64,000 bases of DNA from an uncultured Actinomycetes bacterium (GTDB lineage: Bacteria; Actinomycetota; Thermoleophilia; UBA2241): contig CAVYCN010000010.1 in the NCBI GenBank assembly GCA_963767005.1, positions 32,001 through 96,000 of the forward strand, read 5' to 3'. The notes beneath the pieces were generated by a model. That model was given only the letters and a program-made list of their open reading frames with translations. It was not told the origin of the DNA and ran no database searches. Position 1 is the first letter of the stretch. The number at the start of each line of letters is the position of its first letter. Positions 1 through 64,000 of the stretch are shown piece after piece. A program made the translations under genes and the position numbers.

Positions 1-1107
1 AAGGACACATTGTGGGACGTGGTGGCGGCCAACGCCTGGGCCGACCTCGACTGCTACAGCGAGCTGCTGCCCGCCGGCGAGACGCCGGCCAGGGCCGCGG
101 TCCGCGAGGCGGCGCGCCAGGCTCACCTCGGCGGCTGCAGCGCGTTCATCGCAAGCGGCGACGCGACGGTCGACGGTCAGCCGGTGATGGGTCACGACAC
201 CTGGACCCCCTACGCGTCCGCCTTCACCAACGACATCATGTACTACGTGCACCCCTCGCGCGGCTACGACTTCATGTTCCAGTCGACCGGCGGCCAGATC
301 TGGAGCGGCGAGGACTGGTATGAGAACAGCGCCGGCCTGCTGCTCACCGAGACCACCCTGGCCGACTCCACCTACACCCCGAAGGGATTGCCCGTGTTCG
401 TGCGCGCCCGCGAGGCGGCGCAGTACGACAGCACGGTGCACGCGGCCATCCACACCCTGGTCCACCTCAACAACGGCGCCTACTCCAACGAGTGGCTCAT
501 CGGCGACCGCGCCGGCACGATCGCGTCGCTGCAGCTCGGCGACAAGGTCTACGACCTGAACGTCACGCGCAACGGCTTCTTCGGCTCCTCGAACTTCGAT
601 TGGGGCGCCAGGACGCGCAAGGAAGAGGCCGCCGCCGACGCCGGCTGGGCGCCCGACCCCTACAGGAAGGTCTACGTGGACTACGCACGCTACGTGCGCT
701 GGGGCCAGCTTCGCGATCAGTACTACGGGCAGGTCGACGCCCAGGTCGGCATGACCATGGAGTCGGACACCTACGACACCTACCTCGGCAGGCAGCTCGC
801 CGACGCTCGCGACCTGTGCGGCGAGCCGGAGCACGCCACGCCGGGCCTGCTCGACTGGGACAGCTGGGTGCTCGAGCCCGAGGGCGCGATCGACGGCAAG
901 GTCTGCACCGAGGCGATGGCGCTCGGCGGCCTGTCGACCTGGGCCTGCTGGGGCCACGGCAGTGGCGATCACTTCGACGCCAGCGCCTACCTCGCCGCTC
1001 ATCCCGGCTGGGCGGCCGCGAACGGACCGCTCGCCGTGTTCGGCCTGGCGACCTTCTCGGCGCAGACGGTCGACCGCTGGACGACGCTGGGCGCCTCGGC
1101 CACCTGA
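1..1107 (+). CDS. C45-family / phospholipase B-like Ntn-hydrolase (5' truncated)
   Basis: Frame is open from base 1. GG|CSAFIASGDATVDGQPVMGHDTW matches the autoproteolytic Cys-nucleophile start of C45/PLB-like beta subunits; NSAGLLLTETT and NNGAYSNEW motifs also fit. Confidence 0.75.
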   Translation, partial: KDTLWDVVAANAWADLDCYSELLPAGETPARAAVREAARQAHLGGCSAFIASGDATVDGQPVMGHDTWTPYASAFTNDIMYYVHPSRGYDFMFQSTGGQIWSGEDWYENSAGLLLTETTLADSTYTPKGLPVFVRAREAAQYDSTVHAAIHTLVHLNNGAYSNEWLIGDRAGTIASLQLGDKVYDLNVTRNGFFGSSNFDWGARTRKEEAAADAGWAPDPYRKVYVDYARYVRWGQLRDQYYGQVDAQVGMTMESDTYDTYLGRQLADARDLCGEPEHATPGLLDWDSWVLEPEGAIDGKVCTEAMALGGLSTWACWGHGSGDHFDASAYLAAHPGWAAANGPLAVFGLATFSAQTVDRWTTLGASAT

Positions 1108-1315
1108 CGCCGACCGCCGGTCCGCCTGCCGATGACCCGGCCGGCGCGTCGGCCCTGCGTCGCGGGCTCGACCCGCCGGACCACCGGCGATTGACCGCGG
1201 CCCGCCCACGGGTGTACATCGGCGACGAGGGGTCGGACGCGGCGACGGGCCGGAGAGGGTCGCCGCGCGCGGCGCAAAGACCGGCCGGACACGGCCGGTG
1301 TCGAGGGGGGACGTC

Positions 1316-3475
1316 ATGCGAGGTCGATCCGTCGTCGTGTGTCTCGTGGCCGCGGTCTGCGCCGCGGCGTTGCTGGGTGCCGCCCGTCCCGCCGCCGCGC
1401 GGGCGGCGGCGCCACGGGCGGCATGGACCATCGCGATCTACGCCAACGGCGACAACGACCTCATGTACACGTGGCCCCTGTTCACCCGCCCGGCGCTCCG
1501 CGGGATCCCGGCCAGCGCGCAGGTGAACGTGGTCGTGATGCTCGACAAGCCGCAGCGCGACGGCGCCTGGCTGTATCAGATGAGTGGAGCGCATGTAGGG
1601 CTCGTCAAGCATTTCCGCGGCGAGCGCGACTTCGGCTCCGGCGCCACCTTCGCCTGGTTCCTGCGGCAGGTGCACGAGCGCTTTCCCAGCGACCACCTGC
1701 TGGTCGACGGCTGGGATCATGGCTACGGCTGGCACTACTTCAGCTGGGACGCGACCTCGGGCCACGACATGACCGTGCCCCAGCTCAGCGGCGCCATCGT
1801 GCGTTCGGGGGTGCACATCGACATCCTCGCCTTCGATGCCTGCGACATGGCCGACGAGGACGTCGCCGACGCCCTCGCCACGACGCGAAGGGTCGACTAC
1901 CTCGTCGGCTCCGAGGACGAGATCGACCAGGACGGCTACCCCTACGCGAACATGTTCACGCCGCTCACCGCCGATCCCTCGCAGTCGCCCGCGACGGTCG
2001 TCGCTGACATGCTGACCGGCTGGCAGCGCTACTACGGCTCCCGGCGCAACTTCAACTGGGTCACGCTCTCCGGCATCGACCTCGCCCGGGTGCGGGCCAT
2101 GAAACGGGACCTCCGCATCTGGACGAGCAGGCTGCATGCCGGCATGGCCCGCTTTGCTGCCCGCTACGGCAGCGCGATGCACCACAGCCTCTTCGCCTGG
2201 GAGTCCTGGCAGCTCGACCTGGGCGAGTTCAGCGCCGTGCTGGCCGGCGACCGGCTGATCACCGACGCAGCGCTGCGGGCGGCCTCGGCGAAGGTCCACG
2301 ACGACGTCGTGGGCGCCGTGATCGGGCTCGACAAGGGCTCCTACGTGAAGCGCTACACCGGTCTGACCGTGTGGGCCGGCACGGGTCAGGAGTGGACGGC
2401 CTGGCGTGCCGCCTATCGCTCCCAGGTCGCCTTCGGCGGTGCGGCTCATCTCGGCGGCACCGGCTGGTACGGCTTTCTGCGCGCCTTCAACGCGAGCGGC
2501 AAGGCCGACCCACGCCAGCCCGTGCCCCCGCGGTGGATGAAGCGGGCCGACTACTGCCTCACCGACGTGGTGTTCCGCGACGGCCACTACGGGTGGGCGA
2601 CCGGGACGGACAACACCACCAACACCTCGTTCATCATGCGCTCGGCCGGCAGCGGCGGCAGCGCCTGGCAGACGAGCGACCTGTCGGCTATCGACAACTA
2701 CCTGTTCACGTCGATCGCGCGGGCGCCCGGCGGTGTGCTCTGGGCCGTCGGCGACTTCGGCTGGAACGACAGCGTGATCGTGCGCAGCGCCGACGGCGGT
2801 CGCACGTGGCGGCAGCGCGTGTCGGGGACGAAGCAGTACCTCTGGGGTGTCGACTTCAGCGACGCGCACGACGGCTGGACGTGTGGGGCCGCCGGCACGC
2901 TCGTGCGCACGACCGACGGCGGCCGGACGTGGGCGAAGGTCACGACCGCCCCGGCCGGCGACCTGCAGCAGGTGGCGTTCCTCGACGCGACACACGGCTG
3001 GGTGGTGGCCAACGACCAGCGCTATCCCGACTCCCGTCTCGAGTACACGACCGACGCGGGCGCGACCTGGACGACCGAGGACGAGGTGTCAGGCAGCCTG
3101 CTCTACGGGCTCGAGGTGCTCGGCGACGGCCAGGTGTGGGCCGCGGGCGGCGACCCGGCGAGCGGCGCCGGCGTGCTGTTGCACGGCAGCGCCGGCGGCG
3201 CCTGGACGGCGCAATGGGGCGCGACCGACGCGCCGCGCCTCGCCGCGGTGACCATGGTCGACGACAGCCACGGCTGGGCCGTGGGCGACGGCGGCGCCAT
3301 CCTCCACACCACCGACGGCGCGACCTGGACGCCGCAGACGGGCGGGGTAACCTTCGACCTGACCGGCGTCTGCGCGGTCGACGACGACACCGCCTGGGCC
3401 GTGGGCGACGGCGACGCCATCCTGCGCACCACCGACGGCGGGCTCACCTGGCAGCAGGCCCGCGGCAAGGTCTGA
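1316..3475 (+). CDS. Secreted clostripain-family (C11) cysteine peptidase fused to a YCF48/BNR-type beta-propeller
   Basis: Signal peptide; WTIAIYANGDNDL, DHGYGW (catalytic His-Gly), AFDACDM (catalytic Cys) and VGSED motifs; C-terminal repeats of the T/S-x-DGGxTW type; GAGGGG upstream of ATG 1316. Confidence 0.85.
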   Translation: MRGRSVVVCLVAAVCAAALLGAARPAAARAAAPRAAWTIAIYANGDNDLMYTWPLFTRPALRGIPASAQVNVVVMLDKPQRDGAWLYQMSGAHVGLVKHFRGERDFGSGATFAWFLRQVHERFPSDHLLVDGWDHGYGWHYFSWDATSGHDMTVPQLSGAIVRSGVHIDILAFDACDMADEDVADALATTRRVDYLVGSEDEIDQDGYPYANMFTPLTADPSQSPATVVADMLTGWQRYYGSRRNFNWVTLSGIDLARVRAMKRDLRIWTSRLHAGMARFAARYGSAMHHSLFAWESWQLDLGEFSAVLAGDRLITDAALRAASAKVHDDVVGAVIGLDKGSYVKRYTGLTVWAGTGQEWTAWRAAYRSQVAFGGAAHLGGTGWYGFLRAFNASGKADPRQPVPPRWMKRADYCLTDVVFRDGHYGWATGTDNTTNTSFIMRSAGSGGSAWQTSDLSAIDNYLFTSIARAPGGVLWAVGDFGWNDSVIVRSADGGRTWRQRVSGTKQYLWGVDFSDAHDGWTCGAAGTLVRTTDGGRTWAKVTTAPAGDLQQVAFLDATHGWVVANDQRYPDSRLEYTTDAGATWTTEDEVSGSLLYGLEVLGDGQVWAAGGDPASGAGVLLHGSAGGAWTAQWGATDAPRLAAVTMVDDSHGWAVGDGGAILHTTDGATWTPQTGGVTFDLTGVCAVDDDTAWAVGDGDAILRTTDGGLTWQQARGKV

Positions 3476-3585
3476 CCGGGCGCCGCGCGCGAAGTTTGCT
3501 CAAGGATCGGGACTGACAGCGCGGACCGTCCCCCCGTACGCTTTCGAGAGGCCGAGATACGGCCGGCGACACGAGGGGGGTACAG

Positions 3586-5097
3586 ATGGATGTTCTGCCC
3601 GTGAACGGCGTGCAGGGCGAAGGCGCCAATCTCAGGCGAACCAGCGTCCGTCTCATCACGGTCTTCTTCATGATCTACATCCTCGTGTCGGGCGGCTCGT
3701 TCGGCATCGAGGACATGGTCTCGTCGTCGGGCCCCGGCCTCACCATCCTGCTGCTCTGCCTGCTGCCCGTGTTCTGGAGCACGCCCATGGCGCTCGTCGC
3801 GAGCGAGCTCGGCTCGGCGCTGCCGGGTGAGGGCGGCTTCTACGTCTGGGCGCGCCGCGGCCTGGGCGACTTCTGGGGCTTTCAGACCGCCTGGTGGTGG
3901 TCGCTGTCGATCTTCGTCGACTCGTCGGTCTACATCGTGCTCGCCGTCGGCTACCTGCAGAACTGGCTGCACTTCAATCAGTGGTGGTTCTATGCGATCT
4001 GCTGGGTGATCATCGTCGTCTTCACGGTCATGAACATCCTCGGCGTGAAGCTCATCGCCCTGTCATCGACGCTCTTCTCGGTGCTCATCATCGCGCCGTT
4101 CATCGCGCTCATCGTCGTCGGTCTGGCCAAGTGGCAGTTCAACCCCCTGACGCCGGTGACCGCCTCCGGCGTACCGTTCTTCGGCACCAACGGCACCCTC
4201 GGCCTGGGCCTCGCGATCGGCGTCTGGATGTACTCGGGCTACGAGTCGATGTCGACCCTGTCGGGCGAGATCCGCAACCCGCAGCGCGTCATCCCGCGCG
4301 CCCTCATGCTGGCCGTACCCTTCATCATCGCCCTGTACGTGCTGCCGACAGTCGCCGGCCTCGCCGCCTACGGCCATTGGGCCAACTGGGCGACGCAGGC
4401 CGGCGGCGGTTACGTGTCGTTCGTCGAGATCGGCCGCAAGCTCGGTGGCTCGGCCCTCGGGGTCGCCCTGCTGGCCTCGGCGCTGCTCGGCAACCTCGCG
4501 CTCTACCTCGACTACCTCGCCTCGGGGGCGCGGCCGCTGTTCGCCCTCGCGTCCGACGGGCTGTTCCCCAAGACCGTCTCGGGCGTGAGCAAGCGCTGGG
4601 GCACGCCGATCGCCGCGATCGTGCTCATGGCGGCGCTGAACGCCGTCCTCATCATCGGGCCGTTCCGCAACCTCGTCGTGATCGACGTCATCCTGTTCAT
4701 CTCGTCGTACGCGGTGATCTTCGTGGCCGCGGTGCGTCTGAGGACGAAGGAGCCGGGGCTCAAGCGCCCGTTCCGCGTGCCGTTCGGCACGAAGGGCCTG
4801 GTCGCCATGGTCGTACCGCCGATCCTCATCGTGTTCTTCACGATCTACGTCAACGCGATCGACCACAGCACCAGCATCTTCGGCTTCACGAGCTTCAACG
4901 TGCTCGGCCTGCACCTCGGCTGGTACGGCGTCGGCGGCCTCATTGCCCTGGCGTCGGGACCGGTCTGCTATGTAGTCTTCCGTCAGGTCTTCGGCGGGCC
5001 GTCGACGCCGTCGCACGAGGCCGGCGACGAGGAGCTGCGGCTGGCCGAGGCCGAGGCCGCGGCGGCCGAGGGCAGCGAGCTCCAGGTCAAGGCCTGA
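3586..5097 (+). CDS. APC-family amino acid/polyamine permease
   Basis: About 12 hydrophobic segments; SGGSFGIED, EGGFYVW, YSGYESMSTLSGEIRNPQR and LKRPFRVP motifs. Confidence 0.9.
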   Translation: MDVLPVNGVQGEGANLRRTSVRLITVFFMIYILVSGGSFGIEDMVSSSGPGLTILLLCLLPVFWSTPMALVASELGSALPGEGGFYVWARRGLGDFWGFQTAWWWSLSIFVDSSVYIVLAVGYLQNWLHFNQWWFYAICWVIIVVFTVMNILGVKLIALSSTLFSVLIIAPFIALIVVGLAKWQFNPLTPVTASGVPFFGTNGTLGLGLAIGVWMYSGYESMSTLSGEIRNPQRVIPRALMLAVPFIIALYVLPTVAGLAAYGHWANWATQAGGGYVSFVEIGRKLGGSALGVALLASALLGNLALYLDYLASGARPLFALASDGLFPKTVSGVSKRWGTPIAAIVLMAALNAVLIIGPFRNLVVIDVILFISSYAVIFVAAVRLRTKEPGLKRPFRVPFGTKGLVAMVVPPILIVFFTIYVNAIDHSTSIFGFTSFNVLGLHLGWYGVGGLIALASGPVCYVVFRQVFGGPSTPSHEAGDEELRLAEAEAAAAEGSELQVKA

Positions 5098-5147
5098 GCG
5101 GCTTCGACGCGGCTGGCAAGCTCGTGATCACGGAGGTCTGAGCCCAG

Positions 5148-6584
5148 ATGCAGACACGAGTCCAGGTGCTGTCCGACGATGAGCGGGCCCAGGTCCACGA
5201 GCGCACGCTGGCGGTGCTCGAGCGTATCGGCGTGCGCTGCGACACGGCCGAGGGCCGCCGCATCCTCGCCGAGGCCGGCGCGCAGGTCGACGAGCAGACT
5301 CGCATGGTGCGCTTCCCGGCCGAGCTGGTCGAACGCTCGCTGGCGGCCGCCGGCCGGCGCTGCGCGCTCGGCGGCCGGCGCCCCGGATGGAGCTTCGCTC
5401 TGAACGAGGGCGGCCACACGCTGCTCGCCGACGGCGGTGCCACCAGCGTGTTCGACCTCGCGGCCCGGCAGCGCCGCCCGGCGACCCACGACGACTGGCT
5501 CGCGGCGACGCGCCTGCTCGACGCCCTCGACGACGTCGGCCTGTACTGGTGCCCCACCGAGTACGCCGCCGACTACGAGGAGCCGGCCGGCTTCGTGCGC
5601 TACTTCGTCGACGTCTTCTCGACCTTCAGCAAACACGTGCAGGACTCGTTCGGCACGCCCCAGCTCACGCCCTGGCTCAAGGAGATCCTCGACATCGTCT
5701 TCGGCGGTCGCGAGCGCGTGCGCGAGCTCGCCCCGCTGTCGTTCCTGATCACGCCGGCCTCGCCGCTCACCATCGAGCGCGACTACACCGACGCCTGGCT
5801 CTCGCTCGCCGACTACGGGCTGCCGGTGGCAATCATGCCGATGCCGCTGCAGGGCGCCACGGCGCCCGGCAGCCGCCTGGCCACGATCCTCACGGCCAAC
5901 TGCGAGACGATCGCCACCCTGTGCCTGGTCCAGGCGGCGGCGCCCGGCACCGCGGTGATCTACGCGCCGGTGATCGCCACCATGGACCCGCGTACCGGCC
6001 TCTACGCCGGCGGCGCGATCGAGCACGCCGTGATCTGCGCGGCGGGCACCGAGATGGCGCGCTTCTACGACCTGCCGGCCGAATCGTCGGGTTTCTGCAC
6101 GCAGACGTTCGCGCCCGACCTGCAGACCGCCTGGGAGAAGGCCAACGGCGGCCTGCTCGTGACGCTCTCCGATCCCGACATCCTCGTCGGGCCCGGCCTG
6201 CTCGGTGGCGCGACCGTGCTCAGCCTCGAGCAGATCGTGCTCGACGTCGTGGAGTGGCGCCTGGCCTGCCAGGCGCGCACCGGCGTGCCCGTGCGCGACG
6301 AGCTGTGGCTCGACGACGTGCTCGGCGCGGTCGGTCCGGGCGGCTCGTTCCTCGGCGAGCGCTCCACGCGGGTCAACGCCCGCGCCGGCGAGTGGCTCCT
6401 GAGCGATTTCGGCGTGTACGGCGGTCACGACGCCTGGCGGGCGGCGGGCGCGCCGAGCACGCTCGATTACGCCCACCGCAAGGTCGGCGAGATCCTCGAC
6501 GCTCACCGCACGCTGCCCCTCGACGACGACACAGTCGCGGCCCTCGCCGCCGTCCAGAAGCGGGCCGACGCGGCGACGTCGTAG
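5148..6584 (+). CDS. Trimethylamine methyltransferase MttB-family protein (non-pyrrolysine)
   Basis: VHERTLAVLERIGV N-terminus, SPLTIE, MPLQGATAP, MDPRTG, MARFYDLP, PDLQTAWEK and VGPGGSFL motifs; no in-frame TAG. Confidence 0.88.
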   Translation: MQTRVQVLSDDERAQVHERTLAVLERIGVRCDTAEGRRILAEAGAQVDEQTRMVRFPAELVERSLAAAGRRCALGGRRPGWSFALNEGGHTLLADGGATSVFDLAARQRRPATHDDWLAATRLLDALDDVGLYWCPTEYAADYEEPAGFVRYFVDVFSTFSKHVQDSFGTPQLTPWLKEILDIVFGGRERVRELAPLSFLITPASPLTIERDYTDAWLSLADYGLPVAIMPMPLQGATAPGSRLATILTANCETIATLCLVQAAAPGTAVIYAPVIATMDPRTGLYAGGAIEHAVICAAGTEMARFYDLPAESSGFCTQTFAPDLQTAWEKANGGLLVTLSDPDILVGPGLLGGATVLSLEQIVLDVVEWRLACQARTGVPVRDELWLDDVLGAVGPGGSFLGERSTRVNARAGEWLLSDFGVYGGHDAWRAAGAPSTLDYAHRKVGEILDAHRTLPLDDDTVAALAAVQKRADAATS

Positions 6585-6633
6585 GTCCGTCGCGCAAGGC
6601 GGCCGCCGGGCGGCCGCCGGCAAGGAGGAGGAC

Positions 6634-8079
6634 ATGGCGCAGGCGCGGTTCCGGTTCCTCGACGACGGCGACAAGCACGCCCTGCACGAGCAGACGATGC
6701 GGGTGCTGACGCAGGCGGGGGTGGCCTTCAACGTCCCCGAGGTGATCGACCTGCTGGCCGACGCGGGCGCGCGGGTCGACCGCGAGCGGCTCGTCGCATA
6801 CCTTCCGGAGGAACTCGTCCGAGCGACGCTCGAGCTCACGCCGCGCGAGGTCCTGCTCGCCGCGCGCGATCCGGCGCGCGACGTCGTCGTGGGCGGCGGC
6901 CACCCGCTGTCGGTGTGCAGCGACGGCACGGCGACCTATCTGCTCGACGACGAGACCGGAGAGCGCCTGCCGGGCACGGCCGAGCGGCTCCGCCTGGTCA
7001 TGCGCCTGCTCGACGCGCTGCCGCAGTGCGACTACGTTTGGCCCTCGCTTTCGGCGCGCGACCTCGACCCGCTGACCGCCAACCTCGAGATCGAGTACAT
7101 CTCCCTCGTCGAGTGCGCCAAGCATCTGCAGGACGAGGTGCGCGGCCCGGAGTTCGTCGCACCGCTCGTCGACCTGCTCGAGGCGGTGGCCGGCGCGTCG
7201 CTCAAGGAGCGGCCCATCTTCTCGTCGATCAACTGCACGGTCGCGCCGCTGCAGCACGACGCCGATATGACCAAAGCCACGCTGGGCCTCGCCCGGGCGG
7301 GTGTGCCGATCATCGTCATGCCGATGCCGCTCATGGGCACGACCGCGCCGGCGAGCGTGATGGGCAACTGCGTCGTGACCATGGCCGAGATCCTCTCGAC
7401 GGTCGTGTTCCTGCAGCTCGCGGCCCCCGGCTGCGCCCTGATCGCCGCGCCCGAGCCGGGCGTCGCCGACCTGCGCAGCGGCGGCTACCTGTGCGGGGCG
7501 CCCGAGGCCGACCTCGCGAGCCTCGCCAGCATCGAGATGTGCCGCTTCTACGGCCTCCCGAGCCAAGTCGGCGGCCTCGGCGGCGACGCCCTCTACCCCG
7601 ACCTGCAGGAGGGCGCCGAGGGCATGGCGTCGGCGCTCCTCGGGGCGCTCGTAGGGGCCGACTCGATGGTGGGCTTCGGCACGCTCGACGGCGCCGAGAC
7701 CTTCAGCCTGGCCGACGCCGTGCTCGACGACGACCTGATGGCCGCCGCGCGCCGCTACCTGGGGACGAGTCCGGTCGACGGCGCGACGGCCCTCGTCGAC
7801 GACATCATCGAGGTCGGTCCCGGCGGCCACTACCTGAGCCGGCGCTCGACGCGCACGGCGGCCCGCGCGGGCGTGCTCTGGAGCCCTTCCGTGCTGCGCC
7901 GCGGACACGGGCAGGGCGGCGACCCGCGCGCGCTCGTACTCGAGGCAGCCGAGCGGGCGGCGGAGATCCTAGAGAGCCACCGCGCGGCGCCGCTCGACGA
8001 CGACGTCGTGCGCTACGTCGAAGACGTCATCGCCCGCTACGCGCGCCTCGCGGACGCGCCGCCGCCGGCGCGCGCGTAA
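6634..8079 (+). CDS. Second MttB-family methyltransferase (non-pyrrolysine)
   Basis: AGGAGG RBS; LHEQTMRVL, APLQHD, MGTTAPAS, DLRSG, FYGLP, PDLQEG and IEVGPGGHYL motifs. Confidence 0.88.
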   Translation: MAQARFRFLDDGDKHALHEQTMRVLTQAGVAFNVPEVIDLLADAGARVDRERLVAYLPEELVRATLELTPREVLLAARDPARDVVVGGGHPLSVCSDGTATYLLDDETGERLPGTAERLRLVMRLLDALPQCDYVWPSLSARDLDPLTANLEIEYISLVECAKHLQDEVRGPEFVAPLVDLLEAVAGASLKERPIFSSINCTVAPLQHDADMTKATLGLARAGVPIIVMPMPLMGTTAPASVMGNCVVTMAEILSTVVFLQLAAPGCALIAAPEPGVADLRSGGYLCGAPEADLASLASIEMCRFYGLPSQVGGLGGDALYPDLQEGAEGMASALLGALVGADSMVGFGTLDGAETFSLADAVLDDDLMAAARRYLGTSPVDGATALVDDIIEVGPGGHYLSRRSTRTAARAGVLWSPSVLRRGHGQGGDPRALVLEAAERAAEILESHRAAPLDDDVVRYVEDVIARYARLADAPPPARA

Positions 8080-8096
8080 GGCACGCGCACGGCATC

Positions 8097-8126
8097 GGGG
8101 CGGGCCGGCGGGAGCCGGCCCGTCCC
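8097..8126 (+). terminator. GC-rich stem-loop after the mttB pair
   Basis: GGGGCGGGCCGGC-GGGA-GCCGGCCCGTCCC: 13-bp stem (one G-U), GNRA loop, no U tract. Confidence 0.5.
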
Positions 8127-8217
8127 TCAGCGGGCGCGCGCCCACGCAGGCGGGGCGCTCCGACACGACGGGGCAGAACCGCGCGGACGGTGCCGCGACG
8201 CAGGCGGACTGGCTTGG

Positions 8218-8249
8218 TGGTAGGCTGTCGGGCAGTCGTCTGACCACTG
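8218..8249 (+). promoter_or_regulatory. Extended -10 (TGgTAGGCT) followed by a FadR/GntR-like palindrome
   Basis: TAGGCT at 8221-8226; CAGTCGTC-T-GACCACTG at 8233-8249 pairs at 7 of 8 positions and resembles TGGTCnGACCA. Confidence 0.4.
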
Positions 8250-8315
8250 ACATCGCCGCGGTGAGGTGGTCGCCGCGCGCACGAGCACGAGCGACAGCGT
8301 GAGCAAAGGAGGCCG

Positions 8316-9533
8316 ATGCCGAGCCAACTGATCGAGGCCATGGACCGTGCCATCGACGAGATGGGGCGCCTGCCCGAGAAGGCGGTCCAGGTCTTTCACC
8401 ACAACGACTCCGACGGCCTCACGTCGGGCGCCATCCTGACCCGGGCGTTCGAGCGGGCGGGCTTCGCCGTGCGGCGCTACTGCCTCGAGAAGCCCTATCC
8501 GGCCGTGCTCGAGAGGGCCTTCCGTCAGGAGGGCAAGCTGCTCGTCTTCGCCGACTTCGCCGGCCGCATCGCGCCGCTGCTGTCCAACCTGAACCGGGGC
8601 CGCAACCTGACCCTCATCCTCGACCACCACGTCGCCGAGCCCGCGACCGAGCCGCGCGTCGTGAACCTCGACCCCGACCTCTTCGGGCTCAAGGGCGACC
8701 GCGACATCTCGGGCTCGACCACCTGCTACCTGTTCGCACGCACGATGGACCCGGCCAATCGCGACCTCGCCGCGGTGGCCGCCATCGGCGCGGTCGGCGA
8801 CGGCTTCTTCGTCGACGGCGCCCTTGTGAGCGAGAACCGCGAGGTCGCCCTCGAGGCGGTGCGTCAGGGTCGCGTCGAGATCCGGCCGCGCGAGCGCGGC
8901 GAGCTGTATCTGTGGAACGGGCCCGAAGGTCAGCGCGACGTGGTCGCCGTCGGCGACGACCTCGACGTGCTGGGCGGCGTGGGCTACTACCAGGGCGGCC
9001 CCGACCTGGGCGTCTCGGTCTGTCTCGACGGCGTCTCGCCCGAGTCCGACCGCACGGTCGCCGAGCTCAAGGCGGTGCGCGAGAAGATCTTCGACGCCGA
9101 GATCGCGCGCCTGCGCGACGGCGGTCTGCGCCAGGCGCCTCACATCCAGTGGTTCAACGTGGAGCGTCGCCTGTTTCCGATGGGCGTGAAGATGGTGGGC
9201 GCCTTCTGCGACGCCATCAGGGTGACCGACCTGATCGACCCGACCAGGTATCTCGCCGGCTTCCAGGTGATCCCCGACGAGATCCCCGGCTTCGGCCGCA
9301 TCAGGTTCGATCAGGTGAAGGTCTCCATGCGCGTCTCGCCGGCCATGGAAGAAGAGATCAGGGCGGGGCGGGTCATGGGGCTGAGCGTGCTGCTGCCCGA
9401 GGCCACCGGCCGGCTCGGGGGGTTCTCCGACGCCTGCCACAGCCTGACGGCGGCCACCATCGTGGCGATCGGCCAAGAGGAGCGGCTGATCGAAGAAATG
9501 GAAGACATCTTGAAGGGTGAAGCGCATGGCTGA
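8316..9533 (+). CDS. DHH-family phosphoesterase
   Basis: HHNDSDG (DxDG), FADF, ILDHH and GAVGD motifs; AAAGGAGG RBS. Confidence 0.85.
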   Translation: MPSQLIEAMDRAIDEMGRLPEKAVQVFHHNDSDGLTSGAILTRAFERAGFAVRRYCLEKPYPAVLERAFRQEGKLLVFADFAGRIAPLLSNLNRGRNLTLILDHHVAEPATEPRVVNLDPDLFGLKGDRDISGSTTCYLFARTMDPANRDLAAVAAIGAVGDGFFVDGALVSENREVALEAVRQGRVEIRPRERGELYLWNGPEGQRDVVAVGDDLDVLGGVGYYQGGPDLGVSVCLDGVSPESDRTVAELKAVREKIFDAEIARLRDGGLRQAPHIQWFNVERRLFPMGVKMVGAFCDAIRVTDLIDPTRYLAGFQVIPDEIPGFGRIRFDQVKVSMRVSPAMEEEIRAGRVMGLSVLLPEATGRLGGFSDACHSLTAATIVAIGQEERLIEEMEDILKGEAHG

Positions 9534-10458
9534 GGGACGCGGCTGCGGCAAATCGATCCTGATCGGCGACCAGTTCGTGCTCGACGAGGTGCCGGCGATC
9601 GTGTCGGCGCTGCCGTACGAGACGGTGACGACGGTCGAGCGCGTCACGGGCGACGGCTGGGCGCTCCAGGACGACCGCATCGAGGTGCCGGGCTACAAGG
9701 AGCGCAAGCGCGAGCAGCAGGGCCGCTCCATCGACCGCATCCTCGACGTGATGGGCATCGACGCTCACGCGACGCCGCTGCGGATCAGGATCGGCGGCAC
9801 GCTGCTCGCCGGCAGCGGCGTGGGCGCGAGCGCGGCGTCGTGCGTGTCGCTGGCTCGCGCCGTCGACGCGGAGTTCGCGCTCGGTCTATCTACCTCTGAG
9901 ATCAACCGCGTCGCCTGGCAGGGCGAGTTCCCGTACCACGGCGTGGCCAGCGGCGTCGACAACACCGCCTCGACCTACGGCGGCCTGCTGCGCTTCTGGC
10001 TCGAGGGCCAGGAGCAGCACTTCGAGCGCGTCGCCTGCCCACGGCCCTTCGAGATCGTGCTCGCCAACAGCGGCGTCACCGTCAACACGGCAGCGCTCGA
10101 CCAGTTCATCGACGAGCAGAAGACGGGCGATCCCGCGCTCTTCGCCCGGCGCCTGGCCACCATCACCGCGCAGGTGGGCGAGATGAAGACGGCGCTCGAG
10201 GCCGGCGACCTGCCGACCGTCGGGCGCATCATGAGCGACAACCACAGCCTGCTGATCGACATGGGCATGTCGCACGAGACCGTCGACCACCTCTGCGCGA
10301 CGGCGCGCGAGAACGGCGCCCTCGGCGCGAAGGTCACCGGCGGCGGGCGGGGCGGCTACATGGTCTCGCTGACGCCCGGAGTCGAGCTCCAGGACAGGGT
10401 CGCCGGCGCCTTCGAGCGCGCGGGCTACAAGGTCATCCGCGCGACGATCGGCGGCTGA
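9526..10458 (+). CDS. Mevalonate-kinase-like GHMP kinase
   Basis: GKSILIG, GSGVGASAA ATP loop, YHGVASGVDN and GAKVTGGGRGG motifs; start overlaps the DHH stop (ATGGCTGA). Confidence 0.8.
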   Translation: MAEGRGCGKSILIGDQFVLDEVPAIVSALPYETVTTVERVTGDGWALQDDRIEVPGYKERKREQQGRSIDRILDVMGIDAHATPLRIRIGGTLLAGSGVGASAASCVSLARAVDAEFALGLSTSEINRVAWQGEFPYHGVASGVDNTASTYGGLLRFWLEGQEQHFERVACPRPFEIVLANSGVTVNTAALDQFIDEQKTGDPALFARRLATITAQVGEMKTALEAGDLPTVGRIMSDNHSLLIDMGMSHETVDHLCATARENGALGAKVTGGGRGGYMVSLTPGVELQDRVAGAFERAGYKVIRATIGG

Positions 10459-10463
10459 GGCCC

Positions 10464-10509
10464 GCTGGGCGAGGGCGGGGCCGGCGCGCCGGCCCCGCCC
10501 TCGCCCAGC
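10464..10509. terminator. 46-bp perfect palindrome, probable terminator hairpin
   Basis: GCTGGGCGAGGGCGGGGCCGGCG|CGCCGGCCCCGCCCTCGCCCAGC lies 5 nt after the kinase stop. Confidence 0.65.
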
Positions 10510-10652
10510 CGCTCGGCCCCTGCCGCGGCGCTGCGACCGCCCCGGGCGGCGGCGCGGCCGACGTTAGCCGGGGTCGCGTCGCGGGCAGGAGCGGGGGAGG
10601 TCGCGGGCCGGTCGGCGTTGAAGAACGCGGGCGAGGCGGCGGCCGCCGTGGA

Positions 10653-11948
10653 GTGAGCCGGTCCGCCGGGAACGGGCGCATCCGAGGAGTCGCGACCATC
10701 GCCACATCACCGCCGCTCGAGAACGCCTTGATCGGTCGGGTGCGGTGCCGCGCGCGGCTGTTCCCGAGTCAGTTCTGGCTGCTCGTCGCCGGTACCTTCG
10801 TGTTCCTGCTCGGCTACGAGATCGGCTACCCGTTCGAGACCGTCTACCTCCACACGCACCTGGGCGTCTCGATGACGGCGATCGGCCTGATCCTCGGCCT
10901 GCCGATCCTGGCCGGACTCCCCCTGCAGATCGTCGGCGGCGCCGTCGCTGATCGCTTCGGGCGCAAGGTCGTGCTCGTCACGGCGGTCTGCGCGGCGATC
11001 GTCCTGTTCGGCGGGCTGGCCGTCGCGACCGACGTGCGGCAGGCGGCGGCGATCATCGCGGTCGAGGCGATGTTCGGCTGGGCGATGTTCCTCACCGCCG
11101 ACAACTCGATGCTCGCCGACCTCACGCCGCCCGCCAGGCGTGGCGACGCGTACGGGATCAGCCGCACGGCGATGAACGCCGGCATGGTCGCCGGCCCGCT
11201 CGTGGCGGCGCTGCTGCTCGGCGCCGGCCTCGGCTACCGCGGCCTCTTCACCGTCGGCGCACTGGTCTGCTGCGTGTTCCTGGCGCTCGCCCTTGCCTTT
11301 CTCAGGGACTCGCGTCCCGCCGACTCCGGCCTGCGGCCGGAGGGCTCGTCGCCGACCGACACGACGCTTGCCGGCTACCGCGTCGTCTTCGGCGATCGCC
11401 GTTTCGTGACGTTCTGCGCGGTCGCCCTGCTGCCGCTCTACGGCTTCGGCCAGATCTACGTCACGCTGCCCATCCTGCTGCACACGAGCGTCGGCGTCAC
11501 CTCGGCGCAGTGGGGCCTGCTCGCGGCGCTCTACGCGGGCTGCGGCGTGCTCTGCCAGTATCCGGTCGTGCGGCGCACGCGACGGCTCGACAAGCTGCGC
11601 GTGCTCGCGCTCGCCAGCGTCTGTATCGGCGTGGGCATGAGCGGCGCGGCGTTCGCGCCCCGCGGGGTCGGTACCGCCGTGTGCGTCGTGCTCGTGAGCG
11701 CCGGCTCGATGCTGCTCGTGCCGATCGCCGCGGCCTTCGTCTCGCAGATGGCGCCCGTCGAGCTGCGCGGCCGCTACATGGGTGCCTGGACGCTCGTGTG
11801 GGAGGGCGGCGCGGCGCTCGCGCCGATCTTCGGCGGCCTGCTGCTGGACCATCTCGGCAGAGCCTCGTACCTCGTGCTGCTCGCCGTCTGCCTGCTCGGC
11901 GCGGCGCTGTTCGGGACACTGCGGGTCCGCTGGCCGGCCGCTGACTGA
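10653..11948 (+). CDS. MFS transporter (12 TM); start uncertain
   Basis: GAVADRFGRK motif A, ADLTPPARRGDAYG and APVELRGRYMG. Confidence 0.85.
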   Translation: MSRSAGNGRIRGVATIATSPPLENALIGRVRCRARLFPSQFWLLVAGTFVFLLGYEIGYPFETVYLHTHLGVSMTAIGLILGLPILAGLPLQIVGGAVADRFGRKVVLVTAVCAAIVLFGGLAVATDVRQAAAIIAVEAMFGWAMFLTADNSMLADLTPPARRGDAYGISRTAMNAGMVAGPLVAALLLGAGLGYRGLFTVGALVCCVFLALALAFLRDSRPADSGLRPEGSSPTDTTLAGYRVVFGDRRFVTFCAVALLPLYGFGQIYVTLPILLHTSVGVTSAQWGLLAALYAGCGVLCQYPVVRRTRRLDKLRVLALASVCIGVGMSGAAFAPRGVGTAVCVVLVSAGSMLLVPIAAAFVSQMAPVELRGRYMGAWTLVWEGGAALAPIFGGLLLDHLGRASYLVLLAVCLLGAALFGTLRVRWPAAD

Positions 11949-12207
11949 GGGGGGCGTGCGCCCGCTCGCGGGGAGCTCGGGGAGCGCCGCTCGGCCGGCC
12001 CCGTGCGACGTATACTCTGCCGGTCCGCCAGCCGATCGCACCATCTGGCCGCAGGACCGATACGTTCGCCCCACCGGCGGTGTCCAAAGGGTCGTGGAGC
12101 TCGTGTGGACAGGGACGCCGACGGTCGGGGCCGCGCTCGTCGAGGCCGACGGCGCCGGGACCGCGGTCGGCGCATCGGGGCGGGGCAGGGGGGCACGCAG
12201 GGTGGAC

Positions 12208-12795
12208 ATGGGGACCGAGGTCGATCCGCTGGTCGTGCGCGCCGCGGCGCGCGGCGACCAGCGTGCCTTCGCCGACATCGTCGAGCTGTACGACGACCGC
12301 CTGCGCGCGCTCGCCTATCATCTGCTGCGCGACGCCGAGGCGACGCGCGACGCCCTGCAGGACGCTTACGTCAAGGCGTATCTGGGCCTGCCGTCGTTTC
12401 GTGGCGAGTCCGGTCTCGGGACCTGGCTCTACCGGATCGTCTACACGACCTGCCTGAACCATCTGCGCAGCGCCGCCCGGCGGCCGCGGCCGGTCGAGCA
12501 GGACGATGACCGGTCGCGGCCGCCGGGCGCGGCGCATCGCGATCACGCCGACGAGGTCCAGGCGGCGCTGGATCTGGCGACGCTGCTGCTTGCCCTGCCG
12601 GTCGAGCAGCGCGCCGCCGTCGTCCTGGTCGACGCCCAGGGTCTCGGCTACGCGCGGACGGCCGCGATCCTGGGCGTGCCGGTGGGAACCGTGGCGTCAC
12701 GGGTGGCCGGGGCGCGCACCAAGCTGCGGGCGGCCCTGTCGGCGGACCGCGAGCAGTCTCGGGCGGGTTCGACGGTCGGGAGGCGAGAGGGATGA
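12208..12795 (+). CDS. ECF sigma-70 factor
   Basis: GDQRAFADIV, DALQDAYVKAY, TWLYRIVYT (region 2); LPVEQRAAVVLVD and LGVPVGTVASR (region 4). Confidence 0.9.
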   Translation: MGTEVDPLVVRAAARGDQRAFADIVELYDDRLRALAYHLLRDAEATRDALQDAYVKAYLGLPSFRGESGLGTWLYRIVYTTCLNHLRSAARRPRPVEQDDDRSRPPGAAHRDHADEVQAALDLATLLLALPVEQRAAVVLVDAQGLGYARTAAILGVPVGTVASRVAGARTKLRAALSADREQSRAGSTVGRREG

Positions 12796-14117
12796 GCGAT
12801 CGGAGTGATCGCCACATCGGCGCCGGCGGCGCAGCCGCCGGCGAGGACCGTGACCTGCGGTTGGCGGCGGCGATCGACGACGTGCCGGTGCCGCCCCGTG
12901 ACGACGCGTTCGTCGACGACCTGCTCCGCCGGCTCGAGCACGCCACCGCTCCGGAGCTCAAGCCGCGCGCGTGGCGACCCTTTGCAGGTCGTGGCGCGCG
13001 TCCGCGCCTGTCCGTGGTAGTGGCCGCGGTCGCGGCGGCCGTCGTCGTCGGCGGCGGCGTCGTCTACGGGGCGACCGTCCTGCTCAGGCCGTCGCCTTCG
13101 TTCCGCCAGACCGCCTCCGGATGGCGGCAGGTGCCGCTGAACGCGGCCTGGAGGGCGGCCCTGTCGCGGCGCCTGCCGCTGTCGCGGCACGCGTCGCTCA
13201 CGCCGCTCGCGCTGGCCCACGATGGCCGCAGCTTCTTCGCGGCGATGGACGCGAAGCACTACTCCGGCGTGGTCCGGATCGACGCGGAGAGCGGCCGCGT
13301 GCTGCATATCGCGCGTTTCGCCCATCCGCGCGTCGACCAGGCGAGCGACGGCGCGTTCGACGGACGCTGGCTCGTGTGGGGTGAATCGACGACGCTCCAG
13401 GACCCGAGCGTCTCGAGCGCCTGGTCGTGGGACGCTCGCACGCGACGCCTTCGCAGGCTGCCCGTCGCGTACAGCCGCACAGGCGCGCGCTCGTCGTCTG
13501 AGCCCATCCTCCTGCGGGGTCGCGTCACCTGGACAACGCCCACGGGTCCCCGCGGCGCGAGCGCGGTCCACGTCTTCGATCTGGCGACCGGGCGCGACCG
13601 CGTCGTGTATCGCGGCCGCGCGGACGGCTCGCTGCTGGTCGACGGCGGCCTCGTGCTGTGGTATCGGGCGACGGGTGCGGGCCTGCGCGTGAGCGGCGCG
13701 GCGTCGGTGGCGACGGGAGCGGCCGCGGCCGTGCCCGCCGCCTTCGCCGGCCGGACTCTCGCCGGGCTGTCGACCGACGGCCGGACGGTGGTCCGCACCG
13801 ACATGCACGCGACGTCGCTGTGGTGGTCGGGGTCGCTCCACACGGTTCCGCGCCGCCTGTTCACCGTGGTCACGAACGCGGCGATCGACGACTCCATCCA
13901 GGTCGCCGGCCCGCTCATCTCGTTCGCGGTGGCTCCCCGTGCCTACCTCGCCGACACGAGGCTGCGCCGCTACGTCGAGATCAGCGCGGGCGGCTGGGCG
14001 CTGCTCGACGACGACAGCATGGTGCTGCTCGAGGCGTCGCAGAACAAGCTGGACTCGCGGTACGACGTGGTCTTCGTGCGGCTGTCGTCGCTGCCGCCGC
14101 TCGCGGCGCAGCAGTAG
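12792..14117 (+). CDS. Putative single-TM anti-sigma factor with extracytoplasmic beta-rich domain
   Basis: ATGA overlap with the sigma gene; short N-terminal part, one hydrophobic helix, long C-terminal region. Confidence 0.6.
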   Translation: MSDRSDRHIGAGGAAAGEDRDLRLAAAIDDVPVPPRDDAFVDDLLRRLEHATAPELKPRAWRPFAGRGARPRLSVVVAAVAAAVVVGGGVVYGATVLLRPSPSFRQTASGWRQVPLNAAWRAALSRRLPLSRHASLTPLALAHDGRSFFAAMDAKHYSGVVRIDAESGRVLHIARFAHPRVDQASDGAFDGRWLVWGESTTLQDPSVSSAWSWDARTRRLRRLPVAYSRTGARSSSEPILLRGRVTWTTPTGPRGASAVHVFDLATGRDRVVYRGRADGSLLVDGGLVLWYRATGAGLRVSGAASVATGAAAAVPAAFAGRTLAGLSTDGRTVVRTDMHATSLWWSGSLHTVPRRLFTVVTNAAIDDSIQVAGPLISFAVAPRAYLADTRLRRYVEISAGGWALLDDDSMVLLEASQNKLDSRYDVVFVRLSSLPPLAAQQ

Positions 14118-14217
14118 CCGTCGCCGGGCGGGCGACGCCAGGCGGGGTCGGCCTGCCCGCAGGCGCGGCCCGCGCCCGCAGCGCCCGCAGCCGCCGGGAC
14201 CGCCCGCGCGCCTCGGC

Positions 14218-15336
14218 TCAGTACGCGTGGATGCGGTCGGGCGGCCAGAACGACAGGAGCGCCCGGCCGATGATGGCGCTGCGCGGCGCGATGCCCCAGT
14301 ACAGGCTGCCGGTCGAGCCCCTGCGGTTCTCGCCGAGCACGAGGTAGCGGCCGGCGGGCACGCGGTAGGGGCGGTCGAGCGTCCGGGATGCAGCGGCGTC
14401 GCCGGACGCGAACGGGTCGGCCGGCAGCGTGGGCTCGACGACCCCGTGGACCGGGTCGGCGATCGCGACGTCGGCCGGGGCGCCGTTCACGTACACGCGG
14501 CCGGCGCGCAGCGACAGCACGTCGCCCGGCACGCCGACGACCCGGCCGATCAGCACGTCGGAGGGCACCACGGGGCGGCGGAACACGACGATGTCGCCCC
14601 GCTCGACGGGCCGCAGGCGGTAGATCAGGCGGTCGACGAGCACACGCTGGCCGCGCACGAGCGTCGAGGCCATCGAGCTCGACGGCACGACGTAGGGCCT
14701 GAGCACGAACGCCTGCGCCGCATACAGGCCGGCCACCACGACGACGGCCGCTAGGGCGAGCTCGAGCGCGACGCGACGGAGGCTCCGGCGGGCGCGCGAG
14801 CGGCCCGCGCCACGCGATGAGGAGCGAGCGACGGCCGTCCTGCGGGCGTGGCGCGGCCGGCGGCCGGCCGCCACGGCGGTGCCGGCGGTGGCCGGCGGGG
14901 CCGCTGCCGGCATCGCCGTGGCGAGCTCGTCGAGGACCCGGCCCGCGTCCGAGAGCAGGCCGGAGACGGCCTCGCGCAGCGCGCTCGCGGAGGTCTCGGG
15001 GTCGGCGCTGAGGGCGGCCGTCGCGACGAAGTCGCCGGGCGAGCCGAGCCGCGCGCCCGGTCGGGGCGGCGCGCCGTCAACCCAGTATGAGAGCTCGTAG
15101 CGTCTGGTCGTCGGCGTCTCGGCGCTGGCTCCCTCGTCACGCCACTGCAGCACGCACGACCAGCGGTCGTACGAGAGCGGCACGCGGACCTGCGTCGTCA
15201 GGGCGGCCGCGAAGCGCCCGGCGTCGGTCCCGGGGCGGGCGAGCTCGCCGGGGCCGTCGAGCCAGCGCCAGCGCGTCGTCGACTCGGGCGTCACGTCGAC
15301 GCCCTCATCCTCGCTCGTTGTGATCGTCCGGCTCAC
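14218..15336 (-). CDS. Signal peptidase I (S26) homolog, probably inactive, with N-terminal extension
   Basis: TM helix, then PYVVPSSSMASTL (box B), RGDIVVF (box C), LIGRVVGVPGD (box D with Lys replaced by Gly) and GENRRGSTGSLYWG (degenerate box E). Confidence 0.8.
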   Translation of the reverse strand: MSRTITTSEDEGVDVTPESTTRWRWLDGPGELARPGTDAGRFAAALTTQVRVPLSYDRWSCVLQWRDEGASAETPTTRRYELSYWVDGAPPRPGARLGSPGDFVATAALSADPETSASALREAVSGLLSDAGRVLDELATAMPAAAPPATAGTAVAAGRRPRHARRTAVARSSSRGAGRSRARRSLRRVALELALAAVVVVAGLYAAQAFVLRPYVVPSSSMASTLVRGQRVLVDRLIYRLRPVERGDIVVFRRPVVPSDVLIGRVVGVPGDVLSLRAGRVYVNGAPADVAIADPVHGVVEPTLPADPFASGDAAASRTLDRPYRVPAGRYLVLGENRRGSTGSLYWGIAPRSAIIGRALLSFWPPDRIHAY

Positions 15337-15346
15337 ACGGCCTCCG

Positions 15347-17152
15347 TCAGCCCCGCACGGCTCGCGTCGACGACGCCAGGGCGAGCATCGTCGCGTTCGG
15401 CAGCTCGTCGTCGAGCGTGTTTGCTACCCAGTACGTGACGTTTCCTACCGACCAGGCCACGAGATGCAGGTGGGCGCCGTCGTAGGAGAGCCGGTAGGTG
15501 CGGCCGCCGACCCTCCTGGTCGCGTCGGGGCTGGAGAGGATCGGGGGATCGCTCCACTCGAGCGCCTGGATGTCCCAGTAGCCGCCCTGGGGCGTCGTGC
15601 CGACGGCGACGGCGGCCGCCACGCTGTGCCCGTCGACCTTCAGGCGGTAGCTGCGGAACTGGTCGTAGCCCAGGCCGGACGACCATACGGACGGTACGAA
15701 GAGCGCGATGCTCGTGTGCGCCTGCAGGGTGCGCCACTGGGTCAGGTCGTAGGTGGTGTGCTCGAGCGTCGATGTCTGGGAGGTCTGCCCCGTGGTCGCG
15801 CTCGTCGCCCCCAGCCGGCCGGCGAACGATGAGCCGATCACGACGGTGACGCGGCCGGCCGCGGCCGCCGACGAGGCGCCCTCGACCGTGACCTGGGCCG
15901 GCGCGAGCAGGCTCGCCAGGCGCCGGGCCACCGACGCGGCGGCCGGCCGGGCCGTGACCGTCGTGGTCGTGTGGCCGAACCCGGCGGCATTGCCGCCGAC
16001 CGTCGCGGTAAAGCCCGCGCCGCGCAGCTCGCCGGCGACCGTGGCCGCCTCGCCGGTCGCGCCCGAGCCGTTCAGGACCGTGATACGCACGCTCGCGGCG
16101 GGCAGCTGGGCGACGCTCGAGGTGGCCGCCGACCCGCTGCCGGTCGGCGGCGCGACGGGGTGCAGGAACTGCTGCACGGCCGTCTGGACCTGCTGCTGCG
16201 TCGCGACCACGTACGACACGCCGCCGATCATCGGCGTCGAGCCGTCGATGTGGGTCTGGTAGACACGGTTGGAGTGCAGGCGGAGCGCGAGACTGAGCAG
16301 GCCGGCGATCCGGCTCAGGCTCGAGATGTCGGAGACGGCGTAGTGCGACATGATCGCGGCCACCGCGAGCAGGCGGGGGAAGCTGGTGAGCGAGGCCGAC
16401 CGGGTGAGCTGGCGCTTCATCTCGCGCAGGAACATCTGCTGGCGTACGACACGCGTGAAGTCGCCGTTCTGGTCGTGGCGGAACCGCACGAACTCGAGGG
16501 CCTGCGCGCCGTCGAGGAGCTGGTAGCCGGGCTCCAGGTCGATGGACGACCAGCCCGTCACCGCAGTGTCGTTGTAGTAGCGCCGGTCGACCATCATGTA
16601 GGCGCCGCCGAGCCGGTCGACGACCTTGCGGAAGCCGTCGAAGTTCAGGTCGATGAAGTCGTTGATGGGGATGCCGAGCACCTGCTTGACGGTCTGCACC
16701 GTGAGCTTCGCGCCGCCGTACGAGTAGGCGGCGTTGATCTTGTTCAGGCCGTAGCCCGGGATGTCGACCTGCAGGTCGCGCGGGACCGAGAGCATCGAGA
16801 TGCTGCCGGTCTCGGGGTCGAGGCGCACGACCATGAGCGTGTCGGAACGGGCTCCGAGGTCGGGCTGACCCACGCGGCGGTCGCTGCCGATGATCAGGAT
16901 GTCGACCGGCTGCGACGGCTGCGCCACCGTGAGTTGCTTGCTGGCCGCTTTTACCTCGGCGGGGTCGTTGCGCGCCACCTGGGCGGCCGTGCGCTGCAGC
17001 CACGCCGACAGGACGCCCGCGGTGAAGCAGGCACACACGACGAGAGCCAGCACCGACAGCTTCAGGACCTGCAGCCAGCGCGGCCGGCGGGGCGCTCGCA
17101 GCGGCCCCGCCGTGTAGCGGGAGTACGTCGGCCTTTCCAGGGTCGGCTCCAT
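15347..17152 (-). CDS. LCP (LytR-CpsA-Psr) glycopolymer transferase with LytR_C domain
   Basis: ILIIGSD, RSDTLM, SVPRDL, KINAAY, FVRFRH and DFTRVVRQQ motifs; VLNGSG...GNA in the LytR_C region. Confidence 0.92.
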   Translation of the reverse strand: MEPTLERPTYSRYTAGPLRAPRRPRWLQVLKLSVLALVVCACFTAGVLSAWLQRTAAQVARNDPAEVKAASKQLTVAQPSQPVDILIIGSDRRVGQPDLGARSDTLMVVRLDPETGSISMLSVPRDLQVDIPGYGLNKINAAYSYGGAKLTVQTVKQVLGIPINDFIDLNFDGFRKVVDRLGGAYMMVDRRYYNDTAVTGWSSIDLEPGYQLLDGAQALEFVRFRHDQNGDFTRVVRQQMFLREMKRQLTRSASLTSFPRLLAVAAIMSHYAVSDISSLSRIAGLLSLALRLHSNRVYQTHIDGSTPMIGGVSYVVATQQQVQTAVQQFLHPVAPPTGSGSAATSSVAQLPAASVRITVLNGSGATGEAATVAGELRGAGFTATVGGNAAGFGHTTTTVTARPAAASVARRLASLLAPAQVTVEGASSAAAAGRVTVVIGSSFAGRLGATSATTGQTSQTSTLEHTTYDLTQWRTLQAHTSIALFVPSVWSSGLGYDQFRSYRLKVDGHSVAAAVAVGTTPQGGYWDIQALEWSDPPILSSPDATRRVGGRTYRLSYDGAHLHLVAWSVGNVTYWVANTLDDELPNATMLALASSTRAVRG

Positions 17153-17207
17153 CCGGTCGGGGTTCGCTCTTGAGGGTACCAGCCTCGGACGGGGGCGCCT
17201 GCGACAG

Positions 17208-17222
17208 TTAACACACCTTAAC
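17208..17222. promoter_or_regulatory. TTAAC-N5-TTAAC direct repeat upstream of the LCP gene
   Basis: AT-rich repeat with 10-bp period in GC-rich DNA, upstream of a candidate -10 (TACCCT, minus strand). Confidence 0.35.
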
Positions 17223-17311
17223 GAACGGCACGCCCCTCAGCCGGCCGGCCGTCGGGCAGGTGGCGCCGCGGAGTCTCTGCAGCTCGCGCCCCAGAGCGGG
17301 CCGTGCTCGTC

Positions 17312-18466
17312 CTACGTCTCGGCCCGTGCCGTCTTGGGGCGCTCGGCGCCATGGCGCAACGCCACCCGGCGGCTGTGCAGGCGCAGATCGGCGAGCGACA
17401 GGTCCTGAAGACTGAGCGAGACGAGGCCGGCGACGACCGCGACGACGACCTGCAGGGCCTGCAAGCCGAGCCCGTAGGCCACGGCGGGGCCGGCCGCCAC
17501 GCCCGCGGCCGCGAGCGCGGCCACCGTGGCGGCCTGGAAGGTGCCCAGGTTGCCCGGCGTCGCCGGCACGAGGCCGATCAGGTTGGTGAGCACGAGCACA
17601 AGGCCGGCGCCGCGCAGGCCGGCGCCGCCCAGGTGGAAGGCCTGCAACGCCGCCCGGGCGGCCGCGAGCTGCACGACCCAGGCACCCGCCTGGGTCGCGG
17701 CGACCAGCGCCGCCGACCAGGGCCGGCCCATGATGCGCTGGCTGTCGACGAGGGCCGGCCATTGGGCGCGGAATGCCGCCCAGCGGCCGCCACCGGCGCT
17801 TCCCGCCGCATCCACGGCCGCATCGACGCCGTCTCCGCGCGTGCGCACGAGCCGCCGCCGCCGCTCCAGCAAGACGCCTCCGGTGAGGAACGTCGCCGCG
17901 AACGCGGCACAGGCGATGAGCACCTCGACGGCCCAGGCGGGCGCGGCGATGGTCGAGACGAAGAGCAGCGCCAGGGCGACGAACGACGCGATCGCGAAGA
18001 GGCGCTCGGTGAGAGCCATGCCCAGCACCGTCGCGAAAGGCACGGCGGCGCGGCGGCGTCGTTGCAGCACGAAGAGCGTGTACGGCGCGAGCACGGTGCC
18101 CACGCGCACGGGCGCTACGGCGTTCGCGAGCAGCCCGATGCTGGTCGCCGAGAAGACGTCGCCCAAGCGGGCGCGGCCCGCGCCGAAGGCGTCGACGATC
18201 ACTTTGAGGGCGTAGCTGCGCAGCAGGAGCGAGACGACCATGAGCCCGAGGGCCACGCCGAGCCAGGGCAGGTCGGCGTGCAGCAGGGAGCTGCCGGTGC
18301 GCTCGAGGTCGGCGCGCGCGAGCAGGAGCGCGACGAACGCGGTCGCCGTCACACAGACGAGCCGCCAGCGCCGCGCGATGGGCACGACCAGGCGACCCAG
18401 GCTCCCGGCGCTCCCCGGGCGTGCCTGCGTGTGCAGGGTCGGTTGTCTGTCGTCGCTGTGGTCCAT
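17312..18466 (-). CDS. Lysylphosphatidylglycerol synthase TM-domain (flippase-like) membrane protein
   Basis: Multi-TM; GLLANAVAPVRVG, TERLF and PATPGNLGTFQ motifs; start placed at MDHSDD. Confidence 0.75.
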   Translation of the reverse strand: MDHSDDRQPTLHTQARPGSAGSLGRLVVPIARRWRLVCVTATAFVALLLARADLERTGSSLLHADLPWLGVALGLMVVSLLLRSYALKVIVDAFGAGRARLGDVFSATSIGLLANAVAPVRVGTVLAPYTLFVLQRRRRAAVPFATVLGMALTERLFAIASFVALALLFVSTIAAPAWAVEVLIACAAFAATFLTGGVLLERRRRLVRTRGDGVDAAVDAAGSAGGGRWAAFRAQWPALVDSQRIMGRPWSAALVAATQAGAWVVQLAAARAALQAFHLGGAGLRGAGLVLVLTNLIGLVPATPGNLGTFQAATVAALAAAGVAAGPAVAYGLGLQALQVVVAVVAGLVSLSLQDLSLADLRLHSRRVALRHGAERPKTARAET

Positions 18467-18758
18467 GGGGGTCGCAGACCGCCGTGGAGCCGCCACCCGA
18501 GCCGCTCGCACGACAGAGAGAGTATGGACGGACGGTCCGCCTGCGAGAAGGACAGCACTATGGGCCGGCAGATGGCGCGCAGCCTGCGTGTGGCGAGATC
18601 CGTACGGTGCACTTCGGTTTGACCTGCGACGCTGCGGCCGGTAGTGTGCCGGGCGTTTGCAAGCCAGGCAACGCCCGAACCGACCAGCACGACACGGCGC
18701 GCTACATGACGGCGCCCACCCCAAGGAGGTCCGTCGGACCTCCGAAAGGAGGCAGGTC

Positions 18759-18917
18759 ATGCACCGTTCACGATCGGCACCGGACCACCGCCGCCAGATC
18801 CCCCTTCAGAGCCCGCTGAGCCGGCGCTGTCAGCCGCCGGGCCACGACGCTGCCCCCGCTGTCGGGGCGCCGCCGCGGTCCCGCCCGGTGACCGTCGCGG
18901 CGCAGGCCGCTCGCTAG
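18759..18917 (+). CDS. Possible 52-aa small ORF
   Basis: AAAGGAGG 6 nt before the ATG; no recognisable domain. Confidence 0.25.
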   Translation: MHRSRSAPDHRRQIPLQSPLSRRCQPPGHDAAPAVGAPPRSRPVTVAAQAAR

Positions 18918-19176
18918 TCCCCTCGCCTCGCACGCCCGGCGCGACGGCTGGCAGGCCGTCGCCGGCGCAGCTCTGCCGCGTCCTGAGGCCGGCGCGCGCA
19001 TGCCCCCAGCCGGACGGCGCTGCCGCGCCGCGCCGGAGAACGGTCGGGCGAGGGGACACGCGACACCCCTCGCCATCGAGCAGCATGGACGCCGCGAAAG
19101 AAAGGGCGCGGCAAGTACGGACGTGGCAGCCACGCGTGGGCGCGCCGCGTCGCCAGGCAAGGAAACGGAGCCACGG

Positions 19177-20103
19177 ATGAAACGCCACGCATTGACCATT
19201 GCGGCCCTCGCGCTGCTCGCGAGCGCCACCATGGCCGTCGCACTCAGTCCGGCGACCGCCCAAGCCCAGACCATCACCGGGAAGACCTACACCACCTACA
19301 GCGTGCCGTCGGGCACGCACGACGTGACGTTCAGCGGGTGCACGTTCAAGGGCGGCAACAGCTCGACTGCGGTGCTCACCTTGAACCACGCCTGCCACAA
19401 CCTGACCTTCAGTAGCTGCACGATCGCCTCGGGTGCGTGGAACGGCGTCACGATCAACGTGACCAACGGCAACATCCACGACATCACCTTCACGGGTTGC
19501 CACATCCTGGCCCAGGGCCGGATGGGCATCGAGTGCACGCAGCGGCCTGCCTCGAACACGGTCGGCTACAAGAACATCAAGGTCGTGAACACAGTGATCG
19601 AGCCGTCGGGCGAGGAAGCCATGTCGTTCGACGGTGGCTACTTCGCCGCCAACTGTCTGATCGACGGCGTCACGATCAACGGCTCCGACAACAAGGCCAA
19701 CCCGGCCTACTCCGGGGCCATCGAGATCAACGGCCCCACGCACTTCACCGTGCAGAACACGACGATCTACGCGTGCCGCAAGAACGCCTTCAACCTCGAA
19801 GGGCCCAAGGGCGTGAACGGCGCGCTCGTCTTCAAGAACGACACCGTCGACTACAGCGTCCGCAAGGAGAGCTACGCGACCGACAGCTCGACGGCTCGCC
19901 TCACGGAGATGCAGAACGTGAACGGCGCCGTCTTCAGCGGCTGCAAGTTCGTGCTCGGCAGCGCCTGGAACGCGGGCTACTGGACGAACTGCTCGAACAA
20001 CAAGATGTCGGGCAGCACCGTGACCGGCAAGCTCGCGGCCGGACGGAGCATGTGGTCGCTGAACGGCAGCTGCTCCGGCAACACCATGCCGAAGCAGGTC
20101 TGA
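19177..20103 (+). CDS. Secreted right-handed parallel beta-helix protein
   Basis: Signal peptide ending AQA; repeated H(D/N)(V/L/I)TF(S/T)xC(T/H)(F/I) coils; Asn/Cys/Thr-rich; strong coding codon bias. Confidence 0.75.
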   Translation: MKRHALTIAALALLASATMAVALSPATAQAQTITGKTYTTYSVPSGTHDVTFSGCTFKGGNSSTAVLTLNHACHNLTFSSCTIASGAWNGVTINVTNGNIHDITFTGCHILAQGRMGIECTQRPASNTVGYKNIKVVNTVIEPSGEEAMSFDGGYFAANCLIDGVTINGSDNKANPAYSGAIEINGPTHFTVQNTTIYACRKNAFNLEGPKGVNGALVFKNDTVDYSVRKESYATDSSTARLTEMQNVNGAVFSGCKFVLGSAWNAGYWTNCSNNKMSGSTVTGKLAAGRSMWSLNGSCSGNTMPKQV

Positions 20104-20116
20104 CCCAGTGAGCGGC

Positions 20117-20148
20117 GCGGGGCGGGCGGCGTACGCCGCCCGCCCCGC
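20117..20148. terminator. 32-bp perfect palindrome, probable terminator
   Basis: GCGGGGCGGGCGGCGT|ACGCCGCCCGCCCCGC after the beta-helix gene. Confidence 0.6.
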
Positions 20149-20214
20149 CTCCTGTGCGGGCGTCCATAGACGTAGAATGGTCGCGGTGCAGGCGATCTCA
20201 GAGGGGGGATCCAC

Positions 20215-21939
20215 ATGGGTGACGACGGTCGGTTCCAGCACGAGTACGCCGAGCATCTCGTGCGCGAGGCGCTCGCGGGGCGGCTGACACGACGCGAGCT
20301 GCTCGTGCGCGCCGGCGTCGTGGGGCTGTCGGCGACGCTGCTCGGCCAGGTCCTGGCCGCGTGCGGCGGCTCGAGCACGGGCTCATCGTCGACGCCGGCG
20401 ACGGGCGGCTCGCCCAAGAAGGGCGGCACGCTGGTGTTCGCCTGGGACTCCGAGCCGGCGTCGCTCGACCCCGCCATCGCCTGGAACCTCGTCGACTGGC
20501 AGGTCGAGCACAACGTCTTCGAGAGTCTCTATCGGTACAAGTCCGTCCCGGGCGAGGCCGGCACGCAGCTCGAGCCGGCCATGGCGGTCGCCATGCCCGA
20601 GCTCAGCAACGGCGGCAGGACCTACACCATCAAGCTCAAACCCGGCCTCCTGTTCCAGCCGCCGGTCAACCGCGAGGTCACGGCGCAGGATTTCAAGTAC
20701 AGCTTCGAGCGCATGATGCGTCTGCCCAACGCACCGGGCACCTATTTCTACACGAGCGTCGTGGGCGCGACCGACTTCCAGAAGGGCAAGGCGCCTCACG
20801 TGGCCGGCTACAAGGCACTCGACAAGTACACGATCCAGATCGACCTCGAGGAGCCGAACCTCGCCTTCCTGAACGCCATCACGGTCGACTTCTGCGACCC
20901 CATCCCCAAGGAGTGGGTCGACAAGTGGGGCACGAAGGTGGCCCGTCACCCGCTGGGCACCGGGCCGTACTCGTTCGTGAGCTGGACGCCGGGCCAGGAC
21001 ATCGTGCTACAGCGCAACCCCAACTATCGCGACGCCGACAAGGTGATGCTCGACGGCATCAGGTTCGAGCTCGACGACGGCGCCGAGGCGGCCTTCCTCA
21101 AGCTCCAGGCGGGCGACGTCGACGTGCTCGGCAACAACGTGCCGCCGGCCAATGTGCTGTCGGTCACCAGCAGCGCCGAGTGGAAGCCCTACGTCTACGA
21201 GGAGCCGGTGATCGGCACCATCTACCTGTTCCTGAACGTGCAGTTCCCGCCGCTCGACAACGTCCTCGTGCGCCAGGCGGTGAGCTGGGCGATCGACCGC
21301 GACAAGCTCGTCAAGCTGCTCACAGGACAGGCCCAGGCCCTCTACCAGGTGTTTCCGCCCGGCATGCCGGGCTACCAGTCCGGAAAGCGGTGGTACGGCT
21401 ACGACCCCGACAAGGCCAAGGCGCTGCTCGCCCAGGCGGGCTATCCGAACGGCTTCAAGACCATGCTCTACACCGACAACGTCGACCCGTACCCCAAGCT
21501 CTTCCAGTCGATCCAGAACGACCTCGAGGCCGTCGGGATCCAGGCCGGCCTGCGCACCATGAGCAACTCGACCTACTACACCTTCGCCTCGACCGCCCAC
21601 AACGCAGCCATCGGCCGGTACCTGTGGTACATGGACTTCCCCGACCCCTCCGACTGGATCTCGCCACTGTTCTCCAAGGCCGCGGCGGTCTCCGAGGGCA
21701 CCAACGGCAGCTTCTGGTGGAGCCCCAAGCTCGAGGCGATGATCGCCGAGGCGCAGACCATGACCGACGCCGCGGCGCGCATCGCCAAGTACGACGAGAT
21801 GCAGGCCTACATCATGGAGCAGGCGCCGTATGTGACGCTGTACTCGCCCGTCATGTCGACGATGTGCTCCAAGCGGGTGCGCGGCTTCTACCTGCACGAG
21901 GTCTTCACCTACGACCCGATCAAGTACTGGATCGACTAG
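20215..21939 (+). CDS. ABC peptide-binding protein (family 5), Tat lipoprotein
   Basis: TRRELL twin-Arg motif and LAAC lipobox; SLDPA, GTGPY and VRQAVSWAIDR motifs. Confidence 0.92.
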   Translation: MGDDGRFQHEYAEHLVREALAGRLTRRELLVRAGVVGLSATLLGQVLAACGGSSTGSSSTPATGGSPKKGGTLVFAWDSEPASLDPAIAWNLVDWQVEHNVFESLYRYKSVPGEAGTQLEPAMAVAMPELSNGGRTYTIKLKPGLLFQPPVNREVTAQDFKYSFERMMRLPNAPGTYFYTSVVGATDFQKGKAPHVAGYKALDKYTIQIDLEEPNLAFLNAITVDFCDPIPKEWVDKWGTKVARHPLGTGPYSFVSWTPGQDIVLQRNPNYRDADKVMLDGIRFELDDGAEAAFLKLQAGDVDVLGNNVPPANVLSVTSSAEWKPYVYEEPVIGTIYLFLNVQFPPLDNVLVRQAVSWAIDRDKLVKLLTGQAQALYQVFPPGMPGYQSGKRWYGYDPDKAKALLAQAGYPNGFKTMLYTDNVDPYPKLFQSIQNDLEAVGIQAGLRTMSNSTYYTFASTAHNAAIGRYLWYMDFPDPSDWISPLFSKAAAVSEGTNGSFWWSPKLEAMIAEAQTMTDAAARIAKYDEMQAYIMEQAPYVTLYSPVMSTMCSKRVRGFYLHEVFTYDPIKYWID

Positions 21940-22029
21940 CCGCGACGCCGCTACGCAAGCCGGAGCAGCAATGACGACGTCGCATGATGGCACGAGGCGC
22001 ACGACGCAGCCCCGCGGGGGCAGCGCACG

Positions 22030-23160
22030 ATGAGGGCGCGCGAGCTCGGCATCGAGATCGGCACGGGGCGGCCCGGGCCTGGCGACGCCATCACCGACGT
22101 GGCCGGCGTGCGGGTGGGCTGCGCGACCCTGATCGAGGGCGACGGTCCGCTCGCCGTGGGCCGCGGGCCGGTGCGCACGGGGGTCACTGTCGTCGTCCCC
22201 CGGAGCGAAGAGGTGAGCGAGCACCCGCTCTTCGCCGGCTGCCACCGCCTGAACGGCAACGGCGAGCTGACCGGCCTCGAGTGGGTGCGCGAGTCGGGCC
22301 TGCTCATGTCGCCGATCGCGCTCACCAACAGCCACTCGGTCGGCGTGGTACGCGACGCGCTCGTGCGTCGTGAGATCGAGGCGCGTCGCGCCGGCACCCT
22401 GTTCTGGAGCCTGCCGGTGGTGGGCGAGACCTGGGACGGCTGCCTGAACGACGTGAACGGCCAGCACGTGCGAGCCGAGCACGTGGCCGCCGCCCTGGCG
22501 GCCGCCGCCGCCGGCCCGGTGCCCGAGGGCAACGTCGGTGGCGGCACCGGCATGGTCTGCCACGACTTCAAGGGCGGTACCGGCACGGCGTCGCGCGTGG
22601 TCGAGGCAGGCGACGGTCACTACACGGTCGGCGTGCTCGTGCAGGCCAACCACGGCGCGCGCCCCGAGCTCGTCGTGAACGGTGCGCCGGTGGGTCGCGT
22701 GCTGCATGAGGGCGTGGTGCCGGCGCCGGTGCTGCCCGAGGAGGCGCCGCCGGCCGGCGCCGGCTCGATCATCGCCGTCGTGGCCACCGACGCGCCGCTG
22801 ATCCCCACGCAGCTCGATCGCCTCGCGCAGCGCGCCGGATTCGGCGTCGCCTCGCTTGGGGCCTGGGCGAGCAACTACAGCGGCGACCTGTTCCTCGCCT
22901 TCTCGACCGCCAACCGCGACCTGCCGCCCATGAACTACGGCTCCGGCGGGCCGCCGGTCGTGCCGCTCGAGATGCTCTCGCTCTGCGCGATCGACCCGTT
23001 CCTCGAGGCGGTGGTCGAAGCGACCGCCGAGGCCATCCTCAACGCCATGCTGCAGGCCGAGACTATGATCGGGCGCGACGGCGTGACGGCCCACGCGCTC
23101 GACGGTCAGGCCCTGGTCGAGGTGCTCGACCGCTATGGGCGGCGGACGGCGCGGCTGTAG
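22030..23160 (+). CDS. dmpA: DmpA-like P1/S58 aminopeptidase
   Basis: ITDVAGVRVG, NGNGELTG, PVVGETWDG, FKGGTGTASR, AG|SII cleavage site and SGDLFLAFST. Confidence 0.9.
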   Translation: MRARELGIEIGTGRPGPGDAITDVAGVRVGCATLIEGDGPLAVGRGPVRTGVTVVVPRSEEVSEHPLFAGCHRLNGNGELTGLEWVRESGLLMSPIALTNSHSVGVVRDALVRREIEARRAGTLFWSLPVVGETWDGCLNDVNGQHVRAEHVAAALAAAAAGPVPEGNVGGGTGMVCHDFKGGTGTASRVVEAGDGHYTVGVLVQANHGARPELVVNGAPVGRVLHEGVVPAPVLPEEAPPAGAGSIIAVVATDAPLIPTQLDRLAQRAGFGVASLGAWASNYSGDLFLAFSTANRDLPPMNYGSGGPPVVPLEMLSLCAIDPFLEAVVEATAEAILNAMLQAETMIGRDGVTAHALDGQALVEVLDRYGRRTARL

Positions 23161-23332
23161 GCCGCGCCGTCCGCCGCGATCGCAGGTCGCCCCGGCCGCT
23201 GGCGCGGCGCACTCGGCACGAAGAGTGCGTACCGCTGGTCGGTCTACGCGACCGACGCCGCCGGACACCACCAGCGCATCGCCGGCTCGAGCACGCTGAC
23301 GGTCGGGTGAGGCGTGCGGCGCGGCGCACCGT

Positions 23333-23341
23333 TGCTATACT
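23333..23341 (+). promoter_or_regulatory. Extended -10 TGcTATACT, probable leaderless promoter
   Basis: Lies 7 nt before ATG 23349, with no SD. Confidence 0.55.
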
Positions 23342-23348
23342 CTCCGCA

Positions 23349-24878
23349 ATGCCGCTGATCACCCGCATCACCCCCGAACAGCTCGTCGACCGTCGCTGGC
23401 AGCTGCTCGCCCTCACCTCGGTGGGCGCCTTCATGGGGCCGCTCGACGGCTCGATCGTCGCCGTGGCGTTGCCCAAGATGGGCAAGGACCTCGACCTCAC
23501 CTTCACCACGTCGATCTGGGTGCAGGCCGTCTATCTGCTGGTCATGGCGGTGCTGCTGATACCGCTCGGCCGCCTGGCCGACCGTCGCGGCCGCGTGCAC
23601 TACTACCTCGGCGGCGTCGCGCTCTTTACCGTCGGGTCGCTGCTGTCGGGGCTCAGCATGAACGTCACGTGGCTGATCGCGAGCCGGGCTGTGCAGGGCG
23701 TCGGCGCGGCGCTGCTCGTGGCCACGTCCACGGCGATCGTGACGGCGGTGTTCCCGCCCCGGGAACGCGGCCGCGCCCTGGGCATCAACGTCATGGCCGT
23801 GTACCTCGGCCTCACCGTAGGGCCGCCGCTCGGCGGCTTTCTGACCGACAGCCTCGGCTGGCGCTCGATCTTCTTCGTGAACATCCCGATCGGCGTCGCC
23901 GTCGCCGTCTGCGGCTACCTGCTGCTGCCCCGTCACGAGCGCGGCAACGAGCGCGCCGGCGGCTCGGACCCGGTGGGCACAGTCCTGTGGGCGCTCACGC
24001 TCATCTGTCTGCTCGTGCCGGTGAGCTTCGCGTCCGAGTGGGGCTGGACCTCGGCGCGCACGCTCGGCCTGCTCGCCGCCGCGGCGGCCGCCCTGGCCCT
24101 CTTCGCGGCAGTCGAGCTGCGTCACCGCACGCCGCTGCTCAGCCTCGACCTGGTGCTCCACAACCGCCTCTTCGCCGCGGCCAACGGCGCCGCCCTGCTC
24201 AACTACATGGCGCTGGGCGCGGTCACCATCCTGACGGCCGACTACCTCGAGATCGCGCAGCATCACAGCGCCGGTCTCACCGGCTGGCTCATGCTCGCCC
24301 AGCCGACGATGATGGCGGCCCTCAGCCCGTTCGCCGGGCGTCTCAGCGACCGGGTCGGCTCGCGGCTGCTGTCGAGCGGCGGCATGGTGGTGGTGGCCGC
24401 CGGCATGGTGCTGCTCGCCACCCTGCCGGCGACATCCGGCCTGCCGCGCGTGATGGGCAGCCTCGCCGTGGTCGGCCTCGGCATGGCCGCCTTCAGCGCG
24501 CCCAACACGAGCGCGATCATGGGCAGCGTCGACAGGGATCAGCTCGGTCTGGCGGGGGCGTTCGTCGGCACCATGCGCGTCACCGGCCAGTCGCTCAGCG
24601 TGGCTGTGCTGTCGGCCATCGCGGCGAGCTCGCTGGGCCGGTACGGCATCCAGTGGCTGCTGCGCCTGGGCACGCCGGTGCCGGGCCAGAGCCGCGCCGC
24701 CGCGCACGCCGTCGCGGCCCACGTCGCGCTCGACTACGCCCACGGCTACCGCCAGGCCATGCTGGCCGGCGCGGCCCTCGCCTTCGTCGGCGCCCTGCTG
24801 TCGCTCACCCGCGGCCAGCACGTGCCGCACGGGGCGCAGGCGGGGGAGAGGTCTTCCCTCGCCAAGAGCGAAAGCTGA
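23349..24878 (+). CDS. DHA2-family (14 TM) MFS efflux transporter
   Basis: LDGSIVAVALP, GRLADRRGR, ERGRALG, GPPLGG and WRSIFFVNIPIG motifs. Confidence 0.92.
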   Translation: MPLITRITPEQLVDRRWQLLALTSVGAFMGPLDGSIVAVALPKMGKDLDLTFTTSIWVQAVYLLVMAVLLIPLGRLADRRGRVHYYLGGVALFTVGSLLSGLSMNVTWLIASRAVQGVGAALLVATSTAIVTAVFPPRERGRALGINVMAVYLGLTVGPPLGGFLTDSLGWRSIFFVNIPIGVAVAVCGYLLLPRHERGNERAGGSDPVGTVLWALTLICLLVPVSFASEWGWTSARTLGLLAAAAAALALFAAVELRHRTPLLSLDLVLHNRLFAAANGAALLNYMALGAVTILTADYLEIAQHHSAGLTGWLMLAQPTMMAALSPFAGRLSDRVGSRLLSSGGMVVVAAGMVLLATLPATSGLPRVMGSLAVVGLGMAAFSAPNTSAIMGSVDRDQLGLAGAFVGTMRVTGQSLSVAVLSAIAASSLGRYGIQWLLRLGTPVPGQSRAAAHAVAAHVALDYAHGYRQAMLAGAALAFVGALLSLTRGQHVPHGAQAGERSSLAKSES

Positions 24879-25072
24879 CCGCGGCGACCGCGGCGCAACC
24901 GCGGCGCAACAATGCGTAACACGGCCATCATATGGCGGTGCGAGATTCTCGACCGGCGCGCACGACGCGCCGCGCGCAGGCGGCGTGGCAGTCAGGCGCG
25001 CGGTGGGTCGCCCTGCGGGGCGACCCACCGCGCGCCGGCGCGGAAGACCCGACGACGGAGCGCGACGAGGAC

Positions 25073-26179
25073 ATGAGTGACAACGACGAGCGCGGCGGGC
25101 AGACGACGCCGCAACGTGAGGCTGCCGTGACGGGCGGCGACCGGGGGACGCCCGCCGGGCAGGACGAGGTCGCGCGCGCTCTGGTGACCGACCTGAGCGC
25201 GGCGCGTGAGGCGGCCGAGCGGAACGCAAACCCCGTGGTCCTGTCGACCCACGACCTGACCAAGCGCTTCGCCAAGACCCTGGCCGTCGATCGCCTGAAC
25301 CTCACCGTGCGCCGCGGCGACGTGTTCGGCTTCCTGGGGCCCAACGGCGCCGGCAAGACCACGACGATCCGCATGATCGTCGGCCTCATCTATCCGACCA
25401 GCGGCTACGCTATCGTAGCCGACCACCGCGTGCCCGACGACAAGACCGAGGCGCTCAAGCACATCGGCGGCTTCGTCGAGGTGCCCGCTTTCTATGCCAA
25501 CATGAGCGCGCGCCGCAACCTGCGCCTGATGGGTTCGCTCAACGGCGAGGTCGAAGAGAAGCGCATCGACGAGGTCCTCGACATCGTCGGCCTGCGCGAG
25601 CGTGCCGACTCCAAGATCGGCGACTACTCGCACGGCATGAAGCAGCGCCTCGGCATCGCCAACGCGCTCATCAACGCACCTGAGCTCGTCATCTTGGACG
25701 AGCCCACGAGCGGCCTCGACCCGCAGGGCATGAAGGACGTCCGTGAGCTCGTGCGCGAGCTCGGCAGCGGCGGCACGACCGTCTTTTTGTCGAGCCACCT
25801 GCTGCACGAGGTCGAGCAGGTCTGCAACCGCGCCGCGATCTTAAACAGGGGGCGCGTGGTCGTCGAGGGGCCGGTCAGCGAGCTGCACCCCGAGCACTCG
25901 GCGGTGAAGCTGCTGACCGCCGACCAGCAGCGCGCCCATGCGGTGGTCGCCGAGCTGCTCGGCGGCCAGAGCGTGTCCGACGACGAGGAGTACCTCATAG
26001 TCGAGGCCGCCGACAGCGACGTGCGCGAGATGGTGCGCCGCCTGGTCGCCGCCGGCATCGGTGTCGATGCCGTCATCCCGGCCCGCGAGCAGGGTCTCGA
26101 GGACTTCTTCCTGGGCCTCACGCAGAGCTCTGATGTGGACGCCGCCGGAGCGGCCGGTGTGGGCGGAGGTGCGCGATGA
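25073..26179 (+). CDS. ABC exporter ATP-binding protein (BcrA-like)
   Basis: GPNGAGKT Walker A, YSHGMKQRLG signature, ILDEP Walker B and SSH. Confidence 0.92.
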   Translation: MSDNDERGGQTTPQREAAVTGGDRGTPAGQDEVARALVTDLSAAREAAERNANPVVLSTHDLTKRFAKTLAVDRLNLTVRRGDVFGFLGPNGAGKTTTIRMIVGLIYPTSGYAIVADHRVPDDKTEALKHIGGFVEVPAFYANMSARRNLRLMGSLNGEVEEKRIDEVLDIVGLRERADSKIGDYSHGMKQRLGIANALINAPELVILDEPTSGLDPQGMKDVRELVRELGSGGTTVFLSSHLLHEVEQVCNRAAILNRGRVVVEGPVSELHPEHSAVKLLTADQQRAHAVVAELLGGQSVSDDEEYLIVEAADSDVREMVRRLVAAGIGVDAVIPAREQGLEDFFLGLTQSSDVDAAGAAGVGGGAR

Positions 26180-26985
26180 AGCTGCTGCAGCGCGAGCTCG
26201 TCAAGCTCATCCATCAGAAGCGCAGCTACGTGGGCTGGGGCGGCCTGCTGGCCGTGCCGTTGCTGGTCACCCTGGCGCTCTACCTCAATCGCAACAACCG
26301 CCACGACAACGGCCCCGGCGGCATCGTCTCGCTGGCCCGCCACGACGGCCTCTTCATGCCGCTGGCCGCCGTCCTGCTGCTCTCTGCCTTCCTGCTGCCG
26401 CTGCTGGCCTCGATGGTGGGTGCCTACCAGCTCGCCGGCGAGTCGGAGACCGGCACCATCAAGACCTGGCTCATGCACGCGGTGAGCCGCGGCGGCGTGC
26501 TCGCCTCGAAATGGGGCATCGCGATCATCTACGTGGCCATCGGCCTCGTGCTCGTGTTCCTTGGCGGTCTGCTGGGCGGCGGTCTGGCCTTCGGCCTGCA
26601 CGCCCCCGTCCTGCTGACGGGTCAGACGGTGAGCGTGGCTCACGGTCTCTGGCTGACGTTGCTCTCCTTCCTCTACGTGCTGGCCGGCATCATCTGCGTG
26701 CTCTCGCTTGCGTTGCTGTTCGCCACCTTCACCAACTCGAGCCTCACCGCGGCCATCGCCGCCCTCGTGGTCTTCATCGTGATGGGCATCCTCGGCGCCT
26801 TCAGCTACTTCGACTTCCTCAAGCCCTATCTTCTCACCAGCCACCTCGACGCCTGGCAGGGCTTTCTGAGCCAGCCCATCGACTGGCACCCGATCTGGAC
26901 CGGCATCGTGGCTTTTGCCATCTACATGGCGGCGCTGATGGCCGCAGCCTGGTATCAGTTCCGGCGCAAGGACATTCTCGTCTAG
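26176..26985 (+). CDS. ABC-2 type permease
   Basis: ATGA overlap with the ATPase; about 6 TM; AGESETGTIK...SRGGVLASK and C-terminal FRRKDI. Confidence 0.88.
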   Translation: MKLLQRELVKLIHQKRSYVGWGGLLAVPLLVTLALYLNRNNRHDNGPGGIVSLARHDGLFMPLAAVLLLSAFLLPLLASMVGAYQLAGESETGTIKTWLMHAVSRGGVLASKWGIAIIYVAIGLVLVFLGGLLGGGLAFGLHAPVLLTGQTVSVAHGLWLTLLSFLYVLAGIICVLSLALLFATFTNSSLTAAIAALVVFIVMGILGAFSYFDFLKPYLLTSHLDAWQGFLSQPIDWHPIWTGIVAFAIYMAALMAAAWYQFRRKDILV

Positions 26986-26990
26986 CGCCC

Positions 26991-28010
26991 TCAGCCCGTG
27001 CTCACGCGGCTCACGGCGAACGCGTGCGGCAGGTCGCGCACGACCGCCGCGACGAGCAGGGCGGCGGTCGCCGGGCGCATGTGGACGGCGTCGTAGAAGC
27101 CCGCCGGCGCGCCGCCGACGGCCGACAGCCGGCTGAAGTCGAGCAGGCTGAAGCGGTCGACGCGCGCCAGGCGGTGCAGGTAGGCGAGCATGAGCCGGTG
27201 GCGCACGTCCCAGCCGTGCGCCGCGATCGCCGCGAGGTAGCCGGGCTGCAGCGGCGCGAGTACGATGACCGGCCGAACCCCGAGGTCGTTCAGCCGGCGC
27301 AGAGTCATGTCGAAGTAGTGGCGCGGCTGCGCTTCGAACCGCGGCGGCGTGTGGCGGTAGAAGGCCAGGGTACTCGCCGCGTACGCGCTGACACGTTGCG
27401 CCAGTGTGCCGTCACGGGCCGCCGCCGAGATCGAGTCGGACAGGGTGAACCCGTCCGGGGCGATCACGCTCGGATGGAGGGCGCCGGCCGCGAGGGCGAC
27501 GTTGGCCGCCCTGCCCATGCGGTCGAGGCTCGCGTCAACCAGCGCGGCCGGCAGGAAGCGCGACAGGAACGGGTCTTCGAGCAGGGACGCGCCCGGCGTC
27601 CACTCGTCGAACTCGTCGCAGTGGATGATCCAGAGCACCGCAAAGCGCACGTGCGGAAAGCGGCCGTGCAGCAGGTTCACGAAGCACCACTCGTCCTGCG
27701 GCGTGGCGTGCTGCACGGCGGCGTTGAAGGCCGTGAGGCCGGTGAGCCGCCGGATGACGGCGGGGTCGACGCGCAGGGCGCGCGAGCCGCCCAGCACGAG
27801 CACTCGGGGAGCGGCCTTCATGTGCATGATGAGCTCGCTCTTGATGCCCCGGTCGGAGAGGGTCCAGTAGGCCGCGGCCGGGCCGCTCGCCGGCGGCGTG
27901 GCGGCCGCCGCCGACCGGCTCGAAGAGCCGGCGCAGCCGCAGAGGGCCGGGACCGCGAGCAGCGCGATCGACAGAGCAATGACCAGTCCGGTCCGCGCCC
28001 GGTTGCTCAA
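26991..28010 (-). CDS. Exported SGNH-like (DltD/AlgJ-type) protein, possible lipoprotein
   Basis: GGGAGGAG before TTG 28010; signal peptide with Cys; LGGSRA and FYDAVHM (DxxH) motifs. Confidence 0.6.
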   Translation of the reverse strand: MSNRARTGLVIALSIALLAVPALCGCAGSSSRSAAAATPPASGPAAAYWTLSDRGIKSELIMHMKAAPRVLVLGGSRALRVDPAVIRRLTGLTAFNAAVQHATPQDEWCFVNLLHGRFPHVRFAVLWIIHCDEFDEWTPGASLLEDPFLSRFLPAALVDASLDRMGRAANVALAAGALHPSVIAPDGFTLSDSISAAARDGTLAQRVSAYAASTLAFYRHTPPRFEAQPRHYFDMTLRRLNDLGVRPVIVLAPLQPGYLAAIAAHGWDVRHRLMLAYLHRLARVDRFSLLDFSRLSAVGGAPAGFYDAVHMRPATAALLVAAVVRDLPHAFAVSRVSTG

Positions 28011-28286
28011 GACTCCTCCCTGCGTGTCGGGGCCCGTCTGCGACGGCGGTCGCCTTCGTGTCGGCGTGAGGCCGCTCGCGAGGCTCGCAGCGGCACAGGG
28101 CCCCCTGTGAGGCGTGCCGCGGCACGGGACCATCCTCGAGGATACACGACGAGCCGGCGCGTACGAACGAGGACGCGCACCACGCGGGTATGCTTGCGGG
28201 GCGCTCCGCCGTGGCCGGCGCCCATGATCGCGTGTCGCCGGCGCCCGTGGCGGGGGCCGGGACGAGCCCTACACGAGGAGGACCAC

Positions 28287-29105
28287 GTGACCGACGTTCC
28301 CGCCGGCGGCTTCGCCGACGCCCGGTTCTTCGAGCTGCGACCGGGCGTCCATGTCATGCAGGCGCCGTCCTTCGCGGCCGACCCGGAGATCGGGCGAGCC
28401 CTGCGGCGCACGCTCAACGTCTGCCTCCTGGTCGACCGTGGCGTGGTGACCCTGGTCGACGCCGGCCTGCCCGGCGTACTGCCGGCGCTCGTCGTCTGCC
28501 TCGGCCGGATCGGGCTCGGTCTCGACGCGGTGCGGCGTGTGGTGGTCACGCACAGCCACGTGGACCACGTCGGCGGCCTGCCCGAGATCGTGGCCGCCAC
28601 GGGTGCCGAGGTGTGGGCCCACCGCGACGACGCCGGCATCATCGACGGCTCCGTGGCGCCGCCCGACACGAGCGCCCTGCTCGCCGGTCTGCGCACCCGC
28701 CTCGACGTGCTGCTCGCCGACCTTGCGCCCGGCAAGCGCGAGCTCGTGCTGCGCACGGCCGGCACGGTGTACCCGACCGAGCACGTGCCGGTCGACGTGC
28801 GTCTCGTCGGCGGCGAGGAGCTCGCCGTTCTGGGCGGCTGCCGCCTGCTGCACACGCCCGGTCACACGCCCGGCCACATGAGCCTGTTCCTGCCGTCTCT
28901 GAGCCTGCTGATCGCCGGCGACCTGCTCACGTTCGAGGCCGGCCACATCCTGCCGTCGGCCGACCTGCTGGCCGTCGACCCCGCCCTGCTGCACGAGTCG
29001 GTGCGCGCGGTCGCCGCCTTGCCGGTCGAAGCCTTCGTCGGGTATCACGGCGGCTGGGTGCTCCACAGCGCCGGCGTGCTGCTGCGCGGGACGGGCGGCC
29101 TCTGA
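28287..29105 (+). CDS. MBL-fold metallo-hydrolase
   Basis: GAGGAGG RBS and GTG start; LVDAG, THSHVDHVGG, TPGHTPGH, AGD and YHG motifs. Confidence 0.88.
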   Translation: MTDVPAGGFADARFFELRPGVHVMQAPSFAADPEIGRALRRTLNVCLLVDRGVVTLVDAGLPGVLPALVVCLGRIGLGLDAVRRVVVTHSHVDHVGGLPEIVAATGAEVWAHRDDAGIIDGSVAPPDTSALLAGLRTRLDVLLADLAPGKRELVLRTAGTVYPTEHVPVDVRLVGGEELAVLGGCRLLHTPGHTPGHMSLFLPSLSLLIAGDLLTFEAGHILPSADLLAVDPALLHESVRAVAALPVEAFVGYHGGWVLHSAGVLLRGTGGL

Positions 29106-29262
29106 GGCGCCGCGCCGCGACGGCCGGCACGGTCGATGGAACGTCGCCGCAGTCCCGCCCCAGCGGGTATCGTCGAGGGCGACGAGCCGCGGCCGCGAAG
29201 GGGCCGCGGGCGTCGGGGGCGAAGCGAGGTCCCGGACAGGTGACGACACGGACGGAGGCGCG

Positions 29263-30621
29263 ATGAACGACGACGGGGGGACATCGACCGCGGAGCTGCG
29301 CCGCCGGGTCGCGGCCCTCATGCCGGCGGCGCGCACCGACCTGGAGCGCCTGGTGCGCATCCCCTCGGTGTCGTCGCCCGGCACTCCGCCGGCGCCGCTC
29401 GCCGCCGCGGCCGAGGCCGTCGCGGCGAGCGCACGACGCGTCGGCCTCGAGACCAGGCTCCTCGACGTGCCGGGGGCGCCGCCGGCCGTGTTCGCCGAGC
29501 GCCCGGCCCAGCCGGGCTCTCCGACCGCCCTGCTCTACGCGCACTACGACGTGCAGCCACCCGGACCCGAGGAGCGCTGGAGCAGCCCGCCGTACACACC
29601 CGTCGAGCGCGACGGTCGCCTGTACGGCCGGGGCGCGGCCGACGACAAGGCCGGGGTGGTCATGCACACGACGGCGCTCGCCGCGCTCGGCGACGACCGG
29701 CGCGTGGGCGTCAAGCTGCTGGTCGAGGGCGCCGAGGAGGTCGGCGCGGGCGCGCTCGAGGACCTGGTGCGCGGCCGCCCCGAGCTCTTCGCGGCCGACG
29801 CGATGGTGATCGCCGACGCCGGCAACGCGGCCCTGGGCGAGCCCACCCTGACGACGTCGCTGCGCGGCATGGTCAAGCTCACCGTGTCGGTGGCGGCGCT
29901 GGCCGGCCCCGTGCACTCCGGCGCCTACGGCGGCGCGGCACCCGATGCCCTCGTGGCCCTGGTGCGCATGCTGGCCCAGCTGCACGACGACGCCGGCGAC
30001 GTCGCCGTGGACGGCCTCGAGTCGCGCCCCTACGACGGCGCCGCCGGCGACGAGGCGAGCTTTCGGCGTGACGCCGGCGTGCTCGAGGGCGTGGCGCTGC
30101 CCGGCACCGGCACGATCGCGGAACGGCTCTTCACACGGCCGTCGATCACGATCATCGGGCTCGACGCCCCGGCGGTCGCGGGCGCGGCCAACGCCGTGGT
30201 CCCCACGGCGCGGGCCGCGCTCGCCGTGCGTCTCGCGCCGGGCCAGACCCCCGCCGCCGCGGCCGCCGCTGTCGCGTGCCATCTGCGCGCCGTCGCGCCG
30301 TGGAACGTGGCTCTCGAGATCGCCGCGGCCGGCGGCGGTGAGGGGTTCCTGGCCCGGACCGACGGACCGGCCTTCGAGACGGCGCGCCGGGCGCTCGAGG
30401 CGGCCTTCGGCCGGCCGGTCGTCAAGCTCGGACAGGGCGGCTCCATCCCGCTCGTCGCGGCCCTGCTCGAAGCGGCCCCCGCGGCCGAGGTGATCCTCTG
30501 GGGCCCCGAGGACCCGCAGGCGAGGATCCACGGGACCGACGAGAGCGTCGACCTGGCCGAGCTCGAACGCTGCGCGCTGGCCGAGGCGCTCTTCCTGACG
30601 TGGTGGGGAGCCGCGGCGTAG
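29263..30621 (+). CDS. M20-family dipeptidase
   Basis: YAHYDVQPP, GRGAADDKAG, EGAEEVG, HSGAYGG, GGSIP and IHGTDES motifs. Confidence 0.9.
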   Translation: MNDDGGTSTAELRRRVAALMPAARTDLERLVRIPSVSSPGTPPAPLAAAAEAVAASARRVGLETRLLDVPGAPPAVFAERPAQPGSPTALLYAHYDVQPPGPEERWSSPPYTPVERDGRLYGRGAADDKAGVVMHTTALAALGDDRRVGVKLLVEGAEEVGAGALEDLVRGRPELFAADAMVIADAGNAALGEPTLTTSLRGMVKLTVSVAALAGPVHSGAYGGAAPDALVALVRMLAQLHDDAGDVAVDGLESRPYDGAAGDEASFRRDAGVLEGVALPGTGTIAERLFTRPSITIIGLDAPAVAGAANAVVPTARAALAVRLAPGQTPAAAAAAVACHLRAVAPWNVALEIAAAGGGEGFLARTDGPAFETARRALEAAFGRPVVKLGQGGSIPLVAALLEAAPAAEVILWGPEDPQARIHGTDESVDLAELERCALAEALFLTWWGAAA

Positions 30622-30671
30622 ACCGGCCGGCGGCAGCGCCGCCCCTGGCACCTGCCGCGCTCGGGCGCGGC

Positions 30672-31073
30672 TCAGTGCGGGCGGCTCGCCGTGGTCCGTA
30701 CCTGGTCGTACGTGCGCGCCTCGAGGTAGGCGGCGAGCTCGCGGTCGTCTCGCGCAAAGGCCGCGTCGAGCCCGCGGACCTGGTCCGGCGACAGGCCCTC
30801 CTCGAGGGCCTGCGACAGCACCTCAGTGTGGCTCGACTGGAGCTCCACGACGGACTCGGCGAGGATCTCGAAGGCCGCGCCGACGCGGTCGGCGACGCGG
30901 CCGGCACGCGCCCGCTCTGCCGGCGGCCGCGCCGACGTCTCGCGATAGGCGGCCTCTGCGCGTCGCAGGGCGGCCGCCGCCGTGGCGTGACGGTCCAGCC
31001 GCCGGAGCAGCGGCCGCGAGAGGCCCTGCGCGCCCGGCTCGTCGCCCGCGTTGCGTGTCTCGTCGTCGCTCAT
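30672..31073 (-). CDS. Hypothetical helical protein (133 aa)
   Basis: GGGGAG before the ATG; fills the gap with plausible codon usage; no motif recognised. Confidence 0.5.
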   Translation of the reverse strand: MSDDETRNAGDEPGAQGLSRPLLRRLDRHATAAAALRRAEAAYRETSARPPAERARAGRVADRVGAAFEILAESVVELQSSHTEVLSQALEEGLSPDQVRGLDAAFARDDRELAAYLEARTYDQVRTTASRPH

Positions 31074-31275
31074 CGGTTCTCCCCAGGTCCCGCGTCGCCC
31101 GGCGCGGACACGACGGTCCCGTGCGTCGGCTCCCGCAGTGTGGGCGACGTTCGTTAGCGCTCGATGAGCGCGCCGTGAGGACCGTGTGAGGAGCTGCCGC
31201 GCGCCGCGGTGAGGCGCGCCGCGCACGCGTGGTGAGGGCCGCGCGAGGAGGAGGGGGATCGCACCGCCGGTCGGT

Positions 31276-32328
31276 CTAGCCGCCCGTGGCCGCCTTGTCG
31301 TGCAGGAACTGGGCGTACGTGCTCGAGAACAGCAGGGGACCGGTGCCGTCGTCGCGCCCGACGTAGTAGAGGTAGTCCACGCGCGCCGGATGGGCGGCGG
31401 CGGTGAGCGCGGCCAGGCCGGGGTCGTCGATCGGCGTGGGCGGCAGGCCGGGGTGCAGGTACGTGTTGTAGGGAGAGGCCACGGTGAGGTCGTGGTAGGT
31501 GACGACGGCCTTGTGTGTCCCCAGCGCGTAGAGCACGGTCGAGTCCATCTGCAGCCGCATGCCGGCCTTGAGCCGGTTCCACACGACGGCGGCGATCCGG
31601 GCGCGATCGGCCGGCGCTCGTGCCTCGGCCTCGATCAGCGAGGCGATCGTGACGACGTCGTACGGCGTGAGGTTCGCCGCCGCCGCCCGCCGCAGGTCGA
31701 CGCCCGCCATGTTCTCGCGAAAGGCGGCGAGTTGCAGGGCGATGAACTGCCGCGGCGTGACGCTCGGCAACACGTCGTAGGTAGCGGGGAAGAGGAGCCC
31801 CTGCAGCGTGGTGCCCGGACGGTAGCCGGCGACCGGCGCCGGCCCGTCGTAATGGGTGGCGAGCGAGACGTAGGCGGCGGCGGGGAACCCGGGCACGTCG
31901 CGGGACAGACGGGCGGCCGTGTCGGCGATCGTGAAGCCTTCGGGGATGGTCACGCGGATCGTGCGCGGCCTGGAACCGGCCACGAGTGCCGCGATCAGGT
32001 CGGTGAAGGGCTCATTGACGTGCAGCGTGTAGGTGCCGGCCTTGAGGCGCGAGCTGTGGCCGTCGAGGCGCGCGCGGATCTCGAAGGCGAGGGCGTGCGG
32101 CACGACGTGATGATCCGCGAGGATGTCGGCGATCGCGCCCAGTCCCGAGCCCGCCGGGATCGTGACCGCTACGGGGCCGCCCTCTGGTCCGGTACGAAAG
32201 AACGACACGGCGGTGAGGGCGACGAGAACGACCGCGACAAGGGCGATCACCATCGCGGTGAGCGCGGCGAGACGCCGGCGCGCGCGTGCCTTCGCCCTGC
32301 TACGCGGCGACTGTCTGTCGGCGGCCAT
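31276..32328 (-). CDS. mltG: Endolytic transglycosylase MltG
   Basis: N-terminal TM; VTIPEG, GLLFPATY, ASLIEAEA (catalytic Glu), LQMDST and SPYNTY...GLPPTPI motifs. Confidence 0.93.
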   Translation of the reverse strand: MAADRQSPRSRAKARARRRLAALTAMVIALVAVVLVALTAVSFFRTGPEGGPVAVTIPAGSGLGAIADILADHHVVPHALAFEIRARLDGHSSRLKAGTYTLHVNEPFTDLIAALVAGSRPRTIRVTIPEGFTIADTAARLSRDVPGFPAAAYVSLATHYDGPAPVAGYRPGTTLQGLLFPATYDVLPSVTPRQFIALQLAAFRENMAGVDLRRAAAANLTPYDVVTIASLIEAEARAPADRARIAAVVWNRLKAGMRLQMDSTVLYALGTHKAVVTYHDLTVASPYNTYLHPGLPPTPIDDPGLAALTAAAHPARVDYLYYVGRDDGTGPLLFSSTYAQFLHDKAATGG

Positions 32329-32335
32329 GCGCGAC

Positions 32336-32341
32336 AGTCTA
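32336..32341 (-). promoter_or_regulatory. -10 TAGACT, probable leaderless promoter of mltG
   Basis: Lies 7 nt before ATG 32328, with no SD. Confidence 0.5.
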
Positions 32342-32385
32342 CGGCAAGCGGCCGCGCTCTGCCTGGGAACGGCCGCGAGCCACGG

Positions 32386-33351
32386 TCAGAGCGGCTCCGC
32401 CTCGGGGACCCCGGTCGCGCCGACCGCTTCCTCGCCGCGGCCGAAGACGACGACGAGCAGCCCCGCGCCCAGGATCAGGGCGCCGCCGAGCACGGTCGGG
32501 AGCGTGGGGAGCTGACCGACGAGGAAGATGGCGTACAGCGGGCCGGCCACCGGTTCGATGTAGCCGAGGATGGTGACCTGCTCGACCGGCACGCGCCGCG
32601 TGCCTTCGATCCACAGCGTGTAGGACACGGCCGTGCAGACCACGCCCATCACGATCGCTCCTATCCAGGCGTGCGCGGTCAGATGGTAGCCGGTGGAGTG
32701 GAACTGCCACAGGGCGAGCGGCATCACGATCAGCGTGTCGCCGGCAGCCTCGGCCGTCGAGATCGTCGCCGACGAGACGATCCGCGTGAGGCCCTTCACC
32801 GAGATCGTGTACGTCGCATAGCCGAAACCGGTGAACAGCGCGGCGAGCAGGCCGGCCGTCGTGAGGTGCAGGCCGTCGCCGAGCAGGTCGGGCACGACGA
32901 TGACCGCAAGGCCGGCGAGAGCCAGGCCGAGAGCCGGCCATACGACGGGCTCCCGCGGCGTGTGGAACACGCGTGGCGCGATGAGCGCGACCCAGAGTGG
33001 CATGAGGAAGAGCAGGAACATGGCAAAGGCGACGCTCGTGTGGCGCACGGCGTAGAAGTACAGCAGCAGGGTGAGCGAGGACATCGCCGCCATGACGAGC
33101 AGGCGCCAGGCGGCGCCCGGCCGCCGCCAGTCCTCGAGCATGGGGCGGCGCAGGAACAGGGCACCCAGCGCGAGCGAAGCGAAGGCCATGCGCAGCACGA
33201 GGATGATGGCCTCGGGAGCGCCGGACCAGGCCACGAGCGGCGCGCTGCCGGCCATGCCGAGGTACGAGGCCAGGACCATCGTGTAGCCGAGCGGGTCGCG
33301 GCGCGGCCGAGCGGTCGCTCCGCGTTCGGCTGTCTCCACGCGCACCGTCAC
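32386..33351 (-). CDS. DMT/EamA transporter (start uncertain)
   Basis: About 10 TM in two repeats; YIEPVAG and LGGALILGAG motifs. Confidence 0.85.
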   Translation of the reverse strand: MTVRVETAERGATARPRRDPLGYTMVLASYLGMAGSAPLVAWSGAPEAIILVLRMAFASLALGALFLRRPMLEDWRRPGAAWRLLVMAAMSSLTLLLYFYAVRHTSVAFAMFLLFLMPLWVALIAPRVFHTPREPVVWPALGLALAGLAVIVVPDLLGDGLHLTTAGLLAALFTGFGYATYTISVKGLTRIVSSATISTAEAAGDTLIVMPLALWQFHSTGYHLTAHAWIGAIVMGVVCTAVSYTLWIEGTRRVPVEQVTILGYIEPVAGPLYAIFLVGQLPTLPTVLGGALILGAGLLVVVFGRGEEAVGATGVPEAEPL

Positions 33352-33418
33352 CTTCGTCGCCTGCCCTCGCAGCCTAGCGAGTGGGCGGCGGTGGGCGCAA
33401 GACGGGCGGCTCCCGCCG

Positions 33419-34105
33419 TCAGGCCGTGGGCGACGGCGGAGGGCTCGGCGACGAGGCCGGCGTCTGGGCGGCGCTCGGGCTGGGCGCCGGGCTATCGGTC
33501 GGACTCGACGACGGCGAGGCACTCGGTGCCGGGCTCGGGCTCTCGCTGGGCGACGTACTCGGGGTGGGCGAGGTACTCGCCGTGGGCGAGCTGCTGGGAG
33601 TGGGCGAGGTACTCGCCGTGGGCGAGCTGCTGGGAGTGGGAGATGTGCTCGGCGTGCCCGAGGGCTGGCCGCCCGATCCGCCGGAGCCGGCCGCCGAAGG
33701 CGGCGCGCCTCCCGAGCCGCTCGCCGAGGGGGCGGCCGGGAAGGTGACGGCCGGCAGACCCGGGATCGCGAGCGCCGCCGCAAAGCCGGCTGGACCTACG
33801 ACACGCGGCGCACCGGTCCGCGACGGCGTCGCCCGTCCGTTGGCGGTCGTCGGCGCCGCGCCGGTCGGCGCCGTCGCGCCCCGGCGCGACGCTGTGCTCA
33901 CCGCGGCCGGCGGAACGGCGCCGGCGACGCTGTGAGCGCGGCTGATCATGACCAGGGTCACGACGAGGGCGGCGACGACGGCCGCGGCCACGACGATCGC
34001 CCGGTTGCGACGCCGCCGGCGCAGGAACAGCCAGTAGGGCTCGATGTCGTCGTCTGGCGGCGGCCCGGTTTGCGAGGGGGGCTGGTGCTGCAAGGGTCCG
34101 CTCAC
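33419..34105 (-). CDS. Hypothetical single-TM protein with Pro/Ser/Thr-rich tail
   Basis: RRRRRNR followed by a hydrophobic helix, then SPTPS-type low-complexity repeats. Confidence 0.5.
   Translation of the reverse strand: MSGPLQHQPPSQTGPPPDDDIEPYWLFLRRRRRNRAIVVAAAVVAALVVTLVMISRAHSVAGAVPPAAVSTASRRGATAPTGAAPTTANGRATPSRTGAPRVVGPAGFAAALAIPGLPAVTFPAAPSASGSGGAPPSAAGSGGSGGQPSGTPSTSPTPSSSPTASTSPTPSSSPTASTSPTPSTSPSESPSPAPSASPSSSPTDSPAPSPSAAQTPASSPSPPPSPTA
33564..33640. repeat. 36-bp tandem repeat x2 (coding)
   Basis: GTGGGCGAGGTACTCGCCGTGGGCGAGCTGCTGGGA occurs twice exactly. Confidence 0.85.
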
Positions 34106-34310
34106 GTTCGTTGGATGCCGGCTCCTTGTCCGACGCCGCACCCTCCTTTGGTGCCAAGCTACCCGCGCCGCACGGTCCTACACCCCTGGTCCGATGGCTC
34201 CGTCTCACGATGCGGGGCTCGGCCGGGACGACGCCGGGGGGTACAATCGTGGCCATGGTGCTCACGGCGACCTGCCGATCTCTCTCAGGCTCGGACCTGC
34301 TCACGGTGGC

Positions 34311-35903
34311 TTGACGGCCGTGCGTCTGCGGGTCGTGCTCATCGTGATCGCAGTGGTGGCCGCTGTCCTCGCGGCGCTGGCCGGGGCCGCGCTTGCCTTC
34401 TGGCCGCAGGCGCGTCTCGCGCCCGCGGCCGACGCCCTGGTCCATGTATCGCTCACCGGCTTCGCCGGCCACGTGAGCGCGCTCCAGGTGAGCCTGCCCG
34501 ACGGTCGCGAAGTACCGGTCGCGGTACGTCGCGGCGATGTGTGGCCGCTCGTCGGCGTCGCGCCCGCGCAGCGGCTCACGGTCGCGGTGACCGCGCGACG
34601 GCCGCGCTGGATCGGCTGGCTCATCGGGCACGTGCGGCGGCGCACGTTCACGGTGGTCACGCCGAGCGCTCACCTCGAGGGACGGTGGCTCCAGGTCGAC
34701 GCCGGCGCGGCGGTGACGGTGGCCTTCGACCGGCCGGTGTCCCGCCTGTCGGTCGACGGCGCGCCGGTCGTGCTGCCGTCGGCGCGCGCCGTGGTGCCGA
34801 TCAATGTCACCGCGACGGGGTCGGCCGGCTCCGGCACGGTCACCGTCGCCGCCGCCGTGCGACCCTGGGAGCGACTCTCCGACCCGCAGACCGTGAGCTG
34901 GTTTCCGGCACGGCCCTATGCCCAGCTGCTCGCGGTGCCGGCCCCGACCGCGAAGCTCGCCCCGGCCGGTCGTCTCACGCTGACCTTCTCGGAGCCCGTC
35001 GCCGACGTGCTCGGGAGCGCGCGACCGCGCGTCGTACCGGCGGTGGCGGGCGCCTGGGTGCGGCTCGACGCGCACACGATCGCCTTCGAGCCGCGCGGCA
35101 TCGGGTTCGGCCTGGGGGCGAACGTCCGTGTCGAGTTGCCCGTGGGAGTCCATCTCGCCGGGCAGGCCGGCGCCGGGCTCACGCAGACGTTGCATTGGCG
35201 GGTGCCGGACGGCTCGACCCTGCGGCTGCAGCAGCTCCTGGCCGAGCTCGGCTACCTGCCCGTAGGCTGGCTGCCGACCGGTGTCGACCCTGCAACGACC
35301 GCCGGGCAGCTCGAAGACGCCGTCGCGCCGCCGGACGGGCGCTTCGTGTGGCGCTTTTCCGACGACCCGCCCGAGCTGCGCGCGCTCTGGAGTCCCGGGC
35401 AGCCCAATCAGATCACGCGTGGCGCGATCATGATGTTCGAGGACACCCACGACCTGACGGTCGACGGTTTCGCCGGGGCTCACGTGTGGAGCGCCCTCAT
35501 CGCCGATGCGCTTGCCGGGCGCCGTCACCCGGGCGGCTACAACTACGTCTTCGTACACCGCAGCGTGCCGCAGTCACTCAACCTGTGGCATGACGGCCAC
35601 GTCATCCTGAGCTCGCCGGGCAACACCGGCGTGCCGGCCGCCCCGACCGAGCTCGGCACGTTCCCCGTGTTCGAGCATATCCCGGTGGGCACGATGAGCG
35701 GCACCAACCCCGACGGGTCGCGCTACGACGACCCCGGCATCCGCTACATCAGCTACTTCAACCACGGCGAGGCCATCCACTCGTTCAACCGGGCGTCGTT
35801 CGGCACGCCGCAGAGCCTGGGCTGCGTCGAGCTGCCGCTCGCCGCGGCGGCCAGGGTGTGGCCGTACACGCCGATCGGTACGCTCGTCACGATCGAGAAC
35901 TAG
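34311..35903 (+). CDS. L,D-transpeptidase (YkuD) with Ig-like and peptidoglycan-binding-like domains
   Basis: N-terminal TM; LQQLLAELGYL and LTVDGFAG; NTG...TELGTF and AIH...GTPQSLGCVEL motifs. Start is TTG 34311 or GTG 34320. Confidence 0.85.
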   Translation: MTAVRLRVVLIVIAVVAAVLAALAGAALAFWPQARLAPAADALVHVSLTGFAGHVSALQVSLPDGREVPVAVRRGDVWPLVGVAPAQRLTVAVTARRPRWIGWLIGHVRRRTFTVVTPSAHLEGRWLQVDAGAAVTVAFDRPVSRLSVDGAPVVLPSARAVVPINVTATGSAGSGTVTVAAAVRPWERLSDPQTVSWFPARPYAQLLAVPAPTAKLAPAGRLTLTFSEPVADVLGSARPRVVPAVAGAWVRLDAHTIAFEPRGIGFGLGANVRVELPVGVHLAGQAGAGLTQTLHWRVPDGSTLRLQQLLAELGYLPVGWLPTGVDPATTAGQLEDAVAPPDGRFVWRFSDDPPELRALWSPGQPNQITRGAIMMFEDTHDLTVDGFAGAHVWSALIADALAGRRHPGGYNYVFVHRSVPQSLNLWHDGHVILSSPGNTGVPAAPTELGTFPVFEHIPVGTMSGTNPDGSRYDDPGIRYISYFNHGEAIHSFNRASFGTPQSLGCVELPLAAAARVWPYTPIGTLVTIEN

Positions 35904-35919
35904 ACGGAGAGGAACGACT

Positions 35920-36126
35920 ATGGGACCGTGGTTCGGACGCAAGCGCATCGGCTGGGGCTCACGTCCCGTGGCCTGGCAGGGCTGGCTCGTCACGGTCGCC
36001 TACCTGGGCGCCGCCGCGGGGGCTGCGAGCCTGCTGTCCAGGACCGACAAGACACTGTTCGTGGTGGCGCTGGTCGCGCTGACCGCGGTCTACCTGCTGA
36101 TCGTCTGGGCCACGACCGGCGGCTGA
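35920..36126 (+). CDS. Small 2-TM membrane protein (68 aa)
   Basis: GGAGAGG RBS; WFGRKRIGWG.RP..WQGW followed by two hydrophobic helices. Confidence 0.75.
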   Translation: MGPWFGRKRIGWGSRPVAWQGWLVTVAYLGAAAGAASLLSRTDKTLFVVALVALTAVYLLIVWATTGG

Positions 36127-36151
36127 ACCGGCGGCTCTGCAGCGGCCGTAG

Positions 36152-36196
36152 GAGCGCGACCGGCGGCGGCCGACTCGACCGCCGCCGGTCGCGCTC
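36152..36196. terminator. 18-bp stem hairpin between convergent genes
   Basis: GAGCGCGACCGGCGGCGG-N9-CCGCCGCCGGTCGCGCTC, followed by TTCT on the plus strand. Confidence 0.7.
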
Positions 36197-36207
36197 TTCT
36201 CCGATCG

Positions 36208-39200
36208 TCAGAAGGATCGCACGGCGCGCACGAGGCAGGTGTCGCTCTTGGCGTGATCGGACTCGCTGCCGTTACCGAAGAGCTCCTGCCACGCATCGAA
36301 GAAGTCGCCCTCCGACGAGCTCCAGTAGTAGGGGGAGGCGGCGAAGGCTGTCCCTCCGTTGGCCGTCGCTGTGGCGTTGATCGCGGCGCGGTACGTGTAG
36401 AGCCAGTTGAGTTCGTCCCTGCTCGGCAGGTACCAGTCGCTGTAGCTGCCCCCGGTGTAGGCTCGGGCGAGGCCCGCGGCGTAGCCGGTGCCGGCGCCGT
36501 TCTGGGCGATGATCGCCGTGGTGTTCGCGAGGCCGGTGCCGAGCGCTGTGCTGGTCGCCCCGACGACCGTGCTCTGATAGGCGGGCAGTGCCCAGACGAT
36601 GCCCGAGCTCTGGTCGGTCAGGGCGGCGATTAGCCCGTGGCATTGCCCGGCAACGTAGCCCGTGTCGCCCGACTGGAAGATGTAGGCGACGACGCCGCCG
36701 CCGTAGAGCGAGCCTACCTGGATCGCGGTGGCGTGGAAGGTCACCGGCGAGCCGCTCAGGCTGCCGCTCGTCGCGGTCAAGGTGCAGGCACCGGCGGTGC
36801 TGCCCAGGGTCCAGCTGCCGACCGTGGCGATGCCGCTCGCGTTCGTTGTCGGCGTGAGGCCCGTGCCCGAGCCGCCGCCGCTGCCGATCGCGAACGTCAC
36901 ACTGGCGCCCGAGACCGGGTTGTTGCCGACGTCGGTCACCAGCACGCTCGGGTTGACGGCGACCGCACTGCCCGGGGAGGCGACCTGGTTGTCGCCGGCG
37001 TTCACCGCGATCTTGCTCGCCGCGCCTACGCTCACCGTGACGTTAGCCGAGACGGCCGAGCTGAGCCCGCTGGAGGCGAAGGTCAGCGTGTAGTTGGTGC
37101 TCACGGTGCCGGCCAGGGTGAGGTTGGTGAAGGTGGCGACACCGCTCGAGGCGGCCACACCGCTCGAGGCCTGGCCGCCGCCCAGCGTGCTGCCGCTCGA
37201 GGAGGTCACGGTGACCGTGGCCGAGCTCGAGGTCACGACGTTGCCGCCCGCGTCCTCGACCTTGACCACGGGCTCGATCGAGAGCAGCGCACCGCAGGCG
37301 CCGCCCACCGGCTGGGTGGTGATCGCCAGCTTGGTGGCCGTCCCGACCGTGACCGTGACGTTAGCCGAGACGGCCGAGCTGAGCCCGCTGGAGGCGAAGG
37401 TCAGCGTGTAGTTGGTGCTCACGGTGCCGGCCAGGGTGAGGTTGGTGAAGGTGGCGACACCGCTCGAGGCGGCCACACCGCTCGAGGCCTGGCCGCCGCC
37501 CAGCGTGCTGCCGCTCGAGGAGGTCACGGTGACCGTGGCGCTGCTGGTCGTCACGTTGCCGGCCGAGTCTTCGATCTTGACCACGGGCTCGATCGAGAGC
37601 AGCGCACCGCAGGCGCCGCCCACCGGCTGGGTGGTGATCGCCAGCTTGGTGGCCGTCCCGACCGTGACCGTGACGTTAGCCGAGACGGCCGAGCTGAGCC
37701 CGCTGGAGGCGAAGGTCAGCGTGTAGTTGGTGCTCACGGTGCCGGCCAGGGTGAGGTTGGTGAAGGTGGCGACACCGCTCGAGGCGGCCACACCGCTCGA
37801 GGCCTGGCCGCCGCCCAGCGTGCTGCCGCTCGAGGAGGTCACGGTGACCGTGGCGCTGCTGCCGGTCACGAGGTTGCCCTGGGCGTCCTGCACCTGGACG
37901 ACCGGCTCGGTGCCGAGCAGGCCGCCGCTCGCGCCGCCCACGGGCTGGGTGGTGATCGCCAGCTTGGCGGCCGCGCCCGGGGTCACCTGCACGTTAGCCG
38001 AGGTAGCCGAGCTGAGCCCGCTGGAGGCGAAGGTCAGCGTGTAGTTGGTGCTCACGGTGCCGGCCAGGGTGAGGTTGGTGAAGGTGGCGACACCGCTCGA
38101 GGCGGCCACACCGCTCGAGGCCTGGCCGCCGCCCAGCGTGCTGCCGCTCGAGGAGGTCACGGTGACCGTGGCGCTGCTGGTCGTCACGTTGCCGGCCGAG
38201 TCTTCGATCTTGACCACGGGCTCGATCGAGAGCAGCGCACCGCAGGCGCCGCCCACCGGCTGGGTGGTGATCGCCAGCTTGGTGGCCGTCCCGACCGTGA
38301 CCGTGACGTTAGCCGAGACGGCCGAGCTGAGCCCGCTGGAGGCGAAGGTCAGCGTGTAGTTGGTGCTCACGGTGCCGGCCAGGGTGAGGTTGGTGAAGGT
38401 GGCGACACCGCTCGAGGCGGCCACACCGCTCGAGGCCTGGCCGCCGCCCAGCGTGCTGCCGCTCGAGGAGGTCACGGTGACCGTGGCGCTGCTGCCGGTC
38501 ACGAGGTTGCCCTGGGCGTCCTGCACCTGGACGACCGGCTCGGTGCCGAGCAGGCCGCCGCTCGCGCCGCCCACGGGCTGGGTGGTGATCGCCAGCTTGG
38601 CGGCCGCGCCCGGGGTCACCTGCACGTTAGCCGAGGTAGCCGAGCTGAGCCCGCTGGAGGCGAAGGTCAGCGTGTAGTTGGTGCTCACGGTGCCGGCCAG
38701 GGTGAGGTTGGTGAAGGTGGCGACACCGCTCGAGGCGGCCACACCGCTCGAGGCCTGGCCGCCGCCCAGCGTGCTGCCGCTCGAGGAGGTCACGGTGACC
38801 GTGGCGCTGCTGGTCGTCACGTTGCCGGCCGAGTCTTCGATCTTGACCACGGGCTCGATCGAGAGCAGCGCACCGCAGGCGCCGCCCACCGGCTGGGTGG
38901 TGATCGCCAGCTTGGTGGCCGTCCCGACCGTGACCGTGACGTTAGCCGAGACGGCCGAGCTGAGCCCGCTGGAGGCGAAGGTCAGCGTGTAGTTGGTGCT
39001 CACGGTGCCGGCCAGGGTGAGGTTGGTGAAGGTGGCGACACCGCTCGAGGCGGCCACACCGCTCGAGGCCTGGCCGCCGCCCAGCGTGCTGCCGCTCGAG
39101 GAGGTCACGGTGACCGTGGCGCTGCTGCCGGTCACGAGGTTGCCCTGGGCGTCCTGCACCTGGACGACCGGCTCGGTGCCGAGCAGGCCGCCGCTCGCGC

Positions 39201-42200
39201 CGCCCACGGGCTGGGTGGTGATCGCCAGCTTGGCGGCCGCGCCGGGCACATAGGTCACGGTCGCCTGTGTCTGGCTGGCGCCGCCGCTCTTGACCGCGTT
39301 GCCGCCGAGGGTGGCGACGAAGACGCCGCTGCCGGTGGCGGTGGGGGCGGTCACGGTCGCGGTGTAGGTGCCGTTGCCGTTGTCGGTGACCGCGCCGATC
39401 GTGCCGGTGCCCGACGACCTCGTGATCGTGACCGTCGCGCCCCCGCTGGTGAGGCTGTTGCCGTTGGCGTCCTTGGCGGTCACAGTCAGCACCTGGGCAG
39501 CCGTGCCGTTGGCGGTGATGCTGGCGCTGGTCGGCGTGAGGGTCGAGTGCGTGGCGTCGGCCGCGCCCGGGGTCACCTGCACGTTAGCCGAGGTAGCCGA
39601 GCTGAGCCCGCTGGAGGCGAAGGTCAGCGTGTAGTTGGTGCTCACGGTGCCGGCCAGGGTGAGGTTGGTGAAGGTGGCGACACCGCTCGAGGCGGCCACA
39701 CCGCTCGAGGCCTGGCCGCCGCCCAGCGTGCTGCCGCTCGAGGAGGTCACGGTGACCGTGGCGCTGCTGGTCGTCACGTTGCCGGCCGAGTCTTCGATCT
39801 TGACCACGGGCTCGATCGAGAGCAGCGCACCGCAGGCGCCGCCCACCGGCTGGGTGGTGATCGCCAGCTTGGTGGCCGTCCCGACCGTGACCGTGACGTT
39901 AGCCGAGACGGCCGAGCTGAGCCCGCTGGAGGCGAAGGTCAGCGTGTAGTTGGTGCTCACGGTGCCGGCCAGGGTGAGGTTGGTGAAGGTGGCGACACCG
40001 CTCGAGGCGGCCACACCGCTCGAGGCCTGGCCGCCGCCCAGCGTGCTGCCGCTCGAGGAGGTCACGGTGACCGTGGCGCTGCTGCCGGTCACGAGGTTGC
40101 CCTGGGCGTCCTGCACCTGGACGACCGGCTCGGTGCCGAGCAGGCCGCCGCTCGCGCCGCCCACGGGCTGGGTGGTGATCGCCAGCTTGGCGGCCGCGCC
40201 GGGCACATAGGTCACGGTCGCCTGTGTCTGGCTGGCGCCGCCGCTCTTGACCGCGTTGCCGCCGAGGGTGGCGACGAAGACGCCGCTGCCGGTGGCGGTG
40301 GGGGCGGTCACGGTCGCGGTGTAGGTGCCGTTGCCGTTGTCGGTGACCGCGCCGATCGTGCCGGTGCCCGACGACCTCGTGATCGTGACCGTCGCGCCCC
40401 CGCTGGTGAGGCTGTTGCCGTTGGCGTCCTTGGCGGTCACAGTCAGCACCTGGGCAGCCGTGCCGTTGGCGGTGATGCTGGCGCTGGTCGGCGTGAGGGT
40501 CGAGTGCGTGGCGTCGGCCGCGCCCGGGGTCACCTGCACGTTAGCCGAGGTAGCCGAGCTGAGCCCGCTGGAGGCGAAGGTCAGCGTGTAGTTGGTGCTC
40601 ACGGTGCCGGCCAGGGTGAGGTTGGTGAAGGTGGCGACACCGCTCGAGGCGGCCACACCGCTCGAGGCCTGGCCGCCGCCCAGCGTGCTGCCGCTCGAGG
40701 AGGTCACGGTGACCGTGGCGCTGCTGGTCGTCACGTTGCCGGCCGAGTCTTCGATCTTGACGACCGGCTCGGTGCCGAGCAGGCCGCCGCTCGCGCCGCC
40801 CACCGGCTGGGTGGTGATCGCCAGCTTGGTGGCGGCGCCGGCGCCCAGCGTGAACGAGCTCGAGGTGACGGCCGCCAGTGATGTCGGCGTGAAGGTCAGC
40901 GTGTGGGATCCGGCCGTACCCGTCAGAATCAGGTTGCTGAAGGTGGCTCGACCGTTTGTGTCCGTGGTGACCGTGGTCGTGCCGCTCAATGCGCCGCCGC
41001 CCGAGGCGATCGAGGCGACCACGGCGACGCCGGCGACGGCGACGTTGTTGCCGCCCGCGTCGCGGAGCTGGACGACGGGCGCTGTGGCGAGGGGCGCACC
41101 GCTGAGCGCGCCGCCGGGCTGGGTGCTCAGTACGCACGCGGCGGCCGCACCGGACGCGATGGCGACGGAGCCGGAGGTCCCCGTCAAGGAGCCGAACTGG
41201 GACGTTGCCGTGAACGTGTGCTGGCCGGCGAGACCGGTGAACGTGAGCTCGTCGCTCAGGTCGGCGACCCCGTTCATGAAGTCGGACGCCTGGTCCAAGA
41301 CATTGAGACCCAGGGAACCGAGGCCGCCGATGGTCCCATCGTTCGGACTGGCGTAGACCGTGACGTGGTTGCCACTGGCGTCGAAGCTGGTGACGGTGTT
41401 GCCAAAGGCGTCTTCTGCGGTGATCGTGTCCGTGCCCGTCAGCGCCACGCCCACGGTCTGGCCGCTGGTGATGCTGACGGCGAACTTGGCCAGGGGGCCC
41501 GGCACGTAGTTGACGGTCGCCTGCGTCTGGGTCGTGCCGCCGTTCATTATCGGATCGTCGTTCAGAGTGGCTTCGAAGACGCCGCTGCCGGTCGCGGTCG
41601 GGGCGGTGACGGTCGCCGAGTAGGTACCGTCGAGGTTGTCGACGACGGGGCCGATCGTGCCTGAGCCGCCCGAAAGCTCCGTGATGGTGACGCTGTCACC
41701 GCCGAGCGTGAGGTCGTTGCCGTAGGCGTCCTTGACCTGCACCGTGATCGTCTGGCTGCTGCTGCCGTCGGCGGTGATCGAGGAGGTCGTCGGGCCGAGG
41801 GTCGACTGGGCTGCGTCTGCAGCGGCGTTGCTCACGCTGATCTGACCGGAGGTGCTGGCGCTGACGAGGCCGTCGGTCACTGTGAGCGAGACGTCGCTGT
41901 CGGCCATTGTCAGCGTCACCTCGGGCGTGGCGACGCCATCTACGAAATCGATCGAGGTGGGCGATACCGTCCCATCTCCGGTGCTGGCCGTCAGCGTCGC
42001 CGGACCGGCGTAGTCGGTCACGACGTTCCCATAGGCATCGTAGGCGGTCACGCTGACGGCGAAGGGGCTGCCGGCCGTCTGGGAACCACTCACCGCTCCG
42101 ATGTCGAAGTGGTCGAGCGGCCCGGGCGAATAGGTCACCGTCAGCTGCGTCTGGCTTGCCTCGCCGCTTTGCACGGCCTCGCCGTTCAGGGTGGCGACGA

Positions 42201-43413
42201 AGACGGCGCTGCCGGTCGCGGTGGGAGCGGTGACCGTGGCCGTGTACGTGCCGTCGCCGTTGTCCGTCACCGGGCTGACGGTGCCGCCGCCGGAGAGCGC
42301 CGCGATCGTCACGTTTGCGCCGCCGACACCCACGGGGTTGCCGTTCGCGTCGGTGACCGTCACCGTGATGACGGTCGTGCTGGTGCCGTCGGCCGTGATC
42401 GTGGTCGTGGCGCTTGTGAGCGTCGATCGGACCGGGTCGGCGGGACCGGGGACCCCGGTCGCGCTGAAGGTCACGGCGGGAAGCCCGGCGCATGACGCCG
42501 TCAGGCTGTTGGCGCCGGCCGCCGTGCCGAGGGTCCAGCTGCCGACCGTCGCCACGCCGCTGGCGTCGGTGACGGCGGCGGCGTCGGTCACGGTGCCGCC
42601 GCCGCTTGCCACGGCGAAGGTCACGGACGCATGGGGCACAGGACGGCCCTTCGCGTCGGTCACGAGGACGCTCGGGAGCACCGCGACGGCGCTTCCGGCG
42701 ACGGCCGACTGCGTGTCACCGGCGTGGGTGGCCACCTGTGCGGGCGGCGCGGCGATCGTGAAGTGGTAGCTCTTGCCCCAGCGGAACACCTTGCGCCCCT
42801 TGCTGCCGCGCACCTTCCAGGTGAGGGCCACGTAGCTCGGCGGCGCGCTGGGGATCTTCCACGACGTCTTGGCGATGCCCGTCTTCCTCATGATCAGCTT
42901 CGCACCCTGGTAGACGCGCAGTTCGTAGCGGTTGGCACCGCTCACCTTCGCCCAGGCGAACGTCGGCTGCAGCGTCGTGATGGTCCCCTGGGGGACGTTC
43001 GGGTCGATCTTGAACGCCGCGCTCGCGCTCCAGGGCCCCGCGCTCTTGCTACCAACGGCCCGGACCTTCCAGGTCAGCTTGGCGTACAGAGGCAGGCTCG
43101 TGGTTGCCTTCCACGTCCATGAAGTCTTTGCGAGCTTCACCTTGTCGAGGAGCAGCTTGCCGCCCTTGTAGACGCGCAGCTCGTACGTACGTGCGCCGGC
43201 GACCTTGCTCCAGCTGAACGTCGGCTTGACTGCCGTGACAGTGCCGGTCGGCGCCTCGACGACGGGCTTGACCAGGGTCGCAGCCAGCGCGGGAGCGGCG
43301 ACGGCGATGGAGCACAGCAGGAGCGCGGCCAGCAGGCCGAGCCCGGCAAGGCCGCGGCGCGTCGCGCACGCGCGAACGCTTCGGCGGCGATCGTCTTGTG
43401 TGTCAGCGTCCAT
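36208..43413 (-). CDS. Giant secreted Ig-repeat (Big_1/invasin-like) adhesin with C-terminal DUF1566-type domain, 2401 aa
   Basis: Signal peptide; two Lys-rich beta domains; DNGDGTYTAT invasin-like modules; ten ~105-aa repeats; C-terminal DWYLPSRDEL...YWSSSE...AW...VRAVRSF. Confidence 0.85.
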   Translation of the reverse strand: MDADTQDDRRRSVRACATRRGLAGLGLLAALLLCSIAVAAPALAATLVKPVVEAPTGTVTAVKPTFSWSKVAGARTYELRVYKGGKLLLDKVKLAKTSWTWKATTSLPLYAKLTWKVRAVGSKSAGPWSASAAFKIDPNVPQGTITTLQPTFAWAKVSGANRYELRVYQGAKLIMRKTGIAKTSWKIPSAPPSYVALTWKVRGSKGRKVFRWGKSYHFTIAAPPAQVATHAGDTQSAVAGSAVAVLPSVLVTDAKGRPVPHASVTFAVASGGGTVTDAAAVTDASGVATVGSWTLGTAAGANSLTASCAGLPAVTFSATGVPGPADPVRSTLTSATTTITADGTSTTVITVTVTDANGNPVGVGGANVTIAALSGGGTVSPVTDNGDGTYTATVTAPTATGSAVFVATLNGEAVQSGEASQTQLTVTYSPGPLDHFDIGAVSGSQTAGSPFAVSVTAYDAYGNVVTDYAGPATLTASTGDGTVSPTSIDFVDGVATPEVTLTMADSDVSLTVTDGLVSASTSGQISVSNAAADAAQSTLGPTTSSITADGSSSQTITVQVKDAYGNDLTLGGDSVTITELSGGSGTIGPVVDNLDGTYSATVTAPTATGSGVFEATLNDDPIMNGGTTQTQATVNYVPGPLAKFAVSITSGQTVGVALTGTDTITAEDAFGNTVTSFDASGNHVTVYASPNDGTIGGLGSLGLNVLDQASDFMNGVADLSDELTFTGLAGQHTFTATSQFGSLTGTSGSVAIASGAAAACVLSTQPGGALSGAPLATAPVVQLRDAGGNNVAVAGVAVVASIASGGGALSGTTTVTTDTNGRATFSNLILTGTAGSHTLTFTPTSLAAVTSSSFTLGAGAATKLAITTQPVGGASGGLLGTEPVVKIEDSAGNVTTSSATVTVTSSSGSTLGGGQASSGVAASSGVATFTNLTLAGTVSTNYTLTFASSGLSSATSANVQVTPGAADATHSTLTPTSASITANGTAAQVLTVTAKDANGNSLTSGGATVTITRSSGTGTIGAVTDNGNGTYTATVTAPTATGSGVFVATLGGNAVKSGGASQTQATVTYVPGAAAKLAITTQPVGGASGGLLGTEPVVQVQDAQGNLVTGSSATVTVTSSSGSTLGGGQASSGVAASSGVATFTNLTLAGTVSTNYTLTFASSGLSSAVSANVTVTVGTATKLAITTQPVGGACGALLSIEPVVKIEDSAGNVTTSSATVTVTSSSGSTLGGGQASSGVAASSGVATFTNLTLAGTVSTNYTLTFASSGLSSATSANVQVTPGAADATHSTLTPTSASITANGTAAQVLTVTAKDANGNSLTSGGATVTITRSSGTGTIGAVTDNGNGTYTATVTAPTATGSGVFVATLGGNAVKSGGASQTQATVTYVPGAAAKLAITTQPVGGASGGLLGTEPVVQVQDAQGNLVTGSSATVTVTSSSGSTLGGGQASSGVAASSGVATFTNLTLAGTVSTNYTLTFASSGLSSAVSANVTVTVGTATKLAITTQPVGGACGALLSIEPVVKIEDSAGNVTTSSATVTVTSSSGSTLGGGQASSGVAASSGVATFTNLTLAGTVSTNYTLTFASSGLSSATSANVQVTPGAAAKLAITTQPVGGASGGLLGTEPVVQVQDAQGNLVTGSSATVTVTSSSGSTLGGGQASSGVAASSGVATFTNLTLAGTVSTNYTLTFASSGLSSAVSANVTVTVGTATKLAITTQPVGGACGALLSIEPVVKIEDSAGNVTTSSATVTVTSSSGSTLGGGQASSGVAASSGVATFTNLTLAGTVSTNYTLTFASSGLSSATSANVQVTPGAAAKLAITTQPVGGASGGLLGTEPVVQVQDAQGNLVTGSSATVTVTSSSGSTLGGGQASSGVAASSGVATFTNLTLAGTVSTNYTLTFASSGLSSAVSANVTVTVGTATKLAITTQPVGGACGALLSIEPVVKIEDSAGNVTTSSATVTVTSSSGSTLGGGQASSGVAASSGVATFTNLTLAGTVSTNYTLTFASSGLSSAVSANVTVTVGTATKLAITTQPVGGACGALLSIEPVVKVEDAGGNVVTSSSATVTVTSSSGSTLGGGQASSGVAASSGVATFTNLTLAGTVSTNYTLTFASSGLSSAVSANVTVSVGAASKIAVNAGDNQVASPGSAVAVNPSVLVTDVGNNPVSGASVTFAIGSGGGSGTGLTPTTNASGIATVGSWTLGSTAGACTLTATSGSLSGSPVTFHATAIQVGSLYGGGVVAYIFQSGDTGYVAGQCHGLIAALTDQSSGIVWALPAYQSTVVGATSTALGTGLANTTAIIAQNGAGTGYAAGLARAYTGGSYSDWYLPSRDELNWLYTYRAAINATATANGGTAFAASPYYWSSSEGDFFDAWQELFGNGSESDHAKSDTCLVRAVRSF
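37033..40832. repeat. Near-identical intragenic tandem repeats (315/318-bp units; 633- and 957-bp higher-order periods)
   Basis: Ten copies of GGTCAGCGTGTAGTTGGTGCTCACGGTGCC; antisense ORF starts recur at 37094, 37412, 37727, 38045, 38360, 38678, 38993, 39635, 39950 and 40592. Confidence 0.95.
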
Positions 43414-43568
43414 GGCTCCCCCGGGTGATCACGGCGATCGAGGATTCGTCGGCGCATGGACCGCAGGCAGGCAGCAGCGCGCCGCAGACGGACCGGTGCG
43501 ACCGAACCCCTTCGCTCTCGTCAAGGCACGTCATGTATTGGCTCCCGATGGACGGATTCCTACTGGGT

Positions 43569-43612
43569 TCGTCGGCAGGCGGCCCGGCCGACTGGATGGG
43601 ACATGTGACTAG
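43569..43612 (-). promoter_or_regulatory. Shared 17-bp box plus sigma28-like promoter of the 2401-aa gene
   Basis: Minus strand reads CTAGTCACATGTCCCAT-CCAG-N15-GCCGACGA. Confidence 0.5.
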
Positions 43613-43621
43613 CCCCTGGAT

Positions 43622-43670
43622 GCGGAGAGGGCCGGCCGGGCGCACGCGCCGCCCGGCCGGCCCTCTCCGC
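43622..43670 (-). terminator. 21-bp perfect stem hairpin after the 2975-aa gene
   Basis: GCGGAGAGGGCCGGCCGGGCG-N7-CGCCCGGCCGGCCCTCTCCGC. Confidence 0.7.
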
Positions 43671-43685
43671 GAGCGCTACCCGGCG

Positions 43686-46600
43686 CTACTTGATGATCAG
43701 TTTCTTGGCGGTGAGCCTGGTCTGCCTGTTGCCGGCGAGGTCGACCGCCGACACCTTCCAGGTGTAGCTGCCCGGCTTGAGCTTCGCCTTGTACTTGTAG
43801 ACGAGGTTGCGGTTGGTCGCGGCCTGCTTGATCACGATGCGCTTCACGACCTTCTTCTTGAGGTAGATCGTGATCGTCACCCTCGCGTAGCCGCAGCTCG
43901 GCGATGCGTCGGTCACGCGGTACGACAGCTTGCCGACCTTGTTGTGCTTGATCGTCACATTCTTCAGGCCCTTGCCCGAGGGCTTGCCCAGGTCGATGCG
44001 CACGGTGGCGGAGCGAGCGGGGTTCTCGATCGTCCCGGCCGTGTTCACCGAGCGATAGAGGATGGTGGTCTGGCCGGCCGTGCTGATCGGGAGCGGTGTG
44101 CCCGCGGCGATCGGCGTCCAGGTGCCGCCGCCGTCGCGCGAGTACTCGGTGTGGTCGATCGGGGCGCCGCTGCCCGGTGTCGCGGTGAAGGTCAGCGAGA
44201 CCGGATGGTTCACCCAGGCGGCCGTCGGCAGGCCGTGGATGATCGTGTTCGGCATGGTCGGGTCGATGTTCACCGTGAAGGTGGCGATCGCCGTCGCGTT
44301 GCCGATGGCGTCGCTCGCCGTGTACTCGTAGGTGGAGCTGTGCGGCTGGCCGTCGGTCGGCAGCGGGACGTTCACAGTGGCCTGGGCGGCGTTCACCGGG
44401 GTCCAGGTCGCGGCGCCCTGCAGCCGGTAGTCGATCTGGCTCACACCGGCGCCGGCGTCGATCGCCGACAGGTGCACGGCAACGGCCGCGTTGTGCCAGT
44501 AGGCGTCGGCGTCGTTTGAGACGACCGGGCCCTGGGTGTCGATCTTCACCGAGCAGGTGCCCGTGGCGCTCGTGTTGCCGGCGTTGTCGGTCGCCTGGTA
44601 TTCGTAGGCGTGCACGCCGTCGTTGGAGCCGTCGCTCGGGGCCGGCACGACGAACTGGCCGTTCGTCGCCGGCAACCACGTCGCCGCGCCCTGCAGGCGG
44701 TACTGCACGCTCGCGATGCCGCTGCCGTTCGCGCCGTCGTCGGCCGTCACCGTGACCGTGACCGGCGCGTTGTACCAGGCGCTGTCGCTGTCGTCGCCCA
44801 CGGTCGGCGGCGTCGCGTCGATGTTGACGTAGCCGACGTTGGCCGGCGCCTCGAGGTTGCCGGCGGCGTCGACCGACCAGTATTCGATGGTATGCGAGCC
44901 GTCGCCGCTCACCTGGAACGAGCCGCTGTAGGTCTGTCGCGTGCCGCCGTCGATCGTGTAGTAGGTGGCGGCCACACCGCCGCTCATGCCCGAGGTCTTG
45001 TCGCTCGGCTCGAGCGTGACGGTCTGCGGCGTGGTCGCCCAGCCGGTCGTGGGGCTGCTCTGCAGGTCCTGGGTGGTCGTGGTCGGGGGTGTCTGGTCGA
45101 CGTTCAGGTAGCAGGTCTGCGTCACGCCGTCCACGTGGTAGCTGTTCTCGGCGTAGAAGACGATCACATGGCTGCCGTCGGTGCTCTCGGGGATCGTCAC
45201 CGTGTTGGCCGCAGTCTGCTGCGCGCCGCCGTCGACCGTGTAGTAGATCGTGAACGGCCCGTTGTCGCCGCCGGCGGTGATCGTCGCCGAAGCCGGCCCG
45301 GTGTGCCAGTCGGAGCTCGCGTCGGCGGTGAGGCCGTTGCTCTGCGCGTACGGGTTGGAGATGTTCACCCAGCCGGTGTGCGTGGCCTCGACGTTGCCGG
45401 CCTTGTCGGTCGCGTAGTAGGTGATCTCGTGCTGACCGTCGCCGCTGACCGTGAACTGGCCGCTGTAGGTCTGGGGACTGCCGGTGTCGAGCGTGTAGGT
45501 GATCGACTGCAGGCCCGAGACGGCACCCGTGCCGTCGCTCGCCGAGAGGCTCACTGTCTGGCTCGTGGTGCGCCAGTCGGAGATCGAGTCGGGGGCGAGG
45601 CCGGGGTCGGTCGAGGTCGGCGGCGTGGTGTCGATGTTCACGTAGCCGTGCTCGATGGCCTCGGTGTTGCCGGCGTTGTCGACCGACCAGTACGTGACGG
45701 CGTGCTGGCCGTCGGCGCTGATCGTGAACGGTCCCGTGTAGGTCTGCTGGGCGCCGCCGTCGATCGTGTAGGAGGTCGTCGCCACACCCGACAGGCCGTC
45801 GCTCGCGGTGAGGCTGACGAGCTGTGGCGAGTTCACCCAGCCCGAGTTGCTCGTGGCTGCGAGGTTGGTCGCCGAGGTGACCGGCGCCACGGTGTCGACG
45901 TTCACAAAGCCGACGTGCGGGGTCTCGATGTTGCCGATCTTGTCGACCGACCAATAGACGATGCGGTGGCTCTTCGAGCCGCTGACCGTGAACGCGGCGG
46001 TGTAGGTCTGGCGCGTCCCGCCGTCGAGGGTGTAGTACGTGACGGCCGCGCCGCCGCTCATGCCTGATCCCGCGTCGGACGCGGTCAGGTGGACGAGCTG
46101 GCTCGTCTGCTGCCAGCCGGTGTCGGCACTCGTCTGCAGATCGCTCGTCGTGGTCTGCGGCGCCTGCGTGTCGATCTTGACCGTGCAGGTGTGCAGTGTG
46201 CTCGTGTTGCCGGCGTTGTCGGTCGCCTGGTACTCGTAGGTCTGGGCGCCGTCGTCGCTGCCGCCAGCCGGCGCCGGCACCGTGAAGGCGTTGTTGGTCG
46301 CCGCGAGCCAGGTCGACGAGCCCTGCAGGCGGTACTGCGTGCTCGCCACGCCCGAGCCGCCGGTGTCGGCCGGCGTGAGCTGCACGACGACGTCGCTGTT
46401 GTGCCAGACAGCGTCGCTGTCGTCGGTCACGGTCGGCGGCGTGGTGTCGATGTTCACGTAGCCGAGCTTGGCCGTCTCGCTGTTGCCGGCGTTGTCGACC
46501 GACCAGTAGCCGACCATCGTGGAGCCGGCCGTCGATACCTGGAACGGCGTAATGTAGCTCTGGGTGCCCCCGCTGTTCAGGTTGTACGAGGTGCTTGCCA

Positions 46601-49600
46601 CACCGGAGCCGGTGCCGTCGCCGCCGGTCAAGGTGACCGTCTGGGGCGTGTTCTGCCAGCCCGAATGGTTGTTGGCCTGCAGGCCGAGGGCGCTCGTGGT
46701 GGGGGCGCGCGTGTCGATGTTCACCGTGCAGATGCCGCTGGCGCCGCCGACCACGCTCGCGTTACCGGCGTTGTCGATCGCCCGGTACTCGTAGGCGTGC
46801 GACCCGTCGTTCGAATGGTCGGACGGGGCTGCCACCGTGAAGCTGTTGCCGCTCGTGACGAGCCAGGTCTGGCTGCCCTGCGGCCGGTACTGGGTGGCGG
46901 CGATGCCCGAACCGCTGCCGTCGCTCGGGGTGAGCGTCACCGTGAACGCGGCGTCGTGCCAGGCGGCGCCGGCGTTGTCGGTCACGGTCGGTGCGGTCGT
47001 GTCGATGTTGACGTAGCCGCTGCCGGGGGCCTCGGTGTTGCCGGCCGCGTCGACCGACCAGTACGTGATGTGGTGCGAGCCCTCGGCGCTCACCGTGAAC
47101 GGCGTGCTGTAGGTCTGCTGGGCGCCATCTACCGTGTAGTAGGTGGTCGCGGCGCCCGAGACAGCGTCGCTCGCCGACAGCGTCACAGTCACCGGAGCGT
47201 TCTGCCAGCCGGTGCTCGCGCTCGCGACCAGGTTGGTCGCCGTCGTGGTGGGCGGCGTCGTGTCGATGTTCACGTAGCCGTTGTTGACCGCCTCGGTGTT
47301 GCCGAGCGCGTCGACCGACCAGTACGTGACCTGGTGCTGTCCGTCGCCGGAGACGGTGAAGGCGCCGGAGTAGGTCGCCTGGTCACTGCCGTCGAGCGTG
47401 TAGTACGTGGCGGCCGAGCCGCCGGTCATGCCGGAGCCGGAGTCGCTCGGGGCGAGGGTCACGCTGATTGGCGTCGCGTTCGTCACCCAGCCGCTGTGAT
47501 CGTCCGCCTGCAGGTTCGTGGCGGTCGTTGTCGGCGCCTGGGTGTCGATGTTCACGTAGCCGGTGTGCGTGGTCTCGGCGTTACCGGCGTTGTCGGTCGA
47601 GAAGTAGGTGACCGGGTGCGAGCCGTTCGCCGAGATCACGAACAGTACGGTGTAGGGGGTGGCGCTGCCGCCGTCGACCGTGTAGGTCGTGCTCGCGAGG
47701 CCCGAGCCACCGGTGTCGCTGGGACTCAGCGTGACGCTCTGGCTCGCGGTCTGCCAGCCGGTGGTCGCGCTGGTCTGCAGGCCGGTGGCCGTGGTCGTCG
47801 GCTTGGTCAGGTCGATGTTGCAGTAGCCGGTCTCGTGGACGCTTTGCACGCTCACGCTGTTCGTCGCGTAGTAGCTGACGGCGTGACTGCCCTGCGTGCT
47901 GAACGTCACGCTGGCGGGGCTGGCAGCGGTCGTCCAGGTGGTGCCGCCGTCGGTGCTGTAGGAGACGGTGATCGGCGTGTGGTCGCCGCTGCCCGTGATC
48001 GTCACCGTGGTGGCCGCCTTCTGCCACCCGGAGCTCGCGTCGGGCGCCAGGTTCGTCGCCTGGGCATTCGGGTTGGAGATGTTCACGTAGCCGGTCTTGT
48101 GGACGGTCACGTTGCCCAGCGCGTCGACTGCCCAGTACACGATCGCGTGCGAGGTGTTGACGGTGTTCGCGACGGTGAACGGGCCGGAGTAGGTGGTCTG
48201 GGCGCCGCCGTCGACCGTGTAGTAGATGTGGACCACGCCCGAGCCGGCATCGGTCGCGGCGAGCGTGACCTGCTGGCTCGCGGTCTGCCAGCCGGTCAGG
48301 TCGTCGACCTGCAGGCCGGTCGGTGTGACGACCGGTCCCTGGGTGTCGATCTTGACCGTGCAGGTGTGCGTCGCGCTCGGGTTGCCGGCGTTGTCGAGGG
48401 CGCGGTACTCGTAGATGCGCGCGCCGTCGTTCGAGCCGTCGCTCGGCGCCGCCACGACGAACTGGTTGCCGGTCGCGTCCAGCCACGTCGACGAGCCCTG
48501 CAGCCGGTACTGGGTGCCCGCGACGCCCGAACCGCCGGTGTCGTGCGGCGTGAGCGTGACGGGCACCGGCTGGTTGTGCCAGGCGTCGTCGGCGTCGTCG
48601 GCGACCGTCGGCGCCGTGCTGTCGATGTTCACGTAGCCGGTGTTCTGGCTTTCGATGTTGCCGGCGGCGTCGACCGACCAGTAGAGGACGGTGTGCGAGC
48701 TCTGGCCCGACACGCCGAACGAGTTCGTGTAGGTCTGCGCGGGCTGCGAGTCGAGCTTGTAGTAGGTGGTCGCCGTGCCCGACAGATCGTCGGTGGCGGC
48801 CAGGCTCACCGTCTGGCTCGTGTTCTGCCAGCCGGTCGTGGCGCTGCTCTGCAGGCCGGTCGCCGCGGTCTGCGGCGCTGTCCAGTCGATGTTCACGTAG
48901 CCGACGTTGGCCGGCGTCTCGATGTTGCCGGCCGCGTCGACCGACCAGTAGGTCACGGTGTGCGAGCGCTCGCCGCTCACCTGGAACGCGCCGCTGTAGG
49001 TCTGCTGGGCGCCGCCGTCGAGCGTGTAGTAGGTGGCGGCGCTGCCGTTGGCCATGCCCGATGTGGCGTCGCCGGCCGACAGGTTCACCGTCACCTGGGC
49101 AGCGTTGGTCCAGCCGCTCGTGGCGCTGCTCTGCAGGCCGGTCGCCGTGGTCGTCGGCGGCGTGGGGTCGATGTTCACGTAGCCGACGTTGGCCGGCGTC
49201 TCGACGTTGCCGGCCGCGTCGACCGACCAGTAGGTCACCCTGTGCGAGCGCTCGCCGCTCACCTGGAACGCGCCGCTGTAGGTCTGCTGGGCGCCGCCGT
49301 CGACCGTGTAGTAGGTCGCCGCGCTGCCGCCGGTCATGCCCGACGTCGCGTCGCTCGCGCTCAGGGAGACGCTCTGCGCGGTGGTCACCCAACCGGAGCT
49401 GCCGGTCGTCTGCAGGCCGGTCGCCGTGGTCGTCGGCGGCGCGCCGTCGATGTTCACGTAGCCGGTGTGCTGCGGCTCGATGTTGCCGACCGCGTCGACC
49501 GACCAGTACTTGACGGTGTGCGAGCGCTCGCCGCTCACCTGGAAGGCGCCGCTGTAGGTCTGCATGTCGCCGCCGTCGACCGTGTAGTAGGTCGCCGCGC

Positions 49601-52600
49601 TGCCGCCGGTCATGCCCGCGCCGCCGTCGCTCGCCGTGAAGCGGATCGTCTGGGCGCCGCTTACCCAGCCGCTCGTACCGGTCGTCTGCAGGCCGGTCGC
49701 CGTGGTCGTCGGTGCCGTGCTGTCGATGTTCACGTAGCCGGTGTTGTGCGTGGCGTCGTGCGCCTCGATGTTGCCGGCCACGTCGACCGACCAGTAGGTC
49801 ACCGGGTGCGAGCCGTCGCCGGTCACGAGGAACGGACCGGTGTAGAGCTGAGCCGAGCCGCTGTCGACCGTGTACCAAGTCGACGAGAGGCCCGAGCCGC
49901 CGGTGTCCGACGCGCTCAGCTTGACGGTGACGCCGGTCGTCGACCAGCCGCTCGCCTGGGTCGACTGCAGGTTCGTCGCCGCGGTCTGCGGCGCGGTCAG
50001 GTCGAGGTTCACGTAGCCGGTCTGGTGCAGGCTGTCGATCCCGACGTTGTTGGTCGCCCAGAAGACGACGGGGTGGCTGCCCTGCGTGCTCACCGTGAAC
50101 GAGGCGGGGTCGCTCGCGGCCTTCTGCGGCGTCGTGCCGTCGATGCCGTAGGTGACCGAGATCGGGGCGTGGTCGCCGGAGCCGGTGATCGTCACCGTGG
50201 CGGCGGTGTCCTGCCAGCCCGAGCTGCCATCGGCGGCGAGGCCGGCGGCCTGGGCGTACGGGTTGGAGATGTTGACCCAGCCGGTGTGCACGGCCTCGAC
50301 GTTGCCGGCCGCGTCGGTGGCCCAGTAGGTCACGGGGTGCTGCCCCTGGCCGGAGACGGTGAAGGGCGTCGAGTAGGTCTGGGTGCCGCCGCCGTCGATC
50401 GTGTAGGAGATGCTCGCCACGCCTGAGCCCAGGCCGTCATCGGCCGACAGGCTCACCGTCTGGCTCGTGGTGCGCCAGCCCGAAAGGTCGTCCGCCGCGA
50501 GACCGACAGCCGTCGTGGCCGGCGCGCTCGTGTCGATCCACACCGTGCAGCTGCCGATCGTGCTCGAGTTGCCGGCGTTGTCGAGGGCGCGGTACTGGTA
50601 GACGTGGACGCCGTCGGCGGAGTGGTCGGCCGGTGCCGCCACGGTGAAGGCGTTGCCGGTCGCCGTGGTCCACGTCGAGCCGCCCTGCAGCCGCTCCTGG
50701 GTGCCGGCCAGGCCGCTGCCGCCGCTGTCGGCGGGCGTCAGGTGGACGGTCACCGCCGCGTGGTGCCACAGGCCGTCGGAGTCGTCGGTGACCGTCGGCG
50801 CCGCCAGGTCGATGTTCACGTAGCCGGTGTTGGTAGCCTCGGTGTTGTTGACCGCGTCGACCGACCAGTACGTGACTTTGTGCGAGCCCTGGGTCGAGAT
50901 CGTGAAGGCGCCCGTATAGGTCTGTTTCGTGCCGCTGTCGATCGTGTAGTACGTGGCGGCCACGCCGGACAGAGCGTCGTTGCCGGCCAGGCTGACGACC
51001 TGGCTCACGTTCTGCCAGCCGGTCGTGCCGCTTGCCTGCAGGCCGGTCGCCGTGGTGGTCGGCGCCGAGGTGTCGATGTTCACGTAGCCGGTGTGGGTGG
51101 TCTCGACGTTGCCGGCGTAGTCGGTCGACCAGTAGGTGACGGTGTGCGAGCCGTTGCCGGAGACCGGGAACGGTCCGCCGTAGAGCTGCGCCGCGCCGCC
51201 GTCGACCGTGTACTTGGTCGTGGCCACGCCGGAGACGGCGTCGGTCGCCGTGAGCGTGACCGTCTGGCCGGCCGTCTGCCAGCCGGTGTTGCTCGCCGTC
51301 TGCAGGCTGCTCGTCGTCGTGGTCGGCGCGGTGGCGTCGATGTTGACGTAGCCGGTGTGGCTGGTCTCGGTGTTGCCGCCCTTGTCGACCGACCAGTATG
51401 TGATCTTGTGCGAGCCCTGGGTCGAGATGGTGAAGGGCGCCGTGTAGGTCGTCTGGGCGCCGCTGTCGATCGTGTAGTAGGTGGCGGACACGCCGGATTG
51501 CGAGTCGGTCGCGTTCAGGATGACCTGCTGCCCCGCCGTCTGCCAGGTGCTGCCTGAGGACTGCAGGCCGGTCGCCGTGGTGACCGGCGGGGTCGAGTCG
51601 ATCAGGTAGGTCTGGCAGGTGCCGCCGGCGCCGCAGGCCCACAGGCTGCCGCCGGCGCCGCAGATGCCGCGCTGGGTCTGCGTGGTCGCCGAGGTCTGCG
51701 TCGCCCACGACGAGCCGCCGTTGGTGGTGCGGTAGATCACGCCACCACCGCCGATCACCCAGGCGTTGTTCGCGTCGGTCGCATATGTGTCGTAGAGCGT
51801 CTGCGTCGTGGTCGGGGTGAGGGTCTGCAGCGTCCAGTTCGTGCCGCCGTTCGTCGTGTGGCTGACGGCGCCGGCGCTGCCGGTCACCCAGCCGACCGAC
51901 GAGTTGACGAAGGAGATGCCGCGGAGCTGCTGCGTGGTGCCCGACGTCTGCGCCGTCCAGTTCGTGCCGCCGTTGGTCGTGTGGCGCACGCCGCCGCCCG
52001 TGGTGATCAGCCAGCCGTTGTTTGTGTCCGTAAAGGCGACGCCGTAGATGGTGCTCGTGATGCCCGTGGTCTGCGCCGTCCAGGTGGTGCCGCCGTTCGT
52101 GGTGTGGCGGACGACGCCGCCGGTGGTGCAGAACCAGCCGTTGTTGGCATCGACGAACGACACGCCGTAGATGGTGCCGGTGACGCCCGAGGTCTGCGTG
52201 GCCCAGCTCGTGCCGCCGTTCGTGGTGTGGTAGACGACCCCGCCGCCGCCGACGGCCCAGCCGTTCTGGTTGCCGACGAAGCAGACGCTGCGCAGGCTCT
52301 GCGTGGTGGTCGGCGTCAGCGTCTGGGCGGCCCAAGTCGTGCCGCCGTTGGTGGTGTGCCTGATGTTGCCGGTGCCGCCGGCCAGCCAGCCGTTGCTGGC
52401 GTCGGCGAACCAGGCGCCATACCAGGTGACGTTGACGCCCGGCGACTGCGCCGTCCAGGCGTTGTAGGTGGCGGCCCGCGCCGTCGTCGCGCCGCAGACG
52501 CCGGCGGCGGCCAGGACGACGAGGACGACAGCTACGCAGGCGCCACACAGGCGGCGGCGGCGGCGTGGCCCGGCGAGCGGACGTCTGCTCGACCACGGGT

Positions 52601-52613
52601 ACGCCTTCATCAC
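43686..52613 (-). CDS. Giant secreted surface protein: YCF48/BNR propeller, ~28 Ig-like (OmpL47/chitobiase-C-like) modules and Lys-rich C-terminal domain, 2975 aa
   Basis: Signal peptide; six TTNGGxxWxxQT repeats; about 28 modules, mostly YT(I/V)DG...YWSVDxAGNxE...GYVNID; basic C-terminal ~100 aa. Confidence 0.88.
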   Translation of the reverse strand: MMKAYPWSSRRPLAGPRRRRRLCGACVAVVLVVLAAAGVCGATTARAATYNAWTAQSPGVNVTWYGAWFADASNGWLAGGTGNIRHTTNGGTTWAAQTLTPTTTQSLRSVCFVGNQNGWAVGGGGVVYHTTNGGTSWATQTSGVTGTIYGVSFVDANNGWFCTTGGVVRHTTNGGTTWTAQTTGITSTIYGVAFTDTNNGWLITTGGGVRHTTNGGTNWTAQTSGTTQQLRGISFVNSSVGWVTGSAGAVSHTTNGGTNWTLQTLTPTTTQTLYDTYATDANNAWVIGGGGVIYRTTNGGSSWATQTSATTQTQRGICGAGGSLWACGAGGTCQTYLIDSTPPVTTATGLQSSGSTWQTAGQQVILNATDSQSGVSATYYTIDSGAQTTYTAPFTISTQGSHKITYWSVDKGGNTETSHTGYVNIDATAPTTTTSSLQTASNTGWQTAGQTVTLTATDAVSGVATTKYTVDGGAAQLYGGPFPVSGNGSHTVTYWSTDYAGNVETTHTGYVNIDTSAPTTTATGLQASGTTGWQNVSQVVSLAGNDALSGVAATYYTIDSGTKQTYTGAFTISTQGSHKVTYWSVDAVNNTEATNTGYVNIDLAAPTVTDDSDGLWHHAAVTVHLTPADSGGSGLAGTQERLQGGSTWTTATGNAFTVAAPADHSADGVHVYQYRALDNAGNSSTIGSCTVWIDTSAPATTAVGLAADDLSGWRTTSQTVSLSADDGLGSGVASISYTIDGGGTQTYSTPFTVSGQGQHPVTYWATDAAGNVEAVHTGWVNISNPYAQAAGLAADGSSGWQDTAATVTITGSGDHAPISVTYGIDGTTPQKAASDPASFTVSTQGSHPVVFWATNNVGIDSLHQTGYVNLDLTAPQTAATNLQSTQASGWSTTGVTVKLSASDTGGSGLSSTWYTVDSGSAQLYTGPFLVTGDGSHPVTYWSVDVAGNIEAHDATHNTGYVNIDSTAPTTTATGLQTTGTSGWVSGAQTIRFTASDGGAGMTGGSAATYYTVDGGDMQTYSGAFQVSGERSHTVKYWSVDAVGNIEPQHTGYVNIDGAPPTTTATGLQTTGSSGWVTTAQSVSLSASDATSGMTGGSAATYYTVDGGAQQTYSGAFQVSGERSHRVTYWSVDAAGNVETPANVGYVNIDPTPPTTTATGLQSSATSGWTNAAQVTVNLSAGDATSGMANGSAATYYTLDGGAQQTYSGAFQVSGERSHTVTYWSVDAAGNIETPANVGYVNIDWTAPQTAATGLQSSATTGWQNTSQTVSLAATDDLSGTATTYYKLDSQPAQTYTNSFGVSGQSSHTVLYWSVDAAGNIESQNTGYVNIDSTAPTVADDADDAWHNQPVPVTLTPHDTGGSGVAGTQYRLQGSSTWLDATGNQFVVAAPSDGSNDGARIYEYRALDNAGNPSATHTCTVKIDTQGPVVTPTGLQVDDLTGWQTASQQVTLAATDAGSGVVHIYYTVDGGAQTTYSGPFTVANTVNTSHAIVYWAVDALGNVTVHKTGYVNISNPNAQATNLAPDASSGWQKAATTVTITGSGDHTPITVSYSTDGGTTWTTAASPASVTFSTQGSHAVSYYATNSVSVQSVHETGYCNIDLTKPTTTATGLQTSATTGWQTASQSVTLSPSDTGGSGLASTTYTVDGGSATPYTVLFVISANGSHPVTYFSTDNAGNAETTHTGYVNIDTQAPTTTATNLQADDHSGWVTNATPISVTLAPSDSGSGMTGGSAATYYTLDGSDQATYSGAFTVSGDGQHQVTYWSVDALGNTEAVNNGYVNIDTTPPTTTATNLVASASTGWQNAPVTVTLSASDAVSGAATTYYTVDGAQQTYSTPFTVSAEGSHHITYWSVDAAGNTEAPGSGYVNIDTTAPTVTDNAGAAWHDAAFTVTLTPSDGSGSGIAATQYRPQGSQTWLVTSGNSFTVAAPSDHSNDGSHAYEYRAIDNAGNASVVGGASGICTVNIDTRAPTTSALGLQANNHSGWQNTPQTVTLTGGDGTGSGVASTSYNLNSGGTQSYITPFQVSTAGSTMVGYWSVDNAGNSETAKLGYVNIDTTPPTVTDDSDAVWHNSDVVVQLTPADTGGSGVASTQYRLQGSSTWLAATNNAFTVPAPAGGSDDGAQTYEYQATDNAGNTSTLHTCTVKIDTQAPQTTTSDLQTSADTGWQQTSQLVHLTASDAGSGMSGGAAVTYYTLDGGTRQTYTAAFTVSGSKSHRIVYWSVDKIGNIETPHVGFVNVDTVAPVTSATNLAATSNSGWVNSPQLVSLTASDGLSGVATTSYTIDGGAQQTYTGPFTISADGQHAVTYWSVDNAGNTEAIEHGYVNIDTTPPTSTDPGLAPDSISDWRTTSQTVSLSASDGTGAVSGLQSITYTLDTGSPQTYSGQFTVSGDGQHEITYYATDKAGNVEATHTGWVNISNPYAQSNGLTADASSDWHTGPASATITAGGDNGPFTIYYTVDGGAQQTAANTVTIPESTDGSHVIVFYAENSYHVDGVTQTCYLNVDQTPPTTTTQDLQSSPTTGWATTPQTVTLEPSDKTSGMSGGVAATYYTIDGGTRQTYSGSFQVSGDGSHTIEYWSVDAAGNLEAPANVGYVNIDATPPTVGDDSDSAWYNAPVTVTVTADDGANGSGIASVQYRLQGAATWLPATNGQFVVPAPSDGSNDGVHAYEYQATDNAGNTSATGTCSVKIDTQGPVVSNDADAYWHNAAVAVHLSAIDAGAGVSQIDYRLQGAATWTPVNAAQATVNVPLPTDGQPHSSTYEYTASDAIGNATAIATFTVNIDPTMPNTIIHGLPTAAWVNHPVSLTFTATPGSGAPIDHTEYSRDGGGTWTPIAAGTPLPISTAGQTTILYRSVNTAGTIENPARSATVRIDLGKPSGKGLKNVTIKHNKVGKLSYRVTDASPSCGYARVTITIYLKKKVVKRIVIKQAATNRNLVYKYKAKLKPGSYTWKVSAVDLAGNRQTRLTAKKLIIK

Positions 52614-52693
52614 CGACCAGCCCCCTTCGCTACGCTCGCGCGCGCGGAAAATCGCTCGTGTTCACCACCACTTCGACCACGCATCGCTCCCAT

Positions 52694-52737
52694 TACTCGG
52701 CATGAGTACGAGGGAAGTTAATGGGACGTTTGCCTAG
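52694..52737 (-). promoter_or_regulatory. Shared 17-bp box plus sigma28-like promoter of the 2975-aa gene
   Basis: Minus strand reads CTAGGCAAACGTCCCAT-TAAC-N15-GCCGAGTA. Confidence 0.55.
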
Positions 52738-52934
52738 GTAGGCGACCCTAGGGGGGTAGGGAACGGTGCCCAGACGGTCTGGGGAAGGGGCCCTATGGCG
52801 CGGCGCTGCGCGGGCGGGCCGCCGGGCGGCTCGCCCGCCCGCGCCGGTCAACGCCGTAGGATGGCCGTGCGGCGGTGGTACGGGTGCTGCGGCGGCGCGG
52901 AGCGCCGCCGCACTCGGGCGAGACGGGAGGCGCG

Positions 52935-53717
52935 ATGGGCGAGGCAGCGGTCGTCACGGGGGCGTCGTCGGGTCTCGGCGCCGAGCTGGCCCGGGTGTCG
53001 GCGGCGGCGGGCTGGGACCTGCTGCTGGTCGCCCGTCGCGAGGAGCGCCTGCGCGCGCTCGCAGCCGAGCTCGAGGCGGCGCACGGCGTCGCCGCGCACG
53101 TGGCGCCGATCGACCTCTCGCGGCCGGGTGCCGCCGCCGAGGTCGTGGCGGCCGCCGAGCGACACGGTCTCGACGTTGCGTGCCTGGTCTGCGCCGCGGG
53201 CTTCGGCACCTACGGCCCGTTCGTGGGGCTCGATCTCGAGCGCGCGCTCGCCGAGCTGCAGGTCAACGCCGCGGCGCCGCTCGCCCTGAGCCGTGCCTTC
53301 CTGCCGCGCATGGTCGCGCGCGGTCGCGGCAGGGTGCTGCTGGTGAGCTCGGTCGCCGGCTTTCAGCCGGGGCCCTACATGGCGACCTACCACGCGAGCA
53401 AGGCGTTTCTCACCTGGTTCGGTGAGGCGCTTGCCGAGGAGCTGCGCGGCACCGGCGTCACGGTCACCGTGAGCTGCCCGGGGCCACTTGCGACGGAGTT
53501 CGACGAGGTGGCCGGCAAGCGGTCGGGTCGCCTGCGACGGGCCGGCTGGGGGCGCCCGACCGCGCGCGTCGCGCGCGACGCCTATGAAGCGATGATGGCC
53601 GGCAGGGTCCTCGTCGTCCACGGCGGCGCCAACCTCGCCGGCGTCGAGGCCCTGCGCCTCGCGCCTCGCGGACTCGTGAGAGCCGCCGTCGCCCTCGTCA
53701 ACCGTCGCGGTCGCTGA
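52935..53717 (+). CDS. SDR-family oxidoreductase
   Basis: TGASSGLG, YHASK and CPGP motifs; GGGAGG RBS. Confidence 0.92.
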   Translation: MGEAAVVTGASSGLGAELARVSAAAGWDLLLVARREERLRALAAELEAAHGVAAHVAPIDLSRPGAAAEVVAAAERHGLDVACLVCAAGFGTYGPFVGLDLERALAELQVNAAAPLALSRAFLPRMVARGRGRVLLVSSVAGFQPGPYMATYHASKAFLTWFGEALAEELRGTGVTVTVSCPGPLATEFDEVAGKRSGRLRRAGWGRPTARVARDAYEAMMAGRVLVVHGGANLAGVEALRLAPRGLVRAAVALVNRRGR

Positions 53718-54699
53718 AGCCGCCGGCCGGGCGCTTGCCGGCGGCGCCCGTCTCTGCCGCGCCGTCCGCGCCGCCCGCGACAGCCGCGCCGCTTCGCCCT
53801 TCGGCCAGGCCCGCGGCGCCGAGCACGGCCAGCGCCCCGACGATCGACGCCATGCCGACCGCCTCGAAGCCGCCCGGCCGTTCGCCGAGCTGCGCCCAGG
53901 CGGCGAGCACGCCGATCGCCGGCACGGCCAGCGTGCCGAGGCCCGCGGCGCCCGCCGAGAGGGCGCGCAGCGCGACGAGCCAGAGCAGCCAGGCGAGGAC
54001 GTTGGCGAGCAGCACCGTGTACGAGAGGGTCGCCGCGAACGGCAGGGTCCAGCGCGGCCCCGCGCTGCCGACGATCAGCGCGACCGCGACGAGTGGCGCC
54101 GTGCCGATCACCATCTGCCAGGTCGTGAGCGACAGCAGGTCGACGTGCTGCTTGCGCTGCAGCAGCTTGACGACGAGCGAACCGGCCGCCCAGGCGATGC
54201 CGCCGGCGACGGCGAGCGTGCTGCTGCGCAGGTCGTGCAGCCGCCAGGGGACGATGACGAGCACGAGGCCGGCCAGCGCCAGGCCGACCGCTACCGTACG
54301 GGTGCGCCCCAGGCGCTCGCCCAGAAAGGCGCGCGCGAGCAGCAGCAGCCAGAACGGCATGGTGTAGGTGAGCACCGCGACCTTGCCGGCGCCGCCCTCG
54401 GCGACCGCCCACACAGAGAGGCCGACGAAGGCGGTGGTCTGCAGGAGGCCGACCACGACGGTGTAGCCGGGGACCGGCAACCGCAGCGAGCGGCGCGTGA
54501 CGAGCAGCACGGCGAACAGGCAGGGCAGGCTGAGGGCGCCGCGCAGCGCGGCGAAAGTGAGCGCCGGGCAGTAGCCGAGCGCGATCTTGCTTGCCACCCA
54601 GCCGTAGCCCCAGATGGGGGCGATCACGGCCAGCGCGACGACCCCGAGGTCGCCTTGGCGGGACCGCGTCCCGCCGGAGACGCTGCGTGAGGTCGACAC
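53698..54699 (-). CDS. DMT/EamA transporter
   Basis: About 10 TM; IWG, YTMPFW and LGERL motifs. Confidence 0.88.
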   Translation of the reverse strand: MSTSRSVSGGTRSRQGDLGVVALAVIAPIWGYGWVASKIALGYCPALTFAALRGALSLPCLFAVLLVTRRSLRLPVPGYTVVVGLLQTTAFVGLSVWAVAEGGAGKVAVLTYTMPFWLLLLARAFLGERLGRTRTVAVGLALAGLVLVIVPWRLHDLRSSTLAVAGGIAWAAGSLVVKLLQRKQHVDLLSLTTWQMVIGTAPLVAVALIVGSAGPRWTLPFAATLSYTVLLANVLAWLLWLVALRALSAGAAGLGTLAVPAIGVLAAWAQLGERPGGFEAVGMASIVGALAVLGAAGLAEGRSGAAVAGGADGAAETGAAGKRPAGGFSDRDG

Positions 54700-54711
54700 C
54701 GTGCTCTACCG

Positions 54712-56067
54712 TCAGCGGCCGCTGCCCGGCGTCGCCGTGATCTCGTCGAGGATCGCCGCGAGCTCCCCCGTCAGCCGCCGGCGCTCGTAGCGCTCGAGCC
54801 CGGGTCTCTGCGCCCGGGTGCGCAGCGACCCGTCGGCCTTCGCGGCCGCGAGGGTGGCGAGCCGGCGCGCGATGGCGGCGACGTCGTGCGGGTGTTCGGC
54901 CCAGCCGGCGTCGAGCGCGGCTACGAGGGCCGCGGCCTCGCCGTCGGGCGGCCCCAGGACGAGGGTCGGCAGGCCCATCGCCAGGTACTCGAAGAGCTTG
55001 CCGGTCATCGACGCCTTGGCGCCTGGGCCCTCGGCGATCAGCAGGACGCCGACGTCGGCCGCGGCCACACGCTCGAGCGCGGCGGCGTGCGGCAGGTAGC
55101 CCGGGCAATCGACCGCGTCGCCCACGCCGTGGGCCTGGGCCGCGGCGGTCACGGCGTCGGGCACGTTGCCGATGAACTCGAGTCGCACGTCGACATCGGG
55201 CCGTGTGCGGCGCAGCTCGCCGAGGGCGCGTATGAGGTCCCACGGCTCCGCGTGGTTGGCGTAGATGCGACCCATGAAGGTCAGGCGCAGCGTCGAGTCG
55301 TCGCGCGGCGACCAGGCCGCGGTGATGTCGCTCGGGTCGAAGCCGTTGGGCAGGATGCGAACGTCACGGGCGCCGAGCTGCTCGGCCTCGTCGCGGATCG
55401 GCGCGGTGACGGCCAGCACGACATCGGCGGCCGCGAGCACGCGGCGTTCGACCGCGAGCGCGTGGCGGCGCGCGGCCGCGAGCGGGTACCAGATCGTCGA
55501 GCTGTCGCGCCAGGCGTCGCGGAGGTCGACGATCAGCGGGACGCCGAGCCTGCGCGCCGTGCGGGCACCGGCCACGGTCACCGAGAACGGCGGGCCAGAG
55601 GCGACGACCGCGCTGACGGAATGGGTGCGGCCCAGCGACGCGCCGGCCCGGGCGGCAAGCGGCGACCACCAGGCGGCGTCGTCGAACGATACCAGGCGGG
55701 CGAGCCGGGCCGAGCCGCTGTGGCGTGGCCGAGCCGGCGTCCCCGTCGCCCGACGGGGGTCGGCGCCGGCTCTGGTCGTGGGTGGGGTGCGGCGCGCGTC
55801 GCGCAAGGCGGCGCCTGCCCGCTTGGCCGGCCCCACCGCGCGCGCGACGAGCGCCGAGACGCGCAGCGGTCGCAGGCGGGCGACGCTGAGCCCGGCGACG
55901 CCCTCGAGCAGCGAGTCGTCGCGCGGCTTCCCCGGGATCGGCGAGCTCGTGACCACGACGGGCGTCCAGCCGAAGTCGGGCAGGTAACGGGCGAACTTGG
56001 CGCAGCGCTGTACCCCGCCTCCGCCCGATGGCGGGAACTCGTACGTGAAGATCAGGACAGTTGGCAT
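54712..56067 (-). CDS. Glycosyltransferase family 4 (GT-B)
   Basis: YEFPPSGGGGVQR, SGPPFS, DLRDAW, PNGFD and GKLFEYLAMG motifs. Confidence 0.9.
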   Translation of the reverse strand: MPTVLIFTYEFPPSGGGGVQRCAKFARYLPDFGWTPVVVTSSPIPGKPRDDSLLEGVAGLSVARLRPLRVSALVARAVGPAKRAGAALRDARRTPPTTRAGADPRRATGTPARPRHSGSARLARLVSFDDAAWWSPLAARAGASLGRTHSVSAVVASGPPFSVTVAGARTARRLGVPLIVDLRDAWRDSSTIWYPLAAARRHALAVERRVLAAADVVLAVTAPIRDEAEQLGARDVRILPNGFDPSDITAAWSPRDDSTLRLTFMGRIYANHAEPWDLIRALGELRRTRPDVDVRLEFIGNVPDAVTAAAQAHGVGDAVDCPGYLPHAAALERVAAADVGVLLIAEGPGAKASMTGKLFEYLAMGLPTLVLGPPDGEAAALVAALDAGWAEHPHDVAAIARRLATLAAAKADGSLRTRAQRPGLERYERRRLTGELAAILDEITATPGSGR

Positions 56068-56249
56068 GGGCGACTCGACAGGGATTTGCGGGACCGTGCA
56101 CGCGGCCGTCCCCGCGGTCGGACACGGGAGCGGCGCAAGTATAGCATCGCCGCGATCGGCGCCTGCCGGAGGGGCGTGCGCCGGGCGGGGGCGCCGCGGT
56201 CGCGCCGCCGTGTTGCCGTTTCTGGGGCGCCCTCGCGCGGGTGCGCGAG

Positions 56250-56277
56250 TCAAGCACCCCCGCTCCGCTGCCGATAG
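56250..56277 (+). promoter_or_regulatory. sigma28/FliA/WhiG-like promoter
   Basis: TCAAG-N15-GCCGATAG, 65 nt upstream of TTG 56343. Confidence 0.5.
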
Positions 56278-56342
56278 CGCTGGTAGCATGACTCGAGCCG
56301 GCCCGCTCCTCGGGGTCGGCGCCGTCAGGGGGAGGTCCCGGG

Positions 56343-58061
56343 TTGAAGCTGCTGAAGAACCTTGTCGGGGCGCACGGCCCCACCGTGCTGGTCGCCACGC
56401 TGGCCGCGGCCGGCGCGCTGCTCGCGGCCGCGCCGGCGGCGCAGGCGACGGTCTGGGCCGCGCACGGCGACACGAGAGTGTTCCCGACCACGGCGCCGGG
56501 CACCACCAGGACCGTCACGCTGGCCGCGGCCGGTGGCGAGTACGTCGGTGAGATCATCGGCCTGCGCGGCGGCTCCACGCGTCACGTGACGGTGACCTGG
56601 GCCGACGGCAGCGACCCGCTGCTGACCGGCAACAGCGTGCTCGACCAGGTCGCCTTCGTGCGCATCACCCACGTCACGACCTACAGCGGCGCCAAGCCCG
56701 GCCTGTACCCCGACCCCCTGTTGCCGCGCGCCTTCGGCCAGACGCTGAGCGCGCCGGCGCGGAGCTCGTCGCTCTACGTCCTGTTCCACGTGCCGTATGG
56801 CACCGCCGCCGGCACCTACACGGGCACGCTGCACGTCGTCAACGGCGCCGGCGAGCAGGTCGACCTGCCGGTGAGCCTGCAGGTCTGGGACTTCGGCTGG
56901 ACCAAGCTGAGCGTGGAGACGCTCTACTCGGCCAACTTCCGCACGATCGTCGATCAGGTCGACACCTACCGGATGCTCCAGCAGCACGGCGTGACGGCGC
57001 TCATGCCGAAGGTCGTCCCCAGGACGTCGTCGAACGGCGCCATCAACGCGACCTCGTACGCGAGCGCCCTCAAGCCCTATCTCGCGAGCGACGGGCTCGA
57101 CCTGCAGCTGACCCGCTTCCCCTGGCTCAACTGGTGGCCCGACTACTCCTGGAAGTGGGCGGCCGGCAACAAGGACCTCATGAACTTCCTGACCAGCGTC
57201 TGCCGCGTCTTCAAGGACAACGGCTGGCAGGACAAGCTCGTCGCCTACCCCATCGACGAGCCCCTCAGCCGAGCGACCGAGCTGCGCGCTCAGGCGCTCG
57301 CGGTGAGCCTGCACAAGGCGAGCGCGAAGGTCGGCTTTCGCGCCAAGTTCCTGCTGACCGACGACCCGCGCACGAGCACGCTCGGGCCCATGCTGCCGGC
57401 CAACACCGAGCTCTTCAACGACGTCGACATCTGGTGCACGCGCTACTACTACTTCTTCGGGCGCGTGCCGCTCCTGCGCAAGCTGCAGCGTACGCGCGGC
57501 GCCCAGGTCTGGTGGTATCCCTACTACAACTCGTCGGTGAAGGTGCTGCCCAACTTCGTGATCGACAAGGGCCTGGCCGACGAGCGTTCCTGGGGCTGGC
57601 TGATGTACCAGTGGAACGTCGACGGCATGCTCTACTGGGGCGTGAACCGCTGGGGCAACGCCCGGACGGGCAAGGGCTACCGCGACCCGTACCAGAACCC
57701 TCTCTCGTTCGAGTATGCGGACGGCCGCGTGGCCAACGGCGAGGCCTGCCTGATCTACCCCGGCTACTATCCGCGCTACGGCCTCGACGACAAGCACGCG
57801 CCGTGCGTCTCGTCGCTACGCCTCGAGGCGCTGCGCGACGGCTTTCAGGACCTCGAGTACTGCCGCATCGCGACCAAGCTGATCGGCGCCACGGCCGTGC
57901 GCGCCATCGTCGCGCGCGTCACCCAGTATCCCTACCCCGTCAAGTACGGCCACATCTTCCGGTTCCCCAAGTACGCGAAGTCGATCTCGACGTACGACTC
58001 GGCGCGTGCCGCCCTCGCCCAGGCGATCGAGCAGGCCGAGCAGGCGCAGTCCGGGTCGTGA
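56343..58061 (+). CDS. Secreted DUF4091 (GH123-like) glycoside hydrolase
   Basis: Signal peptide; YPDPL, YPIDEP, GMLYWG, NGEACLIYPG and SLRLEALRDGFQDLEY motifs. Confidence 0.8.
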   Translation: MKLLKNLVGAHGPTVLVATLAAAGALLAAAPAAQATVWAAHGDTRVFPTTAPGTTRTVTLAAAGGEYVGEIIGLRGGSTRHVTVTWADGSDPLLTGNSVLDQVAFVRITHVTTYSGAKPGLYPDPLLPRAFGQTLSAPARSSSLYVLFHVPYGTAAGTYTGTLHVVNGAGEQVDLPVSLQVWDFGWTKLSVETLYSANFRTIVDQVDTYRMLQQHGVTALMPKVVPRTSSNGAINATSYASALKPYLASDGLDLQLTRFPWLNWWPDYSWKWAAGNKDLMNFLTSVCRVFKDNGWQDKLVAYPIDEPLSRATELRAQALAVSLHKASAKVGFRAKFLLTDDPRTSTLGPMLPANTELFNDVDIWCTRYYYFFGRVPLLRKLQRTRGAQVWWYPYYNSSVKVLPNFVIDKGLADERSWGWLMYQWNVDGMLYWGVNRWGNARTGKGYRDPYQNPLSFEYADGRVANGEACLIYPGYYPRYGLDDKHAPCVSSLRLEALRDGFQDLEYCRIATKLIGATAVRAIVARVTQYPYPVKYGHIFRFPKYAKSISTYDSARAALAQAIEQAEQAQSGS

Positions 58062-58131
58062 GTGCGGCCGCGGGTGCAGGCCGAGGCCGGGAGCGGCTCG
58101 GTCGGGCCGTGAGCGAGGCCGTGGGCGCCGC

Positions 58132-58719
58132 TCACCAGAGCCGGTCGATCGTCCCGGGATAGAGCTCGATCCGCGCCCGCCGGAACGCGGCGGCGTGCCG
58201 GCGGGCGTGATCGCTCAGAAAGGCCGCCATGACGGTCTTGCCGAGCCCGTCGCTGGGCAGCGGCGCGGCCGGCGTGCCGCCGACCAGGACGGCGCCGGGC
58301 AGCGGCGACCAGCCGGCGCGCCCGTAGAACGTCTCGAGCTCGGGATCGCAGGTAAGCAGGCCCAGGTCGGCACCCGACTCCTGCATGAGCTCGCCGGCGG
58401 CCCTGACGAGGTGTGTGCCGTGCCCGCGACGTCGCCAGCGCCCGTCGGTCACGACCGCGCTCAGCCCGCTCGTCTCGAAGCGCTCGCCCGCGTGGACGAG
58501 GCGTTTGGACAGGACCGCGAGCGCGGCCACGACCGTGTCATCCGCGAGCAAGGCCAAGCAGACGGGGCTCAGCGCCTCGTCGTGGGCGAGCTCGGCCGAC
58601 GCTGCGTCGGGCCACGCGCCCCGTTCGAGCACGGCGATCTGCCGGCGCACGGCGGCAGGCACCGCCGCCTGCGGCCAGCAGGCGACGATCGGCGGCGTCG
58701 GGGCGCCGGGGTCGGTCAC
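58132..58719 (-). CDS. GNAT acetyltransferase (AAC(2')/Eis-like)
   Basis: GGAGGAG RBS; VVTDGRWRRRGHG acetyl-CoA motif and FYGRAGW. Confidence 0.85.
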   Translation of the reverse strand: MTDPGAPTPPIVACWPQAAVPAAVRRQIAVLERGAWPDAASAELAHDEALSPVCLALLADDTVVAALAVLSKRLVHAGERFETSGLSAVVTDGRWRRRGHGTHLVRAAGELMQESGADLGLLTCDPELETFYGRAGWSPLPGAVLVGGTPAAPLPSDGLGKTVMAAFLSDHARRHAAAFRRARIELYPGTIDRLW

Positions 58720-58843
58720 GGTGCTCCTCCGGGTGGCGGTGTCGGTGCGCACCAAGCTCGACGCGCGCGTGCATGGTACACCCACCGGTCCGTCTGCCGC
58801 GACGCCCGCTGCGGCGGGTCGCAGGCGGGTAGACTGCGAGCCG

Positions 58844-59710
58844 ATGGTGGCGAAGGCAACGCCGATAGAGCAGCGCCCGGCGGTGGGCGACTACCACGTG
58901 CACAGCCGCTTCTCGGACGGCCGGGACGGCGTCGCGGCGAGCGTCGCGCAGGCGGCGCGGCTCGGGCTGCCCGAGATCGGCATCAGCGATCACTTCACGC
59001 CGTCGTGCCTGGCCGCGGCCGGCTGCTACGGCATCACGCGTGACCGTCTGGACGGCTATGTGGATGCCGTACGTGCGGTCGCCGCGACGCACACCCGGCC
59101 GCGCGTGCTGCTGGGTGTCGAGGTCGACTACCTGCCCGAGGCCGTGGGCGAGACGCTCGCGACGCTCTCGCGCTTCCGCTTCGACTACGTCCTGTGCTCC
59201 GTCCACTTCGTCGACGGCTTCGGCATCATCGAGGCGGGCGCGGTCGACGACGAGCGCTGGCGCGACGTCGACCGCGTCTGGCGGCGCTACTACGAGACGC
59301 TGATCGAGGCCGTCGGCCTGGGCGTGTTCGACGTCGTCGCCCACCTCGACCTGCCCAAGAAGTGGGGCTTTCGGCCCGCCGCCGAGCTGGGCGCGCTCGA
59401 GGACCGGGCGCTCGCCGCCATCGCCGCCGCCGGGATGGCCATCGAGATCAACACGTCGGGGCTCGACCGTCACCCCGTCGGCGAGATGTACCCGGCTCCC
59501 GGCCTGCTGCGGCGCGCGCGGCTGGCCGGCATCCCCGTCACCTTCGGCTCAGACGCCCACCGGGCGGCGCGCGTGGGCTCGCGCCTCGACGAGGCGCTCG
59601 CCCTGGCGCGCGTCGCCGGCTACACGTCGTTCCTGCGGCTCTCCGACCGCGCGACGGTGCCGCTGCCGTCGTTGCCGGGCCCGCCGCCGCCCGTGCGGTC
59701 CGCGCTGTGA
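58844..59710 (+). CDS. PHP-family histidinol-phosphatase (HisJ-like)
   Basis: DYHVHS, ISDH, GVEVD, SVH, AHLD, EINTSG and GSDAH motifs; TAGACT 8 nt before the ATG. Confidence 0.85.
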   Translation: MVAKATPIEQRPAVGDYHVHSRFSDGRDGVAASVAQAARLGLPEIGISDHFTPSCLAAAGCYGITRDRLDGYVDAVRAVAATHTRPRVLLGVEVDYLPEAVGETLATLSRFRFDYVLCSVHFVDGFGIIEAGAVDDERWRDVDRVWRRYYETLIEAVGLGVFDVVAHLDLPKKWGFRPAAELGALEDRALAAIAAAGMAIEINTSGLDRHPVGEMYPAPGLLRRARLAGIPVTFGSDAHRAARVGSRLDEALALARVAGYTSFLRLSDRATVPLPSLPGPPPPVRSAL

Positions 59711-60330
59711 TCGGCGCCCTCGTCTCGGCGCGCTCCTTCTGGGGCTCCTCGCTGATCGCGGCCTGCTGGGCGCTCTGGGCGGTCGTCTGGGTCGGGGGCG
59801 CGCTCTACGGCGCCCGGCGCGCGCCGGCCGTCGCTCGTAGGGGACTGCCCAGCACGATGTGGCTCGGCGTCATCGTCGTCGGCTGGCTTCTGCTGCGCGC
59901 CCTGCCGCCGACCGAGTGGAGCTTCCTGACTGTGCGCACGGCCTGGCTGCGCGCGCTCGGCGCGGTCGTGCTCGTCGGTGCGACGGCCTTCACCCTGTGG
60001 GCTCGTGTGGCGCTGGGCCGCATGTGGTCGTCGGCGGCCGTCATCCGCGACGCCCACGAGCTGCGGACCACCGGTCCCTACGCGGTGACCCGGCACCCGA
60101 TCTATACCGGCATGCTCGGCATGCTGCTCGGCAGCGTCGTGGTGGCCGGCCTCGGGCGCTGGATCTGCGTGTTCCTGCTCGGTGTCGTCCTCGTGCTCAT
60201 CAAGGCCCGGGCAGAAGAGCGCCTGCTCGCCGAGGCCTTCGGCGCCGAGTACGCCGCCTACCGTACGCGCACGCCACAGCTCGTGCCCGGCCTGCCTCCG
60301 CCGCGTTCGGCCAGGCGCCGGGAGCCCTGA
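59707..60330 (+). CDS. Isoprenylcysteine carboxyl methyltransferase (ICMT/PEMT)-family membrane protein
   Basis: GTGA overlap; HELRTTGPYAVTRHPIY and EERLLAEAFGAEYAAY motifs. Confidence 0.88.
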   Translation: MIGALVSARSFWGSSLIAACWALWAVVWVGGALYGARRAPAVARRGLPSTMWLGVIVVGWLLLRALPPTEWSFLTVRTAWLRALGAVVLVGATAFTLWARVALGRMWSSAAVIRDAHELRTTGPYAVTRHPIYTGMLGMLLGSVVVAGLGRWICVFLLGVVLVLIKARAEERLLAEAFGAEYAAYRTRTPQLVPGLPPPRSARRREP

Positions 60331-60435
60331 GGGGCGCCGCCGGGCGACGCCAGGCGCGCAAGCGAAGCCTCGCCCGCCTGAGCGGCGACGACGAAGTCGC
60401 CCGCCGGCGATAGGCAGAAAGGCAGCCGCCGTCCT

Positions 60436-60464
60436 CTAAGCCGCGGGTCGCAACGCGCCGATAC
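60436..60464 (+). promoter_or_regulatory. sigma28/FliA/WhiG-like promoter
   Basis: CTAAG-N16-GCCGATAC, 69 nt upstream of ATG 60534. Confidence 0.55.
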
Positions 60465-60533
60465 AGTCGTCACATACGACGACATCGAAACGTCGCTACC
60501 TACGACTACCGACGCGGAGCGAGGGGCTCGCCC

Positions 60534-63500
60534 ATGAGTCACGAGCAGGTGAACTGCCTGATCATGCTCTGCGCCAGCGTGCTCATGTTCGCAGAGGCGG
60601 TCCTCGCCCTGCGGCGGTTCCGGTTCCCGGGCGGCGTCGCCATGTGCCTCGCCTTCACGGTGGGCGGCGTCGAGTCGCTCTGCTACGCCCTGGTCTTCCT
60701 GCTCGGCAGCGGCGATACCATGGTGCACCTCGCCGCGGTCTACTCGGTGACAGGGCCGGCGATGGGCGCGTTCTGGTTTGCCTTTGCGGCACGCTTCACA
60801 CGGCTGCGCGCGCTGGGGCGCACCTGGGTCGCGGTGGCCCTCGTGGGAGCCGCGCTGTCGCTGATCGTGGCCGTGACATCGGATCCGGCGCTGATCTACC
60901 CGCCGCACAGCACCCTCACCGCGATGGACTTCGCGCACGTCAACGTGCAGGGCAGCGGCGTGCTGTTCACGATCCAGCTCGTGTGGTTCTACGCGCTCGT
61001 GCTGGCCGGCATGGTGATGCTGCTCGGCGAGGCGCTGCGCTCGTGGGACGTGTTCCGCGGCCAGGCCGAGGCGGTGATCGCGAGCATCGGCATCGCCTTC
61101 CTGCTCGACGTCGCCTTCATGGCGGGCTACACGCCGGTGCGCGGTCTGCACCTGGGGCTCGTCGTCCTCTCCGTCGCCATGCTGCCGCTGATCTGGGCGC
61201 TGCCGGGCCTGCGCGCGTCCGACTACTCGGCGGCCTGGCAGCGGCGCATCCTCGAAGGCATGAGCGACGCCGTGCTCGTCACCGACGACGAGGGCCGGAT
61301 CGCGAGCGCCAACCGCGCGGCACAGCGGCTCCTGACGGTCGAGTCGGGGCGCGAGCACATGGCGCCGGTCCTGAGCGCGTATTCGTGGCTGGCCGAGCTG
61401 GGCGAGGAGATCGACGACCTCGACGCCGACACCGGCGCCGGCTGTACCGTCACGCTGCCCGGCGACGCCGGCGACCGGCACTTCGACGCGCGCCGGTCGA
61501 GCTTGCGCGGTCATGGCGGGCGAGAGCTCAGCCGCGTGCTCGTGCTCCGCGACGTCACCGAGCGCGTCGAGACGGCGAGCGAGCTCGACGACGCCAACAG
61601 CCGGCTGCAGTCGCTCGTCGACGCGAGCCTCGAGTTCGGCGGCTCGCTGAACACGGCCGACGTGCTCTCGGTGGCGGGGCGCCGCATGTGTCAGCTGTCG
61701 GGGGCGGACCTGTGCACGATCTACCGCCTGAAGGGCGGCCGCGCGCAGGAGCTCAAGACGACCAGGGGCACGATCATCGCCGACGAGACCGACGAGGGCA
61801 GCTTCGCCCTCAGCGAGTACGACGTCTCCCGGTCGGCCGTCGAGAGCCACAACGTGATCTGCGTGTCGGATACGAGGGCCGACCCCCGCCTGTCCGACCT
61901 CGAGCGCAGCGACGCCGAGCGGTACGGCTACCGGTCGAGCATCGACGTCCCGCTCGTGTCCGAGGGCACCGTGGTCGGACTCGCCGTGCTGACGAGCGCC
62001 GAGCCCCGTGAGTACGGCCCGCTCGTACTCCTGCCGAGCCTCGCCCATAACGCCGCCCAGGCGCTCGTGAACTCCGAGATGTTCGCCGAGCTGCGCCAGA
62101 CCGCCAAGCGCCTGGCGCTCGTGAGTGAATCCGGCGCGCTCTTCTCGTCGACCCTGGCCGTCGACGACGTGCTCGTGACCTCCTGCCGCCGGCTCTGCGA
62201 GATCGCCGACGCCCCGATCTGCAGCGTGTACGTGCTCGACGAGGGGACGCTGCGCTGTCGCGCCGGCGTGCTCGACGGCGAGGTCGACCGGGTCTGGATG
62301 GCGCAGAGCTTCAGCCTCGACCTGTGGCCGACCACGCGTCTCGCGCTCGAATCCCGCACGGTCGTGGCGGTGGCCGACCTCGACGATCCCCGCCTCGGCG
62401 TCGAGCAGCGCGCCTCGATGGCCGAGCGCGGCGAGGTGAGCCTGCTGGTCGTGCCGCTCGTCGCCCGCGGCGAGGCGTTCGGCGTGGTCGAGCTGATCGA
62501 CCGGCGGCCGCGCCGGTATGCCGCCGACGAGCAGACCACCGTCGAGGCGGTCTGCAGCGCGGCGGCTCTGGCCATCCGCAACGCCGACGCCTACCGTAGC
62601 GAGCAGGAGCACGTTGCCCGTCTGGCCTCGTTGCTCGACGCGAGCCGGGCGATCACCTCGACCGTCGTGCTCGACCGAGTGCTGCCCCTCGTGGCGCAGA
62701 AGACCTGCCAGGCGGTGAGCGCCTCGGAGTGCGTCATCTGGGAGTACGACGCCGAAACCGACGCGCTGATCGAGCGCTCCTACTACAGCTCCACCGGTTT
62801 CGACTACACGCCGAATGATCGCATCGACCTGGCCGAAGACGAAGGCCGTCGCGCTACGATCCTCGCCGGTGGGGCGGTCGAGGAGCAGCAGTCCGACCCC
62901 GAGCTGCCGCCGGCCATCCGTGCGGTCATGGAGCAGTGGGGCGAGCAGACCAAGCTGTCGGTACCGCTCATCTTCGACGGCAGGCCGATCGGCATGCTCG
63001 TCCTGATCGAGCTCGAGCACCCTCGCCACTTCCGGCCCGACGAGCTCGATCTCGTGCAGGCGCTGGCCGAGCAGGCCGCGGTCGTCATCCAGAACGCCCG
63101 GCAGTACGAGCGACTCGAGACCACGGGCAAGCTCCTCGAGTCGCAGGTCGAGCTGCAGCAGGTCGTGCTCGAGCTGTCCGGCAGCCTGCTGTCGACGCTC
63201 GACGGCGGCGACGTGTTCGCACGCATCGCCGGCCTCGTGCAGCGCGTGGTCGCCAACGACAACCTCGAGATCCGCCTCGTCGACCGCGAGGCCGGCGAGC
63301 TGTACTGCGCCTACGCGAGCGCCGAAGAGGAAGACTACGTGAAGAACTGGCGCTCCTCGCTCGACGCGGGCGTGAGCGGCTGGGTCGTCCAGCACAACGA
63401 GGCGCAGCTCGTGAACGACATGCCGGGCGACCCGCGCGTCGCCGTCGTACCGGGCACCGACCCCGATCCGCAGGCCTCGATCCTCGTGCCGCTCACAGTC

Positions 63501-64000
63501 GACGGCGAGGTCATCGGCGTGCTCGCGCTCGATCGCATGGAGGGTCGCACGTTCGCCGACCACGAGCTCGAGTCGGCCAGGCTCTTCGCCAATCTGGCGG
63601 CCATCGCCATCCGCAACGCGCAGCAGTACCAGCACGTACGGACGGTCTATGCGAACAACCTGCGGACGCTCTGCATCGCGCTGAACGCCAAAGACCACTA
63701 CACCCTGGGCCACACGGCCCGCGTCGCGGCCTACATGGTCCTGCTGGGCAAGCAGCTCGGCTGGTCGGTGGACATGGTGAGCCGAGTGGGCGAGGCGGCC
63801 TACCTGCACGACATCGGCAAGATCGGCATCCCCGACCGCGTCCTGACCAAGCCCGGCAAGCTCAACCAGCGCGAGTGGGAGATGATGCGCGGCCACCCGG
63901 CTCTCTCGGCCGAGATCATCAAGCCACTCTACGACGACGATGTCGTGCTGGGTGTCCGTCACCACCACGAACGCTACGACGGCCGCGGCTATCCGGACGG
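60534..64000 (+). CDS. 7TM sensor-PAS-4xGAF-HD-GYP cyclic-di-GMP phosphodiesterase (3' truncated)
   Basis: Translated by hand; absent from the track because it runs off the window. It shows a hydrophobic N-terminus, EGMSDAVLVTD..GRIASANRAA (PAS), four GAF-like repeats with (V)PL...G(L/V/M), and KDHYTLGH...YLHDIGK...HHHERYDGRGYPD in the same frame. Confidence 0.9.
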   Translation, partial: MSHEQVNCLIMLCASVLMFAEAVLALRRFRFPGGVAMCLAFTVGGVESLCYALVFLLGSGDTMVHLAAVYSVTGPAMGAFWFAFAARFTRLRALGRTWVAVALVGAALSLIVAVTSDPALIYPPHSTLTAMDFAHVNVQGSGVLFTIQLVWFYALVLAGMVMLLGEALRSWDVFRGQAEAVIASIGIAFLLDVAFMAGYTPVRGLHLGLVVLSVAMLPLIWALPGLRASDYSAAWQRRILEGMSDAVLVTDDEGRIASANRAAQRLLTVESGREHMAPVLSAYSWLAELGEEIDDLDADTGAGCTVTLPGDAGDRHFDARRSSLRGHGGRELSRVLVLRDVTERVETASELDDANSRLQSLVDASLEFGGSLNTADVLSVAGRRMCQLSGADLCTIYRLKGGRAQELKTTRGTIIADETDEGSFALSEYDVSRSAVESHNVICVSDTRADPRLSDLERSDAERYGYRSSIDVPLVSEGTVVGLAVLTSAEPREYGPLVLLPSLAHNAAQALVNSEMFAELRQTAKRLALVSESGALFSSTLAVDDVLVTSCRRLCEIADAPICSVYVLDEGTLRCRAGVLDGEVDRVWMAQSFSLDLWPTTRLALESRTVVAVADLDDPRLGVEQRASMAERGEVSLLVVPLVARGEAFGVVELIDRRPRRYAADEQTTVEAVCSAAALAIRNADAYRSEQEHVARLASLLDASRAITSTVVLDRVLPLVAQKTCQAVSASECVIWEYDAETDALIERSYYSSTGFDYTPNDRIDLAEDEGRRATILAGGAVEEQQSDPELPPAIRAVMEQWGEQTKLSVPLIFDGRPIGMLVLIELEHPRHFRPDELDLVQALAEQAAVVIQNARQYERLETTGKLLESQVELQQVVLELSGSLLSTLDGGDVFARIAGLVQRVVANDNLEIRLVDREAGELYCAYASAEEEDYVKNWRSSLDAGVSGWVVQHNEAQLVNDMPGDPRVAVVPGTDPDPQASILVPLTVDGEVIGVLALDRMEGRTFADHELESARLFANLAAIAIRNAQQYQHVRTVYANNLRTLCIALNAKDHYTLGHTARVAAYMVLLGKQLGWSVDMVSRVGEAAYLHDIGKIGIPDRVLTKPGKLNQREWEMMRGHPALSAEIIKPLYDDDVVLGVRHHHERYDGRGYPD

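Follow-up and report, generated by a model that had tools for sequence, protein, structure and literature searches.

The question raised by this locus is whether two neighbouring genes for giant secreted proteins, both on the minus strand, are served by promoters of the same kind, as the sequence-only reading of the window (the whole stretch of 64,000 nucleotides that was analysed) had claimed, and which factors would read them. Gene A (43686..52610, minus strand) encodes a secreted protein of 2974 aa with a signal-peptide-like N-terminus, a YCF48/BNR propeller, 25 OmpL47-type beta-barrel stretches and a Lys-rich C-terminal domain. Gene B (36208..43413, minus strand) encodes a secreted protein of 2401 aa with invasin D3/Big_1 Ig-like repeats and a C-terminal Lcl_C domain, and has no paralogue match among the proteins of the genome, gene A included. 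On account of this domain content both products may be considered putative adhesins. The strong hairpin that had been seen between the two genes is there, with a perfect 21-bp GC stem (43622..43670, minus strand) that lies 15 nt 3' of the gene A stop codon and ends 10 nt before the conserved element upstream of gene B. Its stability has a z-score of -6.2, and none of 200 shuffled sequences was equally stable; in the related genome G011 a hairpin occupies the same place, with its sequence changed and its pairing kept. The hairpin is followed by ATCCAGGGG and has no U-tract, so that it lacks this feature of an intrinsic terminator; it is likely to be a terminator or a 3'-end stabiliser. At gathering thresholds, the Rfam search of the window gave no match, which argues against a riboswitch or a known RNA.

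On the minus strand, the 17-mers CTAGGCAAACGTCCCAT (52737-52721), upstream of gene A, and CTAGTCACATGTCCCAT (43612-43596), upstream of gene B, are identical at 14 of 17 positions, and exactly 19 nt downstream of them stand the GCCGA octamers GCCGAGTA (52701-52694) and GCCGACGA (43576-43569), respectively, as had been reported. A whole-genome scan found the full pattern at these two sites and at no other in the 3.44-Mb genome. When random pairs of upstream regions were submitted to the same kind of GCCGA-anchored comparison, at least 14 matches were obtained in 12 of 20,000 pairs. The leading C of the 17-mer is not conserved, and the element is therefore 16 bp long, not 17. Box A, TAGGCAAACGTCCCAT (52721..52736, minus strand), is predicted to be an activator site centred at about -42 and scores 22.7 bits with a matrix trained on relatives only, while box B, TAGTCACATGTCCCAT (43596..43611, minus strand), scores 17.0 bits with a relatives-only matrix. 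The octamers GCCGAGTA (52694..52701, minus strand) and GCCGACGA (43569..43576, minus strand) are -10 elements of the sigma-28/WhiG type, from which start sites are predicted near 52687 and 43562, respectively.

The two promoters, whose architecture had been called identical, do have the box, the 19-nt spacer and the -10 in common, but they differ in a residual -35, which is present in A and absent from B. In promoter A this is a -35-like TTAA (52718..52721, minus strand), located 16 nt from the -10; its first base is also the final one of box A. The sequence TTAA-CTT retained here corresponds to TCAA-CTT or TCTA-CTT in the orthologues, with TCAA in 2/4 and TCTA in 2/4, and it matches three of the four positions of T(A/C)AA. 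Promoter B has no such match, and box B has no -35-like bases on its 3' side. The WhiG2 promoter consensus, as given in the consulted part of PMC12871210, has T(A/C)AA-N16 as its -35. Promoter A is intermediate in type: a conserved sequence close to the -35 consensus begins at the final base of its box. A match to a second palindrome, of the type GTTGYC-N6-GRCAAC, overlaps the left arm of box A (52729..52746, minus strand); it is not evident in the four orthologous A promoters compared and may be due to chance.

The box is not confined to this pair of genes but recurs in a whole family of uncultured actinobacteria. When 41 genomes were first searched with GTCCCAT-N19-GCCGA, intergenic matches with extended upstream similarity before large secreted proteins were obtained amid many matches in coding regions. 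With a matrix built from seven sites of relatives, the three top sites of the genome were the promoter of a third giant-protein gene (C2:152832) and promoters A and B. After retraining on 24 relatives' sites, seven sites of the genome passed, as compared to none in each of eight column-shuffled runs; the seventh, which falls inside a called ORF, was left out of the regulon. The consensus is TAGAC-N4-GTYCYAT, 19 nt upstream of the sigma-28 -10. When box and CGA were searched for together with one mismatch allowed, 168 matches were found in 71/89 genomes of the family vs. 2 control matches, and most of the deviations within the box fell in its four central bases. The box-only search gave 55 matches in 31/89 genomes vs. 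5 in the controls, and a degenerate box combined with the -10 yielded 28 matches in 18/89 genomes and none in the controls. At the level of the class, the pattern with zero mismatches was found in 18/49 other genomes of the family vs. 0/251 genomes of other families. Two 18-bit box matches before XRE genes of another family both lie inside coding regions and were put down to chance.

The expected conservation in orthologous promoters is also observed, since all five examined (gene A in G011, G002, G003 and G006, and gene B in G011) keep the box, the 19-nt spacer and the CGA; for the gene B orthologue of G011 the arrangement is TAGGCAGATGTCCCAT-N19-GCCGACCA. Among the five A promoters, the mean pairwise identity reaches 0.86 within the box and 0.80 within the -10, vs. 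0.39 in the upstream and distal spacer sequence; the first eight bases of the spacer have an identity of 0.74, as compared to 0.39 for its remaining part. The box promoters are a family-wide class, to which A and B belong. The box itself is an imperfect palindrome in which two dyads compete, the best scoring between 0.43 and 0.47, and a plain homodimer is not obviously the protein that fits such asymmetry.

The distance between box and CGA was determined on the 55 box-only matches, which comprise 54 distinct boxes. The spacer was 19 nt in 35 boxes and 18 nt in 7, and each other length between 12 and 26 nt occurred at most once; the box pattern had been adjusted to 12 sites found with 19-nt spacing, 11 of which have a spacer of 19, and among the other boxes this length is found in 24/42. 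The remaining 12/54, which have no CGA at 18 or 19, include a box beside the groEL terminator; a reverse-orientation reading of the latter was discarded, as it is not conserved in G011. Because many of the sites are orthologous, the independent promoter groups are fewer than the sites, and by our own reading of the listed sites they are roughly 16. The bases on the 3' side of the CGA, which the search left unconstrained, are T in 34/52 and A or G in 44/52 sites, as in GCCGATAA. The two on its 5' side are less constrained than their counterparts in canonical WhiG promoters (G in 28 and C in 36 of 52). The family profile, (G)CCGAT(A/G), has the invariant central CGA of the sigma-28 -10, GCCGATAA.

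A canonical -35, T(A/C)AA at 15-16 nt upstream, is present in one of 35 box promoters. Conversely, the genome has 27 canonical WhiG promoters at a spacing of 15-16, while no other spacing from 11 to 21 accounts for more than 2, and none of the 27 scores above zero for the box. The box class and the canonical class of WhiG promoters are thus almost exclusive. The 3' end of the box lies 21 nt from the CGA. The box does abut the -35 position, as had been proposed, and overlaps it by one base. Sites of class II activators lie near -41.5 to -43.5, overlap the -35 and have a fixed spacing. The spacer of 18 or 19 nt in 42/54 boxes is of this kind, and the box centre would fall near -42, a class II position if transcription starts about 7 nt after the -10, as we infer.

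The sigma factor that the -10 calls for was found: the genome has one WhiG gene above the equivalog/family cut-off, in addition to several other group 2 and group 3 sigma factors, and WhiG is present in 178/201 genomes of the class. No flagellin match was obtained in the genome, and a flagellar role was rejected. The partner RsiG is also present, as a single-motif protein of 93 aa at C2:404687 that matches solved RsiG chains and has no NCBIfam match. It contains the motif E-X3-S-X2-R-X3-(Q/H)-X3-D in the H variant, which also occurs in the RsiG of Conexibacter. The c-di-GMP contacts K57, G61 and R62 of S. venezuelae correspond to K37, G41 and R42 here, residues conserved in the alignment, the correspondence being deduced from their equal spacing. 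The Thermoleophilia label of the genome agrees with the taxa in which single-motif RsiG has been reported. A looser scan for canonical promoters added pilM and pilT to targets that include glycosylation and c-di-GMP genes. Taken together, these data make it probable that the box promoters are a class of activator-dependent WhiG promoters, in which the WhiG holoenzyme would read the -10 and the box would bind the activator.

With regard to the identity of this activator, the best candidate is an orphan regulator of G000, the genome of the window, at C8:101162, in which an OmpR/PleD-like receiver that retains the phosphorylation residues D10, D11, D54, T84 and K106 is joined to a LuxR helix-turn-helix. 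It is found in 82/89 genomes of the family, with a single match in 81 of these. In a class-level search in which at most 16 candidates were scored per genome, it was found at E below 1e-35 in 35/37 genomes inside the family and in 0/163 outside, a family-only range resembling that of the box motif (18/49 and 0/251, respectively). A canonical WhiG promoter precedes it in 26/30 loci, and its recognition helix is near-invariant. No box was found upstream of it in the 30 loci, where the best score was 2.7 bits, and autoregulation through the box was set aside. Two near-complete genomes, G072 and G051 (98% complete in a single contig), have no such regulator and retain WhiG and XRE; at one mismatch neither contains a box with CGA. 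At two mismatches G051 has no box match and G072 has 2, both with a broken CGA, vs. 2 in the controls, and three regulator-bearing genomes have 5, 9 and 5 matches vs. 0, 2 and 2. These two losses are suggestive but weak evidence, because 10/32 good genomes have no one-mismatch match and 8 of those 10 carry the regulator; the joint loss would arise by chance with a probability of about 0.09, calculated on kin that are not independent. The best matches in G051 and G072 to the gene adjacent to the regulator have no regulator alongside, and the same is true in G062, which does have the regulator. As the link is one of co-occurrence, we favour only modestly the reading in which this protein is the activator of the WhiG promoter class. 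The genome encodes LuxR-type proteins, and also seven OmpR-type regulators, one clear match of the CRP type and one of the AraC type. A DegU-like regulator (C2:148921), next to the third giant gene, which encodes an FG-GAP protein, was rejected as general activator: it occurs in only 34/89 genomes and was not found with this query in the box-bearing G013, G014, G018, G021 and G022.

The same class of activator-dependent WhiG promoters might instead use another reader of the box, such as an XRE protein, a BldM-WhiI-like heterodimer or a further factor, which we consider possible but rather unlikely. An XRE protein, encoded in 73/89 family genomes, is preceded by a WhiG promoter in 40/46 loci, and the box stands before all five second XRE copies examined, with three tandem boxes in one of them. 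Nevertheless, XRE with a nearly unchanged recognition helix is found in 33/34 and 16/17 genomes of two families in which the motif was not found, its main copy is preceded by a different palindrome (34/46 loci vs. a background of 344/2968 genes), and G051 has XRE and yet no box. The heterodimer is brought to mind by the asymmetry of the box, which recalls the non-palindromic 16-bp BldM-WhiI site described in passages of PMC4125116.

Readings in which the box does not recruit an activator fare worse. The box would be a repressor site if a protein bound there blocked sigma region 4 at weak WhiG promoters until a signal released it. Its one-base overlap with the -35 position would suit such a role, and the -35-like element of promoter A could act alone; against it, 34/35 box promoters are without a canonical -35 and little activity to be repressed is therefore expected. 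Moreover, repressor sites are generally less bound to helical phase, and the spacing here is held at 18-19 nt across many unrelated target genes, so that we regard this reading as improbable. Still less probable is that no activator is involved, and that the box and the CGAT are the -35 and -10 of another sigma factor, or that WhiG itself makes an extended contact with them. The two relaxed bases before the CGA and the several further group 2 and 3 sigma factors of the genome agree with such a reading; on the other hand, a two-armed element of 16 bp exceeds the known reading length of sigma region 4, its 3' end lies 21 nt from the CGA, and tandem boxes exist. Also against this reading, WhiG is found in 178/201 class genomes, whereas the box is restricted to one family. 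Lastly, the resemblance of the two promoters might be fortuitous, or the relic of a duplicated upstream region, and have no regulatory meaning. The sole point in favour is that the two sites had been chosen by eye at neighbouring genes, and we give this almost no credit, given that gene B has no paralogue in the genome, gene A included, that the spacers diverge while box and -10 stay, and that the motif precedes unrelated genes in 71/89 genomes vs. 2 control matches.

The members of the box-promoter class argue against the dedicated adhesin programme that had been proposed, which is too narrow. In fact, the six intergenic members that stand out in the genome are gene A, gene B, the giant FG-GAP gene, a small non-coding RNA unit about 75 nt long, a gene for a protein of 57-66 aa and the second XRE gene; three are thus giant surface proteins (1,700-3,000 aa) and three are not. 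Most large Ser/Thr-rich secreted proteins have no box: among the 11 listed proteins of this kind longer than 800 aa, it lies directly upstream of A and B only; a third row corresponds to the FG-GAP gene, which is split, and holds its second ORF, whereas the box precedes the first. In the relatives, the targets also include receiver-only proteins, a PAS-like protein and pilin-like clusters. The 57-aa protein gave no usable match in the atlas search, and a search for CsrA, considered as a partner of the small RNA, gave no match.

On these grounds a sequence of events can be outlined. A fall in c-di-GMP would lead RsiG to release WhiG, which would then transcribe a first tier of genes with a full -35, comprising pilM, pilT, the glycosylation and c-di-GMP genes and the receiver-LuxR regulator. 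The phosphorylated, dimeric regulator would bind the box near -42 and stand in for the absent -35 contact, and regulator and WhiG together would open a second tier, on which WhiG by itself would probably have little activity, made up of the three giant surface proteins, the small RNA, the 57-aa protein and the XRE paralogue. This would be a feed-forward loop. Gene B, behind the hairpin and without a -35, would depend wholly on the regulator, and gene A might have some basal activity. According to the part of PMC12871210 that bears on this point, low c-di-GMP frees WhiG from RsiG in Streptomyces, and in Rubrobacter the binding has been demonstrated. As a whole, the c-di-GMP-controlled two-tier scheme, in which WhiG makes its own co-activator and this receiver-LuxR chimera, on an asymmetric box that replaces the -35, opens a hidden class of WhiG promoters, so that giant adhesin-like proteins, pilin clusters and an undescribed small RNA are made at low c-di-GMP, is put forward tentatively.

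If correct, this scheme would carry the RsiG-WhiG switch beyond pili, to the largest surface proteins that an uncultured lineage makes. It predicts that these giant proteins are made at low c-di-GMP, which for adhesins would be the reverse of the usual rule, and it would explain why proteins of 2,400-3,000 aa should require two inputs. Few sigma-28 promoters depend on an activator, and the prediction of WhiG regulons relies on the -35/-10 consensus; the published predictions would then overlook an entire tier. The box class is real, and it is probably a variant of activator-dependent sigma-28 promoters that had apparently not been described, with a likely activator; it offers a case that can be reconstituted from a sigma factor, an anti-sigma factor and a candidate activator, with over 160 natural sites. 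A literature search that covered main texts, few of them from subscription journals, returned no description of this box or regulon.

Among the systems to which this one can be compared, the published ones with WhiG2 and single-motif RsiG share the type of sigma factor, the type of RsiG and the presence of canonical promoters ahead of genes for type IV pili and c-di-GMP. The CRP consensus, TGTGA-N6-TCACA, is unlike the box, and the factor family differs as well. The Rubrobacter targets of WhiG named in passages of PMC8325347 likewise include type IV pilus, glycosylation and c-di-GMP genes. As far as the consulted parts of these studies go, WhiG2 regulons were obtained by scanning for a -35 plus a -10, and the 2026 scan tolerated one mismatch, in the -10 only, which is why a class without -35 would be missed; the words "activator" and "Thermoleophilia" are absent from the main text of that study. 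Sigma-28 promoters that depend on an activator are called few in passages of PMC2859248, which describe CRP at aer and trg of E. coli; there CRP is centred at -49.5 and acts via alpha-CTD, whereas the box, with the predicted start site, lies near -42 and on the -35 position. An orphan response regulator that acts with sigma-28-family factors is likewise known from an actinobacterium, Actinoplanes missouriensis, where TcrA, according to the passages available of PMC13083903 and PMC12691653, directly activates transcription units of FliA-family sigmas. TcrA, however, acts above the fliA genes and the candidate regulator would act below WhiG, in a genome in which no flagellin was found; by-eye comparison of the profiles also distinguishes the TcrA box, a 21-bp direct repeat nnGCA(A/C)CCG-n4-GCA(A/C)CCGn, from the box described here.

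In Streptomyces, passages of PMC4125116 likewise describe an orphan response regulator transcribed by WhiG, WhiI, and a non-palindromic 16-bp downstream site of BldM-WhiI, and contain no statement that the BldM-WhiI targets are WhiG promoters. Neither the BldM-WhiI site, TGnnCCGnnCGGGTGA, nor the BldM site, TCACcCgnncGgGTGA, fits the box when the profiles are compared by eye, and BldM and WhiI are atypical regulators, whereas the receiver-LuxR protein has D10, D11, D54, T84 and K106 intact. The sequence-only reading had likened the box to NarL/LuxR-type sites of the DevR kind; it stands to the extent that the best activator candidate is of the LuxR type, but in sequence the box is not a DevR/OsdR site, its left arm being TAGAC and not GGG. 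The OsdR consensus AGGGCCGATCGGCCCT, as presented in passages of PMC5069765, is a symmetric G/C palindrome, whereas the box combines the TAGAC left arm with an AT right end; both are nonetheless 16 bp long, and some right arms of the boxes read GTCCC.

A second palindrome, GTTGYC-N6-GRCAAC, was observed in loci L076-L100 and L207-L222; the window has a match to it, perhaps fortuitous, at positions 52729-52746. It lies upstream of the gene in 34 of the 46 loci of the conserved XRE regulator and accompanies 7 of the 52 sites of the box (the predicted activator site TAGAC-N4-GTYCYAT), where it is found close to the promoters of receiver-only genes and of genes encoding a 57-aa protein. This palindrome likely marks a second regulon within the same network as the box.

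The best-scoring box promoter is followed by a non-coding unit of about 75 nt (L064:1549-1625, corresponding to about 111980-112055 of contig C7 in G000, the genome carrying the window). The alignment of this unit from 10 genomes shows conserved GGAGACC and GAGAGGA blocks, together with a terminator hairpin that contains compensatory changes. The unit is likely an undescribed WhiG-dependent small RNA. When the G000 genome was searched for CsrA, no match was obtained.

Tandem boxes precede the second XRE gene of the related genome G011 (L069; three copies with a 24-bp period) and the FG-GAP genes of L051, L061 and L062 (two copies with a 19-bp period), an arrangement that suggests cooperative binding. 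The FG-GAP giant surface gene of G000 (L041:9851-14831, C2:152850-157830) is split into two overlapping ORFs of 737 and 975 aa, which is due to a frameshift or an assembly error.

A box promoter also lies upstream of the gene for the conserved 57-aa protein of unknown family (L059:1602-1772, C4:152771-152971), which is convergent to a GAF/GGDEF-type signalling gene; the atlas search gave no usable match for this protein. Three other small proteins of G000 (65-82 aa; C3:333060, C8:101919 and C12:103330), with DRR/ERR repeats at the C-terminal end, have box, second-palindrome or canonical WhiG sites nearby. Canonical WhiG promoters are present on the plus strand of the window at approximately 56250-56277, before a GH123-like secreted protein gene, and 60437-60464, before a GAF/HD-domain signalling protein gene.

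Seven RpoD-like sigma genes (L003-L007, L009 and L010) were counted in the 3.4-Mb genome, some with an apparent truncation or frameshift. The leader of gene B contains an out-of-frame ORF of 43 codons (window 43403-43534, minus strand) that overlaps the gene B start codon and carries a ribosome-binding-like GGGAG; in the G011 orthologue, the main frame stays open farther upstream.
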